Of a stretch of DNA of 64,000 bases, positions 1 to 64,000 are shown piece after piece. The DNA is from Candidatus Hydrogenedentota bacterium. Lineage in GTDB: Bacteria > Hydrogenedentota > Hydrogenedentia > Hydrogenedentales > SLHB01. Within the stretch, counting starts at the first letter, position 1. The number at the start of each line of letters is the position of its first letter. The stretch covers positions 448,001-512,000 of the forward strand of contig CAXXTH010000017.1 in assembly GCA_963668025.2 (NCBI GenBank), read 5' to 3'. Under the pieces are notes generated by a model, which was not told the origin of the DNA, did not search any database, and saw only the letters and a program-made list of their open reading frames with translations. Position numbers and translations under genes: made by a program.

Positions 1-251
1 ATAATGGAATAGCTTTGCTTATTGCGGCCCTTTGCCTGGCGGGCCAGATCGAGGTAGCGCTCGGCGGCGGCGCACTCGAACGGTTCGCGCGTGGATGCGC
101 CCGTGCGCCGCGCCTGGTCCACTGCGGCCATGGCCTGTTCGAGTTCGGTGCGTTTATCTCCAGCCGATTGCTTTCTTGGAGCCGTTTGGCAGCCCGCCAA
201 TACAAAAATGAGTGCAAGGGCAAAGAACACCAGACGCCAGCGCGGAATCAT
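1..251 (-). CDS. Lipoprotein, partial (runs off window start); possibly DUF4398/OmpA-associated helical domain
   Basis: Hand translation from ATG at 251: MIPRWRLVFFALALIFVLAG-CQTAPRKQ...ELEQAMAAVDQARRTGA; LAGC lipobox; GGAGGAG RBS upstream. Confidence 0.7.
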   Translation of the reverse strand, partial: MIPRWRLVFFALALIFVLAGCQTAPRKQSAGDKRTELEQAMAAVDQARRTGASTREPFECAAAERYLDLARQAKGRNKQSYSI

Positions 252-479
252 AGCGGCGCTCCTCCTTCCAGGTTACAGATTTCATGGATTAACTTGCCAG
301 AAATGCTCTTTATTTGGCAATTCGTGACACACCCCGGTGCCGCCACCTCCGCAGCCCTACAATGTACTATCCAACAGAACGTCCAATAGTTTCACGGGGC
401 GTCTGCTATTTATCGAAAAGGCCAGCCTCCGCGCATCATGGCGCGGAGGCTGGCCTATGCGGGCATATGCCGCCAATGC

Positions 480-1511
480 TTATTTGTACTTCGCCTTGAT
501 GCTCAAACCTTTTTTGGCGCTCTTGCAGGCGAGGTCAAGGATATGAATCGGGCGGCGCGCCCATTCCGGCGTAATGACCAGCTCTTCACCCTTGGCCAGG
601 TGATCGGCGACATTCTGATAGAAACGCCAGCCTTCCGAGGCCGGATTGCTGCCGTGCTGGATGTTTGCGCCTTCCGTGGTTTGAGTGATCAGTTCCCACG
701 CGCCATAGTCGAACAAGTAGGAACCTTTCGTACCCGTCACTTCCACCCATTTACGTTTGGGATTGGAATCAATGCTCGAAATTGTCAAAGCCAGCCATTT
801 GCCGTTCGTGAAACGCGCCACCGCGAAGCCTTCGTCTTCATTGGTGTCATTTTTCCACGCGGTTTGTTCGGCCCAATACCCGTTCTTCGCATAGCCAGAC
901 ACTTCGGCGAGATTGGAATCGATGATCTGGAGGCTATACTCGAGGAGGTGGACACCCCAATCGTATAGGACGCCGCCCGAGATGGATTTGCTCGTACGCC
1001 ACCAATCGCCCGGCTTCCCATAGCCGCTCATATGCGCTTCGATACGGACAACATCCCCGATGACGCCCGAGCGGATTTTTTCGACGGCCTTCATGATGCA
1101 GCCGTCCCAATGCCGGTTGTGGTACGTCGAGAGCATAACCTTATTTTTCTTTGCCGCGGTGATCATCGCATCACACTCTTCCGTGGTGATGGCGAGCGGC
1201 TTCTCACACACGACATGCTTGCCCACGTTAAGGCATTGAAGCGCCAGCTTGGCGTGGGTGTTATGCGGCGTGATGATCGTCACGAGGCTGGCATCCGACT
1301 TTTTCAGCATCGTGGCCACGCTCTTGAACGTTTGGATGCCGGGAAAATCCTGTTCCGCTGTTTCGAGGCGCTTTTCATCAAGGTCCGAAACAGCCACCGG
1401 CGTCATGCCCGCTTTCTTCATCTCATTGAGGTGGGCCCGGCCCATGTTGAATGCGCCGCCATATCCGATCACGCCAACTTTGATCTCTTCCGCTTTCTCG
1501 AATCGTTTCAT
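480..1511 (-). CDS. Gfo/Idh/MocA family oxidoreductase
   Basis: KVGVIGYG Rossmann motif, HVVCEKP, GGVLYDWGVH. Confidence 0.92.
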   Translation of the reverse strand: MKRFEKAEEIKVGVIGYGGAFNMGRAHLNEMKKAGMTPVAVSDLDEKRLETAEQDFPGIQTFKSVATMLKKSDASLVTIITPHNTHAKLALQCLNVGKHVVCEKPLAITTEECDAMITAAKKNKVMLSTYHNRHWDGCIMKAVEKIRSGVIGDVVRIEAHMSGYGKPGDWWRTSKSISGGVLYDWGVHLLEYSLQIIDSNLAEVSGYAKNGYWAEQTAWKNDTNEDEGFAVARFTNGKWLALTISSIDSNPKRKWVEVTGTKGSYLFDYGAWELITQTTEGANIQHGSNPASEGWRFYQNVADHLAKGEELVITPEWARRPIHILDLACKSAKKGLSIKAKYK

Positions 1512-1655
1512 GACTCATCTTCCCCTGGTTCTGTTCTGCTATTTCCGCACATGATGATAGCCCCTTCACCTAAGCATTACGGTACCCCTTTGAGGATCGA
1601 TGATCAAGGCAGTGGGCATTGCAGTAGCTGGGAGAACCTTGATACGATCATACTT

Positions 1656-3467
1656 ATGATTTATCTACGACTCTTGTTTTGCAAACCCAAAGTGATGGCT
1701 GTGTGCATACTCGCGCTCGCCCTGGCCGTGCATGGGCGCGTGCTGGTGGCGGGTTTGGTCAATTATGACGACGGTTTCTTCCTGGCGGACAACAGCCTGG
1801 TGCAACAGGGCCTTTCGCTGGATGGCGCGCGCCAAGCTTTCATGGAAGCCAGGGCGAGTTATATCCCGCTTACCACGCTCACGTATATGGCCACGTGCGA
1901 ATTCTTCGGAATGCATCCGTCAGCCCATCACGCCGTGAACTGGCTGCTCCATGGCCTCAACGCCGCCTTGCTGTTCCTCTGGCTTTACGGCGCGACGGGC
2001 CGCCGGTGGCCTAGCGCGCTCGCGGCAGCGCTGTTCGCTATCCACCCCGTTCATGTCGAACCGGTGGCTTGGATATCCAGCCGGAAGGATGTGTTAAGCA
2101 CATGCTTCTTGTTACTGGCGCTTCTCGCCTATACGCGCTATGCGCGTAAGCCGCGATTCTCCGCGTATCTGCTCATGGCTTTCCTTTATCTGTGCAGTCT
2201 TCTTTCGAAGCCCATGATGCTGTCTTTTCCATTCCTGCTGTTATTGCTCGATTATTGGCCCCTGAACCGCGCGGCGGCAGGCGGATGGATGTGGCGGCGG
2301 GCGGCATGGCTGGTGTTGGAAAAAGCGCCGCTGGCGGTGGTGGCGGCGGGCTGGGTGGCGCTGACATATTGGGCGCAGCGGGATGCGGGGGCCATGGGGG
2401 AGGCTATGCCTGTATTGGCCCGCATGGGCAATGGTTTGGCGGCATATGTGCGCTATATTGGATTGATGTGCTGGCCAGCCGGCCTCTCGCCGTTTTATCC
2501 GCATCTTGGGGCCAGCTTGCCAGCGGCATGGATAGGGGGGGCGGCGGCCCTTTTGGGCGCAACCACCGTGGCCTCGCTGCTTCTGGCCCGGCGATTCCCT
2601 TTTTTGCTGGTGGGCTGGTGTTGGTATCTGGCGGCGCTGCTGCCCGTCAGCGGCATTTTAGTGCAAGTGGGCGCCCAGTCCATGGCGCTCCGCTATTTGT
2701 ATGTGCCCGCGTTGGGATTGTATCTGGCGGCGGCGTGGGGAATAGCGGCCCTTGCGCGGCGCTCGCGCGGCGGGCGCATTGGCGTGGGGATTCTGCTGGC
2801 GGCGGCCATGCCTGTATTGGCTGCGCTCGCCTGGCAAAATACGGGGTATTGGAAGAACAGCGTGGCGCTGTGGAGCCACGCAGTAACGTTAGAGCCGGAC
2901 AATTACATGGCCCAGAACAGCCTGGGCGAAGCGCTTATCCAGGCCGGGCGGCCCGGCGAAGCCGTTCCGCATGTCAGGCGCGCCCTAGATGGCCAGCCGA
3001 AACTGCTGAACGCCAACAACAACATGGGCATGGCGCTGGCCGAATTGGGGCGGAGCCGTGAGGCGATTCCGTATTACCAGAAAGAGTTGGAATACAATCC
3101 CCGGCATGCGAAAGCGCTCAACAATCTCGGGAACGCCTGCCTCGGGATGGGCGATTCCGCAACCGCCGTGGCTTATTTCCGGCGCGCCTTGTCTATCGAA
3201 CCCGCGCTGTCGGACGCCCGGGTGAACATGGGCGCTGCGCTGGTTTTCCAAGGCGATTTCGATGGCGCCATCACCTGCCTGCGCCAAGCCATCCACGAGG
3301 TTCCGAATAACGCCATGGCGCGCACCAATTTGGCGGTTGCCTATCTTGGAAAGGGCATGCTTGCCGAAGCGGAGCATGAGGCGAAGGAAGCGCTGCGGCT
3401 CGAACCGTCCTATGAGAAAGCAAATGCGCTGCTGGCGCACCTTCGCGGCATGGCCGCCGCGCCTTAA
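1656..3467 (+). CDS. TMTC-like GT-C membrane glycosyltransferase with C-terminal TPR repeats
   Basis: NYDD acidic motif after TM1, HPVHVEPVAWISSRKD, multiple TM helices, TPR repeats; start moved from 1032 to ATG 1656 to avoid overlap with the oxidoreductase. Confidence 0.85.
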   Translation: MIYLRLLFCKPKVMAVCILALALAVHGRVLVAGLVNYDDGFFLADNSLVQQGLSLDGARQAFMEARASYIPLTTLTYMATCEFFGMHPSAHHAVNWLLHGLNAALLFLWLYGATGRRWPSALAAALFAIHPVHVEPVAWISSRKDVLSTCFLLLALLAYTRYARKPRFSAYLLMAFLYLCSLLSKPMMLSFPFLLLLLDYWPLNRAAAGGWMWRRAAWLVLEKAPLAVVAAGWVALTYWAQRDAGAMGEAMPVLARMGNGLAAYVRYIGLMCWPAGLSPFYPHLGASLPAAWIGGAAALLGATTVASLLLARRFPFLLVGWCWYLAALLPVSGILVQVGAQSMALRYLYVPALGLYLAAAWGIAALARRSRGGRIGVGILLAAAMPVLAALAWQNTGYWKNSVALWSHAVTLEPDNYMAQNSLGEALIQAGRPGEAVPHVRRALDGQPKLLNANNNMGMALAELGRSREAIPYYQKELEYNPRHAKALNNLGNACLGMGDSATAVAYFRRALSIEPALSDARVNMGAALVFQGDFDGAITCLRQAIHEVPNNAMARTNLAVAYLGKGMLAEAEHEAKEALRLEPSYEKANALLAHLRGMAAAP

Positions 3468-3471
3468 TCCG

Positions 3472-3624
3472 TCAGCCCGCTTTCTTGATTAGGTCGTTAA
3501 TCTCGGCGCGGATCTGCTTGGCCACATCCTTGCGCGTATTGTCCGGAATTTTATAGTGCTGCGTCTGTTCCAGCAGTTCGATGGTCCGCATGGCCACTTG
3601 GTGGGCGAAATCCTGCACTTTCAT
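3472..3624 (-). CDS. Small hypothetical protein (50 aa)
   Basis: MKVQDFAHQVAMRTIELLEQTQHYKIPDNTRKDVAKQIRAEINDLIKKAG*; AAGGA RBS; genome-like codon use; below the ORF track cutoff. Confidence 0.65.
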   Translation of the reverse strand: MKVQDFAHQVAMRTIELLEQTQHYKIPDNTRKDVAKQIRAEINDLIKKAG

Positions 3625-3641
3625 CTCGATATCCTTTTGGC

Positions 3642-3842
3642 CTACAGCTTGAACAGGCTCCCGTTGCTTTCAATGCGCAGCCGGATCGAGCGTTCTTCGC
3701 CTTGTTTGGTAATTCCTTCTATCTGAAGGCCCCACGAGTTATTTTCCAAGCGCTGGGCCAATAACCGGTTCACTTTGCGGAAATGCTCCATTTCCCGCGC
3801 ATGGCTGATACCCATTTGGATGATCTGGACTTCATTCATCAT
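3642..3842 (-). CDS. Small hypothetical protein (~66 aa)
   Basis: MMNEVQIIQMGISHAREMEHFRKVNRLL...SLFKL*; stop is 17 bp before the next small ORF; start uncertain (3842 or 3902). Confidence 0.55.
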   Translation of the reverse strand: MMNEVQIIQMGISHAREMEHFRKVNRLLAQRLENNSWGLQIEGITKQGEERSIRLRIESNGSLFKL

Positions 3843-4251
3843 CGAGCCGATTCCCAATCCGGACGCGCTGGCCGCATCCCACTTCGGAACGCCCGGCGGC
3901 ATGATGCGCTGTCATGCGCTTTTCCCCGCCGGACGAATGCTCCGAAAAATCACTGTCTGTATGGCCGCCCCGGCCCCACAAATTCCCAGCGGAGGCGATG
4001 CCTTAGCTTTCCTTATTCTACTGGCTTCCCTGAAAATGTCAAAAGCGCCTTTCTTGCCGCTGGGGCCGCGCCGAAGGAGCTGTTCCCTTATTTACCTTCG
4101 AAAAAGCTGGAGGGCCTTCTTTTTTGAAGAGATTGTATAGCTTGTCATAGGGTTAATTCTACCGTGAAGGCCCAAGCAGACGGAATGCGCGGATAGGTGA
4201 AACAAATGAGCCTTATGTGGAAAAACAAGTCCTGGCTAGCAAGCATCATTG

Positions 4252-4280
4252 TTGACACTATGGTATAAACTGAGTAACAT
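4252..4280 (+). promoter_or_regulatory. Sigma70-type promoter
   Basis: TTGACA-N17-TAACAT upstream of the small ORF at 4401. Confidence 0.7.
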
Positions 4281-4400
4281 AAAGCTCGCATCATACCGGG
4301 AATGTGTGGTGCAGATAGATGAGAACGGAATAAAAAAATTCCGCTCTCATAATATCTTGGGGATGTAACACAAGCAACACACTGCTAGAAGGAGAGAACA

Positions 4401-4526
4401 ATGGAAAAGGATATGGCAGGCTTTATTACGGATCCGAGCGACTTTCTTTTCTGGATTTGGTGGCTCTTTTTCCCGATCACCATTCCGGTAACGGTCATTT
4501 GGTGGCTGGTTGACTCCGTCTTCTAA
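4401..4526 (+). CDS. Small Trp/Phe-rich membrane peptide (41 aa)
   Basis: MEKDMAGFITDPSDFLFWIWWLFFPITIPVTVIWWLVDSVF*; AAGGAGAG RBS; own promoter. Confidence 0.6.
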   Translation: MEKDMAGFITDPSDFLFWIWWLFFPITIPVTVIWWLVDSVF

Positions 4527-4582
4527 GCCAATTACCCATTTTTTGAGGAGCAGGTGGAACGCAGCCGTTCCACCTGTTTTTT

Positions 4583-4986
4583 GTAATACTTTAGCCGCCT
4601 GAAGTAGCATCTTATATTTGGAGGCCTTGTTTATTCCTTTTCGCCGGCCTTGATTCGTCATTTTGCATCTGACGACCGGCGTCCTCGACGGTCATTCTTC
4701 ACCACTTGGCCAAAGTGTTACAAAAAATCTTGTTTCATCCTGTAAATCATAGCTAAAAAAACCGCCCTGCTCGGAGATTTACCTTCTTGGTTGTGTTGAG
4801 TCATTTTCAACGCAGAGGCGCGAAGAACGCAAAGTATCGCAGAGATCCACTTTTCTCTATTCTCGAATGTGCGAATAAGCGGTTCGAGAGTATTTTCTCT
4901 ACTCTGCGGCTCTCTGCATTCTCCGCGCCTCTGCGTTGATAATAACCGTCCGCCGGCCGTTCTTCACCACTGGGTTAAATTGTTAC
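4583..4986. mobile_element. Composite MITE (family A, GTAAYACTTTAGC termini)
   Basis: Left end GTAATACTTTAGCC, internal right end ...CAAAGTGTTAC (4721), outer right end ...TAAATTGTTAC (4986); 8-bp direct repeat TGTTTTTT at 4575-4582 and 4987-4994. Confidence 0.75.
4808..4950. repeat. Palindromic repeat with periodic CGCAGAG arms (family B)
   Basis: CAACGCAGAGGCGCGAAGAACGCAAAG ... CTCTGCATTCTCCGCGCCTCTGCGTTG; a second copy lies at ~34501-34636. Confidence 0.85.
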
Positions 4987-5050
4987 TGTTTTTTCATACG
5001 CCCGGCGGAGCGCGGGCATGAGTCCGCTCCGCCAAACCCGAAGCATATCG

Positions 5051-6517
5051 CTATGCCGCTTTGGAGCGGTTGCTTTCGTGTAAGCCAATCGTAATCCACA
5101 TGATGCGGGCCAGCGTGCGAAACGGCAAGGCGGGATTCATTAGCTCGACAGGACGCACCCGCACGGGAATGCTATCGCGCGCCACATAACTGCACGCCAC
5201 CGCCGCCCCGGCGCCGCCTACGGCGGAAATGAGAAAGCACAGCCTGAAACCCTGAATGCCCCAATACTCGATAGCGATCCCCACCAGTATCGGGACAATG
5301 AACGCTACTATGGAATTGACGATGGTCCATGTCGAGGTATAGGCCACCTTGCCATTCTCTTTCACGAAACTCAGCACCGCCCGGAAGCTCACGACAAAGA
5401 AAGCGGCGCCAAACATGGTCGCCAAAACGATGCATAGGGGAACCGCCCACATGAGCCACGGCGCGCCCGGCCATAACAAGAGGAAACAAAACGCCACCAG
5501 GCTGTGGCCGGTGAGGGTGTTGAATAAGGCGCGGCCGCTGCCGCTATGGTCCGCATACCGCCCCCAAAAGCGCACCGTCAATAAAACGCCTAAACTGCCC
5601 GCCGCTGTCATGTACATAATTTGCTCGGCGGGAAAGTGGAGCACATCGCGGAGATATAGAATAACGGCGGAGCCCAGCCACGAGAGGCAGCCTACGCACA
5701 GGCCCGAGGTCAGGAAAAACCGGCGAAATGGCTTATCCGTGATGGCGTCACGATAACCGGCAAAGCTTGCGAGGGCGCTCTCCGCCGTTTCGGGGCGTTT
5801 GCCGCCAGGAATGCGGCAGAGCCTATAGACGCTGGCCAGCCCCCCCACGACTCCTACGGCGTAAATGATCATATACGGGGTAAGGGTCTCCGAGTGGCGC
5901 AGCAGAAGGGCCTGGCCCAGAATAACCAGCACATTAATGATATGGGCTACGCCCGCTTCGGTGCTAAAATACGCGCCGCGCTGCCGTTCGGATACGATCT
6001 CATGCAGCCAAGGAAAGTAGCCGCCCGAGCCAAGCGCGCCTACGCAGGCAAACAGCAACGCTTCTCCCAGTAACAGCCCCCATTGGGCATGCACGCCCCA
6101 TGTGGCTCCCACCCAAGGCAGCAGAAGGACAACCGCGGCAATCACGGTCCGTGCGAGCCAAGCAGACATCATGAGCTGCTTCGAGCCATAACGGCTGACC
6201 AGCGGCACGGACAGCACCACCATCAGCCCCGCAAAGGCCGGGAATGAAATCAGCACGCCGACCCAGGCGGACGGCATGCCGATGCCGCGCGCCAGCAACA
6301 ACAACGCGGGCCCCAGCACGCACTGGTAGGCGGTCATATTGAAAACGACAAACCACATGACCTTGCGCGGGCCGGGTTCGAGTTCGCGCACGCTGCCTAT
6401 CAAGGGGATTAATCGTTCGGTTCGTTCAAGTAACGTATGCTGTTTTCGGCTTGCAGCGCCCGCCAGGCGCTCTCTAGGTGCCATACCGCCTCTTGCTTGT
6501 CCCGTATTGCAGCGCAT
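5051..6517 (-). CDS. MFS transporter
   Basis: About 12 hydrophobic segments, SRYGSK and WGRYADHSGSGR loop motifs; start may be 6484. Confidence 0.8.
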   Translation of the reverse strand: MRCNTGQARGGMAPRERLAGAASRKQHTLLERTERLIPLIGSVRELEPGPRKVMWFVVFNMTAYQCVLGPALLLLARGIGMPSAWVGVLISFPAFAGLMVVLSVPLVSRYGSKQLMMSAWLARTVIAAVVLLLPWVGATWGVHAQWGLLLGEALLFACVGALGSGGYFPWLHEIVSERQRGAYFSTEAGVAHIINVLVILGQALLLRHSETLTPYMIIYAVGVVGGLASVYRLCRIPGGKRPETAESALASFAGYRDAITDKPFRRFFLTSGLCVGCLSWLGSAVILYLRDVLHFPAEQIMYMTAAGSLGVLLTVRFWGRYADHSGSGRALFNTLTGHSLVAFCFLLLWPGAPWLMWAVPLCIVLATMFGAAFFVVSFRAVLSFVKENGKVAYTSTWTIVNSIVAFIVPILVGIAIEYWGIQGFRLCFLISAVGGAGAAVACSYVARDSIPVRVRPVELMNPALPFRTLARIMWITIGLHESNRSKAA

Positions 6518-7027
6518 CCGTTGCGTTCATTGTTTTTGGAAACGCATCACGCGATGCGCCCCGGCCAGCCTCATTGGTATGTATTAAGAAACGTAACATT
6601 CCTCGATAGTGATTATATGCCTTCTTTAATACGGAACTGCGGCGGCGGCATTAAGACTACCGAATGGGCCGTCTCGAACGTTTGTTTCTTACTCTAATAC
6701 TCAGTGGCGTTTTATTTGTTCCATGGAATAGGGCGGCTTGCCGGAATTCCGTGAATTGAGGCGAGGTTATAGCACGTTAGTGGATGGCCGGGCAACGAAA
6801 TAGCCAATACTTTTTTTTGGCAGGATAACGCTTGCCTCACCATTCAAGGCGGCAGGCAATGTGAAGCAGAGCAAAGACCCCTCCATTAATCCATTTTCAG
6901 AGCCAATGCGCCCGGCCCGCATCCAGGCAACGGGCAGCCGGTTAGCACGACAAAACGGGCTAACTGGGATAGGGCTCCGGGCATGGCGGCCGAAGCCTAT
7001 TCAATAGCTGCTATTACATTATATGCG

Positions 7028-7330
7028 TTACACAATGGTAAATAGCGTATGCAAATTTAGCTCCATAAAGAGCTGGCGGATGGCCGTCGAGGGATTCTCG
7101 ATGCGAATGGAGCCGCCATTAATGGCGAGGTCTTTATAAAAGAGTAATAATTTGCCAATGCCGGCGCTTCCGATGTGCGAGACATTGCTGAAATCGAGCA
7201 CGACTTCTTTTGTTTGAGTAAGATCCAGGGAGCGGAAATGCTCCTTGAGCTGGGCCGCTCCGGATTCATCAATGTGGCCTGAGATCACAAACTGGGCGCA
7301 TGTCCCTGTCGTGCTTAGCTTGAGGTCCAT
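7028..7330 (-). CDS. STAS domain anti-sigma factor antagonist
   Basis: VVLDFSNVSHIGSAGIG motif with phospho-acceptor Ser; GGAGAG RBS. Confidence 0.9.
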   Translation of the reverse strand: MDLKLSTTGTCAQFVISGHIDESGAAQLKEHFRSLDLTQTKEVVLDFSNVSHIGSAGIGKLLLFYKDLAINGGSIRIENPSTAIRQLFMELNLHTLFTIV

Positions 7331-7353
7331 GGAACTCTCCCTTCTAGGTTGTC

Positions 7354-9078
7354 CTATTCCCATAGATTCAGCGGCCGTTTGAGGCGCCGGCCGCTGGCGC
7401 TTGCACTATACCGGCCGAAAGACGCCACCATGTGGTTTCCCCGGCCATACCAGCTCACGTCATCCGCGAACAGGCGCATCATGAATATGCCGCGCCCCGA
7501 TTCTTTAACGACATTTTCGGGCAATGTGGGATCGGGTGCCTGTTCAAATTGGAATCCGGAGCCTTCATCCACGATTTCAAACCGAAAATCATTGCCGCAC
7601 CACCAGCGCAGGGCAATGGCCCGCTCGGGATTCGATTCATTGCCATGGCGCCAGGCGTTCAGCGCTGCTTCATCGAGCGCCATGCGCAGCCTGCTGGAGT
7701 CGATAGCCATTCCCCATCGAGCGGCGTCTTGGAGCATCCGTTCCACGGTTTCTTGGAGGAGGCTCCCAAAATGGCATTCGTCTGCTGGATGCCAAATACA
7801 CTCTTGCTGGTCCATGGGCTGTTCGAACTCGAAACCGGCAATGGTCACATCGTCCGGTGACGTATTGGCTCCGCCAGGGGCCACCTCGAGCCCACAATTC
7901 CGGGCAATCTCCGCAAGCACTATCCGCATAATAACACATATCGGGATTTGATGATCGCCAGCGAGCCGTTCGATCTGTTTCTTCAAGTCATTGGTCGTAA
8001 TGGCCGGATGGCCGGACGCAATGGGCATTTCCACCAGCCCATCGGTATAGAGCAACACTTGATCGCCCGGTTCGAGGACAATCGAGCGGGCGGTATAATT
8101 CACCTCGGGCAGCGCGCCCAGGGGAAGGTTGCGCCCACCTTCTGGCGTTCCGGGCAACGCGATGGCGCTGCCGCCTCGGATCAGGATGCAAGGAGGATGG
8201 CCAGCGGAAGCATAACGCATTTCCCGTGTTTCGTGGTCGATATCGAGCACGATAGCCGTGAAGAAATCTTCTTCTAGAAACGCGTCCGAGGCGTATATGG
8301 CGTGGTTCAATGCGCCGAGTGCTTGTTCAATGCCTCGATGGGCGTCGCGCAGGAGGGCGTTATGGAAAAGGTCGGTAATGATGCTGCGCAGGATGCAGCT
8401 CACTTCGTGGCCCGATTGGTCTTTGAGGGCCATGATCGTTCTTTTATGGCCCGTGCCGGGCTCCCGTATCGTGCGGGCAAAAAAATGGTCGCCTCCTTCC
8501 GCATAACAGGGCATGGACAGCGCCTCCAGGAACAGCGCGCTTTTGGAGTCCAGTTCGATGTAGCGCGGCGTAGCGCCATTTACGAGGTGCAACACGCGCT
8601 TCGCAAGATCGATGCTCACTTCCTGGCGCTTTTGGATTCGTTCACGCTCCGCTACTTCGGCTTTGAGCTGGGTATTGATGGCGAGAATAAGATCCCGGCT
8701 GCGTTTGAGCTCGATGTGGGTGCGGACGCGGGCCAGAAGCTCCGCGGAATTGAAGGGCTTGGAGACATAATCGACCGCCCCAAGCTGGATGCCGCGCACG
8801 ACATCGCGCTTATCGCTCAATCCCGTGAGAAAAATAATGGGCACGTCCCGGGTGGCGTCTTTTTGTTTCAGCCGCTGGCATACCTCGAAGCCGTCCATTT
8901 CCGGCATCATGACATCAAGCAGCACCAGTTCCGGGATGCGGCGCAGGACTTGTTCGAGGGCTTCCTGGCCGCTGGCGGCCAGGACCGTCTCATAACCGGC
9001 TTCGGCCAGTTCATCGGCCAATAATGTCCGGCTCACGGGGTCGTCATCAACGATCAAGATAGCCCCGATGTTTTCCAT
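7354..9078 (-). CDS. Receiver + PP2C (SpoIIE) phosphatase + RsbW-type HATPase kinase fusion (HsbR/CrsR-like)
   Basis: ILIVDD/LLDVMMP receiver; GGDHF, DQSGH, YTDGL, DDVT PP2C motifs; EAALNAWRHG, DEGSGF, SGRGIFMM kinase motifs. Confidence 0.88.
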   Translation of the reverse strand: MENIGAILIVDDDPVSRTLLADELAEAGYETVLAASGQEALEQVLRRIPELVLLDVMMPEMDGFEVCQRLKQKDATRDVPIIFLTGLSDKRDVVRGIQLGAVDYVSKPFNSAELLARVRTHIELKRSRDLILAINTQLKAEVAERERIQKRQEVSIDLAKRVLHLVNGATPRYIELDSKSALFLEALSMPCYAEGGDHFFARTIREPGTGHKRTIMALKDQSGHEVSCILRSIITDLFHNALLRDAHRGIEQALGALNHAIYASDAFLEEDFFTAIVLDIDHETREMRYASAGHPPCILIRGGSAIALPGTPEGGRNLPLGALPEVNYTARSIVLEPGDQVLLYTDGLVEMPIASGHPAITTNDLKKQIERLAGDHQIPICVIMRIVLAEIARNCGLEVAPGGANTSPDDVTIAGFEFEQPMDQQECIWHPADECHFGSLLQETVERMLQDAARWGMAIDSSRLRMALDEAALNAWRHGNESNPERAIALRWWCGNDFRFEIVDEGSGFQFEQAPDPTLPENVVKESGRGIFMMRLFADDVSWYGRGNHMVASFGRYSASASGRRLKRPLNLWE

Positions 9079-9161
9079 ATTGCCTGTTTCCACCGCATAG
9101 GCCTCCCGTGGAAGCATCTGTTTTAAATGGAGCCGCATGCCCTCGTATGGCGAGGCATGTA

Positions 9162-9869
9162 TTATTCGTGGTCAGGTTCAAAACGGTAGCCTTTTCCCCA
9201 GACGGTGACGATGCGTTTGGGATTTGCAGGCGATTCCTCGATTTTTTTACGCAAGCGGCCGATATGGACATCCACCAGGCGTTCATCTCCCATGAAATGG
9301 TAATCCCATGCCTGGTTGATGAGCTGGGTGCGCCGGAATACCTGGCCCGGCCGCTGGGCCAAGGTCAGCAATATATCAAATTCGATGGGGGTAAGCTCGA
9401 CTTCTTGCTCGTCCTTCCAGACACGGCACGCCGCCACATCGATGCGCAAACCTTCAAAGATGAGTTCATTTTCCACGGGAACGGCGGGCTTTGCGCGGCG
9501 CAAGATGGCTTTGACCCTCGCCACAAGCTCCGAGTTATTGAATGGCTTCGTAATATAATCGTCCGCGCCCAGTTCGAGCGCGGACACCTTGACGTAGCTG
9601 AGCGAGGTGACCGTGAGCATGAGCACGCAAACGCTGGAATGCTCGCGCAGGCGTTTCAGCACCTCGATTCCATCCATCGCGGCTCCATCAGCGGGCGAAA
9701 GCTGGATATCCAGGATGATCAACTCCGGATTCTGGCTTCGGGCTATTTCTAGGGCATGAGCGCCCGTTGCCGCCTCCGATACGGCGTATCCTTCCCGCTC
9801 GAGGAGCGGGCGGATCTGCTCGCGAACGCCTTGATCATCATCCACCACCAGTATGCGATGCTCGTCCAT
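9162..9869 (-). CDS. OmpR/PhoB family response regulator
   Basis: ILVVDDD, GADDYITKPF, VDVHIGRLRKKIE, TVWGKGY. Confidence 0.95.
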   Translation of the reverse strand: MDEHRILVVDDDQGVREQIRPLLEREGYAVSEAATGAHALEIARSQNPELIILDIQLSPADGAAMDGIEVLKRLREHSSVCVLMLTVTSLSYVKVSALELGADDYITKPFNNSELVARVKAILRRAKPAVPVENELIFEGLRIDVAACRVWKDEQEVELTPIEFDILLTLAQRPGQVFRRTQLINQAWDYHFMGDERLVDVHIGRLRKKIEESPANPKRIVTVWGKGYRFEPDHE

Positions 9870-9937
9870 GGCGTTCCCTCCTCCACTCCCCGCCTGCCCG
9901 TGCCTGGCGCTTATGACGAATGATGCGCGAAAATAGT

Positions 9938-11506
9938 TTAATAAAGTTCTACCGTGTCTGGGGGGTCAAGTTCAAACAGGATGCATGCGCCTTTATCCGG
10001 CTTGCCCTCCGCACGCACGGCTCCCCCATGGCGCTCGATGATGCGCTGAACCATGGCCAGCCCGACGCCGGTGCCTTCGTAGCGGTCATCCGTATGCAGG
10101 CGGCGGAACACCTGGAACAGCTCTCCGGCGCGGGACTGTTCAAAACCGATGCCATTGTCCTGCACGAAATAGGCGCACGCGCCGCCTGGAAGCGTGTGGT
10201 AGCCAAAATGAATGCGGGCCACCTCCCGCGTGCGGGTGAATTTAAGCGCATTGCTGAATAGATTCGCCAATACCTGCCTGAGCAGCGAAGAATCGCCCAT
10301 GCAAGGAGGCATGTCATCTATTCGCGATTCGATCCGCCGTCCGTGTTCCAAGGGGAGCAGTTCGCCCAACACTTCCTTGGCCAGGGACGCCATATCAACC
10401 TGGCGGCGCTGGAGCTGCTGGCGGCCCGTTTTGGCGAATGCCAGCAGATCGTTGATCAACTGGGTCATTTGCGACACCCCTTCCGAGATGAACCTCAGGT
10501 ATCGGCGCTGTTCATCGGGGGCGTCATCCCGGATAAGTTCCGTGGCCATCTCGGTGAAAGTGCGTATAAAACCCAATGGCGCACGCAAATCGTGGGCCAC
10601 CGAATAGCTGAAGGATTCGAGATCCTTCATGGCTTGGCGCAGTTCTTCCGTGCGCATCGCGACCCGTTGCTCGAGTTCCGTGTTCAATTGGCGCACCGTA
10701 TCTTCCGCTTGGCGTTGTTCCGTAACATCGTGCGCCACAAACGCCACGCGCCGCGCCACGCCGTCTGGGCCTTCATACGGATAAAACCCAATATCCAAAC
10801 ACCGGTATCCGATGCCGGGCAGCTCGAACCAGCTCTGCTGCTGCACGGTCCCGCCCTCGAGCACACGCTCCAAGCAAGGTTTCCAGATCGCATCAAAGGC
10901 CTCAGGCCCCCAGAGCGCCCGCAGCGGTTTTCCCGCGAAATCGTCAATGGCGCCTCCGTGGGCGCGCGCACAGGAGACATTCAACGCCTCATACTGGAAA
11001 TCCGCGCTCACCAGCCCCATCAACTCGTGGGAGGCGTTGGCGATGAACTCGTACCGCGACCACATCTCTTCGATGGCCACCTGTGGCGATACATCCTGAT
11101 GGAGCCAAACATAGACCGGAGGGCCTTGCGCCGGGAAAATGCCAGGCAATACATGCACCATGCACCAGGCGGGGATGCCATCCTTACGCACGAAGGGAAT
11201 CGTTCCACTGTATCGCCGGCCCGACTCGAGGGCGGCGTTCAGAGGGGCCGAGGAAGGATTTCCCTCGTCTAGAAAAGGATGGGGCCGCCCTAGCAATTCC
11301 TCTTGCTCCAGCGCCATGATGGCGCAGAGAATGCTGTCCGCGTATAGCATAGCCCCCATCGGCTGGGAGGCATCGCTTATCGCGACACCCATTCCGCCTT
11401 CCGCCATGGCATGGGCCAAGATATATTCCATGGACGCCTCTGGAAAATAGGGAACGGATGCATGTGGGGGGGTGCTGCAGGATTCGGATTCAAGCCGGTC
11501 TGCCAT
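9938..11506 (-). CDS. PAS domain sensor histidine kinase
   Basis: Two PAS-like domains; H-box SVAHDLRAPL, NLFSNALKF, DNGIGF, GTGVGLA. Confidence 0.92.
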   Translation of the reverse strand: MADRLESESCSTPPHASVPYFPEASMEYILAHAMAEGGMGVAISDASQPMGAMLYADSILCAIMALEQEELLGRPHPFLDEGNPSSAPLNAALESGRRYSGTIPFVRKDGIPAWCMVHVLPGIFPAQGPPVYVWLHQDVSPQVAIEEMWSRYEFIANASHELMGLVSADFQYEALNVSCARAHGGAIDDFAGKPLRALWGPEAFDAIWKPCLERVLEGGTVQQQSWFELPGIGYRCLDIGFYPYEGPDGVARRVAFVAHDVTEQRQAEDTVRQLNTELEQRVAMRTEELRQAMKDLESFSYSVAHDLRAPLGFIRTFTEMATELIRDDAPDEQRRYLRFISEGVSQMTQLINDLLAFAKTGRQQLQRRQVDMASLAKEVLGELLPLEHGRRIESRIDDMPPCMGDSSLLRQVLANLFSNALKFTRTREVARIHFGYHTLPGGACAYFVQDNGIGFEQSRAGELFQVFRRLHTDDRYEGTGVGLAMVQRIIERHGGAVRAEGKPDKGACILFELDPPDTVELY

Positions 11507-11642
11507 GGCGTCATCCTCTTGGCTTGCCTGCATGATATGGTAGCATACCTTTTCCATGTTTGTGCAACGCGCGCGGGCGGCGCATGGGTAAAAATAATGC
11601 CTATGCGCCTAAACAGCACCATTTCAAGGGCATGCTGAACCG

Positions 11643-12722
11643 TTAGATTGACTCGTGAGGACCGGCGGCAAGCGCATGATGGGCGCTGCGGAGCAAATGC
11701 TCCGTGGCCTCCCAGCCGATGCATGCGTCCGTGATGCTGACACCATAACGCAAGGAAGCCACACCGTTCTTTAACTCCTGGCTGCCTTCAAACAGGTTGC
11801 TTTCGAGCATAAATCCGGCGATGGAAGCAGCGCCATCCAGGCGCTGTTGGATCACGCTGCGGAGCACATGGCGCTGTAAGTCATGGCGCTTGCCAGAATT
11901 CGCGTGGCTGCAATCCACCAGAAAACGCGGATAACAAACAGGCGGTTTTAGGCCAGCCTGGGCGAGTTGTTCTTCCGTGTGGGTGATGCTGACGGGATCA
12001 TAATTCGGCCCCGAACGCCCGCCGCGTAGAATAATGTGGCCGTACCGGTTGCCGCGCGTGGTGACGACGCTGGAACGGCCATCTTCATCTATGCCTAGAA
12101 AATGGTGCGGATGATGCGCCGAGGAAAGGGCGTCAATGGCGATTTGCAGGTTACCATCGGTGCTGTTCTTGAAGCCCACCGGCATGGATAAACCGCTGGC
12201 CATTTCCCGGTGGGTTTGCGATTCAGCGGTCCGGGCGCCAATGGAGACCCAGCTCACGAGATCGGATATGTATTGAGGCACAATGGGATCGAGCACTTCC
12301 GTAGCGGTGGGCAAGCCGGTTTCGTTGACGGCAAGCAACAGTTCCCGTGTTAAATGCAGCCCCGCATCAATGTCATAGCTCCCATCCAGGCGCGGATCGT
12401 TGATAAGCCCCTTCCAGCCGATGGTCGTTCGCGGCTTTTCGAAATAGGTGCGCATGACAATGCAAAATTGGCTGCTCAATTCATCGCGCAACACCGCCAG
12501 GCGCTGCGCGTATTCGAGGGCCGCTTTGCGGTCATGAATCGAGCAAGGGCCGACAATCGCCAGCATCCGCGGATCATCGCCGCGCAGAATAGCCTCGATG
12601 TCGCGCCGCCCTCTCACAACGGTGGCGTTGGCCGTCTCGGACATGGGCAGCGCGTTCTTGAGCTGCCGCGGCGTGGGCAGCGGATGCAAGGACACTACGT
12701 TAAGGTCTTGCGTACGTTCCAT
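11643..12722 (-). CDS. aroF: 3-deoxy-7-phosphoheptulonate (DAHP) synthase, class I-alpha
   Basis: [46 protein letters not shown]. Confidence 0.95.
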
Positions 12723-12733
12723 GGGATGCCTGT

Positions 12734-13402
12734 CTATTCCGTCTGGGTGGGCTGGCTGAGTTCATCTACGGTGGCCGCCTTATACGTGAGGGGCAGCTCG
12801 TCTTGGTCTTCATTCATATGGCAGGCATACCGGCCCGCCATGATGAGCCGCCGGAACTCGTGCGGCGTAGCGAAGGACTCTTCCGTCTCGAGCCAGAACC
12901 GGTTGAGGTAATTGAGGCCATGGGCGTCCGAGGCCCACACTTCCGCCTGGCCGTTGAGTTCCGCGTAATGCTTAGCCGCGCGCGCGCGCTCTTCTTGGAA
13001 ATGATGGCACGAACGCACTTCCACTGCGTCGGCGAAGCGGCAAAATTCGGGCAGCTCCCCCGACCAGCGGTATGGATGGGCGATAATCGTCAAGTATCCA
13101 TCCGCGCATGCCTTGGCGAATAATTCGCTGGGATTTTTTAGGGTTTCGTAAACTGGATCGTTTGCGCCCAGCACCAGCACATCCACGCCGGATTCTAGGG
13201 AGATCTCGATACCGGGGAAAATACGCATTTCTTCACACTGGGCTTGCAGGCGCTTGAGTGCTTCGGGCCGCCATACCTTGTGATGTTCCGTGAGAAAAAG
13301 CGCCTCATATCCAAGGTTTTCGGCCAGCGAGAACAGCTCGCCCGGCGGCATCACCGAGCAAGAAGAATACATGTTCGTGTGGCTGTGTATTTCTACTTTC
13401 AT
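12734..13402 (-). CDS. PHP domain metal-dependent phosphoesterase
   Basis: IHSHT, LTEHH, GIEIS, AHPYR, SDAH. Confidence 0.88.
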
Positions 13403-13642
13403 ATTGAAACCCTTGCCACTGCTGCATTTTCTGTGGCGGCGGCCATCAAAGGAACATTTAGCCGGAGTATACCATGCCCGCCCGGATGATTTCCTCTTTC
13501 TTCCGTGCGATATCAGGGCATGCCGCGCCGTTGAACGCTTCAGCCCGCATCCAGTACGATGGAAGGCATGTAACGGAAATGCTTGCACTTGCCCGCGCAC
13601 CTGCGTGTCCGCTGGCGGGTCTTGAAGAAAGGGAGAAGCGCC

Positions 13643-14158
13643 GTGAAACGAACGATTTGGGCTGCGGCAGGCTTGATGCTCCTTTGCGCATGCGCGCAAT
13701 CCCCGAGCGATGTTGTCGAAAAAGTAAAATATGACTTTGGCATAGGCGAAAAGCCCGAGGGCTATGTCTCGGGCGCTGAGAAAATCATGGCGAACCTGGA
13801 TAAAGTCGGCGCGGTCGAGTTGAAGCGCCTGAATGGCGAGAGCCGCCATGGAGAAGTGAAATTCCAGGAAGAAGAAGGGTTAAGCGGCAAGTTCTATAAA
13901 GAGGCGAAAGTCTATGAAAGCTTTTATCCTCTCGATGCGCGCGCGGTGACTTCCGCTTCGGAAGGAAATCCAGGATATCTCGGATATATTGATTATTCGT
14001 ATCGCATCTGCCAAAGCGAGCGCTTCAACACCCGCCCCGAAGCCGAGGCGGCTTCCACGGATATCCGCACCGACGTGCAAGGGCGCGAGACTTACCGGTA
14101 CCGGTTCAGTTCTGGCGGTGTTTGGGATGGCCAAAAAGGCGAACGCTCGCGCGATTAG
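13643..14158 (+). CDS. Hypothetical lipoprotein
   Basis: GTG start with GGGAG RBS; signal peptide ending LCAC. Confidence 0.7.
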   Translation: MKRTIWAAAGLMLLCACAQSPSDVVEKVKYDFGIGEKPEGYVSGAEKIMANLDKVGAVELKRLNGESRHGEVKFQEEEGLSGKFYKEAKVYESFYPLDARAVTSASEGNPGYLGYIDYSYRICQSERFNTRPEAEAASTDIRTDVQGRETYRYRFSSGGVWDGQKGERSRD

Positions 14159-14224
14159 TATAATCGGTTAGGCATTTCGGGCGTTTTTCCTATCGCCGCA
14201 TATGCCACGCAAGGAGGCGCGCCG

Positions 14225-15877
14225 TTGGAAGAGCCGTCATTCACGCAACGCAGGCCCGGCTGGGAAATTGCCGTGGCGCTGCTGGCGCTGGCCATCGCAT
14301 CAGCGGTCTGGACCGTGGGGTATAACGAGTCGTATTTCGTTTTCCCTGACGCCGTGGATTACGCCCAGATGGGAGCCGAACTCCGAGAGGGCCATGGTTT
14401 CGCCACGCGGCAAATCTTTCCGATGGAAGCGCCCTGGCTCAAGGCCAGGGGTTATCTAAATGGCGCATACTGGCCCAATCTGCACCGCTTCCCCTTGCCG
14501 ACGCTCGCCCATGCGGGGGCGCAGATGTTTTTCCGGAGCCCCATCGACGCGGCTATTTTTCAAAGCGGGCTATGGTATTTGTTGAGCCTGCCCCTGGTGT
14601 TTCTACTGGCGCGGCGGTGCATGGGGCTTGCTGGCGCGCTCTTGTGTATGCTGTTCGTGGCGGGCGATCCCCATTTGTTCGAAAACAGCTATATGGGCAT
14701 GGGCGAACCCCTCGCCACACTGATTTTGTTATGCGCAGTGTATGTGGCCGTATGCTGGCCCGCCCGCGCCGCAACCTGGGCTACATTGGGTGTAATATGC
14801 GGACTGGCCTATTTGGCGCGCACTAATTTTGTGTATCTCACGCCTTTTGCGATGGCGTGGGCGTTTGGGCAAGGGCGCTGGCGTGCGGCGGGGCTGGCGC
14901 TGGCAGGCTCGCTCGTAGCCGTGTCGCCTTGGCTGCTCCGGAATATCCTGGTGGCTGGCAGCCCAGGCTTCTCGTTCATGAGCGCCTACACGTTGGCCTG
15001 GGGCGCGGTTCCTGGAACGCTGCTCTACCATCTCCACGACGCACCCTCCACGCCGGGCGGGATGATGGCGTTGTATGGCAGCGCCATCCGCGCCAAAGCA
15101 ATGGCTAATTTCCTGCCGAATATCCTCTCGATGTCGTTCTGGGGAGACATGTTCCAAGCGAAAAGCTGGATGTATCCGCTCGAACGCAGCCAAGGCGTAT
15201 TCGCAATCCCCTTTCTGTTTCTATGCCTAGTATCGCTGTTTCATAGTGCGGCGCGGCCTTGCCGGGCCTTGCCGTGGGCCGTGTTATTGCTGGTGGGCGG
15301 CAATTTTTTACTCATGTGCATGGCAAACCACGAAGCGCGTTATTACGCCCCTTTCCGCCCGCTGGTGATCATCGCAGGCATGGCGGCATTGCTGGCGCTG
15401 ATAGGCCTCGTGAATAAAACACCATATCGGCGAGCGCTGGCGGTGGGAACGCTGGTGGCGCTGGCCGGGGTGGCCATCACCCAATATTATAGCGTGGCGG
15501 CGGCCCACCAAGCCGTGCGTGACGCTGAAACGCAGCCGTTTCCGCCGTTATCTCCCGAAGACCTCCAGGCCTACGCCCGTCTGCGGGAGATCACAGAGCC
15601 AGGTACAATTTTCGCTTCGGATGTGTCGGACGAAGTGGCCCTCTTCACCGAACGCCGCGCCATACGACTGCCGGAGATACCTACAGAATTGCTCGAACTG
15701 GACCAGGACTTCTTGCCTATTGATTATGTCCTGGCGGGACGCCGGACGCTGAGCTGGCGGCGCGTGCAATATGGGTACAAACCCTACGCAGAATTTTTCG
15801 AATCGCCGGAGTTTTTAGCCCGCTTTGAACGGGTGGAGGAATTGCCCAACGGGACGATTCTCTTCCGGCGGATATAG
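14225..15877 (+). CDS. ArnT/PMT-family (GT-C) glycosyltransferase
   Basis: PDAVDY acidic motif after TM1, GLAYLAR, PWLLRN, ARYYAP, multi-TM. Confidence 0.8.
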   Translation: MEEPSFTQRRPGWEIAVALLALAIASAVWTVGYNESYFVFPDAVDYAQMGAELREGHGFATRQIFPMEAPWLKARGYLNGAYWPNLHRFPLPTLAHAGAQMFFRSPIDAAIFQSGLWYLLSLPLVFLLARRCMGLAGALLCMLFVAGDPHLFENSYMGMGEPLATLILLCAVYVAVCWPARAATWATLGVICGLAYLARTNFVYLTPFAMAWAFGQGRWRAAGLALAGSLVAVSPWLLRNILVAGSPGFSFMSAYTLAWGAVPGTLLYHLHDAPSTPGGMMALYGSAIRAKAMANFLPNILSMSFWGDMFQAKSWMYPLERSQGVFAIPFLFLCLVSLFHSAARPCRALPWAVLLLVGGNFLLMCMANHEARYYAPFRPLVIIAGMAALLALIGLVNKTPYRRALAVGTLVALAGVAITQYYSVAAAHQAVRDAETQPFPPLSPEDLQAYARLREITEPGTIFASDVSDEVALFTERRAIRLPEIPTELLELDQDFLPIDYVLAGRRTLSWRRVQYGYKPYAEFFESPEFLARFERVEELPNGTILFRRI

Positions 15878-15966
15878 CTCATTTTCACCACAAAGCCACT
15901 AAGGCACAAAGAGTTTATTCAAAAGCCACGTTGGTTATCCACAGGCGATAGGGCTGGCCCCTGAGC

Positions 15967-15988
15967 GGTGGGGCAAGCCCCACCCTAC
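15967..15988 (-). repeat. GTAG-type REP-like hairpin
   Basis: Reverse complement GTAG-GGTGGGGC-TT-GCCCCACC; a related hairpin lies at 41994-42018. Confidence 0.6.
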
Positions 15989-16143
15989 AAAATCGCATCG
16001 AATTTTAGTGTAGTTTAGTGTATTTCGTGGTCTAGAATCCGGCTTTTTGGTTGCGGTTATGTCTCGCTGTGAATATATGGGGAAGTAGGTATTTGAGCAT
16101 CCATAGGAGAGGCGCTCTGCTGGAGTATATTTTTGCAGGCATC

Positions 16144-16752
16144 ATGGAAAAAGGAGCACATATCGAGAATAACGCTTCGCTGGCGCGCCTGCTCGAGGAA
16201 GTGCGGGCATGCCGTTTATGCGCGGACAAGCTGCCGCTGGAGCCCCGGCCGGTCCTGCGCGCATCCGCCACGGCGCGTATTTTAATTGTCGGCCAAGCCC
16301 CCGGCTTGCGCGTCCATGAAACCGGCATCCCTTGGAACGATCCGAGCGGCGGCCGCCTGCGCGAGTGGATGGCGGTGGACCGGGAAACCTTCTACGACGA
16401 ATCGCGCATCGCGATCATCCCCATGGGGTATTGTTATCCGGGACGCAATGTCCGAGGTGGCGATCTGCCGCCGCGCCCCGAATGCGCTCAAACCTGGCTG
16501 CCCCGCCTGCTGGCCCATCTGCCCGCTATCGAATTCACTCTTCTGGCTGGGCGGTATGGCCAAGTGCGGTATCTCGGCGCTCAAGCGCATAAAACGCTGA
16601 CGGAAACCGTGCGCGCCTGGCGTGGTTACTGGCCCACGTTCATGCCGCTGCCTCATCCGTCGTTCCGAAACCTGCTATGGCTCAAACAGAATCCCTGGTT
16701 CGCCGAGGAAGTGCTGCCATCTTTGCGGCGGCGGATACGCGAATTACTCTAA
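16144..16752 (+). CDS. Uracil-DNA glycosylase family protein
   Basis: CRLC, IVGQAPG, WNDPSG, CYPG, LPHPS. Confidence 0.9.
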   Translation: MEKGAHIENNASLARLLEEVRACRLCADKLPLEPRPVLRASATARILIVGQAPGLRVHETGIPWNDPSGGRLREWMAVDRETFYDESRIAIIPMGYCYPGRNVRGGDLPPRPECAQTWLPRLLAHLPAIEFTLLAGRYGQVRYLGAQAHKTLTETVRAWRGYWPTFMPLPHPSFRNLLWLKQNPWFAEEVLPSLRRRIRELL

Positions 16753-16944
16753 CCACATAATGAACCAAGGATGTTGAGTGATTTTTTCTATAGCCATACC
16801 GTTCCCCCGTGCTCACCGTGTCCCTGTAAAGAAAAACCTGCCATTGCATAACGCTTGCGGCAGGTGCGCCAGAGGGCTAGAATGGCCCCCGGTATGCACT
16901 TAACGGATGGCAGCAAACAACTATCGGAGAAGGAGAGCCAGGCC

Positions 16945-18363
16945 ATGCCCGCAAAATCCCATAAGATGACATTTGGATTGCTTGTAGGCAATCGCGGATT
17001 TTTCCCAGACGCCCTTGCCGAAGAAGGCCGCACCTTCATGATGGCGCTGCTCAAAAAACTTGGATACAACACGGTGGTGTTGTCTCCGAATGATACGAAA
17101 TTCGGCAGCGTCGAAACTTGGGAAGACGCCAAAAAGTGCGCCGCACTCTTCAAGAAAAACCGTGAAACATTGGACGGCATTATCGTGACGCTGCCTAATT
17201 TTGGCGACGAGCGCGGCGTGGCGGACACCATCAAGATGGCTGGGCTTGATGTGCCCGTGCTCATTCATGCCTGGGCCGATGACCCGCTGAAAATGACCAT
17301 CAAGCACCGCCGCGATTCTTTCTGCGGAAAGATGAGCGCATGCAACAACCTGAAGCAATACAACATTCCATATACACTCACCACTTTGCACACCATGGAC
17401 CCCGCCACACCCGCATTCGAAAGCGAACTGCACTATTTCGCCAGCGTCTGCCGGGTGGTGAACGGCCTGCGCAAATGCCGCGTCGGCGCGCTAGGCGCAC
17501 GCCCCGCGAATTTCAACACGGTCCGTTTCAGCGAGAAGCTCCTTGAAGATTCCGGCATTTCCGTCGAAACGCTTGACCTCTCGGAGATTTTTGGCCGCGC
17601 GGAGCGCCTTAAAGATAACGATGCGCTAGTCAAAGAAAAAGTGGCGGCTATCCAGGGGTATGTCGAGACCAAAGGCGTGACCGCAGCCGCCATCACCAAA
17701 ATGGCCAAACTCGGCATCGTGATTGATGAATGGATGAAGGCCGCGGAACTCGATATCACCGCCATCCAGTGCTGGACCTCCCTCGAGGAGTACTACGGCG
17801 TCGTGCCTTGCACGGTCATGAGCATGCTCAGTGATTCGCTGCGCTCCTCGGCCTGTGAAGTGGATGTGTGCGGAGCGGTGGGCATGCATGCCCTCGCTTT
17901 GGCCTCGCAAACCCCGAGCTTCCTCCTCGATTGGAACAATAACTACGGCGATGATCCCGACAAGTGCGTCTGCTTCCATTGCTCGAATCTGCCCAAGAGC
18001 TGCTTCAAGGAATTCCGCATGGACTACCAGGAGATCATCGCGGGCACAGTCGGCAAAGCCAACACCTATGGCACGGTCGTAGGCCGTATTAAGCCTAAGC
18101 CCATGACCTATTGCCGCCTCTCGACCATCGACACCGAAGGCGTCATCGCGGGCTATCTTGGCGAAGGAGCATTCACGGATGATCCCCTCGATACCTTCGG
18201 CGGCTACGGCGTAGCGGAGATCCCCGATCTCCAGGGGCTTCTCGAGTACATCTGCCAGAACGGCTTCGAACACCATGTAGCCGTCAATTTAAGCGAGACT
18301 GCCCAGGCGGTCTATGAAGCCATGGACAACTATCTTGGCTGGGATATGTATTGGCACGAATAG
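16945..18363 (+). CDS. L-fucose/L-arabinose isomerase family protein
   Basis: NFGDE, DSFCG, AIQCW, ACEVD, FHCSN, GFEHHVA. Confidence 0.9.
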   Translation: MPAKSHKMTFGLLVGNRGFFPDALAEEGRTFMMALLKKLGYNTVVLSPNDTKFGSVETWEDAKKCAALFKKNRETLDGIIVTLPNFGDERGVADTIKMAGLDVPVLIHAWADDPLKMTIKHRRDSFCGKMSACNNLKQYNIPYTLTTLHTMDPATPAFESELHYFASVCRVVNGLRKCRVGALGARPANFNTVRFSEKLLEDSGISVETLDLSEIFGRAERLKDNDALVKEKVAAIQGYVETKGVTAAAITKMAKLGIVIDEWMKAAELDITAIQCWTSLEEYYGVVPCTVMSMLSDSLRSSACEVDVCGAVGMHALALASQTPSFLLDWNNNYGDDPDKCVCFHCSNLPKSCFKEFRMDYQEIIAGTVGKANTYGTVVGRIKPKPMTYCRLSTIDTEGVIAGYLGEGAFTDDPLDTFGGYGVAEIPDLQGLLEYICQNGFEHHVAVNLSETAQAVYEAMDNYLGWDMYWHE

Positions 18364-18383
18364 CAGTTGAAGTTTGAGGCAAC

Positions 18384-18416
18384 GGGGCTCTTCCATGGAG
18401 AAGGGCCCCTATTTTT
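18384..18416 (+). terminator. Rho-independent terminator
   Basis: GGGGCTCTTC...GAAGGGCCCC stem followed by a T run. Confidence 0.7.
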
Positions 18417-18590
18417 GTGTATACCCCGAATTCCCCGCGCCTGCCTACTGAAATAAAGTAGATTTCGGGCGGCTTATTTTCAAACATAATCCCTATCTTT
18501 TTTGAATTCCCCTCAGGTATACTTTTAGTGGGGTTGGACAGATCATCGCGCTACAGTTGATATCGGTCTATTTGGACGGGAGAGTGGGAG

Positions 18591-19742
18591 ATGAAGTGGA
18601 CGGCTCTGTTCTTTTTGTTACTTTTTCTTCATCCTGCATTCGCGGCGGAGCTGCCTCAATTAATCAATTATCAAGGTGCGCTCGTCGATGAAACAGGCAA
18701 GCCGTTAGCCTCTGGCCTATATACTATCGAATTCCGCATCTATGACGCTGAAGAAGAAGGCAACCTAATCTGGGGCCCGCAAATATTCGATGGCGTGGTG
18801 GCGTTCGGCCATGCATCCAAAGTACAGGCCGTAGATGGCAACTTTAATGTATTACTAGGAACCATAGACACCTCGAAGCGGAAATTATCGAGCGCTTTCG
18901 CCGCCGCGCCGCGATATATCGAGATCACGGTCCACGATCCCGATGCGAAAGCGGAGCATACTCTCGCCCCACGGCAGCAGATCCTCAGCGTGCCGTTCGC
19001 CTTAAACGCGCAAACCGCCCAATCAGTAGCCGCACGTTCGATATCCGAAGAATCCATCAAAGAAGGCGCGGTGAATGCGGGCATTATGGAGGATGGTTCG
19101 GCGCTCACGGAAATCCTGGATGACGACGGCGCGGGCTCGGGACTCGATGCGGATACGCTAGACGGGAAACACGCCAGCGATTTCATTGGAACTCAAGGCG
19201 GAGCCATTACGGGCAATCTCACGGTGACTGGCGACTACAAGCTAGCCGCACCGCGCACTATCAAGAAGCACATCATGGCGGCGGCGTTCCAATCCGCGAA
19301 TCCCTCGGATACAGACAATGTATTACATAATTCGTATGGTGTCTGGAGTATCTCCCCGATGAATGGCGCTAACGAAACAATAGAACTGACCGCGCCAATC
19401 GATCTGCCGGATGGAGCCGTCATCCAATCTGTTTCGATATCGTATCGCGACGATTTGAATCCAGTAGATATCCGAATACGACTCTATTTGGTTCGATGGA
19501 GTATGGGCAGCATAGGGGATACGAGTATTGCCACCATAGATGAATGGACAAGTGGAGATTCATTCAATTGGAAAACCTTCACTACGAATACCATTACGGA
19601 ATCCGAGGTGGACTCGGAATATTATGGCTATTCGGCATTCATTCAACTTAGCACCAATCAGAATGTAACAAGCGTATCTAGCACCTTCGTGATTAGGTCC
19701 ATCACCATCACCTACACACTCGATCATGCGCCGATTCGTTAA
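18591..19742 (+). CDS. Secreted fibre-like protein (INYQG N-domain, GLDADTLDG repeat)
   Basis: Signal peptide; LINYQGALVD; RQQILSVPFAL; GAGSGLDADTLDGKHASDF motif typical of tail-fibre-like proteins. Confidence 0.7.
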   Translation: MKWTALFFLLLFLHPAFAAELPQLINYQGALVDETGKPLASGLYTIEFRIYDAEEEGNLIWGPQIFDGVVAFGHASKVQAVDGNFNVLLGTIDTSKRKLSSAFAAAPRYIEITVHDPDAKAEHTLAPRQQILSVPFALNAQTAQSVAARSISEESIKEGAVNAGIMEDGSALTEILDDDGAGSGLDADTLDGKHASDFIGTQGGAITGNLTVTGDYKLAAPRTIKKHIMAAAFQSANPSDTDNVLHNSYGVWSISPMNGANETIELTAPIDLPDGAVIQSVSISYRDDLNPVDIRIRLYLVRWSMGSIGDTSIATIDEWTSGDSFNWKTFTTNTITESEVDSEYYGYSAFIQLSTNQNVTSVSSTFVIRSITITYTLDHAPIR

Positions 19743-19776
19743 GGTTGCCAGAGGAAAAGAAACAAGGAGAATCAAT

Positions 19777-21246
19777 ATGCTGAAAATAGGGATGGCATGC
19801 ATATGCGGTGTTCTATGGGCGGGCGCGAGCTTCTCAGCGGAAGTGCCTTCCATGATCAACTACCAGGGTGCGCTCGTGGACAACGAGGGCAAACCGCTGG
19901 CGACGGGTGAATACACCCTGGAATTTGAGATTTACGACGCACTCACCAATGGCGCACTGGTGTGGGGACCTATGGTCTTCGACGGCGTAACTGCTTTCGG
20001 CCATGCGGCGAAAGCGCAAGTCGTGGAAGGGAATTTTAATGTGCTACTCGGGCCTATTGACACCAGCAAACGGCCTTTGATCAACGCCTTCGGTGGTACG
20101 GCCCGGTATGTCTCGATCAAAGTGCATGATCCCGTGACGAAAGCGGTCCATACCTTGGCCCCACGCCAGCAAATTCTAAGCGTACCTTTCGCGCTGAACG
20201 CCCAATATGCCGCAACCGCCCAGACCGTGGCTGCCGGAGTCGTGGACGCCGCCGCCATGGCCGACGGCGCTGCGCTCGAAGAGATTTCCGATAACGATGG
20301 CGCTGGTTCGGGCCTGGATGCGGACACAGTGGACGGCAAACACGCCAGCGAATTCATGGCCGCCAACAAGGATATCTGGGTGGATGCGCAAGGCGACACG
20401 CTAACAGGCGTCTTGGCCATCAATGGAAAATTAGCCGTGGGCCGGGCCGATGCGGACACCAAGCTCCACGTACAAGGCGGCAACTGGGATTTAACGAATA
20501 CCGACGGCGACGTAAAAATCGGCAACAGCGGATATGAACTCAAGATGGGCATCGCCACTTCCGGCGGCGGCGCGGGCGACGCCCGCATCCGCTCCCAAGG
20601 CGGCACTAACCGGCTGATTCTCGGCGCGGGGATCAACGACGCCTTGGCCATGGACAGCGCCGGGCGCGTGGGCATTGGCATACTAGCTCCCGAACAAAAA
20701 CTGGATGTGAATGGCAATGTCCAGACCACGGGCGAGTACCTGTATAGCGGCCCGCGCACTTTCCGGTTATTCCTATCGGCAGCCGCATTCAATCCTGCTA
20801 ACCTCCAGACCAGTTCGGACTGGAGGGTTACCAGTAACAACCGAGGCTATATCGAAACGTTTGGCTCAAGTGACGACATTGCCCTTTGCGCACCGGTGAA
20901 CTTGCCTCAAGGCGCACAAGTGACCAAGATGAAGGTGTATTACTTTGACAACTCCTCGTGGAGCATCTACATCGATGCAAAGCTGCAAAAAGGCCAAGCA
21001 TATGTTGGCGATGCTGTGCCTGCGGTGACCATGGCGCAAATCACATTCCATTCCGGAACCTTGGGAACCTCTCCGGATGTGCGAAGTTACAGTGATGAGA
21101 CCATCGTTGAACCCCAAATCAGCAACCTTTCGTATTCCTATGCCGTGCAAATAGATTATGTGCAAGAGGCGCTAGACGAGGGCCTAATTCCCACATTCGT
21201 CGGCGTCGGCATCGAGTATACCGTCACCAAAGCCTCCGGCGAGTAA
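19777..21246 (+). CDS. Secreted fibre-like protein, paralog of the upstream gene, with extra VGIG..P..KL.V.G repeats
   Basis: MINYQGALVD, RQQILSVPFAL, GLDADTVDG; AAGGAG RBS. Confidence 0.7.
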   Translation: MLKIGMACICGVLWAGASFSAEVPSMINYQGALVDNEGKPLATGEYTLEFEIYDALTNGALVWGPMVFDGVTAFGHAAKAQVVEGNFNVLLGPIDTSKRPLINAFGGTARYVSIKVHDPVTKAVHTLAPRQQILSVPFALNAQYAATAQTVAAGVVDAAAMADGAALEEISDNDGAGSGLDADTVDGKHASEFMAANKDIWVDAQGDTLTGVLAINGKLAVGRADADTKLHVQGGNWDLTNTDGDVKIGNSGYELKMGIATSGGGAGDARIRSQGGTNRLILGAGINDALAMDSAGRVGIGILAPEQKLDVNGNVQTTGEYLYSGPRTFRLFLSAAAFNPANLQTSSDWRVTSNNRGYIETFGSSDDIALCAPVNLPQGAQVTKMKVYYFDNSSWSIYIDAKLQKGQAYVGDAVPAVTMAQITFHSGTLGTSPDVRSYSDETIVEPQISNLSYSYAVQIDYVQEALDEGLIPTFVGVGIEYTVTKASGE

Positions 21247-21256
21247 GGAGAGGATT

Positions 21257-22000
21257 ATGCACAGATTGAAAATAACCCGCATAATCAGCCTTCGAGCGGC
21301 GGCCTATCTGGCCTTGATAGCCCTATGTATGGCGGCGAATCCCGCGCATGCCGCTTCGTTGAAATACTCGAAAGCCTGCGTGGAATTCCAAAACCGCTGG
21401 CACATGGCGCAAGGCCCCGAGTCGCCATCAAGCACCACCTGTTTTAATGGCCATGTGGCCACGGGCGCGGGCGACGCCAGCGCCCCGCATGATGGAAGCT
21501 ATACCCTCGTGCGCTCGCAATTCGGCCTGCCGTTTTACGGCGGCGTGAGCCTGCGGCCCGTGGACTCGGATGCTGATGGCATCCCGAACAGCACCGAAGG
21601 AGAAAGCGACCCCGACGGCGATTCACTCGGCAACTGGCAAGATCCGGATTCGGATGACGACGGCGTCCCCGATCAAACCGAAGCGGGGCCGAATCCGTTT
21701 ACACCCCTCGACTCCGATGGCGACGGCGCGCCTGATTATATTGACCTCGATAGCGACGATGACACACTGCCAGATACCTCCGAAGGATTGGGCGATCCGG
21801 ATTTGGATGATCTGCCAAACTACCTCGACCTGGATAGCGACGAGGACGGCTGGCCAGATGAAGACGAAGCCGCAGCCGGTTCGGATCCATATAATAGCGA
21901 TAGCGTGCCGCTGCCGTTGCGAAGCGGGCTCCTAGGCATGGCCTTCTTGATGGCAGGGATAATCAGAACCGTCTGGTGGCGCAAGCCGCATATAAGGTAA
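21257..22000 (+). CDS. Secreted protein with thrombospondin type-3-like Ca-binding repeats and a C-terminal membrane anchor
   Basis: Signal peptide; repeated DSDxDGxPD / YLDLDSD; C-terminal VPLP + hydrophobic helix + basic tail. Confidence 0.8.
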   Translation: MHRLKITRIISLRAAAYLALIALCMAANPAHAASLKYSKACVEFQNRWHMAQGPESPSSTTCFNGHVATGAGDASAPHDGSYTLVRSQFGLPFYGGVSLRPVDSDADGIPNSTEGESDPDGDSLGNWQDPDSDDDGVPDQTEAGPNPFTPLDSDGDGAPDYIDLDSDDDTLPDTSEGLGDPDLDDLPNYLDLDSDEDGWPDEDEAAAGSDPYNSDSVPLPLRSGLLGMAFLMAGIIRTVWWRKPHIR

Positions 22001-22139
22001 AAACCGGGCAGCATGAGCAGGCCGCCACACCGAGGAAAACTCTTGTCCGGCGATTTGAAGCGCGGCGCAATTGGTTGAACGGCTCCTTGCCAGTATGATA
22101 CAGTCTTGGCGTTCGTTTCCACGTTGTGGAACGGAAAAT

Positions 22140-22216
22140 GGGCGACTAGCTCAGGTGGTTAGAGCGCCGTCTTCACACGGCGGAGGTCACTGGTTCAAGT
22201 CCAGTGTCGCCCACCA
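22140..22216 (+). tRNA. tRNA-Val(CAC)
   Basis: GGGCGAC/GTCGCCC acceptor stem, D arm GCTC/GAGC, anticodon loop TTCACAC, T loop TTCAAGT, 3' ACCA. Confidence 0.97.
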
Positions 22217-22227
22217 TTAAAAACGTT

Positions 22228-22270
22228 CAGGCCAATAGCTGCATTCGAGCTATTGGCCTGTTTGCGTTTT
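22228..22270 (+). terminator. Terminator after tRNA (possibly bidirectional)
   Basis: CAGGCCAATAGC...GCTATTGGCCTG perfect stem plus T-rich tail. Confidence 0.8.
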
Positions 22271-22293
22271 ATGCGATGTATTTGACCGGCGTA

Positions 22294-23073
22294 TCAGGAG
22301 CCGTTTGGGCGTTTATCGTCGTTCCCGGATTCATCCTCGGGTGAATAGATGCCGCCATAGGGCAGCGTCTCCGCCTCGCCTGCGGCTTGCTGTTCATCCT
22401 CTTTGCTAGGCGCTGGGGCATCTGTATCCGATTCGCCGGGAAGGTAACTCATTTCTCCCGGTTCAAAGGGGACCAGCCCAGTCTTTTTTTTTTCGCCGCT
22501 GTAACTCACGGCGGCCGGATATTCTTTCGGAGATGGTGTGTCGAAACCGGCTTTTTTGTTAATGACGACATTGCGCGTGTTGAGGTCTACGCCTACGATG
22601 ACATCATCTCCCAGCAGCTTGCGGCCATGTTCCGCGATCAAGTCTTTGAGGCGCGCTTGGATCTCCCGCGTGCTGGCGCTGGCGGCTTTAAAAATATCCA
22701 CCACGGCGCAAATGCGCACCCGGCGTTGATCATCGGCGGGCTCGAAATGCACATTCGACCATTTCACTTCCGGATCGCGCGCCAACAGCCGGGCGAGAGT
22801 CCGCTCCATGCCATTTAATTGAATCACGTTCTGGCCCAGGGCATCCGGGAAGGAAATGGATTTTCCCCGCTGCCTTCTGGGAAACGGGATGAGCGCCCAT
22901 AGGGCCACGGCCACGATTAGGATGGCCACAACGACGCGCACAAGCCCGTTGTCTGGGGCCAGCGTCGCCACCATGCGGTATAATTCGGATGAAGGCTTAA
23001 ATATCAGCATCACGCCAGAAGCAAGCAGTCCGGCGCAAATGGCCTTCAGCGCAAGAGCTTGAAGCATTCTCAT
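22294..23073 (-). CDS. Membrane protein, AmaP-like (alkaline shock response anchor)
   Basis: Two N-terminal TM helices, Asp23-like alpha/beta core, acidic disordered tail; family call tentative. Confidence 0.55.
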   Translation of the reverse strand: MRMLQALALKAICAGLLASGVMLIFKPSSELYRMVATLAPDNGLVRVVVAILIVAVALWALIPFPRRQRGKSISFPDALGQNVIQLNGMERTLARLLARDPEVKWSNVHFEPADDQRRVRICAVVDIFKAASASTREIQARLKDLIAEHGRKLLGDDVIVGVDLNTRNVVINKKAGFDTPSPKEYPAAVSYSGEKKKTGLVPFEPGEMSYLPGESDTDAPAPSKEDEQQAAGEAETLPYGGIYSPEDESGNDDKRPNGS

Positions 23074-23229
23074 CGCTGTGTGTTCTCCTTAGCGGCGGCG
23101 CGGAATAGTTGGCGGCCGCCTGCCGGTTGAGGCGCATGTTGCAGCTTTACGTTGCGCGCACCAATAAAGCAAGCGTACCTGAAGCTTCCCTAGCGCCTCA
23201 AGTTTCCAGTAGAACCGATGTTTTCCGGC

Positions 23230-24072
23230 CTAGCGGAAATAGTGCTTGAACCCGATTGTGAAAGCCGAAGCGTTAAAATCATAATCACGGCGGTTGAACC
23301 AGGTGTAGCCTGCGTTGAAGCTCAGGGCGCTGTGTTCGTTGACCGGCACATCGACGCCTATGTTTCCATTGAAGCTCGGAATCAGCCATTCGTCACTCAA
23401 CTCGACGCCCAAATGGCGCATCGAATCAAAAGGTTTAATCGATGTACGGGCGCGGGCGCGGTAGGTGGCGTAGGTCCAGGTGGCCCGTCCGCCCAGCACC
23501 GGTTTCGCGGCGCACAAACGTTCGCCCCACGAATCATAATGCTGGAGCACGGGCATGCCAAAGGGGAAATAATCGAGCCCTATGCCCGCATACAGCGCGG
23601 TGCGTTTGATTTCGAAATCCGTATGAAGCGGCAGGCCAGCGAAGATGCTGCGGTCATCTTCCTTCGTGCGCACCTTGCCGCCGGTGTAGCCCGTTTGCAC
23701 GAACAACGCCCAGTGGTTCGACAAGTTGCGCCCCAGGCCGAAATGGGGTGCCCACAGCAGATGGAGGTCCCGCAGGTCGCCCACGGTCATTGCATCGTCA
23801 TACCCTGGGGCCGCGATGCGCATGGCGTTGTCGTATATGGAAACCAGCCGCTCACTCTCCATCTTTGGATACACATTCACGAGAGCGAAGAAAACAAACC
23901 ACGGCGGTATGGAAGGAGAAGCTTGCGCGTCCGGGGCGGCTTGTTGTTCTGGTGAGCTTGAACCGGCATTCGTATGTGCTTCTTCGCATGCCGCTGGTAT
24001 TGTACCGGCCACTACTATGAATACCACCGTTGCTTGAGCGAGCCTGAGCGCAGCGTATCCCAGTTTTTTCAT
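23230..24072 (-). CDS. Putative outer-membrane beta-barrel protein
   Basis: Signal peptide, alternating aromatic beta strands, C-terminal IGFKHYFR. Confidence 0.65.
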   Translation of the reverse strand: MKKLGYAALRLAQATVVFIVVAGTIPAACEEAHTNAGSSSPEQQAAPDAQASPSIPPWFVFFALVNVYPKMESERLVSIYDNAMRIAAPGYDDAMTVGDLRDLHLLWAPHFGLGRNLSNHWALFVQTGYTGGKVRTKEDDRSIFAGLPLHTDFEIKRTALYAGIGLDYFPFGMPVLQHYDSWGERLCAAKPVLGGRATWTYATYRARARTSIKPFDSMRHLGVELSDEWLIPSFNGNIGVDVPVNEHSALSFNAGYTWFNRRDYDFNASAFTIGFKHYFR

Positions 24073-24287
24073 CGAATCTTGCTTCCCCCGCATAAGCATA
24101 AGGTCGGCCTGTATTACCGCGAATGTACGGAGAACAAGCCGTATACTATGGAGAACGAAGATAACAGATGTTCAAGCCAGGCTCAATAAGCAAAAAGCCC
24201 GGGTAAATCGCCAGCCGACTGAAACAGTTTGAAACAGCATGGCAAAATGATTCAATTGCTCATTTATTATGTATTATTAAATTTTCA

Positions 24288-24468
24288 GTAATACTTTAGC
24301 CATATGAAGCAGCATCTGATGGCTTTTGACTTGTTTATTGCATCGCAACGGTATTGATATTCCATGTAACGACCGCCGGGGGCGGTGGCCCCACACTTTT
24401 TTCTAGTAAGCAATGTGTGGGACTGGCACCCTCGCCGGTCATTCTTCACCATTTCGCTAAAGCGTTAC
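24288..24468. mobile_element. MITE family A copy
   Basis: GTAATACTTTAGCC...GCTAAAGCGTTAC termini; interior similar to 4583-4721 and 52310-52497; no clear TSD. Confidence 0.75.
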
Positions 24469-24752
24469 CATACTTTAAGAAATACCGCAATATATTGTGC
24501 TTTTCTTTTCTGTACGAACAGTGGAGTGCGCGGCATAAGGGAGAGGTGGTCCTTCGTGTGTTGCGGGGAGAGCCGGTGGACACGTTGTGAGCCGTGAGCT
24601 TGAGGTGGGGAGTGAACAGGACGTCGCTATTCACGGTGGAGGAAGGCCACGTGGGGATTTCCCAAATACATTGTACAATTCTTTTGACCATCTGGCCTTC
24701 AGCGGGGACATACATGTAGAGTTTAGTTAATCACTAAGGGAGTCAGCGACCA

Positions 24753-26600
24753 ATGGAAGACGTGGATAGAATCGCATTGCAACAATGGATTGCATCTCGA
24801 GATGCCGAAGCGTTCAAAGAGCTCACAACTCGCTATGCAGGGATCGTCTATGCCACCTGTCGCCGTATCTTGGGCAATTCGACGGATGCAGAAGATATCA
24901 CCCAGGAGTGTTTCGAGATCCTTGCGCAAGCCAAGGAAATCACCAGAATCCATTCCGTCGGTGCATGGCTGCACGGCATGGCCACAAACCGCTCAATAAA
25001 ACGCATTCGGAGCGATCATCGCGGGAAAAGCCGGGAGGCTTGCTTCTCGAGCATATCTCCCAGAACGACGGACGTCACATGGAATGATCTTTACGAATAT
25101 GTGGACGAAGCTGTTTGCAGACTGCCCATGGAGCTTCGGGAACCCATCCTCCTCCACTTCTTTGAAGACAATACGCACGAATCCATCGCAAAGAAACTCG
25201 GCGTCGCACGGTCCACCATCAGCTACCGTATCCAAATGGGCATCGAAACCATTCGCAAGCAACTGAAACGACAAGGGATCGTGGTTGCGGGTTCCGCGTT
25301 GACCGTCTTGATGACACGACATCTCGTAGCCGAAGCCGTCCCGACAACGCTGACTGCTACCCTGGCAAGGATCGGATTGGCCGGCGTGACGCGCACAAAT
25401 ACAGCAGGAGCTTGGGGATTCATATACGAGATCATGCACCCGCAAAGCGTCATGATCGCGGCGGCACTGCTCTTTGTAGCCGCTCTGGCATCGTGGGCTT
25501 TGTACACAAGACATACCACCGAATCAACGATGCAGACTCCACAGACGGCAACCCTCGAAGCGCCGACGGAACCGCTGCCTTTGAAGTCGGTCCAGCCGCC
25601 GCCGGTAATCAATCTCACGGACGCCCAGAACAGCAACACGCCGCTTGTGGCGCCTACAACCGAAGCCACATCGCCTAACGATAGTGTCTCCAGTTCCGCC
25701 GTGGGAACCATTCACGGGGCCATGCGTTATCGGGGAACGCCAATGGCTGGTATGGCAATTCAGTTGAATCGTCAAGAAAAGTGCACCGAGGCGAAAACAG
25801 ACAAGGCGGGAACATACATCTTTGAAGATGTACCACCCGGCCAATACACGCTTCTGGGTTGGTTGTCTCCTAGTCGCGAGGACCGTTTTCCCCAGCTTAT
25901 CCGAAAAGAGCAAATAACACTAAAACCGGGCACTGACACCATAGTGGATTTTGATTTTCCCGCCCCTGGTGGATTCCTTGAGGGCGTACTCACGTACCAG
26001 GGTCAGCCAATAGAACATACCAGTCTTGCAAGGTGCGAACTACGCGTAACAGATGAAAAGGGGACTGAAGTGTATGCAAATGGGACGGGAGTAGGTCCGA
26101 ATGGGAGGTATGCTTTCGAGAAAGTGAACGGTGGTTCTGCCTTGTTTGAAGCATGGGCAACCCTTAGCGTGGAAGGAGTAAAGAGCCAACTACGGTATAC
26201 CTGCAAGCTGAAAATACCGGAAGGGAAGGAAGTATTCAGAACGATAGAAATGGACAAGCAGAAAGACTCTCTGATTGTGCATCTCCAGGGCAACACAGAG
26301 CATTCCTCCGGAAGCCTTACGATGCTAAGAGGGAAAGTCGACATTGAGTTTGGCAAGCTGTCGGAGAAGTATCTCGAATCATTCAGTCCTCTAATAGTTA
26401 CCTATAGAGATGTCGACAGAAGTGATGCCTGCCAGTTTGGCCCACTCGAACCGGGAACCTACACCCTTCTCCTCATGGCGATTGATCGAAAGTACTTGGA
26501 CAAACCAGAAAAGGAACAGATCGAGAATGGGCAGTTTCTGACAAAAACAGTGAGCATCATCGCGGGGCAGACGCAGGAAGTCACTTTTTTCTTGGAATAA
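24753..26600 (+). CDS. ECF sigma factor fused to a TM helix and carboxypeptidase-regulatory-like beta domains
   Basis: DAEDITQECF, AWLHGMATN, LPMELREPILLHFFE HTH region; TM at ~aa 235-250; PGQYTL / PGTYTL repeats. Confidence 0.85.
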   Translation: MEDVDRIALQQWIASRDAEAFKELTTRYAGIVYATCRRILGNSTDAEDITQECFEILAQAKEITRIHSVGAWLHGMATNRSIKRIRSDHRGKSREACFSSISPRTTDVTWNDLYEYVDEAVCRLPMELREPILLHFFEDNTHESIAKKLGVARSTISYRIQMGIETIRKQLKRQGIVVAGSALTVLMTRHLVAEAVPTTLTATLARIGLAGVTRTNTAGAWGFIYEIMHPQSVMIAAALLFVAALASWALYTRHTTESTMQTPQTATLEAPTEPLPLKSVQPPPVINLTDAQNSNTPLVAPTTEATSPNDSVSSSAVGTIHGAMRYRGTPMAGMAIQLNRQEKCTEAKTDKAGTYIFEDVPPGQYTLLGWLSPSREDRFPQLIRKEQITLKPGTDTIVDFDFPAPGGFLEGVLTYQGQPIEHTSLARCELRVTDEKGTEVYANGTGVGPNGRYAFEKVNGGSALFEAWATLSVEGVKSQLRYTCKLKIPEGKEVFRTIEMDKQKDSLIVHLQGNTEHSSGSLTMLRGKVDIEFGKLSEKYLESFSPLIVTYRDVDRSDACQFGPLEPGTYTLLLMAIDRKYLDKPEKEQIENGQFLTKTVSIIAGQTQEVTFFLE

Positions 26601-26916
26601 TGAGATCACTCGCAGGAGCGCGGTGCAGCAACGCTTATAGGATCTCTTCGGCTTAGGCCGCGCCGAAGAACAGTTAACACAACACGCACGCCTTTCATAA
26701 ACTCCTTCTATAAAACTACTTATGCCGACGAAAACTCCATCCGGAGAAAACTCAGGTTAAATATATGACACTTTTGCCAGAAAACAATCAGTGACATGTT
26801 AGCCCGTTCAGGAAAGTGCTTACCGACTGAAGCTAGCAGCCTAGGGAAGGGATACTATAAACGTCAAGCCGATGCCCGTTACTGCATTACATTACCGGCT
26901 ACCCAGTAATACAAAA

Positions 26917-26947
26917 CCGCCCCGGATTTTGTGTGAATCCGGGGCGG
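26917..26947. terminator. Hairpin/terminator between convergent genes
   Basis: CCGCCCCGGATT-N7-AATCCGGGGCGG, with an A run on the left. Confidence 0.7.
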
Positions 26948-26965
26948 CTGGCGGCATGAGGATTC

Positions 26966-29563
26966 TTACTCAGGGATAATATACAGATCGTTCGGGTGAT
27001 ACAGTAAATCGCGGTATAGCGCCGTGGCTTTCCAATATGGCCCGGACGCATTTTCCTTCACGCTGTAGAAAGCGTAGGTGCTGGTGGATTGGTCCGCATT
27101 GGCGTCGAATGCATAGATGCCGCCCAGGCCGATAGCGCCATTGGGATTGCTGATCTTCGCCCAAAGCGTGGCGGCGTCCGCGTCAAGGCTTGTGGTGGCA
27201 TACCCATACGTGGCAAGCCAAAGCGCATCATATGCGCTGATTTCATTCCAGGCGGCGGACCCATCCAGCAGCGGCTCCAGATACGAACCGAGCGCGTTGC
27301 GCATGGGCGAGAAGCGTCGCATCCCGGCCACATCATAGGTGGAACAGGTAAGGCTGGTCGCTTTAGCCGCCGCCAGCGCCTGCTCGGAAGCCAGCAGTAT
27401 ACGGCTTTGGCAAATGCCGTCCGTGCCATACCATTTCACCGTGGTCAATGGGCCTTCCTCGACTTGCTCGAGCAGTTGGACGCCTTCTTGAATGCTCACG
27501 ACGAGTACGGCGGCGTTCTCCGTGGATTCGGCGTTTTCAATATGCCGCTCGGCGGCGTCCAGCACATCCGAGAAATCCGTCGTATCCGCCGCATACGGAA
27601 TGGCCGTGGCTTCGCCCGCGAAAGCCGCTTGGAATGCCTCCACGAAATCCACGCCATAGGTGTCGTCGATGTAGAGCAAGGCCACATCCGTTTTTCCTTG
27701 ATAAGTGAGCAAGCGCGACACCGCCTTGGCCTGGCGTGCGTCTGTCGCCGTCATGCGCATGATGCGGTCCACTTTGGCCAATGACGGGGCGGTGCTGGTG
27801 GTGCTGATGGCCACCATGCCCGTCTCATTCACATATGCTTCCACGGCGGCCAGTTCGCCGCTGCTGATCGGGCCGACTATCAGGTTCACCCCCCGGGCGT
27901 GCAGGGCCTTGACCTGCGCCAAGGCCGTGGCCGGATCGCTCCTCGTGTCGCACACATCCACATTGAAGTGAATATCGAGCCCTTCCGTGACGGGGTAATA
28001 GGTGTTCGCTTGATCCAAGGCGAGATAGATGGCTTGCAGCGCGCCCAAGCCATCTTCCGCGTTCGCACCCGTGAGCGGCAGCACCGCGCCAATCGTGGCG
28101 GTTCCAGACTCTTCCGTGAAGAACGAAGTGGCGTCGGTGATATACGGCCCCAACGTGATGTGCTGGATGAATACGCCCGCGAAATTCCATCCGGGCGTTC
28201 CATTGCTTCTCTCGCCCATGGCGAAGCGGGATTGCATGACGACCGACATGTCGCCATTCGCGTCGAGGATACTTAGTTGTCCAAACACGCTGAAGGTGCT
28301 GCCGATCACGGTCTCGAAATTCGTCTTCAACGTGGCGGCGTCCGCAGTGGGATTGGCATGGTAGGTTTCGCCAATCACCCATAGCGCGTCCCACGTGGAC
28401 AACGAAGAGGGCATCGGGGCCGTGCCCAGCGTATTGCTCATCACCGCGTCAGCCAGCATGATGGGCATCACGGGGATGGATTCCTGGCAGGGGACCGTGA
28501 AGCCTTCCAGCTTCACTTTGCTGGCGAATGCCGAAGCGTCCACGTCTGAAACGATGGAAGGATGCCGCACGATTTGGTCCGTGGCATACCACTTCACATG
28601 GGCCAGCGTGCTGTCGAGTCCCGCCGCCTTAAAAAGGCCCGCCGCGTCCGAGTCCTGGCCAATCAGCAAGATGGCAGTCGAGGCCGTGTCCAACCCGGCG
28701 ATGGCGTCCGCGATTTGCCCCGCCAATAGGGTGTAATCGACATTCGTGGGATCATACGCGATGGCATCCAGCGCCACGACATCACTATCGGCCTCTTCGA
28801 TATCCGCGCGGAACGCCTCCAGAAGGTCGCGCCCATACACATCATCGAGATAGACAGGAAGCACATTGGCAATCCCTTGCCGCTGCATGAGCATCGCAAG
28901 GGCCTTGGCTTGGTTCGTATCGTTCGGTATGAGCCGGTAGAGATTGTCGGGCAGCGCGAGCGAGATGGCCGTACTGGACGGGCTGATCAAAATGATGCCG
29001 TGCTCGTTGGCGTAATCCACGACCGCGGCAGCCTCCCCGCTGCTCATGGGGCCTACGACCATCCGCACGCCTTGCGCGTCAAGAGATTTTAGGGCCTCGA
29101 GCGCCGTGGCGGGATCGCCGCTGCTGTTATACGTCAAGAGTTCGAGCTGAAGGTGTTCGCTGTCATAATACGCATTCGCCGTATCGAGCGCCTCATACAA
29201 AGCCACGTTCGCGCTCTGGCCTGCGGTGGCCCATAGCCCGTCCATCGGCAAAATAGCGCCCACCTGCACCGTTGTGGTTTCCGTGGGCGCGGCGCCTAAA
29301 GAAACCACCAAGTTGACGGTAGTCCCTCGCGTTACCCATGTACCCGGCAGCGGCTCTTGCGTTATCACATCGCCTTCCGCCAAGATATCGTGATATGCGG
29401 TAGTGACAGTTCCCACGCTTAAATTGTTGTCTATGATCATGATCTCGGCATAGTCCTGGGTCATGCTCGTGAGATCCGGCACCCGAATGCCCATCGGACA
29501 CCCGCATGTTAGAACCACCAGCACAAGCCCCATCCCGATGCTCAACAATCCCCTACTACCCAT
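26966..29563 (-). CDS. Lipoprotein: PASTA domain + two type-I periplasmic binding protein (LivJ-like) domains
   Basis: VPDL...VITQEP.PG..V.LVVS PASTA; two GA.LP.G / VGP.SS repeats. Confidence 0.85.
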   Translation of the reverse strand: MGSRGLLSIGMGLVLVVLTCGCPMGIRVPDLTSMTQDYAEIMIIDNNLSVGTVTTAYHDILAEGDVITQEPLPGTWVTRGTTVNLVVSLGAAPTETTTVQVGAILPMDGLWATAGQSANVALYEALDTANAYYDSEHLQLELLTYNSSGDPATALEALKSLDAQGVRMVVGPMSSGEAAAVVDYANEHGIILISPSSTAISLALPDNLYRLIPNDTNQAKALAMLMQRQGIANVLPVYLDDVYGRDLLEAFRADIEEADSDVVALDAIAYDPTNVDYTLLAGQIADAIAGLDTASTAILLIGQDSDAAGLFKAAGLDSTLAHVKWYATDQIVRHPSIVSDVDASAFASKVKLEGFTVPCQESIPVMPIMLADAVMSNTLGTAPMPSSLSTWDALWVIGETYHANPTADAATLKTNFETVIGSTFSVFGQLSILDANGDMSVVMQSRFAMGERSNGTPGWNFAGVFIQHITLGPYITDATSFFTEESGTATIGAVLPLTGANAEDGLGALQAIYLALDQANTYYPVTEGLDIHFNVDVCDTRSDPATALAQVKALHARGVNLIVGPISSGELAAVEAYVNETGMVAISTTSTAPSLAKVDRIMRMTATDARQAKAVSRLLTYQGKTDVALLYIDDTYGVDFVEAFQAAFAGEATAIPYAADTTDFSDVLDAAERHIENAESTENAAVLVVSIQEGVQLLEQVEEGPLTTVKWYGTDGICQSRILLASEQALAAAKATSLTCSTYDVAGMRRFSPMRNALGSYLEPLLDGSAAWNEISAYDALWLATYGYATTSLDADAATLWAKISNPNGAIGLGGIYAFDANADQSTSTYAFYSVKENASGPYWKATALYRDLLYHPNDLYIIPE

Positions 29564-29811
29564 TGCCCTGTTTCTCCTTAATTAAACCCATCTCCGCCAT
29601 TGCACAAAGTGCGCCTTCATAAAACCACTATCCCGGTAGAATTTATGATATTTTCTATATTAAAACAATCCGCATCTTCCGAATCAAGGGCAATCTCCTT
29701 ACGAAGAGGTCATCACATTATTATCCTTTGAATCGTCACACCGGGGGAATCAAAGGTCCAGATGATTCACCATAACGTCGTAAAGGCACGAAAGAAACAA
29801 TTGCAAGACGA

Positions 29812-32154
29812 TTACGCTTCTGCCCGGGTGTGCTTCATAAGCCGAATAAGCATGTAACCCGCCATGCCCAGCAATGCGCAGGCGGATATCGCCAGTCCGA
29901 TGCGAAGGCTCCAAGGGAAATAGGTGTAGGTGATTTCATGGATGCCGGGCTCCAGCATGATGCCCCGGAAAGCGTGGTACACGGGGAAAATGGGTGTGGG
30001 CTTCCCGTCGACTCGAGCCTCCCAGCCGGGGTAATACGCATCCGCCAGCACCAGCACTCTTGGCCCTTCGGCGTAAGCGCGCACGGCCACATGGGTGGCG
30101 GTGCGGCTCGTCACCTCGGCGGAGCACCGCTCCGGCTCCGCCCGATCCGGCAAAGGCCCCGGCGGCGGGGCGTCCGTAACGGCTGTCCGGGTAGGATCAA
30201 ATCCTTCTTCCTTCATGCGCGCGAACAGGGCGTCCGTGCCGTTCACGACTTCCAAGCGCCCCACCAGAAAAGCCCTCGGGCAGGCCCATGTATCGCGATA
30301 CACCTCGATGCCGTCGCATACCGCCACCTGCTCGAAACGTCCAGGTTCCTCCAAAGGGAACAGCGGCTTCGAGTACGCGGGGTCATGGAGGCAATAATCC
30401 ACGGCGCAGGCAGGCTCGATGGTGGCAAAGAAGCGTTCCCCCATGCGCTTGTGCAATTGGATGGTGCGCGGCGGAAACAAGCCGTCATAGCCGAACAACT
30501 CTTCGATGCCGTAAGCCTGGAGGAATCCGGCGGGCACGCCGCCGGATTCGCAATACACCCGGCACGGTTTCGGCAGGCTTTCAAGATATTTCGTGAGGGC
30601 GGTCTCCGGATACAAGAGCCGTTCGGGAAACGTAGGATTCAACCCGCGCGTAGCCATAAGCAGATCAACGGCCAGCACGGTGGTAAGGAGCACCCATGTG
30701 GCGCGGGACGGCATGCGGCGCAGCGCGCCAATGGCGAGTGCGGCCAGCCCAGCCGCCGCAAGAACGCCGCCGATGGCGACTTGTTCGAGGACATAATCCG
30801 AGAGCTTCGCCAGGCGCAAATAGCCCGCGTTAAACGAATAGGCCAGCCACACCAGCCCGGCTACCCCTATCGCAAGCGCCAGCGGCCACGCCAGGTCGCG
30901 CCAGCTCCGGGGCCGGGACATCCAGTGCTCGATACCCAGCGCGCCCAGCACCGGCAGGGCCAGAAAGAGGAATCCGGCGTAATATAGGCCCATCATTAGC
31001 CGGAGCACCGGCAAGCGCGCCAGCAATGGGGTATCGAAAATCTGCGTCGCCGCCAGCAGGGCCGCCGCCGCTGTAATGCCCAAACAAACCGCCTGGGCCT
31101 TGCGCGGTTTTACACGTTCCCCCCGGGTGAAGAGAAGCATGACGCCAAACCAGACCATCAGCCCCGCGTAGAGCTGGATGTTTACGTTATGGTTGAGGCC
31201 TTCCCACGTGGTGTTTTCCACCGCCGTGCCGTAAAACCGGGGTATCCAAAACGACACCAGCATGCCCGGCGTCAGGAATAGGGAGCGTGAGGCATTGGCC
31301 GACTCCGGTTCCGAGGCCACGAGGCACAGATATTCGAGAAATGGCAGTAATTGCGCCGCGCAGAGCGCCAGCGCCAGCGCCCATCCGCCCGCGCACGCCG
31401 CCATGGGTTTCCATAATGCTCCGCCGGTCCGGCGTTCCCCCGCCAGCCGCAGCGCGAAGTACAGCCCGAGGCCGAGGCCCATGCCGAAAGCCGATTCGGG
31501 ATGCCCTGCCAAAAGCAGCATGGCCCCGCCCAGAACCGTGGCCCAAAATGCGCCCCGGTAACGCCCTTCAAGGGCCAGCTCGATCGCACCCAGCAATACA
31601 GGAACCCAAACCGCTACATCCGTGAGCGGCCATTCGCACCACACGGTGGCGTATCCGCCCAGCATGCACGCCACGGATAGAAACCGGGCCGCGGGCGCGT
31701 TCAATCGCCATATGCGCCCGCACCAATAGGCCGTCGCGCCGCACAGCCACAGCTTGAGCAGGATGAACAGTGTCGTGGCCAGATGCAGCGAAAACACCAA
31801 ATGCAGCAGGCGAGGCGGATAAAATACGGCGCTTTGGCAATTGGCCAATAAAGGCGTGCCGAAAAGCTGAAGGGGATTCCACAACGGCCATTCCCCATTT
31901 TTGATAGCATTCTTCGTGTGCAGATAGAAATTATTGAACGCGGTTAAGGGATCGAGTTGCAACGGGTTCGCCGGGCGCGTCCAGCCTTCGGGCGCATAAA
32001 ACTTCCACGGAGCGTAGGCGAATAGATTGTCGCCAGGCACGATGCGCTCCCCGCGCAAGAATACGCCAGGAAACAGCACAACCAACAGCGCGGCAAGCAG
32101 GAGGGCCTGCGCAAGCCATTCGCGCCGCGTGATTTGGGGGACGGGCATGCTCAT
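29812..32154 (-). CDS. YfhO family GT-C membrane protein
   Basis: PLWNP...GTPLLAN, GHPE, LVLADAYYPGWEARVDG. Confidence 0.88.
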   Translation of the reverse strand: MSMPVPQITRREWLAQALLLAALLVVLFPGVFLRGERIVPGDNLFAYAPWKFYAPEGWTRPANPLQLDPLTAFNNFYLHTKNAIKNGEWPLWNPLQLFGTPLLANCQSAVFYPPRLLHLVFSLHLATTLFILLKLWLCGATAYWCGRIWRLNAPAARFLSVACMLGGYATVWCEWPLTDVAVWVPVLLGAIELALEGRYRGAFWATVLGGAMLLLAGHPESAFGMGLGLGLYFALRLAGERRTGGALWKPMAACAGGWALALALCAAQLLPFLEYLCLVASEPESANASRSLFLTPGMLVSFWIPRFYGTAVENTTWEGLNHNVNIQLYAGLMVWFGVMLLFTRGERVKPRKAQAVCLGITAAAALLAATQIFDTPLLARLPVLRLMMGLYYAGFLFLALPVLGALGIEHWMSRPRSWRDLAWPLALAIGVAGLVWLAYSFNAGYLRLAKLSDYVLEQVAIGGVLAAAGLAALAIGALRRMPSRATWVLLTTVLAVDLLMATRGLNPTFPERLLYPETALTKYLESLPKPCRVYCESGGVPAGFLQAYGIEELFGYDGLFPPRTIQLHKRMGERFFATIEPACAVDYCLHDPAYSKPLFPLEEPGRFEQVAVCDGIEVYRDTWACPRAFLVGRLEVVNGTDALFARMKEEGFDPTRTAVTDAPPPGPLPDRAEPERCSAEVTSRTATHVAVRAYAEGPRVLVLADAYYPGWEARVDGKPTPIFPVYHAFRGIMLEPGIHEITYTYFPWSLRIGLAISACALLGMAGYMLIRLMKHTRAEA

Positions 32155-32204
32155 ACGGCGAGTGTAGCCCCCTACCTTTCCGTGAAGCAATAGGTGAAAA
32201 ATTC

Positions 32205-32275
32205 GTAATCCTGTAGCCGACTGAAGAAGCATCTGATATTTTTAGGCCTTGTGCATCGCAACGAGGTTGATGCAT
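32205..32275. repeat. Truncated, degenerate left end of MITE family A
   Basis: GTAATCCTGTAGCCGACTGAAGAAGCATCTGATATTT matches family A ends. Confidence 0.55.
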
Positions 32276-32445
32276 TACATTCCATATAACGGCGCAACTA
32301 GATTTTCGATTACCCTTGCGTTCTTGGCGGCTTTGCGTGCGTATAAATTGGATTAACGCAAAATGCTAATTAAGTTAATCATTTAAATCATTATATTTCA
32401 CAAGAAGGCGCGAAGCCGCAAAGACTCAATAAGCCGGATTGCCAT

Positions 32446-34368
32446 TCAATCATTCGTCTGTATGCTCGTGAGCGTTTCAAGTTGCTGGTTTGCATGGATA
32501 TTGCCGGGCTCGATGGCGAGGGCGCTATTAAATGCGACGCAGGCGTCTTTCGTCCGGCCTTGCGCGCGCAGCGCCATGCCAAGGCCAATGAATCCCTGGG
32601 CGTCCATTGGATTCACTTCTGTTTGGCGGGCAAACAGGCGCTCCGCTCCAACGTAATCATTCTTTTTCAGCAACGTCTGGCCCAAGTTATAGAGTGCGTC
32701 CACGGAATCCGGCTCTGATTCGAGCGCTTCCCGGAGCAGCCGCTCGGCTTCATCGAGCCGGTTCTGCATGGCGCATACGATACCCAAGTTCAGCTTGGCC
32801 TGCGCCGATTGTGGGGCCGCTTTTATAAGCTCTCTAAATATCGCATCAGCATCCGCCAGGCGTCCTTGCCGCATATAAGCGATGCCCAGGTTCGTATACG
32901 CCCGGCTGTCATCTCGATTGCGTAAAATGGCCAAACGGAACCGCCGGGCCGCGCCATCCCAGTCGCCTTTGGCCAGCAGCGCCGTACCCAGGTTGTAGTC
33001 GGCGTCACGCGATTTCGGCGCGATCTCGAGCACGCGCTTGTAATGGGCGATGGCGTCATCACAGCGGCCTTCGGCCAGCAGCGCGCCTGCCAGATTTTTA
33101 TGGGCGACAAAGTTGCGCTCCTCAACAATCAAGGCGTTCTCGAACAGCGCGATGCTGTCACGCCAAAAGCCAATTTGATGCCACGTGAGCGCAGCCAGAA
33201 CGGCCAGCGCCCCCAGCGCCGCAGGCGCGAGCAGTCCGTTTCGCCGGGGAAGGTGGCGCGTGAGGTTTTCCGCGCTCCACGCCAGCAATATGAACAGGCC
33301 CACGAGCGGCACGTAGGTGTAACGGTCCGCCATGGCCTGCGCGCCGACTTGCACGATGCCAATGACCGGCGCGAGCGTGCCGAGAAACCAGAACCAGCCC
33401 ACGGCTGCCCAAGGCGCGCGCCGCCATAGTCCAATCACGAGCGCTGAAACCAAGACGAGTCCCGCAGCCGAAAGCACAATATAGATAATGGGCGGCATGC
33501 TTTCCGGGAAGGGATAATAGGCGGAGAGCGGACGTGGCAGGAGCGTTTTGCCGATATACGCCCAGCAGGAAACCAATGCGTTGGCGATGCGTAAATCCAT
33601 GGGAGCGGCATCGAGCGTCCGCAATGCGCCGCCTTGTTGCTGCATAGATAGGGTGATCCACGAAGCGCCCGCGCTCAATAAGAAAAGCGGCGCTTTTTCG
33701 AGGATGAGCTTTCCCGCGCCCCGCAGCCATGCCCGTGCGCCCTTTGCCTCCCGCAACCGCCCGAAGGGCCAATAATCCAGCAGCAGGAGGGTGCAAGGCA
33801 ACGTCACAAGCATGGGCTTAGACATCAACCCCAACGCAAACCATAGAGCAACCAAGCCATATCGCCAGATAGAAGGTTTCTTCACATATTGCAGGTAGGC
33901 CAGCAACGCGAGGAACCAGAACAAGGTGCTGAGGACATCTTTCCGTTCCGCCACCCACGCCACGGATTCCACATGCAGCGGATGCAGCAGAAACAGCGCC
34001 GCCGTGAACGCGCTGGGCCATCGCGCCCCCGTGGCGCGAAGCAGAAACAGAAAAAGGAGCAGCCCATTGAGCGCGTGCAACGCGATGCTTGTGGCGTGGT
34101 GCCCTCGAGGCTCAAGCCCCCAAAGCTGGCAATCCAGCATATGGGAAAGCCAGGTAAGGGGGTGCCAATTCGAGGCATGGCCGGTGGTGAACGCCCATGA
34201 CACACCGCTCCAAGAAAGCCCGGCTTGTGTTTCGACGTTCTCAGTGACATACAGCCCGTCGTCCAGATTGACAAATCCGTTCTGGATGGCGGGCGCATAG
34301 GCCAGCATGGCCGCGGCCAGCAGGACAAGCCCGATCAGCGTATCTGTTCGTGAGAACCGAAACGGCAT
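32446..34368 (-). CDS. TMTC-like GT-C glycosyltransferase with TPR repeats
   Basis: NLDD, NWHPLTWLSH, HPLHVESVAWVAERKD, ADRYTY, TPR tail. Confidence 0.88.
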   Translation of the reverse strand: MPFRFSRTDTLIGLVLLAAAMLAYAPAIQNGFVNLDDGLYVTENVETQAGLSWSGVSWAFTTGHASNWHPLTWLSHMLDCQLWGLEPRGHHATSIALHALNGLLLFLFLLRATGARWPSAFTAALFLLHPLHVESVAWVAERKDVLSTLFWFLALLAYLQYVKKPSIWRYGLVALWFALGLMSKPMLVTLPCTLLLLDYWPFGRLREAKGARAWLRGAGKLILEKAPLFLLSAGASWITLSMQQQGGALRTLDAAPMDLRIANALVSCWAYIGKTLLPRPLSAYYPFPESMPPIIYIVLSAAGLVLVSALVIGLWRRAPWAAVGWFWFLGTLAPVIGIVQVGAQAMADRYTYVPLVGLFILLAWSAENLTRHLPRRNGLLAPAALGALAVLAALTWHQIGFWRDSIALFENALIVEERNFVAHKNLAGALLAEGRCDDAIAHYKRVLEIAPKSRDADYNLGTALLAKGDWDGAARRFRLAILRNRDDSRAYTNLGIAYMRQGRLADADAIFRELIKAAPQSAQAKLNLGIVCAMQNRLDEAERLLREALESEPDSVDALYNLGQTLLKKNDYVGAERLFARQTEVNPMDAQGFIGLGMALRAQGRTKDACVAFNSALAIEPGNIHANQQLETLTSIQTND

Positions 34369-34500
34369 GGAATCTACGCCTCCCGAAAAACCAACATTTA
34401 ATATAGGCGAATCAATACATTAAATGATAAAAATACGGTCCTCATAATCGTGTGGCATGGAATGCGCAGGCTCATCTTCTTGGTAAAGTCGAGTTATTTT

Positions 34501-34636
34501 CAACGCGGAGGCGCGGAGAACACAAAGTATCGCAGAGGTCCACTCTTCTCTATTCTCGAATGTGCGAATAAACAGTTCGAGCGTATTTTTTCTACTTTGC
34601 GGATCTCTGCGTTCTCTGCGTTGAAAATAACCGTCC
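34501..34636. repeat. Palindromic repeat family B copy
   Basis: Closely similar to 4808-4950 including the central TCTCTATTCTCGAATGTGCGAATAA. Confidence 0.85.
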
Positions 34637-34705
34637 ATATCGAGTTGTACAAATAGGGTGTTCCGTATCATAACAATCTTGTCCAGCATGTAAAGTAAAT
34701 CATGT

Positions 34706-36616
34706 CTAAAAAGAAGCGCTGATGGCCTTCACGCCGTTTTGGGCGTCCGTGTTTTTCGGGTCAAGCCGCAGGGCCGCCTGATACCGTGCGAGCGCTTCTT
34801 CCTGCTGGCCCAGCGCTTGCAGCGCCATGGCGGAATTCACCAGCGCGCTCACGCTGTTAGGCTCCTGCGCCAGATAGCGGTCCAAGTATTCGAGGGCCTC
34901 CTGGTGACGCCCCATCGCACGCAGCGCCACGCCTAGGTTGAGCCAGCCGCCCGGCGTATCTGGGGCCAGCGCGCTGGCCTGTTGGAAATAGGGAAACGCC
35001 TCGCTGATACGGCCTTGAGCGGCCAGCGCCGTCCCGAGGCAGGTGAGCGCTTCGGCGGAATCTGGGTCGAGCGCATGGGCTTTCCGCGCGGCCGCCGCCG
35101 CTTCTTCCATCCGCCCGGTGCGAAAATAGGCAAGGCTGAGATTGATATGCGGCTGGCTTTCCGTGGGGCCTAGCAATATGGCCTGTTCGAGCCAGGACAC
35201 GGCGTCCGTGGGCGCGCCGTGTTTGAGAAGCACCGTGCCCACATCATAGAACCCCTCCCATTTGTTGGGGGCAAGTTCGGTGACGCGCACCAAATGGCGC
35301 AACGCTTCGTCGATGCGGCCCGCGTCTTCCAACCCGCTCGCCAGGCTTTTATGGGCCGAGGGATTCTCTTCCGTCACGGCAACGGCCCGCTCGAACATGG
35401 CGATGCGGTCCTTCCAGAATCCCACTTGCCGGCAGGTGAGGCCCGCCAGGATGGCCAAGATAAACAAGGATATGGCCCAAGGCAGCGCCCGTGGCATTCG
35501 GAGGCGGCGCGGCAGCGCATCGAAGCTCCACGCCAGCGCGATGAACAGGCCAATGAGGGGAATGTAGGTATATCGTTCCGAGATGATTTGATCGCCTACC
35601 TGCACGATGCCGATGACTGGCGCGAGCGTGCCGAGATACCAAAACCATCCCACGATACCCCAGGGAGCGCGGCGGCGCGCCATCCAGCAGGCAGCCGTGA
35701 CGCCCGCCATCCCCAGCAGAATAGCCGCGATGGAAGCGATACTGGGGGCGTACACCGCATAGATGGGATGCATGATGGTGAGGCCGCGCGGGATGAACAT
35801 GAGTTTGACGTAGAGAAAATACGCCAGCACGATCTTGAAGAACCGTTCATCCAGGGGCAGGTTCTCGAGGCTCCGCACCGCGCCGCCATGATTTTGCACC
35901 ATATAGGTGATGATGCTCGATGCGATGGTCAGCGCGAACAAAGGGATTTTCTCGAATATGAGCCACGCGCCCCGGCGCACGAAACCAGATGCCCCTTCGA
36001 ACCGCCCCAACGGCCAATAATCGAGCAGGAGCAGGACGCACGGAAGCGTCACCAGCATGGGCTTGGCCATCAGCCCGAGGGCGAAGAACACCGCGGTGAG
36101 GGCATACGCCCCGAATGTGCGACGGCGCACGAAGCGCAGGTAGGCCAGCAGCGCCAGCATGGCGAAAAACGTGCTGAGCACGTCCTTGCGCTCCGCCACC
36201 CACGCCACGGACTCGACATGGAGCGGATGCAGCGCAAACAAAGCCGCCACCAGCAAGCTAGGCCCGATACGGCCCGTGGCCTTGCGCAAGAAAAGGTAAA
36301 GCAAGAGGGTGCTGGCCAGGTGCAGCATCAGGTTGGTGAGCAAGTGCATGCCCGCGTTCAGGCCATATAACGTGCAATCGAGCTGGTGCGAGAGCCAGGT
36401 GATGGGGTGCCAATTGGCGACCTCGCCGGAGCGGAAGGCCCAAACGGCGTTTTCGAGAGACAGGCCCGTGCGTACGTGGGGATTATCCATGATATACAAC
36501 GGGTCGTCGTAATTGGTGAACGAATGGCCCACGACTTGGGCGTATACGGCAATCGTGGCCGCCGCCAGGGCCGCCACCCACAACGCCTCCGCCCGGCGGC
36601 TCATCAGGACAGTCAC
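34706..36616 (-). CDS. TMTC-like GT-C glycosyltransferase with TPR repeats
   Basis: NYDD, NWHPITWLSH, HPLHVESVAWVAERKD, SERYTY, TPR tail. Confidence 0.88.
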   Translation of the reverse strand: MTVLMSRRAEALWVAALAAATIAVYAQVVGHSFTNYDDPLYIMDNPHVRTGLSLENAVWAFRSGEVANWHPITWLSHQLDCTLYGLNAGMHLLTNLMLHLASTLLLYLFLRKATGRIGPSLLVAALFALHPLHVESVAWVAERKDVLSTFFAMLALLAYLRFVRRRTFGAYALTAVFFALGLMAKPMLVTLPCVLLLLDYWPLGRFEGASGFVRRGAWLIFEKIPLFALTIASSIITYMVQNHGGAVRSLENLPLDERFFKIVLAYFLYVKLMFIPRGLTIMHPIYAVYAPSIASIAAILLGMAGVTAACWMARRRAPWGIVGWFWYLGTLAPVIGIVQVGDQIISERYTYIPLIGLFIALAWSFDALPRRLRMPRALPWAISLFILAILAGLTCRQVGFWKDRIAMFERAVAVTEENPSAHKSLASGLEDAGRIDEALRHLVRVTELAPNKWEGFYDVGTVLLKHGAPTDAVSWLEQAILLGPTESQPHINLSLAYFRTGRMEEAAAAARKAHALDPDSAEALTCLGTALAAQGRISEAFPYFQQASALAPDTPGGWLNLGVALRAMGRHQEALEYLDRYLAQEPNSVSALVNSAMALQALGQQEEALARYQAALRLDPKNTDAQNGVKAISASF

Positions 36617-36637
36617 GAGAAGAATCCCTTTCCCTGG

Positions 36638-37054
36638 CTACCGAAGCTGTTTGCCCGTCGAGCTCATGGAGACCGTGGCGTGGAGCACGCCCTTTTGCTG
36701 GCGGAGCTGTTCGGCCAGTTCTTGGATGATGCTGGGCTTTCCCTTGGCCATGATCATCTCGGCGCACATGTCATGGTCCAGATGCACATGCGTGGTAGCC
36801 AGAATGGCATGATGGTGTTCATGCTGGAGCGAGGTGAGCTTATCCGAGAGCCGCCGGGTTTCGTGGTTATACACCAGCGTGATGGTGCCCACCGCTTCTT
36901 CGCCTTCTTTCCATTCCTCTTCGACCAGCCGCCCGCGGATCAGATCCCGAATGAATTCGGAACGATTCCGGTACTCGGTTCCTTGCATGAGCTGGTCCAT
37001 GCGCTCAAAAAGCGAACTCTCGATGGTGAAACTCAAACGGATTAAGTCGCTCAT
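36638..37054 (-). CDS. nikR: Nickel-responsive transcriptional regulator NikR
   Basis: RHH NRSEFIRDLIR; LVYNHE, QHEHH, HVHLDHDMCAE. Confidence 0.93.
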   Translation of the reverse strand: MSDLIRLSFTIESSLFERMDQLMQGTEYRNRSEFIRDLIRGRLVEEEWKEGEEAVGTITLVYNHETRRLSDKLTSLQHEHHHAILATTHVHLDHDMCAEMIMAKGKPSIIQELAEQLRQQKGVLHATVSMSSTGKQLR

Positions 37055-37200
37055 ATATGGCATCCTCGCGGCTATTCGCCGGCATGCCGCACGGAAAACA
37101 CCCTCGCGCAGCGGCCCCACGTGATTCCCTCCTTGGAGTATAACAAAGCAGGGGCGCGCCTCCAAGTGAACGACTTCGCTATGCCCATGGGGCAGCTTGG

Positions 37201-37229
37201 TTGACACTCTTGCGGCATGGAGATAGAAT
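37201..37229 (+). promoter_or_regulatory. Sigma70-type promoter
   Basis: TTGACA-N17-TAGAAT, 44 bp upstream of ATG 37273. Confidence 0.8.
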
Positions 37230-37272
37230 TGCGTCGATCAAGTGGGGCGAATGGCCTAAATAGGTGGCGCAC

Positions 37273-39417
37273 ATGAAACGGTACAGTTTCAGCAGCTTTC
37301 TGGTGGATGATTCAAATCGGAAGGCATATCAGATCTGCCAGGATTTCGCTGAGTTGCGTCCGGTGGAGCCGCAGCCCGTGCTGCTTCTGGGCGATGAATC
37401 CAGCGGCAAGACGCATCTGCTCTATTCCATTGTCAACCGGGTCCGGGCAAGCTCCGCCCGGGCGGGCATCGCGTATATGAGCGGCCGCGTCTCGGAAGAG
37501 GTGCGTGCGCTGTTGGATGATCCCCGGCCCGTGCAGGAAGCCGAACACGCCATTCTGCTGGTCGATCAACTCGAACAGTTCAGCGAATTGATGAACGAAC
37601 TCGAGCAAATCGCCCGGCTCTTTCTCGAACAAGGCCATTACATCATGCTGGCCAGCAATATCCATCCCAGCCGCTTAACCAATATCCCCGCCGGATTGCG
37701 CCAGTTGGTGTTATCGGGCCAAGTCGTGGTGATTGATCCCCATGGCGCGGAGACGCAGCTCGAGGTGGTGCGGCGGCAAGTACTGGCCGATAACGAAGGG
37801 GAGCTGTCGCGGCAGCGCGAGGAGATCGAGAACCTCCGCCAGCTTCTCGAGAACACGCAGCAAGCGGTGCAAAGCAACAGCCAGCCGGAAACGCCCCGGC
37901 TGCGTTCGGAACTCGAGACGGCGCACGCGGAGCTCGAAAATCTGCGGACGGAAAAACTCCGCCTGGCCATGCAGCTCGAATCGAAGCCGCAAGATGACGG
38001 CCTTGCCAAGCGCCTTGACGAAGCCCAGGCGGAACTCGCGCGATTACGCGCCGAAAACCAGCGCATTCAGGAAGAGCTGCAAGCCGAAAAGGCCATGCCG
38101 CGTGCGCCGGAGACGGAAGTAGAGGGCCTCGCACAGCGCCTTGCGGAAGCGGAACGGGAACAGGTGAAAGCCCAGCAGAAGCTGGCGGAGTTCCAGGCCG
38201 CATGGGAGTCCTTAGAAGCGGGCCGGACCAGCTTGCAAGAAGATCGTGCGCTCCTGGATAACGAAAAAACGGCGGTTGCCGCCGCGCGCGCCGCATGTGA
38301 CCGGCAGCGGGCCGAATTGGAGCGTGAACGGGCGGGTTTAGCCGCTGTACAAGCGGAGCTCGAACATGAGCGCGCCGCCGTAGGGCCTGTTCAGGAAGAA
38401 TTCGAAACCGTGCAAGCCGCCGTCAATCAGGAAAAAGCCCTGCTCGAGTCGCTGCGAAAAGAAGCTGAAACCGCACGCGCCGAATTGACGCATCATCAGG
38501 CGGAGCTTGCCCATGCGTCGGATATGCATGCGACGGGCCGCGAGATGCTGGATTCCTTGCGCGCCCAGCTTTCCACGGAACAGGCCGCATTTGACACGGA
38601 ACGGGCGGAATTCGAACAACGGCAGCACGTATTCACTCAAGAATCCCGCGCACTATTGCAGCGTTACGAGAATCTCGAGCACGCCAGCACGGAATTAGAG
38701 GAACGCGCCAGCAGCATTTTAGAAGGCGCACGGCAGGCAGTGGCGCAATTGGACGAAGGCGGCGGCCGCTTGGCGCGTTTCGAGGCCGAACGGGAGGCGC
38801 AGGCCGCCGAATTGAGGTCTATGTTCGAGTCAGCCCGCGCCATGGCGGATGCGCGGCCGATAGCGGATCAAGCTTCCATGGATGCGCTTCACACGGAATT
38901 AGCGAATGTGAAGGCCCAACTCGAGGAAGCACATGCACAGCTTAATCAGCGTATGTCGGCTATCGAGGATATCCGTGTCCAGCTCGAACAAGAGCGGGCG
39001 GCCCGGCTCGAAAGCGAAGAGCAATGGGCGTTGCGCATGCACGAGCAGGGAAACACCCTCAAAGAGGCGCAAAGCGGCGAGCAGGCGGCGCTTAGCCGGT
39101 TCGAGCAGTCCCAATCCGATTTAGCGGCGCTTCGCGCCGAGCTTTCAGAATTGCGCAAAGAAGCGGCCGGCCAGGTAGCCGAGGCGCAAGCCTATTCGGG
39201 CGAACTCGAGGGACGTTTGGCGCGCCTTCATACGGAAACCGTTGAAGCGCGGGAAAGCCGGGCGAATGCCGAAGCGCGGCTGCGTATGATGCAAGAGCGC
39301 GTATCCGCCGCGAAGAAGCTTTTACACGAGATCTCCGCACCCGTGCGGCAAGAAAATGACATTCTGCTCGATGAATTGGGCGCTCAGGATGCGCCTGCCG
39401 CATCTCATGAAGCCTAA
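37273..39417 (+). CDS. DnaA/Hda-like ATPase domain fused to a long coiled coil
   Basis: YSFSSFLVDDSNRKAY, GDESSGKTHLL, ILLVDQLE; ~550 aa E/Q/A/R/L heptad-rich tail. Confidence 0.8.
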   Translation: MKRYSFSSFLVDDSNRKAYQICQDFAELRPVEPQPVLLLGDESSGKTHLLYSIVNRVRASSARAGIAYMSGRVSEEVRALLDDPRPVQEAEHAILLVDQLEQFSELMNELEQIARLFLEQGHYIMLASNIHPSRLTNIPAGLRQLVLSGQVVVIDPHGAETQLEVVRRQVLADNEGELSRQREEIENLRQLLENTQQAVQSNSQPETPRLRSELETAHAELENLRTEKLRLAMQLESKPQDDGLAKRLDEAQAELARLRAENQRIQEELQAEKAMPRAPETEVEGLAQRLAEAEREQVKAQQKLAEFQAAWESLEAGRTSLQEDRALLDNEKTAVAAARAACDRQRAELERERAGLAAVQAELEHERAAVGPVQEEFETVQAAVNQEKALLESLRKEAETARAELTHHQAELAHASDMHATGREMLDSLRAQLSTEQAAFDTERAEFEQRQHVFTQESRALLQRYENLEHASTELEERASSILEGARQAVAQLDEGGGRLARFEAEREAQAAELRSMFESARAMADARPIADQASMDALHTELANVKAQLEEAHAQLNQRMSAIEDIRVQLEQERAARLESEEQWALRMHEQGNTLKEAQSGEQAALSRFEQSQSDLAALRAELSELRKEAAGQVAEAQAYSGELEGRLARLHTETVEARESRANAEARLRMMQERVSAAKKLLHEISAPVRQENDILLDELGAQDAPAASHEA

Positions 39418-39521
39418 GCTCTTCGCTGCGCCCTAGTGTTAATCCCCTTCTGAACAAACAGAACCGGCCCCAGAACACCTATCTGAAGCCGGTTCAACTT
39501 CGTGGTTCGCCTGGCGCGACG

Positions 39522-39827
39522 TTATTTTTTTACCGCGGCAGGGGTGATGGCGTCTTTCGCGGCCTTGGCGATGCGGAACTTGAGCACCTTCTTGGCCGGG
39601 ATTTTGATCGTTTCACCCGTGGCGGGGTTGCGGCCTTTGCGCGCTTTACGGCTGACTACGACCAGCTTGCCAACGCCCGGAAGCGTGAATCCCGTTTTGG
39701 CTTCTTTGTAGGCCATTTCGGTCAATCCCGCGAGTACATCCGTAACCTGTTTTTTCGACAGGCCCGTCTGCTCCGCTAAATTGGCTACGATCTGCGCTTT
39801 TGTCAAGGGTTTCTTCGGTGCTGCCAT
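39522..39827 (-). CDS. hup: HU family DNA-binding protein
   Basis: RKARKGRNPATGETIKIPAKKVLKF. Confidence 0.95.
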   Translation of the reverse strand: MAAPKKPLTKAQIVANLAEQTGLSKKQVTDVLAGLTEMAYKEAKTGFTLPGVGKLVVVSRKARKGRNPATGETIKIPAKKVLKFRIAKAAKDAITPAAVKK

Positions 39828-40218
39828 GCTTCAGTCTCCTTGGTTAGGGCCCGGCTCCCCGTTCACAATACCCTTCGCGCCCACAGTAAATCGCACGAAA
39901 AGCGTACTACCGCCAGAATATTCACCGGCCCCTGTCATGCTTTTTTCACCACTACTGTATTCCTTAGCGTGTAAATATCCTTTTGTCAAGCCCTTTTTTC
40001 AGGGTGAAAATGAAATTGAACGCCGAATCGCCCCGTCATTAGGGGCCAAAATGCGTTTTGCCTACTAACATACTACGGATGAACAAAAATAAGCCCAATC
40101 GCAGCAAGCACTTATGGCTTAATTGATCTATCCCGCCTTCTGGGCTATATTTATCAGAACAAAGCGTTTGAATCTGGCGCCCAGTAGTGCAATCGCAGCT
40201 AAAAGGAATGGTGGAAGT

Positions 40219-40899
40219 ATGTGGCTGGCTATAATCGGAGATATACATGGAAATTTGCCGGCCCTGGAGGCTGCCGTACAATATATTGACAGCCGGGGAA
40301 TTCAAAACATTATTTGCACGGGGAATCTCGTTGGCAGGGAGCCTTTCACGGATAGTGTCATTCAGTTAGTTGGCGCGTACCGCATCGAGAGCGTGCAGGG
40401 GGAATACGATAAATGCGTAGCCAATTATAAACGGAAATACGATTCTCTCCAGCGCCATTTTAGCCCTGAAGAGTTGGAAATCATGCGCTGCGCGTATCGA
40501 AACACGCGCAGTGAGAACATCGAATACTTGCGCAATTTGAATAAGCGCCTCGTCACCTCAATTGAGGGGCTAAGCATTTGTGTGTGCCATGGCTGCCCTT
40601 CAAGCCCCGCCGAACCGTTGCACGAAGAGGATGCCGAGCATATTTTCCGGCGGCAGCGGGAATATGCGAATGTCCATATCATCGCCTGCGGCAAACCAGC
40701 CAAACCTTGGAGCCGCATGGTCGATACGACCTTATTCATCAATCCCGGCAGCATTGGCATTCCATCCGGCAAAGAGCCTGAAGCCACTTTCGCCATCATT
40801 AACACCGAGGCGCATCCTTGGGTGGTGGATTTCGAGCATATACCCTATTGCCGCCAACGCATTTCTGAAGAGCGCAAACGGCTGAAATGGGGCACATGA
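40219..40899 (+). CDS. Calcineurin-like metallophosphoesterase (YfcE-like), degenerate active site
   Basis: GDIHGN, CHG, INPGS retained; GD to GN, GNHD to GEYD, GHTH to GKPA. Confidence 0.8.
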   Translation: MWLAIIGDIHGNLPALEAAVQYIDSRGIQNIICTGNLVGREPFTDSVIQLVGAYRIESVQGEYDKCVANYKRKYDSLQRHFSPEELEIMRCAYRNTRSENIEYLRNLNKRLVTSIEGLSICVCHGCPSSPAEPLHEEDAEHIFRRQREYANVHIIACGKPAKPWSRMVDTTLFINPGSIGIPSGKEPEATFAIINTEAHPWVVDFEHIPYCRQRISEERKRLKWGT

Positions 40900-41120
40900 C
40901 CGTTGCTGTATGGCGTCTTCTGTTTTTGGGCCTATAGTTACGTCAAATTATGATTAAGTTGGGGTGCAGCTCTGGCATTACCGCTCCATTCGCCTTGCCG
41001 AGGGATAGCCGCAATTTATTTGGAGCCGTTCTTGAGCGCGCGTATGAACCAAAATACATGGTGGATTTGCCCCACCGACTAATAGCCTTTGTTGTATAAA
41101 ACCCTGTAAACTACCTTATT

Positions 41121-41366
41121 GTCATTCCCGCGAAAGCGGGAACCCAGTGCAAATTCTCTGGATCCCCGCGTTCGCGGTCTTCCAAAAACTCCACACGAGC
41201 GAGTTTATACCGCCTTGGCGTCGAAATTGCACATTCAAGCGAGAACCGCACGCCCAAAGCGGTAGCTTGCTACCGCTTTCTTGTTCTCTTTTACATCCTT
41301 TTGCCGCTATTTTCATGCTCGGGCTTGCCAGCTCCTTTTTTGGAAATCCCCGTTCGCGGGGATGAC
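41121..41366. repeat. GTCATTCCCGCGAAAGCGGGAA-type palindromic repeat, interrupted by MITE C
   Basis: GTCATTCCCGCGAAAGCGGGAACCCAG...CTGGATCCCCGCGTTCGCGG[insert]GGATGAC. Confidence 0.8.
41178..41350. mobile_element. MITE family C
   Basis: TTCCAAAAA...TTTTTGGAAATCCC; 9-bp TSD CGTTCGCGG at 41169-41177 and 41351-41359. Confidence 0.85.
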
Positions 41367-41505
41367 AGGTAGGTGGTTTTACGTTATTTCTTCAATACGT
41401 ACACATGATATATTCTTCCGGGAGCGGTAATAACAGAGCTGCACCCTTAAATTGAAAGTCGTTGTGTCGGCAAATTGGAACTTCTGAAGAGGTTACACGG
41501 AGGCG

Positions 41506-41973
41506 GTGGCCATGTATGTTATCGCGGCGGCAGCCCCTTTTATGGGCTTTGTCGTGAGCTGGGGACTCACGATCGGTGTCCTAGTTGCGGGTATTGTGCT
41601 GCTCAGGCGAGTTTTTAATCATAAGCGACTGAAGGTCAAAAAGGGCGCTTCTTGGCATATAGGGTTTTGGTATGTCTTGGCGGCGCTTTTCCCGCCGCTC
41701 TTTGTTGGCCTACTCGTGTATGATTTATCGCGCATCTCTGGGCGCAATTCAAGGTCCGCAGGTTGTGTGGCTGCAGCACTATGTGCAATGGGTGTGTGGT
41801 TCTATATCATGGATTCTCTGGCTTTCCTGAAACTGAAGATGAGACTAGGGGAACCGTGTAATGGATGTGATTACGTTGGATTTGCGATAACCTTACTGGA
41901 GCCGCTTATCGTAGTGAGCGTAGCGCTAATAACCTTGGCAATAGAGAAGCGACAGAGGAAAGATGACGGTTGA
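41506..41973 (+). CDS. Hypothetical four-TM membrane protein
   Basis: GGAGG RBS, four hydrophobic segments, atypical codon use. Confidence 0.6.
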   Translation: MAMYVIAAAAPFMGFVVSWGLTIGVLVAGIVLLRRVFNHKRLKVKKGASWHIGFWYVLAALFPPLFVGLLVYDLSRISGRNSRSAGCVAAALCAMGVWFYIMDSLAFLKLKMRLGEPCNGCDYVGFAITLLEPLIVVSVALITLAIEKRQRKDDG

Positions 41974-42208
41974 AGTAGATGCCCCGTGGGCTTGGACCGA
42001 TGCAAGCCCCGGTCCTACACCGTCTGCATCCTATCAAGGGCAGCACCCATTATATATCGCATTGCACCGGCAGTGATACGCTCTATTTCATAACAATCGC
42101 CCTCGCCGGTTATTCATCGCATTGGCCTGGCTATTACGAGTTTATCGGAGCAAGCGCCGCCTAAACCCCATCTTGATGAACCCCTATGCGGTATAATTAC
42201 ACCAGAGC

Positions 42209-42236
42209 TAAAGAATTGCGCCGCTAATGCCGATAT
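42209..42236 (+). promoter_or_regulatory. Sigma28 (FliA/SigD) promoter for fliD
   Basis: TAAA-N16-GCCGATAT upstream of fliD. Confidence 0.7.
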
Positions 42237-42464
42237 ATCGATTAGCGCGATAGGCTGGGCGGCGGCAAAAAGGCTATATGGCGCACAAAGGCCGCAGGCA
42301 TTATGATAATTTAGAATAGACGCGGCATCTTAGGTGTTTGGCCTATATAGAGTTAGCCAGTCCGCGAATGAAAAATCCCCTATCTGGGGAACGGTTCACG
42401 CAACCACGTGATGGCATAAGTTTGCTGGGCTGATGCTTGGCGCGAAGGCACAGGAGGTTTGGAC

Positions 42465-44210
42465 ATGTCCGGTTCGATTTCGTCAAGCGGCCTTATCAGC
42501 GGTATGGATTGGGAAACATTGATTTCCCAGCTTATGTCCATCGAGCGCCAGCCGGAAACGCGGCTGCAAGCGAAAATCACCGCGCTCGAGACAGAACAAA
42601 CGGCCCTCCAAAGCCTGCGCACTTCTCTCACCAGTTTGCGTGACATCGCCCAAGATTTCCGGCTGACTAGCCAATTCGAAGAATACGCCACGACAACTAG
42701 CGATGAAGATGTGGCTACGGCGGAAGTGACCGGCTCCGCTCCTGCGACGGGTTCCTATTCGATAGAAGTGATTCGTATGGCGACGGCTTCGGTGGCGAAG
42801 AGTAGCAACTCGATCAGTTCCTCGATCAATCTAGATGCAGCGCTCAACAGCAGCGGAAGCATCACTGCCTCCATTTCCGAAGGCGTCTTCACGATTAATG
42901 GCCAGGAATTCACGATTTCCGAAGGCCAAAGCCTAAATGACGTGTTAAGCGCCATTAACTCCAATGCCTCCGTCAATGTGACGGCCACGTATAATGCTGA
43001 TTCGGATAGGATCGTCTTCACGAACCGGACCGCGGGTGACACGAGCGTCGTTGTTTTCGGCGGAGCCGATGACGAAAGCAACTTCTTATCCGCGATAGGC
43101 GTCACTACCGCCACGCAAGGCGATAATAGTGCTGGCACGACGCAGGTGACGGGCACCAAGAACCTTGGAGCGGTGGACACGCTGGATTCGCTGTCTGGGG
43201 TTAACTTCGTTAATGGCGCGGTTACATCGGGCTCATTTTACATAAACGGCGTCGCCATCACCATTGACGCCTCCACGGATAGCATGTCCGACGTGATCCA
43301 GCAGATAAATGAATCCGACGCAGGAGTCACCGCAAGTTACGATTCCTCCACGGATGGCATTCGGGTCGTTTCTGACACGTTGGGAAGCCGTACGGTTAGC
43401 TTTGCCAGCGGCTCGAGCAATTTTCTCGATATCGTAAATCTGGGGGCAATCGGCTCGACCAATGCCGCCACGCAAACCGCTGGACAGGATTCCCAAATTT
43501 CGGTCAACGGCGGCGATACGATCACCAGCAATAGCAATGAAGTGACAGACGCCATTAGCGGTGTGACTGTAGACTTGATCAGCATCGGCACAACCACAGT
43601 GACGATCTCGGCGGACCAAGATGCGATTGTTGAGAATGTGCAAAACTTTATTACGGAAGTCAATACCATTTTCTCCTCGCTTGACGAGCTGACGGGAGAA
43701 GATGGCGACCTGGAAAACGACTCCTCGATCAAAGCCATCAAGAGCCAGCTCCAGTCCATCTTGCTCAGCGCCGTGGGCGGATTATCCGAAAACTACAATA
43801 GCCTCATCAGCATAGGCCTAAGCACCGGCGACTCATTTGACGCCGAATCCACGATTCAATACGAACTCGACACGGACGCCTTTGCGGACGCCCTTAGCGA
43901 GCACGCTTCCACGATTGCATCGCTCTTTTCCAATGATGACGACACGGGCATCGCCAATTTGATCGAAGACTACCTCACCAGCATCGCTGACACCGATGGA
44001 TTTATCTACCAGCGCGCGAAGAGCAACGGAACCATCGATACGCAAATCGAGCGGTATAATGATCAGATTGACGCCATCGAAGAGCGTGTTTCCATGAAAG
44101 AAACACGGCTTCGGACGCAATTCACGAAAATGGAGCAAGTTCTAGCGACCTACCAAACGCAAAGCTCATCGCTTTCGTCCATCAGTTCGTCGCTTTCATC
44201 GTTAATATAA
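42465..44210 (+). CDS. fliD: Flagellar filament capping protein FliD
   Basis: SGLISGMDWETLISQLMSIERQP N-terminus; LRTQFTKMEQ C-terminus; next to fliS. Confidence 0.92.
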   Translation: MSGSISSSGLISGMDWETLISQLMSIERQPETRLQAKITALETEQTALQSLRTSLTSLRDIAQDFRLTSQFEEYATTTSDEDVATAEVTGSAPATGSYSIEVIRMATASVAKSSNSISSSINLDAALNSSGSITASISEGVFTINGQEFTISEGQSLNDVLSAINSNASVNVTATYNADSDRIVFTNRTAGDTSVVVFGGADDESNFLSAIGVTTATQGDNSAGTTQVTGTKNLGAVDTLDSLSGVNFVNGAVTSGSFYINGVAITIDASTDSMSDVIQQINESDAGVTASYDSSTDGIRVVSDTLGSRTVSFASGSSNFLDIVNLGAIGSTNAATQTAGQDSQISVNGGDTITSNSNEVTDAISGVTVDLISIGTTTVTISADQDAIVENVQNFITEVNTIFSSLDELTGEDGDLENDSSIKAIKSQLQSILLSAVGGLSENYNSLISIGLSTGDSFDAESTIQYELDTDAFADALSEHASTIASLFSNDDDTGIANLIEDYLTSIADTDGFIYQRAKSNGTIDTQIERYNDQIDAIEERVSMKETRLRTQFTKMEQVLATYQTQSSSLSSISSSLSSLI

Positions 44211-44243
44211 TGCAGAATTCTCATGCGATAAAGGAGTGCGGCC

Positions 44244-44687
44244 ATGGCGTTCAATAGTTATGGGGCATATAAAAAGGTCAATGTGGAGACCGCTTCGCAG
44301 GGAAAGCTGGTGGTGTTGTTGTTCAACGGCGCCATTCAGCGCGCATCCCAAGCGAAAGCGAAGATCCAATCTGGCCGCCTGCCGGACGCCCACAACGACC
44401 TGATCCGCGCGCAAGATATCATTAATGAACTGCGCAAATCCCTAGATCTGAAAACGGGGCCGCTTGCCTGCCAGATTGACCGCATCTATGAATACTTCCA
44501 TCATTTGCTGGTCCAGGCGAATCTGCATAAAGACACGTCCTATATTGATGAATGCGTCGCGCTCCTCTCGGATATGCGCGATACCTGGCAAGAAGCTTTT
44601 GGCATTTATGAAAGCGAGCAGGCTTCGTTAAGCCCCGCGCCTATCGCTAGTTTCAATGGCTCGATGGCCGTAAATATAAAAGGCTGA
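44244..44687 (+). CDS. fliS: Flagellar export chaperone FliS
   Basis: VETASQGKLVVLLFNGAI, AQDIINELRKSLD, IYEY. Confidence 0.93.
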   Translation: MAFNSYGAYKKVNVETASQGKLVVLLFNGAIQRASQAKAKIQSGRLPDAHNDLIRAQDIINELRKSLDLKTGPLACQIDRIYEYFHHLLVQANLHKDTSYIDECVALLSDMRDTWQEAFGIYESEQASLSPAPIASFNGSMAVNIKG

Positions 44688-44746
44688 CCCGATGCATCGG
44701 CGCGCCCCACAATCATGGCGGATAAGACACAAACCATGGGGCGCAT

Positions 44747-45256
44747 ATGCATACGAATGAAACAATCCCTCCAGCGGCATTCACCATCTGCCTAGCTTGT
44801 TCCCATGGCGGCCATCTCAATGAAATGCTGGCCCTGCGTGAAGCATTCGAAGGGCATGATACCTTTTATTTCTGTTATGACGCCGATACGACGCGCCGGC
44901 TGCCTCGGGCGTATCTCGTGCCGAACATGGCGGCGAATCCCATCGAATTGCTGAAGAATCTGGTGCGGGTGTTTCGCATATTCCGCCGGGAACGGCCTGG
45001 ATTGGCCATATCCACAGGTGCGGAGATCGCCCTTCCCGTCTTGGCAATCAGCAAGGCGTATCGCATCCCTTTCTTTTATATCGAATGCGGCGCTCAGGCG
45101 CTTCACCCTTCGTTCACGGGACGGATCATGTATTGGCTTGCAGACCGGTTCTATGTCCAATGGCCGGAGCTGCAAGCCGTTTACGGTTCCCGGGCGTTAT
45201 ACCGGGGTAGTTTGATTGATGAAGCGCCGCAACCGTCTTTTCCTGTTTCGGGATAA
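44747..45256 (+). CDS. Alg14/PssD/CpsF family polysaccharide biosynthesis protein
   Basis: CSHGGHL, ISTGA, YIE, FYVQWP. Confidence 0.9.
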   Translation: MHTNETIPPAAFTICLACSHGGHLNEMLALREAFEGHDTFYFCYDADTTRRLPRAYLVPNMAANPIELLKNLVRVFRIFRRERPGLAISTGAEIALPVLAISKAYRIPFFYIECGAQALHPSFTGRIMYWLADRFYVQWPELQAVYGSRALYRGSLIDEAPQPSFPVSG

Positions 45257-45274
45257 CACCGCCCCCTGGGCAGG

Positions 45275-45877
45275 TCAGAAGGCGTTCGTTATCACCACTT
45301 CATCCAAAGGAAGCTGTCCCGGGCGGGGCCAGGCCTCTTTGACGCCTTTTCCGATGGCCACGAACATGGCGATTACATGGTCGTGAGGCAGGTTAATGAG
45401 CTTGCCCACGGCATCGAAATCGAATCCGTCCATGGGGCAGGAATCATAACCCATGTCTTTGGCGGCGAGCATAAGGGTCTGGGCGGCGATGCCGCACGAA
45501 CGCATGGCTTCGTCATGCTGCACTTGCTCGCGCCCGTTATAATAATTGTGTATCGCGGGCAAGAGATATTCCTTGACGGGCTGGGGCGCATTTTGCCAAT
45601 ACCGCTGAGGTTCTTTTTCCCAAGATTTCGTGTCCGCGCACAGAATAATCAGAAGCGAGGCCTCGGTTACTTGCGCTTGATCCCACGCGGCTACACGGAC
45701 GCGCTTGCGCAACTCCGGATCTCGAACCAGCACAAAACGCCAATTCTGGATGTTGTACGCCGTCGGCGCGAGAAGCGCCAGCGACATGAGTTGCTTAATT
45801 TCGTCCTCGGTCATTTGATGATTCGGGTCAAAGTGCTTGATGGCGCGCCGCGATTCAATGGCCTGTCTCGTTTCCAT
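45275..45877 (-). CDS. Nitroreductase family protein
   Basis: SRRAIKHF, APTAYNIQNWRF, GYDSCPMDGFD. Confidence 0.93.
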   Translation of the reverse strand: METRQAIESRRAIKHFDPNHQMTEDEIKQLMSLALLAPTAYNIQNWRFVLVRDPELRKRVRVAAWDQAQVTEASLLIILCADTKSWEKEPQRYWQNAPQPVKEYLLPAIHNYYNGREQVQHDEAMRSCGIAAQTLMLAAKDMGYDSCPMDGFDFDAVGKLINLPHDHVIAMFVAIGKGVKEAWPRPGQLPLDEVVITNAF

Positions 45878-45973
45878 GTGTATGAACTCCTCCTATGGTT
45901 TCCCTTACTGCTCCCCTAAAAACCGGTTTTACAACCTGCCTGTTTAAGGGTACATACCAGTGAGTGAACACAT

Positions 45974-47890
45974 TTAACTGCCAGAATCTTTCACCCGAAA
46001 TAAAATGGCTTTGCCCTCCTGGGCTATTATTTCGAGTTCCGGCATGCCACGCAAGGCCTCTACCGTTGCAGAATCCAAGGCGGGAAAATGCGGGCAATAG
46101 ACATACTGGACGCCCCAGCGGCGCAATAAGGCGGAACGCTGGGCGGTATCGGTATTGGGAGCATAAAAGGTATTGACTTCCTCCCGCCGCTCGGCATACC
46201 GGGCGTAGGAGATCACCGTGGTTCCGACGCCATACACCGCGCGGACGCCTGGCCGGAGTGCGGCGAAATCCGCGAACGTGGGGAGCGAAGCGGGGGCAAG
46301 AAAAACGCCCGGCTCCACCAGGGCCAGGCAATGGGCGTCCTCGATGCTGATCACGGAATAATGGGTGTGGGCGGTTTTGCCGGGGCCAATCCCGAGCGGG
46401 CCTTGATAAAACAACGCCCCTGCCGCTATCGAGCAGAGCCCACAAGCGATCATGGCGGTTTGCAGGCCGGTGGAAATCCGAGGCATGTGCGGGCCGATGG
46501 TTTCGAGGGCGCGGGCGGATAAGATGGAAAGGGGCAGCCCGAGTAGGAGCATGGTGCGCTGGGGGGCTTGATGGGCGAATACGCCACCCCCCCATGCGGA
46601 CAGGCCCACGGCCAGGAAACACAGCACCCATAACACGACCCACGCCTCCGGAGCAGGCTGCGCCTGTTTGCGCTTGCGCAGGCTAAGCCCGCCAACAAGA
46701 AGCCCCGCGAACCCGCCCGCTAAAGCATAGTCCGAAATATGCACCGCAACGAATTGATCGCGAAACGCGAATATCGAACCATAATAGAGCCGATGCCCCA
46801 CAAAGAGCAGCACATAGGCCATGAGATATCCAATGCCCGCCCAGGCCAATAGCCAAGCCGCACCGGGCATGCCGCGCATATTGCGGCCGATGGCGATAGG
46901 CGCAAGCATACAATGAAAAAAAGCGGCGCTGATAAAGGCGGTCAGCCATATTACGGAGTACATGACGGGATTGGCGTTGATTGGCATGTAGTTCGGCTGC
47001 AACTGCATGAGCCAATAGCCCGCCAGCGCCGCAATCACCATGGGCGCGCCAAACGCCATGCCCGCCCCTATCCGGAAACGCAAAGGCAGGTTTGTTTTAC
47101 ATAGCAGGAATGCGCCCATGATGGCCATCATGAGCGGCCCGAGCCGCATATTGAGCAGCACGCCCAAAAACGCCAATAGGGACGCCCCCAGCCAGGCGCG
47201 GGTTCTCGAGGCCCGCAGGCCCCAAGCCCACCACGTGAATGCGCCCAGGCAAAACGCCAGAGGCACTGTATAGTACAAGCGCAAGGCGTGGCGGACGGGC
47301 ATGAGCTGTGCCCCTTCATATAATTCGTGCAACGAGAAACGCAGCAAGGCGTCGCCATACGCGGGCTCGGCATCCCAGCCGCCCGCCCGCAACACAAAAT
47401 AGCCTGCGCCGCCTAATCCTCCTGCAAGGCAGAAGAGGATAAATGCGCGCGGTGCAAGCCGGGGTGATACTTCGCGCAAAAACAGCCATGCCGCCAGTAA
47501 ATAAGCGGCCATGGCCGCGCCGTTGGCGCAATCGAGCCATGCGAGCGGGCTGATGGGAAACAGCCGGCCCAATTCCCCCACCACGCCATACAGCCAATAA
47601 AACGGGGTGCTGAACCAGCGGATATCGCAAGCAGGCTCCCCATCGGAAGGCAGCACGTACGGGATATAGAAACCGGTTTCGAACATGCGCATGTAATGAT
47701 AAAAGACGATATCATCGCAGGTGCGCACACCCGTGGCCGCCATGCCGGACGGCGGGAAACAACTGATCCAGGCATGCGATATGGGTTCGATGCTGGCCAG
47801 AACGAACACCAAGGCCAGCACCCATTTGGGGAAACGGGGGCGTTTCGCGCGCGGCGGAGATTCTTCGATAACAAGCTCCACGGAATTCAT
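45974..47890 (-). CDS. Multi-TM membrane protein, probable GT-C fold
   Basis: DD after TM1, many TMs, C-terminal WGVQYV domain. Confidence 0.6.
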   Translation of the reverse strand: MNSVELVIEESPPRAKRPRFPKWVLALVFVLASIEPISHAWISCFPPSGMAATGVRTCDDIVFYHYMRMFETGFYIPYVLPSDGEPACDIRWFSTPFYWLYGVVGELGRLFPISPLAWLDCANGAAMAAYLLAAWLFLREVSPRLAPRAFILFCLAGGLGGAGYFVLRAGGWDAEPAYGDALLRFSLHELYEGAQLMPVRHALRLYYTVPLAFCLGAFTWWAWGLRASRTRAWLGASLLAFLGVLLNMRLGPLMMAIMGAFLLCKTNLPLRFRIGAGMAFGAPMVIAALAGYWLMQLQPNYMPINANPVMYSVIWLTAFISAAFFHCMLAPIAIGRNMRGMPGAAWLLAWAGIGYLMAYVLLFVGHRLYYGSIFAFRDQFVAVHISDYALAGGFAGLLVGGLSLRKRKQAQPAPEAWVVLWVLCFLAVGLSAWGGGVFAHQAPQRTMLLLGLPLSILSARALETIGPHMPRISTGLQTAMIACGLCSIAAGALFYQGPLGIGPGKTAHTHYSVISIEDAHCLALVEPGVFLAPASLPTFADFAALRPGVRAVYGVGTTVISYARYAERREEVNTFYAPNTDTAQRSALLRRWGVQYVYCPHFPALDSATVEALRGMPELEIIAQEGKAILFRVKDSGS

Positions 47891-47973
47891 GCGGCTGCTT
47901 CCGCCATAATTAAGCTAGGTTATTCGCATCAGTAAGAGAAACGGCCTCAAAAGGCGCACGAGGCACAAAATGA

Positions 47974-48252
47974 GTAACACTTTAGCGGACTGAAGCAAGA
48001 TCTGCTTTTTTTAGACATGATTAACAAGATTAACAAGATTGGACAAGATCACCAGGATTATTTACAGATTTGAAAATTAATCTATGAAGCGTCCGGGCGC
48101 GTTCTTTTATGTAGTAAATTGCCATTAAAAAAATCTTGTCTCATCATGTAAATCATGTCTAAAAATAAACGCCTCCATCATAGGCGGTTTATTATGTATT
48201 CTCAGTTCAAAAACCGTCCCGATGCTTTTACTTCTGTCTGCTAAAGTGTTAC
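47974..48252. mobile_element. MITE family A with alternative cargo
   Basis: GTAACACTTTAGC / GCTAAAGTGTTAC perfect 13-bp TIR; 8-bp TSD CAAAATGA at 47966-47973 and 48253-48260. Confidence 0.88.
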
Positions 48253-48326
48253 CAAAATGAATATCATTTCATTGCGCGTTCTTGCGCCTTCTGGGGCCAA
48301 TCACCATTCTATTCAAACGGGAAGTA

Positions 48327-49499
48327 TTACTTTGCTAAAGGCAATTGTTCCATTTGCTGGATAATCAGTTGGGCGAGCGGCGAATCAGGCTCGATATGGC
48401 AAATCTCCCGGAACACGCCTTCCACACCTTTTTCCTTGATCAACGCCTGCACGCGTTGCGCCGCTGGATCATCCGGATAATCAAAGCGGAGGGCCGCCGC
48501 CGCGCCCATCGCCACATGGACGGGCTGAATGCCTTGTTCGAGGCACATCAGGGCGGAACCAATAAGCCGGTCCTTCGGTCCTAATTTACGTATGGGGTCT
48601 TTCGAGATCCGCGCCACTTGGTCGCCCAACGCCTTATTTTGATACCGATGGATCAAGTCCCTGGCATGTTCTTGCAGCGCCGCGAGGTCCAGCCCATGCT
48701 TTGCGCTCATGCCGGCGCAAGTTTCTTCGAGCGCCGCCTCGGCGATGCCGCGCACCACGGGGTCTTGAATGGCTTGCCAGATGTACTCATGCCCGCGCAG
48801 GTAGCCTATATAAGACGCGACGGCGTGGCTCATATTATGTACAAAGAGCTTGCGCTCGACATACGCCCCGAACTTGTCCATGGGCTTCATGTTTTTAAGC
48901 TCGGGAATAGGCCCCTTGAAGCCATGCGCATCCACCGGAAGCTGGCAATACGGCTCCACGCAAACGAGGAGGATATCTTCGTTCTTTTCTTTTTCGGTCA
49001 TGATGGGCACCATGCGCCCGATGCTCGCTTCGACAAAGCCCACTTTCTCGTCCAATGCGGCATGAAATTTGGGGTCCAAATGCTTGCGCACTTCTTCCCG
49101 CAGATAGGGGCCCGCATCGATCATGTTCTCACACACGATGAAATTCAGCGGAGCCGCATCGGGATTTTCAAAACGCTTCGCTATGCCTGCGGCGAGCGTG
49201 GGGGCGATTCTCGGCAATATGGGCACGCCAACCGCCGTAGCGGCGAAATCGGCCTCGGCGATGGCTTGGGCCACAGCCGGAACGTTCATCGAGTTCAGCG
49301 CGGAAGCGTTGCCGATGGTGAGGGTATAGGCCTCCTCGCCCACGATGCGCAAGGGATACTCATGGCGCTCGTTGAGCGCCTTTATCGTTTCTTCCACGAC
49401 ATCGACAAAGGTGGTTTCATAGCCTGTCTCGAAGAAAAGCTGCCCTAGAAATCCGCGGCCGATATTGCCCGCACCGAATTGCACTGCCTTTTTACTCAC
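48327..49499 (-). CDS. mtlD: Mannitol-1-phosphate 5-dehydrogenase family protein
   Basis: AVQFGAGNIGRGF, TAVG, CEN, ERKLF, PIRKLGPKDRL. Confidence 0.88.
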   Translation of the reverse strand: MSKKAVQFGAGNIGRGFLGQLFFETGYETTFVDVVEETIKALNERHEYPLRIVGEEAYTLTIGNASALNSMNVPAVAQAIAEADFAATAVGVPILPRIAPTLAAGIAKRFENPDAAPLNFIVCENMIDAGPYLREEVRKHLDPKFHAALDEKVGFVEASIGRMVPIMTEKEKNEDILLVCVEPYCQLPVDAHGFKGPIPELKNMKPMDKFGAYVERKLFVHNMSHAVASYIGYLRGHEYIWQAIQDPVVRGIAEAALEETCAGMSAKHGLDLAALQEHARDLIHRYQNKALGDQVARISKDPIRKLGPKDRLIGSALMCLEQGIQPVHVAMGAAAALRFDYPDDPAAQRVQALIKEKGVEGVFREICHIEPDSPLAQLIIQQMEQLPLAK

Positions 49500-49708
49500 C
49501 GTACCGTTTCTCCTTCTTCGCATAAACGAACCGTGCCGTACAGGCCGGTTTCAACAAAAGGCCCTGGCGATGTGCTGGGCGCTCCAAAACATTTTTCTCC
49601 CTTGGACAGGTTTTATGAAAGCATAAGAATACCATGCTGATTGCCGGAATGAAATGATCGCGGCTTACATCCAGAATTACCGGGTAAGAAGAAAGAGATA
49701 TGCATTCG

Positions 49709-49758
49709 CGTGGCATGGCCGTCCCGGCCATGCACATGGGCGGGACGCCCATGCCACG
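49709..49758. repeat. REP-like doublet
   Basis: CGTGGCATGGCCGTCCCGGCCATG-CA-CATGGGCGGGACGCCCATGCCACG. Confidence 0.75.
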
Positions 49759-49841
49759 GGATCTCACCAAACATGAATAGATGGGGTGTTTGTATGCACA
49801 CGTTGTAAACATCCCATTTATTCGGTGTTCAGGGGCTTACA

Positions 49842-51270
49842 TCATTCCAGCGCGTCGCGCAAGGAATCATCACGCCGGGAGAGGAATTCATCAAGCATCG
49901 CCTCTGCGATTTCTGGGTCGATTTTGAGCATCGCGAGGCTGTCTTCGAGGCCAGCGAATGTATTCCGGTTCTCTTCCAGGTTCGCGCCCATGGCGTGCGC
50001 CATGGCGTCGGCTAATGCGATGACGGCGACGGTCTCGCGCGCGTGCGTGGCATCTGCGGGCCGGTGATGGAAACGGATGGATTCCGCGATTTCTGGCGGC
50101 AGGCTCCAATGCAGTGCAAGCTCATAACCGGCTTCCGCGTGTGAAATGCCGATGATGCTCTCTTCCAGTGCGGCGAGTTCGTTTGTCTTGTATGTGGTTG
50201 GAATTTTCCGGCATAACCCTGGCGCTACTTCCGCCAAAACCAGACGTCCGATATCATGCAGCAAACCCGCCGCGAAAACACCCGTCAAACTGCGCCGCCC
50301 GCTGGCTTTGAGCACAAAACGGGTTGCCGCGGCGCAGCACATGGATTCGACCCAAAAGCGTTTGTAATCAAAGTGCTTCGTCTTTTCGAATACATTGAGC
50401 ACGGCGGCGGATAATATGATCGAATAGGTCTCACGCAAACCCAGCAAGGTCATGGCGAGGGTCAGATCTTCGATCTGGCGCGGAAACCCATAGGCGGCAG
50501 AATTGGCCACGCTAAGCACTTTTCCGGCAATGGGCGGGTCCATCACGACAATCTTGCTCACATCGGAAATCGAGCTGAGTGGATTGGTCATGGCTTCCCG
50601 GGCCCGGTGGACCGTCTCGGGCAAGGCAGGGAAGGTATCGATTTCGCCCACTAACCGGGCTACCAGTTTGAGCCGGATAGGTATTTCAAGGCCCCGCAAC
50701 CGGATTTCATCGCATGTGGGCGGCCCTGCGGTTTCCGCCTGAATATAATACCGATCAATCGCCGCGCGGACATCATCCGCATTGCATAGCACTGCCCGGA
50801 CAGGCAGGCCAATACGCGCTTCAATCTCATGAACCGAATCCGGGCTTAATGGATGGGCGGCGCCGATGCGCAAAAGGCCATTGGCCCGGTCAATGGGAAA
50901 CAACTGGTGCCGTTCCGCCAATGCGCGCGGCACAAGTTGGACAATTTCCGGTTCGATCTCGAATTGGGGAAAGGGCGGCGGTGTGGACGCCGGGCAGGCG
51001 GGCAAGAAAGGAAATAAAATCCTCCACATCAACATAGCCCAGCGCGATGAGTGCGCGAACGGCGTCGCCCCCATATTGGTCTTGGATTTTGACGGCATGC
51101 TCAAGCTGGGCGAAGGTGATCATGCCTTCACCACACAAAAGCTCGCCAAAACGCCCGTTGGCTAATTGCTCCATGCGGTCTAAATGCTGTTTCCCGGCGT
51201 CCGCCGGAGCATCTCGCCCCTCATATCGGCCACGAAGACGCCCATCTGTACAATTGTCTTCGGGGGACAT
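49842..51270 (-). pseudogene. MshEN/GspE-N + HDOD domain protein with a +1 frameshift near 50966-50969
   Basis: RFGELL..EGMIT..QLEHAV..Q in one frame; FEIEPE...HDOD (DPPIAGKVLSVANSA, LLHDIG) in another; removing one C joins them. Confidence 0.8.
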
Positions 51271-51366
51271 GAAACTACCCCTTTCATTGTTCCGGCGGCT
51301 CCATTTGTATACCGGAATCCCAAACCATTCCCCATTCGCCCAGTGTAGGCATGCACGCTGAGATAG

Positions 51367-52251
51367 TCAAGCCTTATCCCTGTTGGCGCAAACTACGCCG
51401 TGTTCTTTCGAACGGGCCAGCGTTACATCGTATTCATCGAACGCGGATGCCGCAAGCTGGGCCTGCGCTTCCGAATGGCATACGCCGAACATGGTAGGCC
51501 CGCTTCCGCTCATGGCCGCGGCGCTGCATCCGGCTTCCAGCAGGCGCTCTTTAATGGCTTGTAAAGGCGGATAGTGGCGGAATGCCGCTGTTTCCATCCG
51601 ATTGAATACGGCGCCCGCTATGTCGCCCGCCTCGAGGCGTTCGAGCGCCCGCCGGAACGAAGGCGTCCGCCCATCGAGCGCGGGCTCCAGGTTTCGAACC
51701 AAATAGGGGCTTGTGTAGATGCTGCGGGTGCTCACGGCAATTGGCGGATGCACCAGCACAAACCACATCGGCGGCGGAAGGGGCAAGGCTTCGAGGCATT
51801 CGCCCCGCCCTGTGGCGGCTTTGGCTCCGCCTTGCAGGCAATAGGGAACGTCTGAACCCAATTCGAGAGCCAGCTCCGCCAGCTTGGCCTCGGGCAAATC
51901 CATGCGCCACAGCGCATTTAGTGCGATAAGCGCCGCAGCGGCATTTCCCGAACCGCCCGCCAGCCCCGCCGCTACGGGGATATGCTTTTCCAGCCGCATG
52001 CGGACGCCTTGCCGCACGCCTGCATGGTTACGCAGCAGCAACGCGGCGCGATACACGAGATTCGTAGAATCACAAGGCAGCTCCGCGCCAACGCATTCCA
52101 GTGATATCTCGCAGGGAGCTTCTTCGAAGGACAGTGCATCCCATAGATCCACGGTTTGGAAGACGGTCTCGATATTGTGATATCCATCGGGCCGTTTATC
52201 GAGCACATCCAAATAGAGGTTAATTTTCGCATACGAGCGATACTGCAGCAT
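51367..52251 (-). CDS. ispE: 4-diphosphocytidyl-2-C-methyl-D-erythritol kinase
   Basis: AKINLYL, KHIPVAAGLAGGS, LGSDVP, MSGSG. Confidence 0.96.
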   Translation of the reverse strand: MLQYRSYAKINLYLDVLDKRPDGYHNIETVFQTVDLWDALSFEEAPCEISLECVGAELPCDSTNLVYRAALLLRNHAGVRQGVRMRLEKHIPVAAGLAGGSGNAAAALIALNALWRMDLPEAKLAELALELGSDVPYCLQGGAKAATGRGECLEALPLPPPMWFVLVHPPIAVSTRSIYTSPYLVRNLEPALDGRTPSFRRALERLEAGDIAGAVFNRMETAAFRHYPPLQAIKERLLEAGCSAAAMSGSGPTMFGVCHSEAQAQLAASAFDEYDVTLARSKEHGVVCANRDKA

Positions 52252-52309
52252 GCCTAGTCTCCGGTATTTCCTGTTATCATTCCAGCCGTATGAAGCAAAG
52301 ACGTTTTTT

Positions 52310-52497
52310 GTAACACTTTAGCCAAGGGGTGAAGAATGACCGGCGAGGGCGCCGGTCCCACAATTTGATTGCATTAAAAAGTGTGGGACCGACGCCCTCG
52401 TCGGTCTTCAGATGCAAAATAATGTATCAATACCAGCGCAAGGCAATAAACAAGGCTGCCAAATATCAGATGCTACTTCAGTCGGCTAAAGTGTTAC
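52310..52497. mobile_element. MITE family A copy (inverted) carrying a REP-like doublet
   Basis: GTAACACTTTAGCC / GGCTAAAGTGTTAC; internal GACCGGCGAGGGCGCCGGTCCCACA...TGTGGGACCGACGCCCTCGTCGGTC. Confidence 0.85.
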
Positions 52498-52611
52498 CCG
52501 CTTTCATATCCTCTTTTATTGTAACAGTCGCCATATCCGTTTTCTGGCGTACCCGTTCTGATTACCGATATCTTGTCCCCTTTCGTCACAAAAACTGTCC
52601 TGCTTTTGGCG

Positions 52612-52846
52612 CCTTCCAAAAACTCGCTGCGTGCGATTTTGTATCGCCGCAACGTCGAAAAAGTGCATTCAAGCGAGATCCGTACGCCCAAAGCGGCAGC
52701 AAGCTGCCGCACTCCAAATCGTTTCAAAAGAAATACTTAGACTGTATATGGATTGCGGTAGCTTGCTACCACTTTTTTGTTCTCTTTTGCTTATCTCGCC
52801 AGTATTTCCTCGCTATTGGCTTGTCCACACAGTTTTTGGAAATCCC
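52612..52846. mobile_element. MITE family C copy
   Basis: CCTTCCAAAAACT...AGTTTTTGGAAATCCC; 9-bp TSD CTTTTGGCG at 52603-52611 and 52847-52855; interior homologous to 41178-41350. Confidence 0.88.
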
Positions 52847-52872
52847 CTTTTGGCGGCGGCTATATTTGCCAC

Positions 52873-54546
52873 TTAGTAATTTTTCGAGCGGAGGATCGAG
52901 ATCACGAGGGCAAGGCCGAGCACGCCCGCCATGAGATAGCCCGCCATGCCAATATGGCGCACCGCCGAGCCGGTCGAAATGAGCAAGCTCGAACCGATGA
53001 TGATAGACCCGGTGATCACGCCGACCGTCAAGCGGTTGCTGGCCCGGTCAAGCACCGCCGCCACATAATTCAGCTTCTCGTGCTGCAGATGGATTTGGAA
53101 CTTGCCGCGCCGCAGCATGCGCAGCAAATGGCGCACATCGCCTGGAAACTGCCTGGCGAGGTGCAGCAGCGAGGTGAATTCTTGACGCACATCACCGAGG
53201 ATGGCCATGGGCGAGAAACGCTCGGCGATGATTTGCTCGACGTACGGGCGTATGACCGGGATCATATCCATATCAGGATCAAGCTGCCGGCCTGTCGATT
53301 CGATGGTCGCCAGGGCCTTGAGGAGCAGGCTGAAGCGCGGGGCGAGCCGAAGCTTGTGCCGCCGCAGCACCACGATCACCTGTTCAATGGCCTTGCCCAC
53401 CATCCCCCCCGCCACGACCGCTTTGGCTTGGAAGGCGATATACTCCGCGATATCGTGTTCGAGGGCCTCCGGGTCGTCCACTTCGCCATCCGAGGTGAAC
53501 ATGAGCACGGCTTGGGTACAGCCTTCAGGATTCTCATCGAACACCGCCCGCAGCAGGTCCGCCATGGCCTGCACATCGCTGCGTTCGAGATGCCCCACCA
53601 TGCCGTAATCGAGAAACGCAAGCTGGTTATTCTTCGTCACGAGAATATTGCCGGGATGCGGATCCGCATGGAACAAGTGATCCCGGAAAACTTGCTTGCA
53701 CAGCACATCGCAGCCGCGGAAGGCGACGATTTTCGGGTCGCTGTGGCGTTCGGGGAAACGTTCGACGGCGTCCACGCGCACGCCATCGATCCAGTCCATG
53801 GTCAAAATCGTGTTCGCGCAGCAATCGGGATAAGTTCGCGGTACAAAGACAAAAGCGTTGTTCTCGAAGTTCGCACGGAACCGGTCTATGACACGCGCTT
53901 CGAGCATGAAATCCAGCTCGCGGCTAATCGCGCGCTCGAATTCCTCCACCATGCCCTTGGGGTCCATGAGCCCAAGATCCACGGAGTGTTCGGCGGCCCA
54001 ATCCGCTGCGCCGCGCAACAAGCTTAGATCCGCCTGGATCGTCCCAGGCGCTTTCGGCCGCTGCACCTTGACCGCCACGGTTTGCCCGGTCTTGAGCCGC
54101 GCCCGATAGACCTGGCTCAGCGATGCGGCGGCCACGGGTTCTTCCGGGAATTCGCTGAACATCTCGCTAATCGGCCCGCCAAGCGCCTTTTCAATGGCGG
54201 GCTTCATGATATCAAACGGTTCCGGAGCGACCTGGTCTTGCAGCCTGCACAATTCCTTGGCCATATCATGGCCGACAAGATCGGGCCGCGTGCTGAGGAG
54301 TTGCCCGAGCTTGATGAAAGTCGGGCCCAATTCAGTAAGGGCCGCGCGCAACCGATAGCCCACATCGTGCCGCTCTGGGCTTGGCGCTTCGATCACGCGA
54401 ATGCCGCGCAATATCTTGGCGGGAATACCTTCATACACGCCGATGCGCCGGAGGAGGTCAGCAAAGCCATGGCGCAGGAGCACCCGCACGACATCCGCAA
54501 GCCGCAGACCGTTGCCTACGCGTTTCTTTAAGGTGTTATACGGCAT
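52873..54546 (-). CDS. ubiB: AarF/ABC1/UbiB family kinase
   Basis: LGPTFIKLGQ, AAASLSQV, VAVKVQRP, FHADPHPGN, LDYG. Confidence 0.92.
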   Translation of the reverse strand: MPYNTLKKRVGNGLRLADVVRVLLRHGFADLLRRIGVYEGIPAKILRGIRVIEAPSPERHDVGYRLRAALTELGPTFIKLGQLLSTRPDLVGHDMAKELCRLQDQVAPEPFDIMKPAIEKALGGPISEMFSEFPEEPVAAASLSQVYRARLKTGQTVAVKVQRPKAPGTIQADLSLLRGAADWAAEHSVDLGLMDPKGMVEEFERAISRELDFMLEARVIDRFRANFENNAFVFVPRTYPDCCANTILTMDWIDGVRVDAVERFPERHSDPKIVAFRGCDVLCKQVFRDHLFHADPHPGNILVTKNNQLAFLDYGMVGHLERSDVQAMADLLRAVFDENPEGCTQAVLMFTSDGEVDDPEALEHDIAEYIAFQAKAVVAGGMVGKAIEQVIVVLRRHKLRLAPRFSLLLKALATIESTGRQLDPDMDMIPVIRPYVEQIIAERFSPMAILGDVRQEFTSLLHLARQFPGDVRHLLRMLRRGKFQIHLQHEKLNYVAAVLDRASNRLTVGVITGSIIIGSSLLISTGSAVRHIGMAGYLMAGVLGLALVISILRSKNY

Positions 54547-54779
54547 TCGTCCTCATCCCGCCGTGGCGGCAATACATAATGAATAAAGCTCATTATATTT
54601 ATAAAACATATCATAAAGCACTCGAAATCGGCATCTTGCATCCTTTGAATCAAACGCAATCCTGTGTATACTACAGTTTTAATAGACCTTTTCCATTTGA
54701 TGGTTTCATATTGAGCATAAACGGGTTGAACAAAACCAATCTGTTCCATCTAGAAGATGTTTGGCCGGAGGCAGATACA

Positions 54780-56204
54780 ATGCTGAAGCAATTAAGAATA
54801 TATAATTTTAAAGGGTGGCAAGACACCGGCTTGATTCGCATGGCTCCCATTACGTTATTCTTCGGGGTGAATAGTTCTGGTAAGTCGAGCATTGGCCATT
54901 TTTTAATGATGCTGAAACAAACAGTCGAATCGCCGGATCGAAAGGCGGTGCTTTACCCAGGGGGCAGAAATTCCGCTATCCAACTTGGTTCTTATCGGGA
55001 TATGGTATTCAAGCATGACGAAGAAAAGAAAATTACTTTTGAATATGAATGGGTGCTTCCAAAGGATTTAGATTTTGATGATCCTTTGACTAAAGAAAGG
55101 TACTCGGGAAACTCGATGTCTTTTGAGGCCCAAGTCGGTATCGATAAAAAAGCAGGTGATAAAAAAGACGATGAAAAGAAAGAAGAAAAGCCTTTAGTCG
55201 CTGATTATTTAAAGTATCAGCTTCACAAAGACAATGATTCCACGATTTCTTTCACAATGACACGCAAGAATGGCGGAAAAACTGAATTTGACGTGCAAGC
55301 AGATAAATATAAGTTGGTTAGACAGTTAGGCCGCGCTTGGTCTATCAAAGCCCCCTATCGCTTCTATGGAATACCCGATGAAGTGGTGGCGTATCATCAA
55401 AATGCAGGATTCGTGCAACTACTCAATCTATGCCAAGAGAATCTATACCGGTCTGTTTTTTATCTAGGGCCTCTCCGCACAAAACCGGAGCGGTTATACG
55501 CTTGGAGTGGAAATGAACCTGAAAGTGTTGGATTCTCGGGTGAAAATGCTATTGCCGCCATTTTGGCTGCCCGGAAGCGCAAGATCAATTTTGGTGCAAA
55601 CAGACATACAAAGCCATTTGAAGCGCTTCTAGCATCGGAACTCAAGGAGATGGAGCTGATAGAAGAATTTAAAGTCAATCCTATTTCGATCCATCGACAG
55701 GAATATGAAGTAAAGATACGGACAATAGGATCAAGTGAATGGGTGGATTTGCCTGATGTCGGTTTTGGTATTTCCCAAGTGCTTCCAGTGTTGGTGCAGT
55801 GTTTTTATGCGCCACATAATTCTATTATCTTAATGGAACAGCCAGAGATTCATTTGCATCCGAAAGCACAAGCCGCATTAGCGGATGTGATGATTGATGT
55901 AATCAACTCTAGAGAAAATGGCAAAGATCGCAACATCCAGCTTATTATCGAAACACACTCTGAACATTTTCTGCGAAGATTGCAGAGGCGAATCGCAGAG
56001 AATTCCGATCTTTATGAAAAAGTATCTGCATATTTTGCCAATATGACAACGCCCCCCCCCTGTTTGGAGCCGCTTCAAATAGATTTATACGGAAACATTC
56101 TAAACTGGCCTGAGAATTTCTTCGGCGACGAAATGGGCGATATTACCGCACAAGCCAAAGCAGCTCTGCAAAAACGGAAACAACTACAGAAACAACAGGC
56201 TTGA
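54780..56204 (+). CDS. ABC/AAA_21-type ATPase with DUF3696-like C-terminus
   Basis: GVNSSGKSS Walker A, VGFGISQ signature, LMEQPEIHLHP Walker B, ETHSEH, G...NWPENFF. Confidence 0.88.
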   Translation: MLKQLRIYNFKGWQDTGLIRMAPITLFFGVNSSGKSSIGHFLMMLKQTVESPDRKAVLYPGGRNSAIQLGSYRDMVFKHDEEKKITFEYEWVLPKDLDFDDPLTKERYSGNSMSFEAQVGIDKKAGDKKDDEKKEEKPLVADYLKYQLHKDNDSTISFTMTRKNGGKTEFDVQADKYKLVRQLGRAWSIKAPYRFYGIPDEVVAYHQNAGFVQLLNLCQENLYRSVFYLGPLRTKPERLYAWSGNEPESVGFSGENAIAAILAARKRKINFGANRHTKPFEALLASELKEMELIEEFKVNPISIHRQEYEVKIRTIGSSEWVDLPDVGFGISQVLPVLVQCFYAPHNSIILMEQPEIHLHPKAQAALADVMIDVINSRENGKDRNIQLIIETHSEHFLRRLQRRIAENSDLYEKVSAYFANMTTPPPCLEPLQIDLYGNILNWPENFFGDEMGDITAQAKAALQKRKQLQKQQA

Positions 56205-56223
56205 ACAAGATGGGAAATCATGG

Positions 56224-56757
56224 ATGAGACGCTTGCCTGCTATATGTGTGGTTGATACAAATGTGCCTAAAACGGCCAATCGTTCTATAAATCCCGCAAA
56301 CATACCCGATGATTTAGTTGATTGCGTGGATGCATGCGTGGATGCAATTGAACATGTTATCAATAGCAGGGGCTTAGTTCTTGATGATGGGGATGAGATA
56401 TTTGAGGAGTATCGGCGGCAACTAAAGATGAAAGGCCAGCCTGGGGTTGGAGACCGGTTTATGAAATGGGTCCACGACAATCGATGGAGGCTTCCTGCTG
56501 CAAATCGGGTGAAAATAACAAAAACCGCCAATTCATACCTCGAATTTCCAGCTCATGTTGGATTATCCAGATTTGATCCTTCTGACCACAAGTTCCTCGC
56601 CGTCGCGAATGCTCATCCTGAGAAACCTGCTATTCTGCAAGCTGTTGACAGTAAATGGTGGGGATTCAAAGATGCTCTCACTGACGCTGGAATCACGGTT
56701 CACTTTCTATGCGAGAGCTACACAGAAAAGAAATACACGAAGAAGATGAAGCAATAA
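56224..56757 (+). CDS. PIN-domain-like protein
   Basis: VVDTNV, EY, DPSDHKFLAVA, D-S-K acidic pattern. Confidence 0.7.
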   Translation: MRRLPAICVVDTNVPKTANRSINPANIPDDLVDCVDACVDAIEHVINSRGLVLDDGDEIFEEYRRQLKMKGQPGVGDRFMKWVHDNRWRLPAANRVKITKTANSYLEFPAHVGLSRFDPSDHKFLAVANAHPEKPAILQAVDSKWWGFKDALTDAGITVHFLCESYTEKKYTKKMKQ

Positions 56758-56785
56758 GGCTACAACGGCTTCATGAAACTTGCCT

Positions 56786-57349
56786 CTATTGCGCTCTTCT
56801 TCCTGTTTGTTTGATGTAATGTTCCGCCCGCAAGAGGGCGATGATGCTCATGGCGTCGGTAATGGCTCCCTCATGAACCATGTCGATGGCGGTTTGAAAG
56901 GGAACTCTGCGCACTTCGAGCACTTCCGTGCCTTCGGGGTCAGGTTCATTCTCTTCCAGTTCTTCCGCTAGATATGCGTAGGCGATCTCGTTTGAAAAGC
57001 AATTGCTCAAGTGAATCGGCCCGCCTAAAGACGTCCATTTTCTTGCGGTAATGCCCGCTTCCTCCCGTAATTCGCGCTGGATCGCCTCGATAGGTTCTTC
57101 GCCGGGATCGGCCCCGCCCTCGGGAACCTCCCAGGAGTAGGCATCGAGCGGATAACGGTATTGCCCCACCAAATACACCTGCATATCTTCGGTGAGCGCC
57201 ACCACGCCCGTGGCGATGCGGGTCTCGACGACGCCATAGATGCCTGGTTTGCCATCTGGCCGGATCACCTTGTCTTCGCGCACGGTGATCCAGGGATTCG
57301 AATAGACCATGCGCTGTTCGAGTGTTTTCCATGGATTATGGGAGGACAT
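56786..57349 (-). CDS. NUDIX hydrolase (ADP-ribose pyrophosphatase-like)
   Basis: QYRYP, EGGADPGEEPIEAIQRELREEAG Nudix box; AAGGAAG RBS. Confidence 0.92.
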   Translation of the reverse strand: MSSHNPWKTLEQRMVYSNPWITVREDKVIRPDGKPGIYGVVETRIATGVVALTEDMQVYLVGQYRYPLDAYSWEVPEGGADPGEEPIEAIQRELREEAGITARKWTSLGGPIHLSNCFSNEIAYAYLAEELEENEPDPEGTEVLEVRRVPFQTAIDMVHEGAITDAMSIIALLRAEHYIKQTGRRAQ

Positions 57350-57430
57350 GCCATTACTTCCTTTCTTCTGCCGCAAGCCAAAGCCCCAGCATAACAGAAC
57401 TTGGCGCTCATTTCCGCACGAGGCGTATTC

Positions 57431-59253
57431 GAGGCATTTGCGAAATAAAGAAAATCCGTATTGACAAGGGTTTACAAAGCGGCGGAATTGGCGCCTACCC
57501 CGGAGAATGCGGGGAAAGGGGCTTGGCGGGGGCATGAATAAGGATTTTTTGTGAAAAATCACCCCAAATGCCCTCGGCGAGCGGGAAAAGGCGTAACGTC
57601 TCCCGTGTGTGATTGTAGTATAGTTGACCACATAACCACGCACACACCAAGGAGACGTTTGCGATGGCCATTATACACCAAATGGGGTTGTTCTCGTGGA
57701 ACCAGGTCGACGCGGCGTCGGATCTGGATCGGCTGAACCTGTTGCTGGCGGCGCTGCCGGATGAAGATTTGATGCGGGCGATGGAAGCCGAACGCAAGGG
57801 GCGGCGCGACGATTATCCTATCCGCGCGATGTGGAACAGCATACTGGCGGGGATCGTCTTCCAGCACGACGGCGTCGAAAGCCTGCGCCGCGAACTAGCC
57901 CGAAACGGGCAATTGCGCCAGTTGTGCGGATTCGACGTGTTGCGGGGCGCCAAGGCGGTCCCGCCCCGAATGGGTGTACACGCGGTTCTTCGCCAGATTA
58001 CTGCGCCACTGGAAAGAAGTGGACCGGATGTTCGACGCGCTCATCGTCCGGCTGATGGAACGCTTGCCGGATCTCGGGGTGCGTCTGGCCGTAGACTCGA
58101 AAGCCATCCAAACCCACGCCAAGCCTCCGCGCAAAGACGCGGTCCTGGAAAACGAAGAGCCGGACGGGCGGCGCGACCGCGACGCAGACTGGGGCACGAA
58201 AACCTACAAGGGCGTTCACAAGGACGGCACGCCCTGGGAGAAGGTCAAACGGTGGTTCGGCTACAAGCTGCACCTCATCGTGGACACGAAATATGAATTG
58301 CCGCTGGGCTACGCGGTCACGAAAGCCAGCGCCAACGACTCGCCCTTTCTGCTGCCCCTCGTGGCGGCTCTCGACGCGCGCCACCCCGAACTCGTCCAAC
58401 GCGCCGAGTACCTCAGCGCCGACAAGGGCTATGATTCCGAAGCCAACAACAAGGGCCTCTTCGAGGAACATGAAATCCGGCCCATCGTGGACATCCGGGC
58501 GACCTGGAAAGAAGAACCGGAACGGCCCCGCCCTTTATATCCCGAACGGGTAGACACGATCTTCCATACCGAACGAGGTGAAGTCCTCTGCCGGTGTCGT
58601 AACGGCGCCCCAAACGAACGCGACAACTATGATTCCATGGCCTACCAAGGATTCGAGCAAGATCGGGGAACCTTGAAATACCGTTGCCCAGCCAAGGCGC
58701 GCGGGAGCGCCTGTACCCAGCAAGACCTCTGCAACCAAGGATGCCAGCCCGAACACGGACGGATTGTCCGCGTGCCCATCGCTATCGACCGGCGCATCTT
58801 TACCCCCCTGCCCCGCAGCGCCAAATCCTGGCGCCGCGAATACAAACACCGCACCGCCATCGAGCGAGTCAACAGCCGACTCGACGGCGCATACGGATTC
58901 GAGCGCCACTACATCCGCGGTATGAAAAAGATGCGCGCCCGCACCGGATTAGCCCTCCTCGTCATGCTCGGCATGGCCCTGGGATGGCTCGAAGCCGGCC
59001 AGGCAGAACGCATGCGCTCGCTCCTCGGACAGCCCCGCGCCGCATAGATCACATCGAATCCGCACAAGCAATGATGGCCCGAATCAAGGGCAAACCATGC
59101 CCATTCGGGCCGCAAGGGTCCTACACGCGAACCTCCTGCATGATTTATTGCACCCGTAGCGGAGGCGTAATCCCATTGCCACAGGCGAAAACCGCTCCGC
59201 GTGTGCCCGCACCGTCCGCGCGTTCGCAAACCACGCTATTTCGCAAATGCCTC
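57431..59253 (+). mobile_element. Insertion sequence (IS5/IS1182-like DDE), 1823 bp
   Basis: 17-bp perfect TIR GAGGCATTTGCGAAATA / TATTTCGCAAATGCCTC; 5-bp TSD TATTC at 57426-57430 and 59254-59258. Confidence 0.93.
57664..59047 (+). pseudogene. DDE transposase split by a +1 frameshift at ~57964-57967
   Basis: N-part GRRDDYP...LCGF; C-part VDS, GYKLHL, ADKGYDS, RTAIERVNSRL; CCG CCC CGA ATG versus the expected CCG CCC GAA TGG. Confidence 0.85.
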
Positions 59254-59365
59254 TATTCCTGGCTTGCGCGCAAGGCGGTGGCAGGCCCTTCCCCCAGTCG
59301 GCATTCTTTTCCTAGCATGCGGGGCCATACATGTCCTTTTTGGCATGTTTGGCCCTGTTTTTTCT

Positions 59366-59381
59366 TGGCATACTCTTTGCT
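59366..59381 (+). promoter_or_regulatory. Sigma54 -24/-12 promoter of the flg operon
   Basis: TGGCAT-N5-TTGCT upstream of flgF. Confidence 0.7.
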
Positions 59382-59544
59382 CTTCATTCTACATGCCTGA
59401 TTACAACCAGGTCATTTGAATTGGCTGGCCCGGACCCGTTAAGTGGCGTCCCCATCGCTGCTTCGCGGCCGCTGTTGTCCAGACTGCAACCGGGCCACCG
59501 CATATAAGCGCCTTCGGGCGAAACGATAGATGAGGTAGAGGGCG

Positions 59545-60303
59545 ATGATTTCGGGATTGTACGCGGCGGGCCTCGGCATGATGGCCCTGGAGCAGCGGCA
59601 GGACACGGTGGCGAATAACATCGCCAATGCGTCCACGCCGGGCTACAAGCGTCAATACGCCGTGGACAAGGGCTTCTACCAGCTTTTGTATCAAAGGTCG
59701 CGCGACCCCTTTTGGGCCAATCGCGTCACGGCTCCGGGCGGCGGCCTCCAGCTCAACGAGACCTACACGGATTTTGCATCGGGCCCCATCACGACTACAG
59801 AGAATCCGCTCGATGTGGCGCTGCGCGGGAATGGCTATCTTGCGGTCAACACGCCGGAGGGTGAGCGTTACACGCGGGACGGCGCGATGCGCCTCGATAC
59901 TACCGGGCAGATTGTGAATTCAGATGGGTATCCTGTGTTGGATGAAGTCGGCCAGCCCATCGTCGCAGATGGGAGCAAAGTCGAGATCAACGCCGATGGC
60001 ACGGTCATCGTGGATGGCCAAGCTACGAGCAAGTTGCGCATCACCGAATTTCAAAATCCCGGCTTGTTGCAGCGTGCGGGCAAAAACCTGTTATCTGCTT
60101 CTCCCGAGGCCCTTCAACAATCCGCGCCTGCAACGGAAACAACGCTTATCTCGGGGGCCATCGAGCAGTCAAATGTGCAGCTTCCCACTGAAATGATCAG
60201 CATGATTCTGGGTGTGCGCCATTATGAGGCCAACCAGAAAGTGATTAATACGATTGATGAAACCATGAACCGGTTGATCGATCAAGTGGGTATGCCGGGT
60301 TAA
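59545..60303 (+). CDS. flgF: Flagellar basal-body rod protein FlgF
   Basis: ANNIANASTPGYK, YTRDG, EQSNV. Confidence 0.88.
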   Translation: MISGLYAAGLGMMALEQRQDTVANNIANASTPGYKRQYAVDKGFYQLLYQRSRDPFWANRVTAPGGGLQLNETYTDFASGPITTTENPLDVALRGNGYLAVNTPEGERYTRDGAMRLDTTGQIVNSDGYPVLDEVGQPIVADGSKVEINADGTVIVDGQATSKLRITEFQNPGLLQRAGKNLLSASPEALQQSAPATETTLISGAIEQSNVQLPTEMISMILGVRHYEANQKVINTIDETMNRLIDQVGMPG

Positions 60304-60362
60304 GCGGATAAACGCGTGAGCCCATCCACTTTATCTCGGCGGCCAATCAAGGAGGGTAGCCA

Positions 60363-61151
60363 ATGATCCGCGCGCTGTTTACCGCGGCCACCGGCATGAT
60401 CGGCCAGCAACTCAATGTGGACACTATCGCGAACAATCTCGCGAATGTGAACACCACCGGCTTCAAGAAGAGCCACGTCCATTTTCAAGATCTTATTTAC
60501 GAGACGCTTAAGCCCGCCGGCACGGAAACGACGAATGGGCAGATTATCCCCCAAGGCATTCAAGTGGGCCATGGCGTCCGGCCTTCCTCGATTGCAAAAA
60601 TATACACGACAGGCAGCTTTGTCCAAACAGGAAATTCTCTAGATATCGCCATCGAGGGCGATGGTTTTTTTCAAGTGCTGCTGCCGGATGGCACCCGCGC
60701 CTACACTCGGGATGGTTCGTTTCAAATTGACGCCAATGGCACCCTTGTCACGGCGGATGGGTATTACCTTGATCCGCAGATCACCATCCCCACGGATTAC
60801 CAGCAAATCGATATCGGTTCCGACGGGGTCGTTTCGGCGACGGTATCAGGCCAGGATCCGCAAAATGTGGGCCAGATTCAGCTTGCCCGCTTTGTGAACA
60901 ACGCTGGACTCGATGCGAGCCGGGGCCGGAATTTGTTGCTTGAGACCGTTGCCTCGGGAACCGCCACGGAAGGAGTCCCCTCCGATCCCGGTTTTGGCAC
61001 CATCGAGCAAGGCTTCCTCGAAAACTCGAATGTGCAAGTCGTGGAGGAAATCCTCAACCTGATTATCGCCCAGCGGGCTTACGAAGCTAATTCCAAAGTG
61101 ATCACGTCCTCCGATGAGATGCTCCAGACCGCGAACCAATTGAAGCGGTAA
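60363..61151 (+). CDS. flgG: Flagellar basal-body rod protein FlgG
   Basis: ANNLANVNTTGFKK, FQDLIY, QRAYEANSK, SDEML. Confidence 0.95.
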   Translation: MIRALFTAATGMIGQQLNVDTIANNLANVNTTGFKKSHVHFQDLIYETLKPAGTETTNGQIIPQGIQVGHGVRPSSIAKIYTTGSFVQTGNSLDIAIEGDGFFQVLLPDGTRAYTRDGSFQIDANGTLVTADGYYLDPQITIPTDYQQIDIGSDGVVSATVSGQDPQNVGQIQLARFVNNAGLDASRGRNLLLETVASGTATEGVPSDPGFGTIEQGFLENSNVQVVEEILNLIIAQRAYEANSKVITSSDEMLQTANQLKR

Positions 61152-61223
61152 AACGGGCCTGGACTCCTCGCGGATAAAGTAGAAGAGTAACCGCCTGTGC
61201 ATGGTATGAATAGGAACGCCGCC

Positions 61224-62165
61224 ATGAACAAGATACTAACAGCCATCCTCTGCGCGTCGCTGGCATTGCCAGCTATCGCTGCGGATCGGATCGAGGTGAA
61301 ACCCGACGCCAGCGTCGCCGGTCCGGTGTTGCGGCTGGGCGATGTGGCCACGATCTCGGGCGAAGACATCGATCTCCTCAAGGATATCGAAATCGGCCCC
61401 GCCGCGTTGCCCGGGCAGACCCGCGTGGTGCAAGCCTCGCTGATCAAATCAAGCATCGAGCGGCAGGGATTTGACCTCTCGAGCCTCGAAATCAACGGCG
61501 CGGAGAATGTCCGCGCTACCACGTCGCATCTTGCCCTTGACAAGGCCGGCCTTGAAAAAGACCTCCGGCATTTTATCGAACTGGAAATGCCTTGGGAAGC
61601 CGCCAATACGACTGTCGATGTTGTTGCCCCCAATTTCGAAGTCGTGTTGCCAGAAGGCCAAGTGACGATTGACTGGCGGTGCAGCCCCACTTACCGGTAT
61701 CTAGGAACAGGCTCCTTTCGAGGGGATGTGAAAGTGAACGGCGAGGTCCAGCGCTCTGTGCTATGCCGGGCTGATATCGAAGCGTATGGCGAAGTGGTGG
61801 TCGCCGCCACGGACATTCCCCGGGGCGCGATTTTCTCCGAGAAAAATCTCACCATCGAGCCGCGCGCCCTTTCGACCGTGCCTCGAAACACCATCGAAGA
61901 TCCGGGCGAGCTGCTGGGGCAGGCCGCGAAACGCACTCTATTTCTGGGACAGATTCTCACCACTTCGCATGCCTGTTCGCGCACCCTCATCAAACGCAAC
62001 CAAATCGTATCCGTCGAAGCGCAGACAGACGCTTTGCGCGTGCATATGCAAGCGAAAGCCCTCGCGGATGGCGGAGAAGGGGATGCGATTCCTTGCCAGA
62101 ATACCTCGTCGAAACAAGAATTCGTCGGAATCATCCAGCCGGGCGGAACCGTCCAGGTGAAATAG
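61224..62165 (+). CDS. flgA: Flagellar P-ring formation chaperone FlgA
   Basis: Signal peptide, SAF domain VVVAATDIPRG, KALADG..GD.I; synteny. Confidence 0.88.
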   Translation: MNKILTAILCASLALPAIAADRIEVKPDASVAGPVLRLGDVATISGEDIDLLKDIEIGPAALPGQTRVVQASLIKSSIERQGFDLSSLEINGAENVRATTSHLALDKAGLEKDLRHFIELEMPWEAANTTVDVVAPNFEVVLPEGQVTIDWRCSPTYRYLGTGSFRGDVKVNGEVQRSVLCRADIEAYGEVVVAATDIPRGAIFSEKNLTIEPRALSTVPRNTIEDPGELLGQAAKRTLFLGQILTTSHACSRTLIKRNQIVSVEAQTDALRVHMQAKALADGGEGDAIPCQNTSSKQEFVGIIQPGGTVQVK

Positions 62166-62177
62166 GAGCGTAATCAA

Positions 62178-62831
62178 ATGAATACGCCGATCTTGAAGAT
62201 ATCCATAAACATGGCGGCAGCGTATTTCGTGGTTTTTGGCATGCCAAACGCCTACGCAGACAGCCTGTTCAATGCCCATTCCGAGAAAAAAGGCTCGCTT
62301 GTCTCGAATAATGTCAAAGAATTCCAGGAAGGCGACATTATTAACGTGCTGGTTCGCGAGACGATCGATGCGTCGACCCAAGCGAACACCAACACCACGA
62401 AGAAGTCGAATATCGAGTCCCAGGCCGATGCGGCGGATAATGGATTTCTAGTGGCGGAAAAACCAGGCTTGAACCTGCTGCCTCAAGAAATGCTCCCGAA
62501 TTGGAAGATAGAGTCAGATAAAGAACAGAGCACTAAAGGTAATACCGCTCGTAAAAATACGCTGGTCATGACCCTCGCCTGCCAGGTGAAAAAGGTGTAT
62601 GACAACGGCAATATTGATATCGAAGGCGAAAAAACAGTCACGGTGAACCGGGAAGACTGCAAAATGTTCGTATCGGGGCGGGTGCGGTCCAAGGATGTAA
62701 CGCCTGCAAACACGGTGGACTCAACATTAATCTTGAACGCCCAGGTGAAGCTCGACGGGAAAGGCCCCCTCTGGAATAACCAGCGGCGCGGATGGATCAC
62801 CAAATTCCTGGATTGGTTTTCGCCTTACTGA
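62178..62831 (+). CDS. flgH: Flagellar L-ring protein FlgH
   Basis: GDIINVLVRE, NGNIDIEGEK, SGRVRSKDV, GWITKF. Confidence 0.9.
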   Translation: MNTPILKISINMAAAYFVVFGMPNAYADSLFNAHSEKKGSLVSNNVKEFQEGDIINVLVRETIDASTQANTNTTKKSNIESQADAADNGFLVAEKPGLNLLPQEMLPNWKIESDKEQSTKGNTARKNTLVMTLACQVKKVYDNGNIDIEGEKTVTVNREDCKMFVSGRVRSKDVTPANTVDSTLILNAQVKLDGKGPLWNNQRRGWITKFLDWFSPY

Positions 62832-62839
62832 AAAATGGA

Positions 62840-62983
62840 ACCGCGAATGGACGCAAATGAACGCGGATACGTGGAGAGTACATCGGATGGTTCGCCCAAA
62901 TAGACATAGCAGGCCTCTTGAGAACGGAATGCCGCTGGCTATTCATTCGGCAGTATTCGCGTCCATTTGCGTCCATTCGCGGT
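62840..62983. repeat. Palindromic unit, copy 1 (flanks GxxExxY gene)
   Basis: 31-bp terminal inverted repeat ACCGCGAATGGACGCAAATGAACGCGGATAC / GTATTCGCGTCCATTTGCGTCCATTCGCGGT. Confidence 0.92.
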
Positions 62984-63039
62984 CAAAAATCGTTAAGCCA
63001 AGCATTTTGAATGGCGCCCAGTTTGAGGGATGATCTCAA

Positions 63040-63432
63040 ATGGACGCAGATAAAATAGAGAGCCAACTCGTATATCAAGTTGTCGGATGCGCCATGGAAG
63101 TGCTGAATGGCCTTGGGCATGGCTTACGTGAGAAAACATATGAACGGGCCTTATGCATAGAACTTGAGCTTGCAGGAATTCCGTTTTCCCAGCAACAAAT
63201 GCACAAAGTGTTATATAAAGGTAGGCATATCGATGATTATATTCCCGATTTGGAAGTGCCAGAGCGGCTCATCATCGAGACAAAAACCATAGATAAAATA
63301 ACTAATGAAGAAATTGGCCAGGTATTAAACTATCTTAAGGTCACAGGAATACAAGCTGGACTGATATTAAATTTCGCTCATCCCAAACTTGAATGGAAAA
63401 AGATGGTTCATACCCATTTGAGCAGTAATTGA
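63040..63432 (+). CDS. GxxExxY family PD-(D/E)xK nuclease-like protein
   Basis: LGHGLREKTYERAL, PDLEV...IIETK, QVLNYLK, GLILNF. Confidence 0.93.
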   Translation: MDADKIESQLVYQVVGCAMEVLNGLGHGLREKTYERALCIELELAGIPFSQQQMHKVLYKGRHIDDYIPDLEVPERLIIETKTIDKITNEEIGQVLNYLKVTGIQAGLILNFAHPKLEWKKMVHTHLSSN

Positions 63433-63441
63433 TGGATAAAG

Positions 63442-63575
63442 ACCGCAAATGAACGCGGATACGTGGAGAGTACATAGGATGGTTCGCCCAAATAGACATA
63501 ACAGGCCTCTTGAGAACCGAATGCCGCAGGCTATTCATTCAGAATTATTCGCGTCCATTCGCGTCTATTCGCGGT
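63442..63575. repeat. Palindromic unit, copy 2 (direct repeat of 62840-62983)
   Basis: Near-identical interior GTGGAGAGTACAT.GGATGGTTCGCCCAAATAGACATA.CAGGCCTCTTGAGAAC; left arm one 10-mer shorter. Confidence 0.92.
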
Positions 63576-63603
63576 TCCCAAAAGCATATAAGGATGCAGT
63601 CAT

Positions 63604-64000
63604 ATGAAACAGATTCAGCAGAACGGAATTGCCCGCCGCGTGGCGCTCGGGAGCTTGGCGTTCTTGCTGGCGCTGGCGCTGTCGGAAAATGCGTGCGCGG
63701 CGCGCATCATGGATTTATGCGATGTCCAGGGCGCGCGGGGCAATGACCTCAAAGGCATAGGCCTCGTGGTGGGCCTTTCGGCCACGGGCGACAAAAGCGC
63801 GGAAGCGGTCCGCGCGCAACAGCGCTTGTTAAGCCGTCTGGATGTGGAAGTGGCCAGCTATGACAATCTCAAATCGGATAATTGCGCCGTAGTCCTGGTG
63901 ACCGGCACATTTCCCGCCTTTGCAAAAGAAGGCACACAGATAGACGTGCAAATTAGCTCCTTGTTTGATTGCAAGAGCCTCGAGGGAGGCATCTTGCTCG
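63604..64000 (+). CDS. flgI: Flagellar P-ring protein FlgI, partial
   Basis: Hand translation: signal peptide then ARIMDLCDVQGARGNDLKGIGLVVGLSATGD ... SLEGG; runs off the window. Confidence 0.92.
   Translation, partial: MKQIQQNGIARRVALGSLAFLLALALSENACAARIMDLCDVQGARGNDLKGIGLVVGLSATGDKSAEAVRAQQRLLSRLDVEVASYDNLKSDNCAVVLVTGTFPAFAKEGTQIDVQISSLFDCKSLEGGILL

Follow-up and report, generated by a model that had tools for sequence, protein, structure and literature searches.

A GxxExxY nuclease gene and its hairpin arms between flgH and flgI: a candidate member of a cross-phylum, REPIN/RAYT-like cassette family

In the 64,000-nucleotide stretch of Candidatus Hydrogenedentota DNA analysed here (the window), the flagellar genes flgH and flgI are separated by a small gene encoding a GxxExxY protein, which lies between two copies of a palindromic unit. 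The function of the GxxExxY family (PF13366) is entered as 'Unknown' in a 2012 survey of the PD-(D/E)xK superfamily. The locus raises the question of whether gene and palindromes form a selfish element of a nuclease and its cognate repeats, as the original prediction proposed, or have come to lie together by some other route.

The insertion between flgH and flgI

The genes flanking the cassette are flgA, flgH and flgI (Table 1). Of 24 loci from family- and order-level relatives, 23 have flgH next to flgI and the 24th runs to the end of its contig; the gap between the flgH and flgI HSPs is 70-204 nt in relatives versus 776 nt in the window. Among the genomes compared, the best identity to the FlgH of the window is 59%. 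The insert is 740 bp in size, and its gene has a GC content of 40.5%, against 55.4% for the genome, 49.8% for flgH and 58% for flgA and flgI. The prediction that an inserted gene splits flgH from flgI is thus borne out, and the locus is an insertion. The left arm of the first repeat unit follows the flgH stop codon by 8 nt, and the ribosome-binding region of flgI (63579-63603) is intact despite the insert. As also noted there, the cassette has no transposase or integrase, there being no other ORF of more than 65 aa within it, and inspection of the sequence at the window cassette revealed no target-site duplication. Across 62100-63900, a scan predicted 0 sigma-70-like promoters and placed terminator-like sites on the minus strand only; a search of 62000-64000 against Rfam in E-value mode yielded no family match, the sole hit being a chance-level flpD (E 0.35). 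Since the cassette runs in the same direction as the flagellar genes and neither a promoter nor a terminator was predicted for it, it is probably transcribed by read-through from them.

Table 1. Features of the cassette and its flanking genes (window positions; a full stop marks features without a strand)
Feature	Position	Strand	Evidence or remark
flgH (flagellar L-ring)	62178-62831	+	PF02107, E 4.5e-40; upstream insertion boundary
L1, purine-rich left arm of unit 1	62840-62870	+	subunits CGCGAATGGA / CGCAAATGAA / CGCGGATAC
Unit 1 loop, 82 nt	62871-62952	.	repeat search
R1, right arm of unit 1	62953-62983	+	94% complementary to L1
Spacer	62984-63039	+	Shine-Dalgarno-like GAGGGA before ATG; no sigma-70-like promoter predicted
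L*, decayed own left arm of the gene (~1.5 subunits)	63030-63054	+	overlaps start codon
GxxExxY gene, 130 aa, PD-(D/E)xK fold	63040-63432	+	profile matches, intact motifs, 40.5% GC
L2, left arm of unit 2, two subunits left	63444-63463	+	repeat search, motif scan
Unit 2 loop	63464-63545	.	direct-repeat copy of unit 1 loop (93% over 132 nt)
R2, right arm of unit 2, three subunits	63546-63578	+	best partner L1
flgI (flagellar P-ring), 5' part	63604-64000	+	PF02119, E 1.2e-29; downstream insertion boundary

The product of the inserted gene matches the profiles PF13366 PDDEXK_3 (E 1.3e-33, 116.3 bits, cut-off 22) and TIGR04256 GxxExxY (E 7.4e-37, 126.3 bits, cut-off 35, covering positions 2-116 of 116). 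Its motifs, G28-x-x-E31-x-x-Y34, D70 and E80-x-K82, are intact, which confirms the earlier description of an AT-richer 130-aa gene with complete GxxExxY and PD..ExK signatures. All 56 aligned sequences share E31, Y34 and D70, and conservation of G28 and K82 is at least 90%. With a confident structural model of the PD-(D/E)xK fold (pLDDT 91.9) and conserved catalytic residues, the protein looks like an active nuclease. Fold searches returned generic PD-(D/E)xK matches only (Foldseek best E 1.1e-3; VIA best Z 8.1), which indicate no mechanism; I-Bth0305I was among the weak matches, at rank 46. A PDB sequence search with a profile of six paralogs gave 0 matches at E ≤ 1. The closest homologs (52-68% identity) are found in Desulfobacterota, Verrucomicrobiota, Kiritimatiellia, Acidobacteria and others. 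Among phage records, 0 of 50,697 match the GxxExxY protein; among plasmid records, seven of 72,556 do, all of them at less than 60% identity and all typed as non-mobilizable.

The gene had been described as flanked by two direct-repeat units of ~135-144 bp whose arms are made of ~10-nt tandem subunits. Both points were confirmed: positions 62852-62983 and 63444-63575 are direct copies of 132 nt that share 93% identity, and the sequence together with a motif scan resolves the arms into three ~10-nt subunits. The further claim that each unit is a hairpin holds for unit 1, whose 31-nt arms are 94% complementary around an 82-nt loop and which folds as ssDNA at -40.5 kcal/mol (z -6.5, a stability reached by 0 of 200 shuffles), but not for unit 2 (-15.7 kcal/mol alone, z 0.13; 109 of 200 shuffles fold as well). 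Unit 2 folds no better than its shuffles because its left arm has lost one subunit, a loss that the original prediction had correctly assigned to the second copy. R2 instead finds its best partner in L1 (62837-62869 / 63546-63578, 33 nt, 88%), with L1 extended to 62837-62869 as the outer partner of this inverted repeat, so that L1 and R2 serve as the outer terminal inverted repeat of a 740-nt cassette.

The gene also retains traces of an arm of its own. L* is 78-81% complementary to R1 and occupies, in alignment, the position of the intact L arm in nine close homologs, and L2 begins 11 nt past the GxxExxY stop codon, where close homologs have their R arm. With its own left arm decayed to ~1.5 subunits and its own right arm missing at this locus, the flanking units look like gene-less minis, or like the long duplication of one such mini. 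Read in this way from its sequence, the window copy is a composite of a mini-hairpin, a gene with a decayed arm of its own and a second mini-hairpin. The unit 1 loop contains no detectable GxxExxY remnant, and the one other place in the genome with its sequence is unit 2; at their ends the units read ...CGCGGTCAAAA and ...CGCGGTTCCCA. The expectation that solo copies of the full 132-144-nt unit would be found elsewhere in this genome failed, as both copies flank the window gene. Contigs from four sequencing runs (X1-X4) are interrupted at the repeated unit, and the window arrangement is the only one in them; no empty, solo-unit or circle-junction allele was seen in them, although contigs cannot show the absence of such alleles. 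A joint in the run contigs (62869>62954), which has a 30-nt side and undetermined letters between, is probably another arm pair elsewhere.

GxxExxY genes and their arms within and beyond this genome

The genome carries 12 GxxExxY loci, which were sorted by eye from their translations into eight paralog groups, each with its own arm type. Scored with type-specific arm cores, all 12 have arms of their own clade type, ten on both sides and two on one side. A strong hairpin lies no more than 200 nt away on both sides of 6 of 13 GxxExxY pieces, compared with 5 of 20,000 random intervals of this genome, and a downstream L arm is found 9-17 nt past the stop codon in 9 of the 12 loci. Repeats make up much of the genome: 10.9% of its bases lie in 13-mers occurring at least eight times, and an ungapped 19-of-22 scan detects 373 strong hairpins. 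Two stricter detectors, exact 9-mer chains (67 hairpins) and 15-of-18 periodicity (15 hairpins), were dropped as too strict.

The ~30-nt arm of the window type (type f) is dispersed at 56-97 sites in this genome, most of them lone arms within other composite repeats, and gene-less hairpins are likewise scattered through it. Among 31 gene-less type-a hairpins, 25 have loops homologous to that of another; judged by these loops, gene-less hairpins form families. Type-a minis are in turn flanked by sequence that belongs to larger composite repeats, and none of the 74 typed periodic-arm hairpins inspected has direct repeats outside its arms that could represent target-site duplications. Several arm types are present without a cognate gene in this genome, which is 94% complete. 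Hairpin direct repeats also bracket unrelated ORFs of 357 (with a weak Nuc_deoxyrib_tr match), 349, 216 and 238 codons, and hairpins can thus flank non-nuclease cargo. A second family of cargo, the four-helix-bundle proteins (TIGR02436), was considered and rejected: this genome has a single such gene, split across two frames and situated elsewhere. The Y1 transposases of the genome, including an IS200-like element in at least nine copies, have other repeats, and its two RAYT-like genes are each flanked by palindromes of their own, distinct from the GxxExxY arms.

The association between gene and arms extends well beyond this genome. At a score threshold of at least 16, an inverted repeat spans the GxxExxY gene in 38 of 52 cross-phylum loci versus 0 of 95 shifted controls (Fisher p 8e-24), and the same is true of 53 of 67 loci in family- and order-level relatives versus 2 of 126 controls (p 1e-31); 14 homologs in each set have no bracketing repeat above threshold. 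The flanks of GxxExxY homologs are therefore enriched for periodic-arm palindromes, as had been anticipated. The predicted pairing of a nuclease with cognate palindromes stands as a specific and recurrent one, but the anatomy differs, since the commonest architecture elsewhere is a gene enclosed in one hairpin, whose ~30-nt arms are terminal inverted repeats. The arms have a median length of 33 nt. They are periodic in 44 of 94 cases (27 at 10 nt, 15 at 9 nt and 2 at 8 nt), compared with 66 of 2,000 random 30-mers, and purines predominate in the upstream arm of 70 of the 94. Mismatches between L and R arms are G.U-compatible in 63 cases and A.C in 73 (p 0.44), with no excess on either strand, and hence give no sign of selection on a one-strand RNA stem.

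Arm type was expected to co-vary with the protein tree, and it does: beside the match between arm type and paralog group at the 12 loci here, CGCRAATGRA-type arms like those of the window accompany ~20 of 23 homologs at 48% identity or more. A similar arm type is also found at one more distant homolog (L043, 35% identity). Tracking of this kind could reflect plain co-inheritance of linked DNA. Deletion derivatives are present as well, internally deleted copies adjoining full ones, and there are tandem arrays (L011, L013, L105, L106, L115, L116, L118). Other contents also occur between the arms in relatives, namely unrelated loops and an insert of ~730 nt that is not GxxExxY (L101-L103, L111, L095); among the loci examined, GxxExxY is the sole protein family that recurs inside them.

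Across 60 relatives, window-like arms are found in 6 of 7 genomes with a homolog of at least 48% identity versus 9 of the 53 others (p 6e-4), whereas type-a arms show a weak association (3 of 7 genomes with a homolog of at least 61% identity versus 11 of 53 others; p 0.20); in both tests the identity thresholds were picked after the tables had been seen, and the genomes, being related, are not independent of one another. A homolog of at least 48% identity is present in each of the five genomes with the most type-f arms. BLAST misses diverged arm variants (L125, L127, L130, L143). Turnover does occur at orthologous arm sites: in a comparison of two species of one genus, the second (G057) has another periodic repeat at the site of a mini hairpin in the first (L102 in G039). 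In this comparison the flanks of another locus (L101) map to two different contigs. A third cassette, the GxxExxY cassette L113, lies at the same locus in both species, which suggests that it has persisted there by vertical descent for a long time and has not moved often.

Known systems and competing explanations

On the evidence above, we incline, by a modest degree, to the view that the cassettes are a REPIN/RAYT-like selfish family that spans phyla, in which the GxxExxY nuclease acts on its cognate arms. REP/RAYT was the precedent named by the original prediction, and it proved the right analogy; the genuine Y1/RAYT genes of this genome carry other repeats. The likeness to REP/REPIN-RAYT systems (PMC3116915, PMC3337134, 10.1101/2022.05.22.493013) lies in one small gene flanked by cognate palindromes, in repeats that also occupy intergenic DNA as non-autonomous hairpin doublets, and in a separate repeat population for each gene lineage, with vertical persistence possible, as for L113. 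The enzyme, however, is a ~130-aa PD-(D/E)xK nuclease and not a Y1 HUH transposase (PF01797); each arm strings together three phased subunits of 8-10 nt, where REP has a single stem; and the gene often lies inside the hairpin, with the arm often giving its start codon. Moreover, RAYTs are typically single-copy, whereas GxxExxY genes are found in several to twelve copies, with up to eight arm types per genome. Terminal inverted repeats, internally deleted copies beside full ones and mini families are shared with MITEs and their autonomous IS parents, from which the cassettes differ in having neither a known transposase, DDE or other, nor a short target-site duplication, and in the internal periodicity of their arms. 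As with PD-(D/E)xK homing endonuclease genes, the insert encodes nothing but a small nuclease, and cleavage followed by host repair could spread it. It differs from them in lacking the setting of an intron or intein, in having a fold match that is generic, and in its proposed targets, which are repeats dispersed through the genome as opposed to one allelic site.

It is also conceivable, if rather unlikely, that the nuclease is cargo, and that the hairpins are an independent REP/MITE-like class moved by Y1 enzymes in trans, by host recombination or by slippage at palindromes. GxxExxY would then be the commonest passenger, for example as an addiction, defence or restriction-like nuclease that aids persistence of the cassette. 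Such a reading would accommodate the unrelated ORFs bracketed by hairpin direct repeats here, the unrelated loops and ~730-nt insert enclosed by arms in relatives, the arm types without a cognate gene, the plentiful Y1 transposases of this genome and the weak co-occurrence of type-a arms. It is harder to reconcile with the bracketing of GxxExxY in 38 of 52 and 53 of 67 loci from many phyla when no other protein family recurs inside the arms at the loci examined, with the different palindromes that Y1 genes have of their own, and with the cognate homolog held by all five of the genomes richest in type-f arms. Alternatively, the arms might act in RNA, as transcript stems like those of 23S rRNA intervening sequences from which RNase III excises or insulates the ORF, mobility being a separate matter. 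At most loci the gene indeed lies inside a long stem, as do the small S23p (four-helix-bundle) ORFs of IVS elements (PMC4990558), which are regarded as selfish and, like the window cassette, are inserted in a transcribed host unit. The sense orientation of the cassette within an operon, the lack of a predicted promoter or plus-strand terminator, and the consistent orientation of the purine-rich arm upstream (70 of 94) point the same way. We nonetheless hold an RNA role to be improbable: sense-strand G.U-compatible mismatches are not in excess over A.C, processing of one ORF leaves dispersed lone arms and gene-less hairpin families unexplained, and 62000-64000 has no Rfam match. Unlike the 23S elements, furthermore, the cassette lies between flgH and flgI and not in rRNA, encodes GxxExxY and not S23p/TIGR02436, and has periodic arms, dispersed gene-less copies and no wobble signature of an RNA stem.

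Integron cassettes consist of a promoterless ORF followed by an imperfect palindrome of ~60-140 nt, the attC core sites being R'' RYYYAAC ... R' GTTRRRY. The hairpin unit could on this model be an attC-like site, recombined as folded ssDNA by a tyrosine recombinase encoded elsewhere, and the locus a one-cassette array. The resemblance is a real one, in that a promoterless ORF is closely trailed by an imperfect palindrome of 130-145 nt and bracketed by direct copies, a downstream L arm follows the stop codon within 9-17 nt in 9 of 12 loci, and relatives have hairpin-gene-hairpin-remnant arrays (L116). Yet the unit ends, CGCGGTCAAAA and CGCGGTTCCCA, do not match the attC core GTTRRRY, the cassettes are scattered singly, none being arrayed beside an integrase, and in other genomes the gene is mostly inside the arms and not beside a hairpin, which makes an integron origin very improbable. 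We give almost no credence to a local accident, in which a tandem duplication of ~592 bp around an ordinary gene, acquired horizontally, took in a palindrome by chance, with no system behind it. The restriction of the full unit to the window locus within the genome would fit such an accident, but the comparative counts contradict it: gene-arm pairing recurs at 38 of 52 and 53 of 67 independent loci, all 12 GxxExxY loci here have cognate arms (10 on both sides, eight arm types), and the arm is dispersed at 56-97 sites. As described by Furuta, Abe and Kobayashi 2010 (PMC2853133), RM genes with PD-(D/E)xK-type nucleases move without transposase or integrase, flanked by imperfect inverted repeats or by direct repeats of >30 bp that duplicate the target. 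The 132-nt direct repeat of the window (93%) would fit the latter, long-target-duplication pattern; the contigs of the four runs contain the filled form alone. Unlike RM insertions, the cassette has no methyltransferase partner (the insert has a single ORF of >65 aa), and its repeats belong to dispersed, clade-specific periodic-arm families, not to unique target DNA.

A proposed nuclease-driven cassette family

Returning to the selfish, REPIN/RAYT-like family, its basic element would be a GxxExxY nuclease gene set between two inverted arms of ~30 bp. Each arm would consist of some three phased 8-10-bp subunits, with purines prevailing on the coding strand of the upstream arm; arm sequence would be particular to the protein clade, and the arm would often supply the start codon. 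We infer that the nuclease moves these arms, and the route of movement, from sequence comparison. The nuclease would recognise the phased subunits of its cognate arms and nick or cut there, whereupon host repair or recombination could copy or join arm-bounded DNA into other arm-bearing or intergenic sites. Movement of this type would be homing-like or recombination-like, leaving no short target duplication and requiring no transposase or integrase. Internal deletion would generate gene-less hairpins (MITE- or REPIN-like minis) able to spread as families, and lone arms would persist. In the window copy, the gene is best viewed as having entered at a resident mini hairpin that was duplicated in the process, possibly as a long target duplication or through Campbell-type recombination within the hairpin; L2 would have lost its subunit after gene entry, with the outer arms L1 and R2 still the best inverted pair.

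A more far-reaching version is one we advance only tentatively, leaning slightly against it. GxxExxY proteins might be nucleases dedicated to mobilising a new class of hairpin/TIR elements that spans phyla, each arm holding three helically phased binding subunits of 8-10 bp that share a C-R-C-N-R-A skeleton, with the variable positions acting as a readable, clade-specific code for recognition of DNA by the protein. Spread by nuclease-triggered host repair, without a transposase, would on this version have seeded the hairpin landscapes of many environmental bacteria.

A search of the openly accessible literature on the GxxExxY family found no description of flanking repeats, and one on such nucleases with inverted repeats and non-autonomous elements in prokaryotes found nothing specific. 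The hairpin-armed GxxExxY cassette family is widespread and apparently undescribed. The link to clade-specific, repeat-built arms gives a testable role to a large family (PF13366) with no known function, and would partly explain the dense intergenic hairpin repeats of genomes like this one. Should the nuclease indeed drive the arms, the cassettes would represent a second system of the REPIN/RAYT kind, with an enzyme of another class at its core, and would offer a natural repertoire of small nucleases that recognise DNA in a modular, phased manner. Recognising GxxExxY cassettes would also improve annotation. They insert in operons and translate into spurious short ORFs.

The flgH–flgI insertion

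Pfam matches to FlgH and FlgI are separated in the window by a 772-nt gap containing a single real ORF. The encoded protein matches PF13366 (PDDEXK_3, E 1.3e-33) and TIGR04256 (GxxExxY, 126 bits, cut-off 35), and its residues G28-x-x-E31-x-x-Y34, D70 and E80-x-K82 are all intact. As the original prediction had it, this is an intact, AT-richer gene (40.5% GC versus 55.4% for the genome) that splits flgH and flgI. An AlphaFold model generated from 56 sequences was confident (pLDDT 91.9, pTM 0.85), and Foldseek and VIA matched it only to generic PD-(D/E)xK folds, including Cas4 SSO0001 (Foldseek E 1.1e-3, VIA Z 8.0), R.SwaI (VIA Z 8.1) and Hjc (VIA Z 6.8). A PDB sequence search found no relative.

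The two flagellar genes had been taken to be normally adjacent, and in relatives at family and order level they were found to be so at 23 of 24 loci, the remaining locus running off a contig end. The gap between the flgH and flgI HSPs, most of which is FlgI signal peptide in relatives, measures 70-204 nt in those genomes versus 776 nt in the window. On this comparative evidence, the cassette is an insertion. Since the highest FlgH identity among the relatives compared is 59%, with no same-genus genome among them, the exact empty site and a solo-unit allele are not visible; the contigs of four public runs that include the stretch contained only the filled arrangement, and not the empty or solo-unit allele that had been envisaged.

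The gene lies between direct repeats of 132 nt with 93% identity. Unit 1, upstream, forms a strong hairpin, with 31-nt arms that are 94% complementary around an 82-nt loop (DNA fold -40.5 kcal/mol, z -6.5). Unit 2, whose left arm (L2) is one subunit short, as previously noted, folds alone no better than shuffles (z 0.13), so that the description of each unit as a hairpin holds for unit 1 only; its right arm pairs best with the left arm of unit 1 (33 nt, 88%). The arms are built of three subunits each, of ~10 nt and the form CGCRAATGRA. Alignment with nine close homologs revealed a decayed left arm belonging to the gene itself, ~1.5 subunits at the start codon, while the gene's own right arm is missing after the stop codon, where L2 takes its place. 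A simple consensus scan identified neither a T-run after the hairpins on the + strand nor a promoter at the cassette. Several small ORFs are mere translations of the hairpin units (e.g. ...IRVHLRPFAV), and ORFs of this kind are a likely origin of spurious 'hypothetical protein' calls.

Coordinates of features at the window's locus (window positions), in its genome (G000) and in relatives' genomes (other G-numbers; C-numbers are contigs, L-numbers loci)
Feature	Location	Strand	Remark
FlgH match	62178-62831		Pfam
FlgI match	63604 onward		Pfam
GxxExxY ORF	63040-63432	+	130 aa
Direct repeats	62852-62983; 63444-63575		units 1 and 2
Gene's own left arm	63030-63054		decayed
Hairpin-unit ORFs	62797-62976 (-); 62857-63033 (+); 63341-63538 (-); 63449-63607 (+)		52-65 codons
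Tandem array L106	G013:C12:28500-32000		spacers 14-16 nt
Tandem array L105	G043:C95:20000-21500		spacers 14-16 nt
L187	G057:C1, about 672358-672640		between ABC-transporter-like gene end and next gene; counterpart of L102 (G039)
Composite dispersed repeat, examples	G000 C3:145860-145990; C17:734780-734900
Hairpin-bracketed unrelated ORFs	G000 C10:210842-212083; C10:445280-446480; C14:10646-11945; C17:1125923-1126916
RAYT-like Y1 genes, examples	G000 C17:774393-774734; C10:313783-314124
IS200/IS605-like copies, examples	G000 C8:11818-12174; C21:34756-35112; C24:22238-22594
TIGR02436 gene	G000 C18:379081-379400	-	split across two frames
Gly/Met-repeat ORF	G000 C17:1585740-1586170		GMGGGM-type repeats

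Arms at GxxExxY genes of other genomes

A cross-phylum sample was assembled from 56 public loci with relatives of the window's protein, 52 of which were analysed (the other four were fragmentary or had short flanks); the nearest homologs, at 52-68% identity, come from Desulfobacterota, Verrucomicrobiota, Kiritimatiellia, Acidobacteria, Neomarinimicrobiota and WOR-3. An inverted repeat linking the start-codon region to just past the stop was found at 38 of the 52 loci with a score of at least 16, and at 41 with at least 14, a score reached by 0/95 control windows shifted by +/-800 nt at the same loci. We also analysed 67 intact GxxExxY genes from at least 40 relatives (60 stop-free hits with enough flank, from ~200, and nine loci returned automatically, leaving out L115 and L116, which have in-frame stops, and two loci with too-short flanks). 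Here a bracketing inverted repeat was present at 53 genes versus 2 of 126 controls, and direct repeats between the flanks at 25/67 versus 5/126. The predicted enrichment of palindromes around GxxExxY homologs was thus borne out in both samples.

When the samples were pooled (n=94), median arm length was 33 nt, and 44 arms had a periodicity of 8-10 nt (27 at 10, 15 at 9 and 2 at 8) versus 66 of 2,000 random 30-mers; the upstream arm was purine-rich in 70 cases and pyrimidine-rich in 2. The left arm typically starts 8 nt ahead of the ATG, with the first residues arm-encoded (e.g. MNANGRE). Across many arm types, most subunits hold ATG (CGCGAATGGA, CGCAGATGA, CACGGATGAA, ACAGGATGA) or Shine-Dalgarno-like GGAG/AAGG. 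Since neither 8 nor 10 nt is divisible by three, consecutive ATGs in arms with these periods lie in different frames, and the arm may also serve as a transportable start site for translation.

Arms of the window's CGCRAATGRA type accompany ~20 of the 23 homologs at ≥48% identity, and more distant homologs carry other types (CACTGA, CACGGAG, CGCAGAG and others) in all but one case, a locus at 35% identity (L043) with a CGCAGATG-type arm. Both architectures occur among relatives: in one the gene lies within arms, and in the other it is placed between two hairpins, with the downstream left arm touching the stop codon. Internally deleted gene copies with unchanged arms adjoin full copies at five loci (L011, L013, L115, L118, L119), two relatives have tandem arrays of the form L-gene-R-spacer-L-remnant-R (L105, L106), another has a hairpin-gene-hairpin-remnant array (L116), and window-type arms are found on gene-less hairpins (minis) with unrelated loops in G039 and G044 (L101-L103, L111). 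In L105 and L106, full genes alternate with internally deleted ones.

Arms and repeats within the genome

The 6.1-Mb genome contains two copies of the whole unit, both of them at the window's locus; the solo copies expected of it were not found, and only the ~30-nt arm is dispersed, at 56 sites by strict pattern and 97 with up to two mismatches. The majority are lone arms, each following a T-run and embedded in mosaics of other short repeats. Overall, 13-mers present at least 8 times cover 10.9% of genome bases, and there are 373 strong hairpins (arms of at least 22 nt with at least 19 matches). Dozens of sites share a composite repeat running from GCGGCATGGCCGCAACCAAA through a T-run and a lone arm of the window's type (type f) to ...CCCGTGGCATGGGCGTCTCGCCCATG; in this genome the window's arm type is mostly a module of the composite mosaic and seldom a hairpin. 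An ORF with many Gly/Met repeats also surfaced as a DNA direct repeat.

The genome has 15 GxxExxY profile matches at ~12 loci, and a gene between two hairpins is the rule among them. Mapping type-specific arm cores placed same-type arms on both sides of 10 of the 12 loci and on one side of the other two. Grouped by eye from their translations, the loci form eight paralog groups with one arm type each: CGCGAAT, ACAAGAT, CGCAAAGG, CACAAAG, CACGAAATA, CACAGAG, CAGGATG and CGCGAAGG. By a strict, type-blind hairpin list, a hairpin lies within 200 nt on both sides of 6/13 GxxExxY gene pieces versus 5/20,000 random intervals (p 9e-18). The hairpin family of another clade's arm type in this genome (type-a) has 31 members, 25 of whose loops match another loop (median identity 82%).

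Mobility, origin and related systems

Co-occurrence was assessed across 60 relatives with thresholds chosen after the tables had been seen, and with related genomes that are not independent: window-like arms were found in 6/7 genomes with a near-full-length homolog at ≥48% identity versus 9/53 others (p 6e-4), evidence for arms driven by the nuclease, and a replicate with type-a arms and the type-a protein gave 3/7 versus 11/53 (p 0.20). All of the top five genomes for window-like arms (32, 25, 22, 19 and 13 matches) have such a homolog; in the seventh homolog genome its arm type has diverged (CACAGATG), and the four type-a misses are diverged variants beyond BLAST reach. Specificity of arm for clade could result from linkage alone, and the finding that hairpin pairs also flank unrelated ORFs in this genome is neutral towards, or counts against, arms driven by the nuclease. 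These ORFs, between direct copies of periodic-arm hairpins, comprise one of 357 codons, whose match to Nuc_deoxyrib_tr is weak and below threshold, and others of 349, 216 and 238 codons that match nothing in Pfam, the 216-codon one being membrane-like; all of them may represent composite, Pack-MITE-like cargo.

Two congeneric species carry one cassette at the same locus, where gene identity of 67% against 78-80% for the flanks points to vertical persistence. Turnover was seen at an intergenic site that holds a CGCGAAT-arm mini in G039 (L102) and a GGGACATAA x4 periodic repeat in G057 (L187). Among 255 mismatches at 1,613 paired arm positions of 43 elements, sense-strand G.U-compatible mismatches (63) were in no excess over A.C (73; p 0.44), so the mismatches bear no mark of selection for an RNA stem on one strand.

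The cassette in the window belongs, as a composite, to a widespread family of GxxExxY cassettes with hairpin arms, and the mobility of this family is well supported by comparative evidence. The idea of a selfish element made of a nuclease and its cognate hairpin is thus supported in part; for its mechanism we infer nuclease-triggered recombination at the phased-subunit arms. The simplest account of the window's copy would be that a module of left arm and gene entered at a mini hairpin that was already resident, leaving that hairpin on both sides of the gene, and that L2 lost its subunit afterwards. Entry may have involved a long target duplication, as described for restriction-modification genes (PMC2853133), or else one crossover inside the hairpin.

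We found no published account of GxxExxY genes with such arms in a literature search that stopped short of subscription journals and supplementary files. The cassettes resemble REPIN/RAYT systems in combining a gene, cognate palindromes and non-autonomous copies, but lie outside that class because their enzyme is PD-(D/E)xK, not Y1 HUH. They are also similar to ORF-bearing 23S IVS elements and restriction-modification genes with flanking repeats (PMC2853133), yet lack a defining feature of each; the same is true of MITEs and integron cassettes. The genome has one clear gene of the four-helix-bundle, 23S-IVS-protein family TIGR02436.

Y1 transposase genes in the genome belong to an IS200-like element (at least nine near-identical copies) and two RAYT-like genes, none of which carries periodic arms. 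Each RAYT-like gene lies between its own long palindromes, beginning CTCTCCTTAGCACC... in one and CAGCCCAGGGCC... in the other, which also occur gene-less at other sites; the two are genuine REP/RAYT systems co-resident with the GxxExxY/arm system. The IS200/IS605-like element encodes a 163-codon Y1 transposase and has the right end ...GTGGTTTTTTAC. Periodic-arm hairpins adjoin two of its copies, and TTTTTTAC likewise precedes many lone arms.
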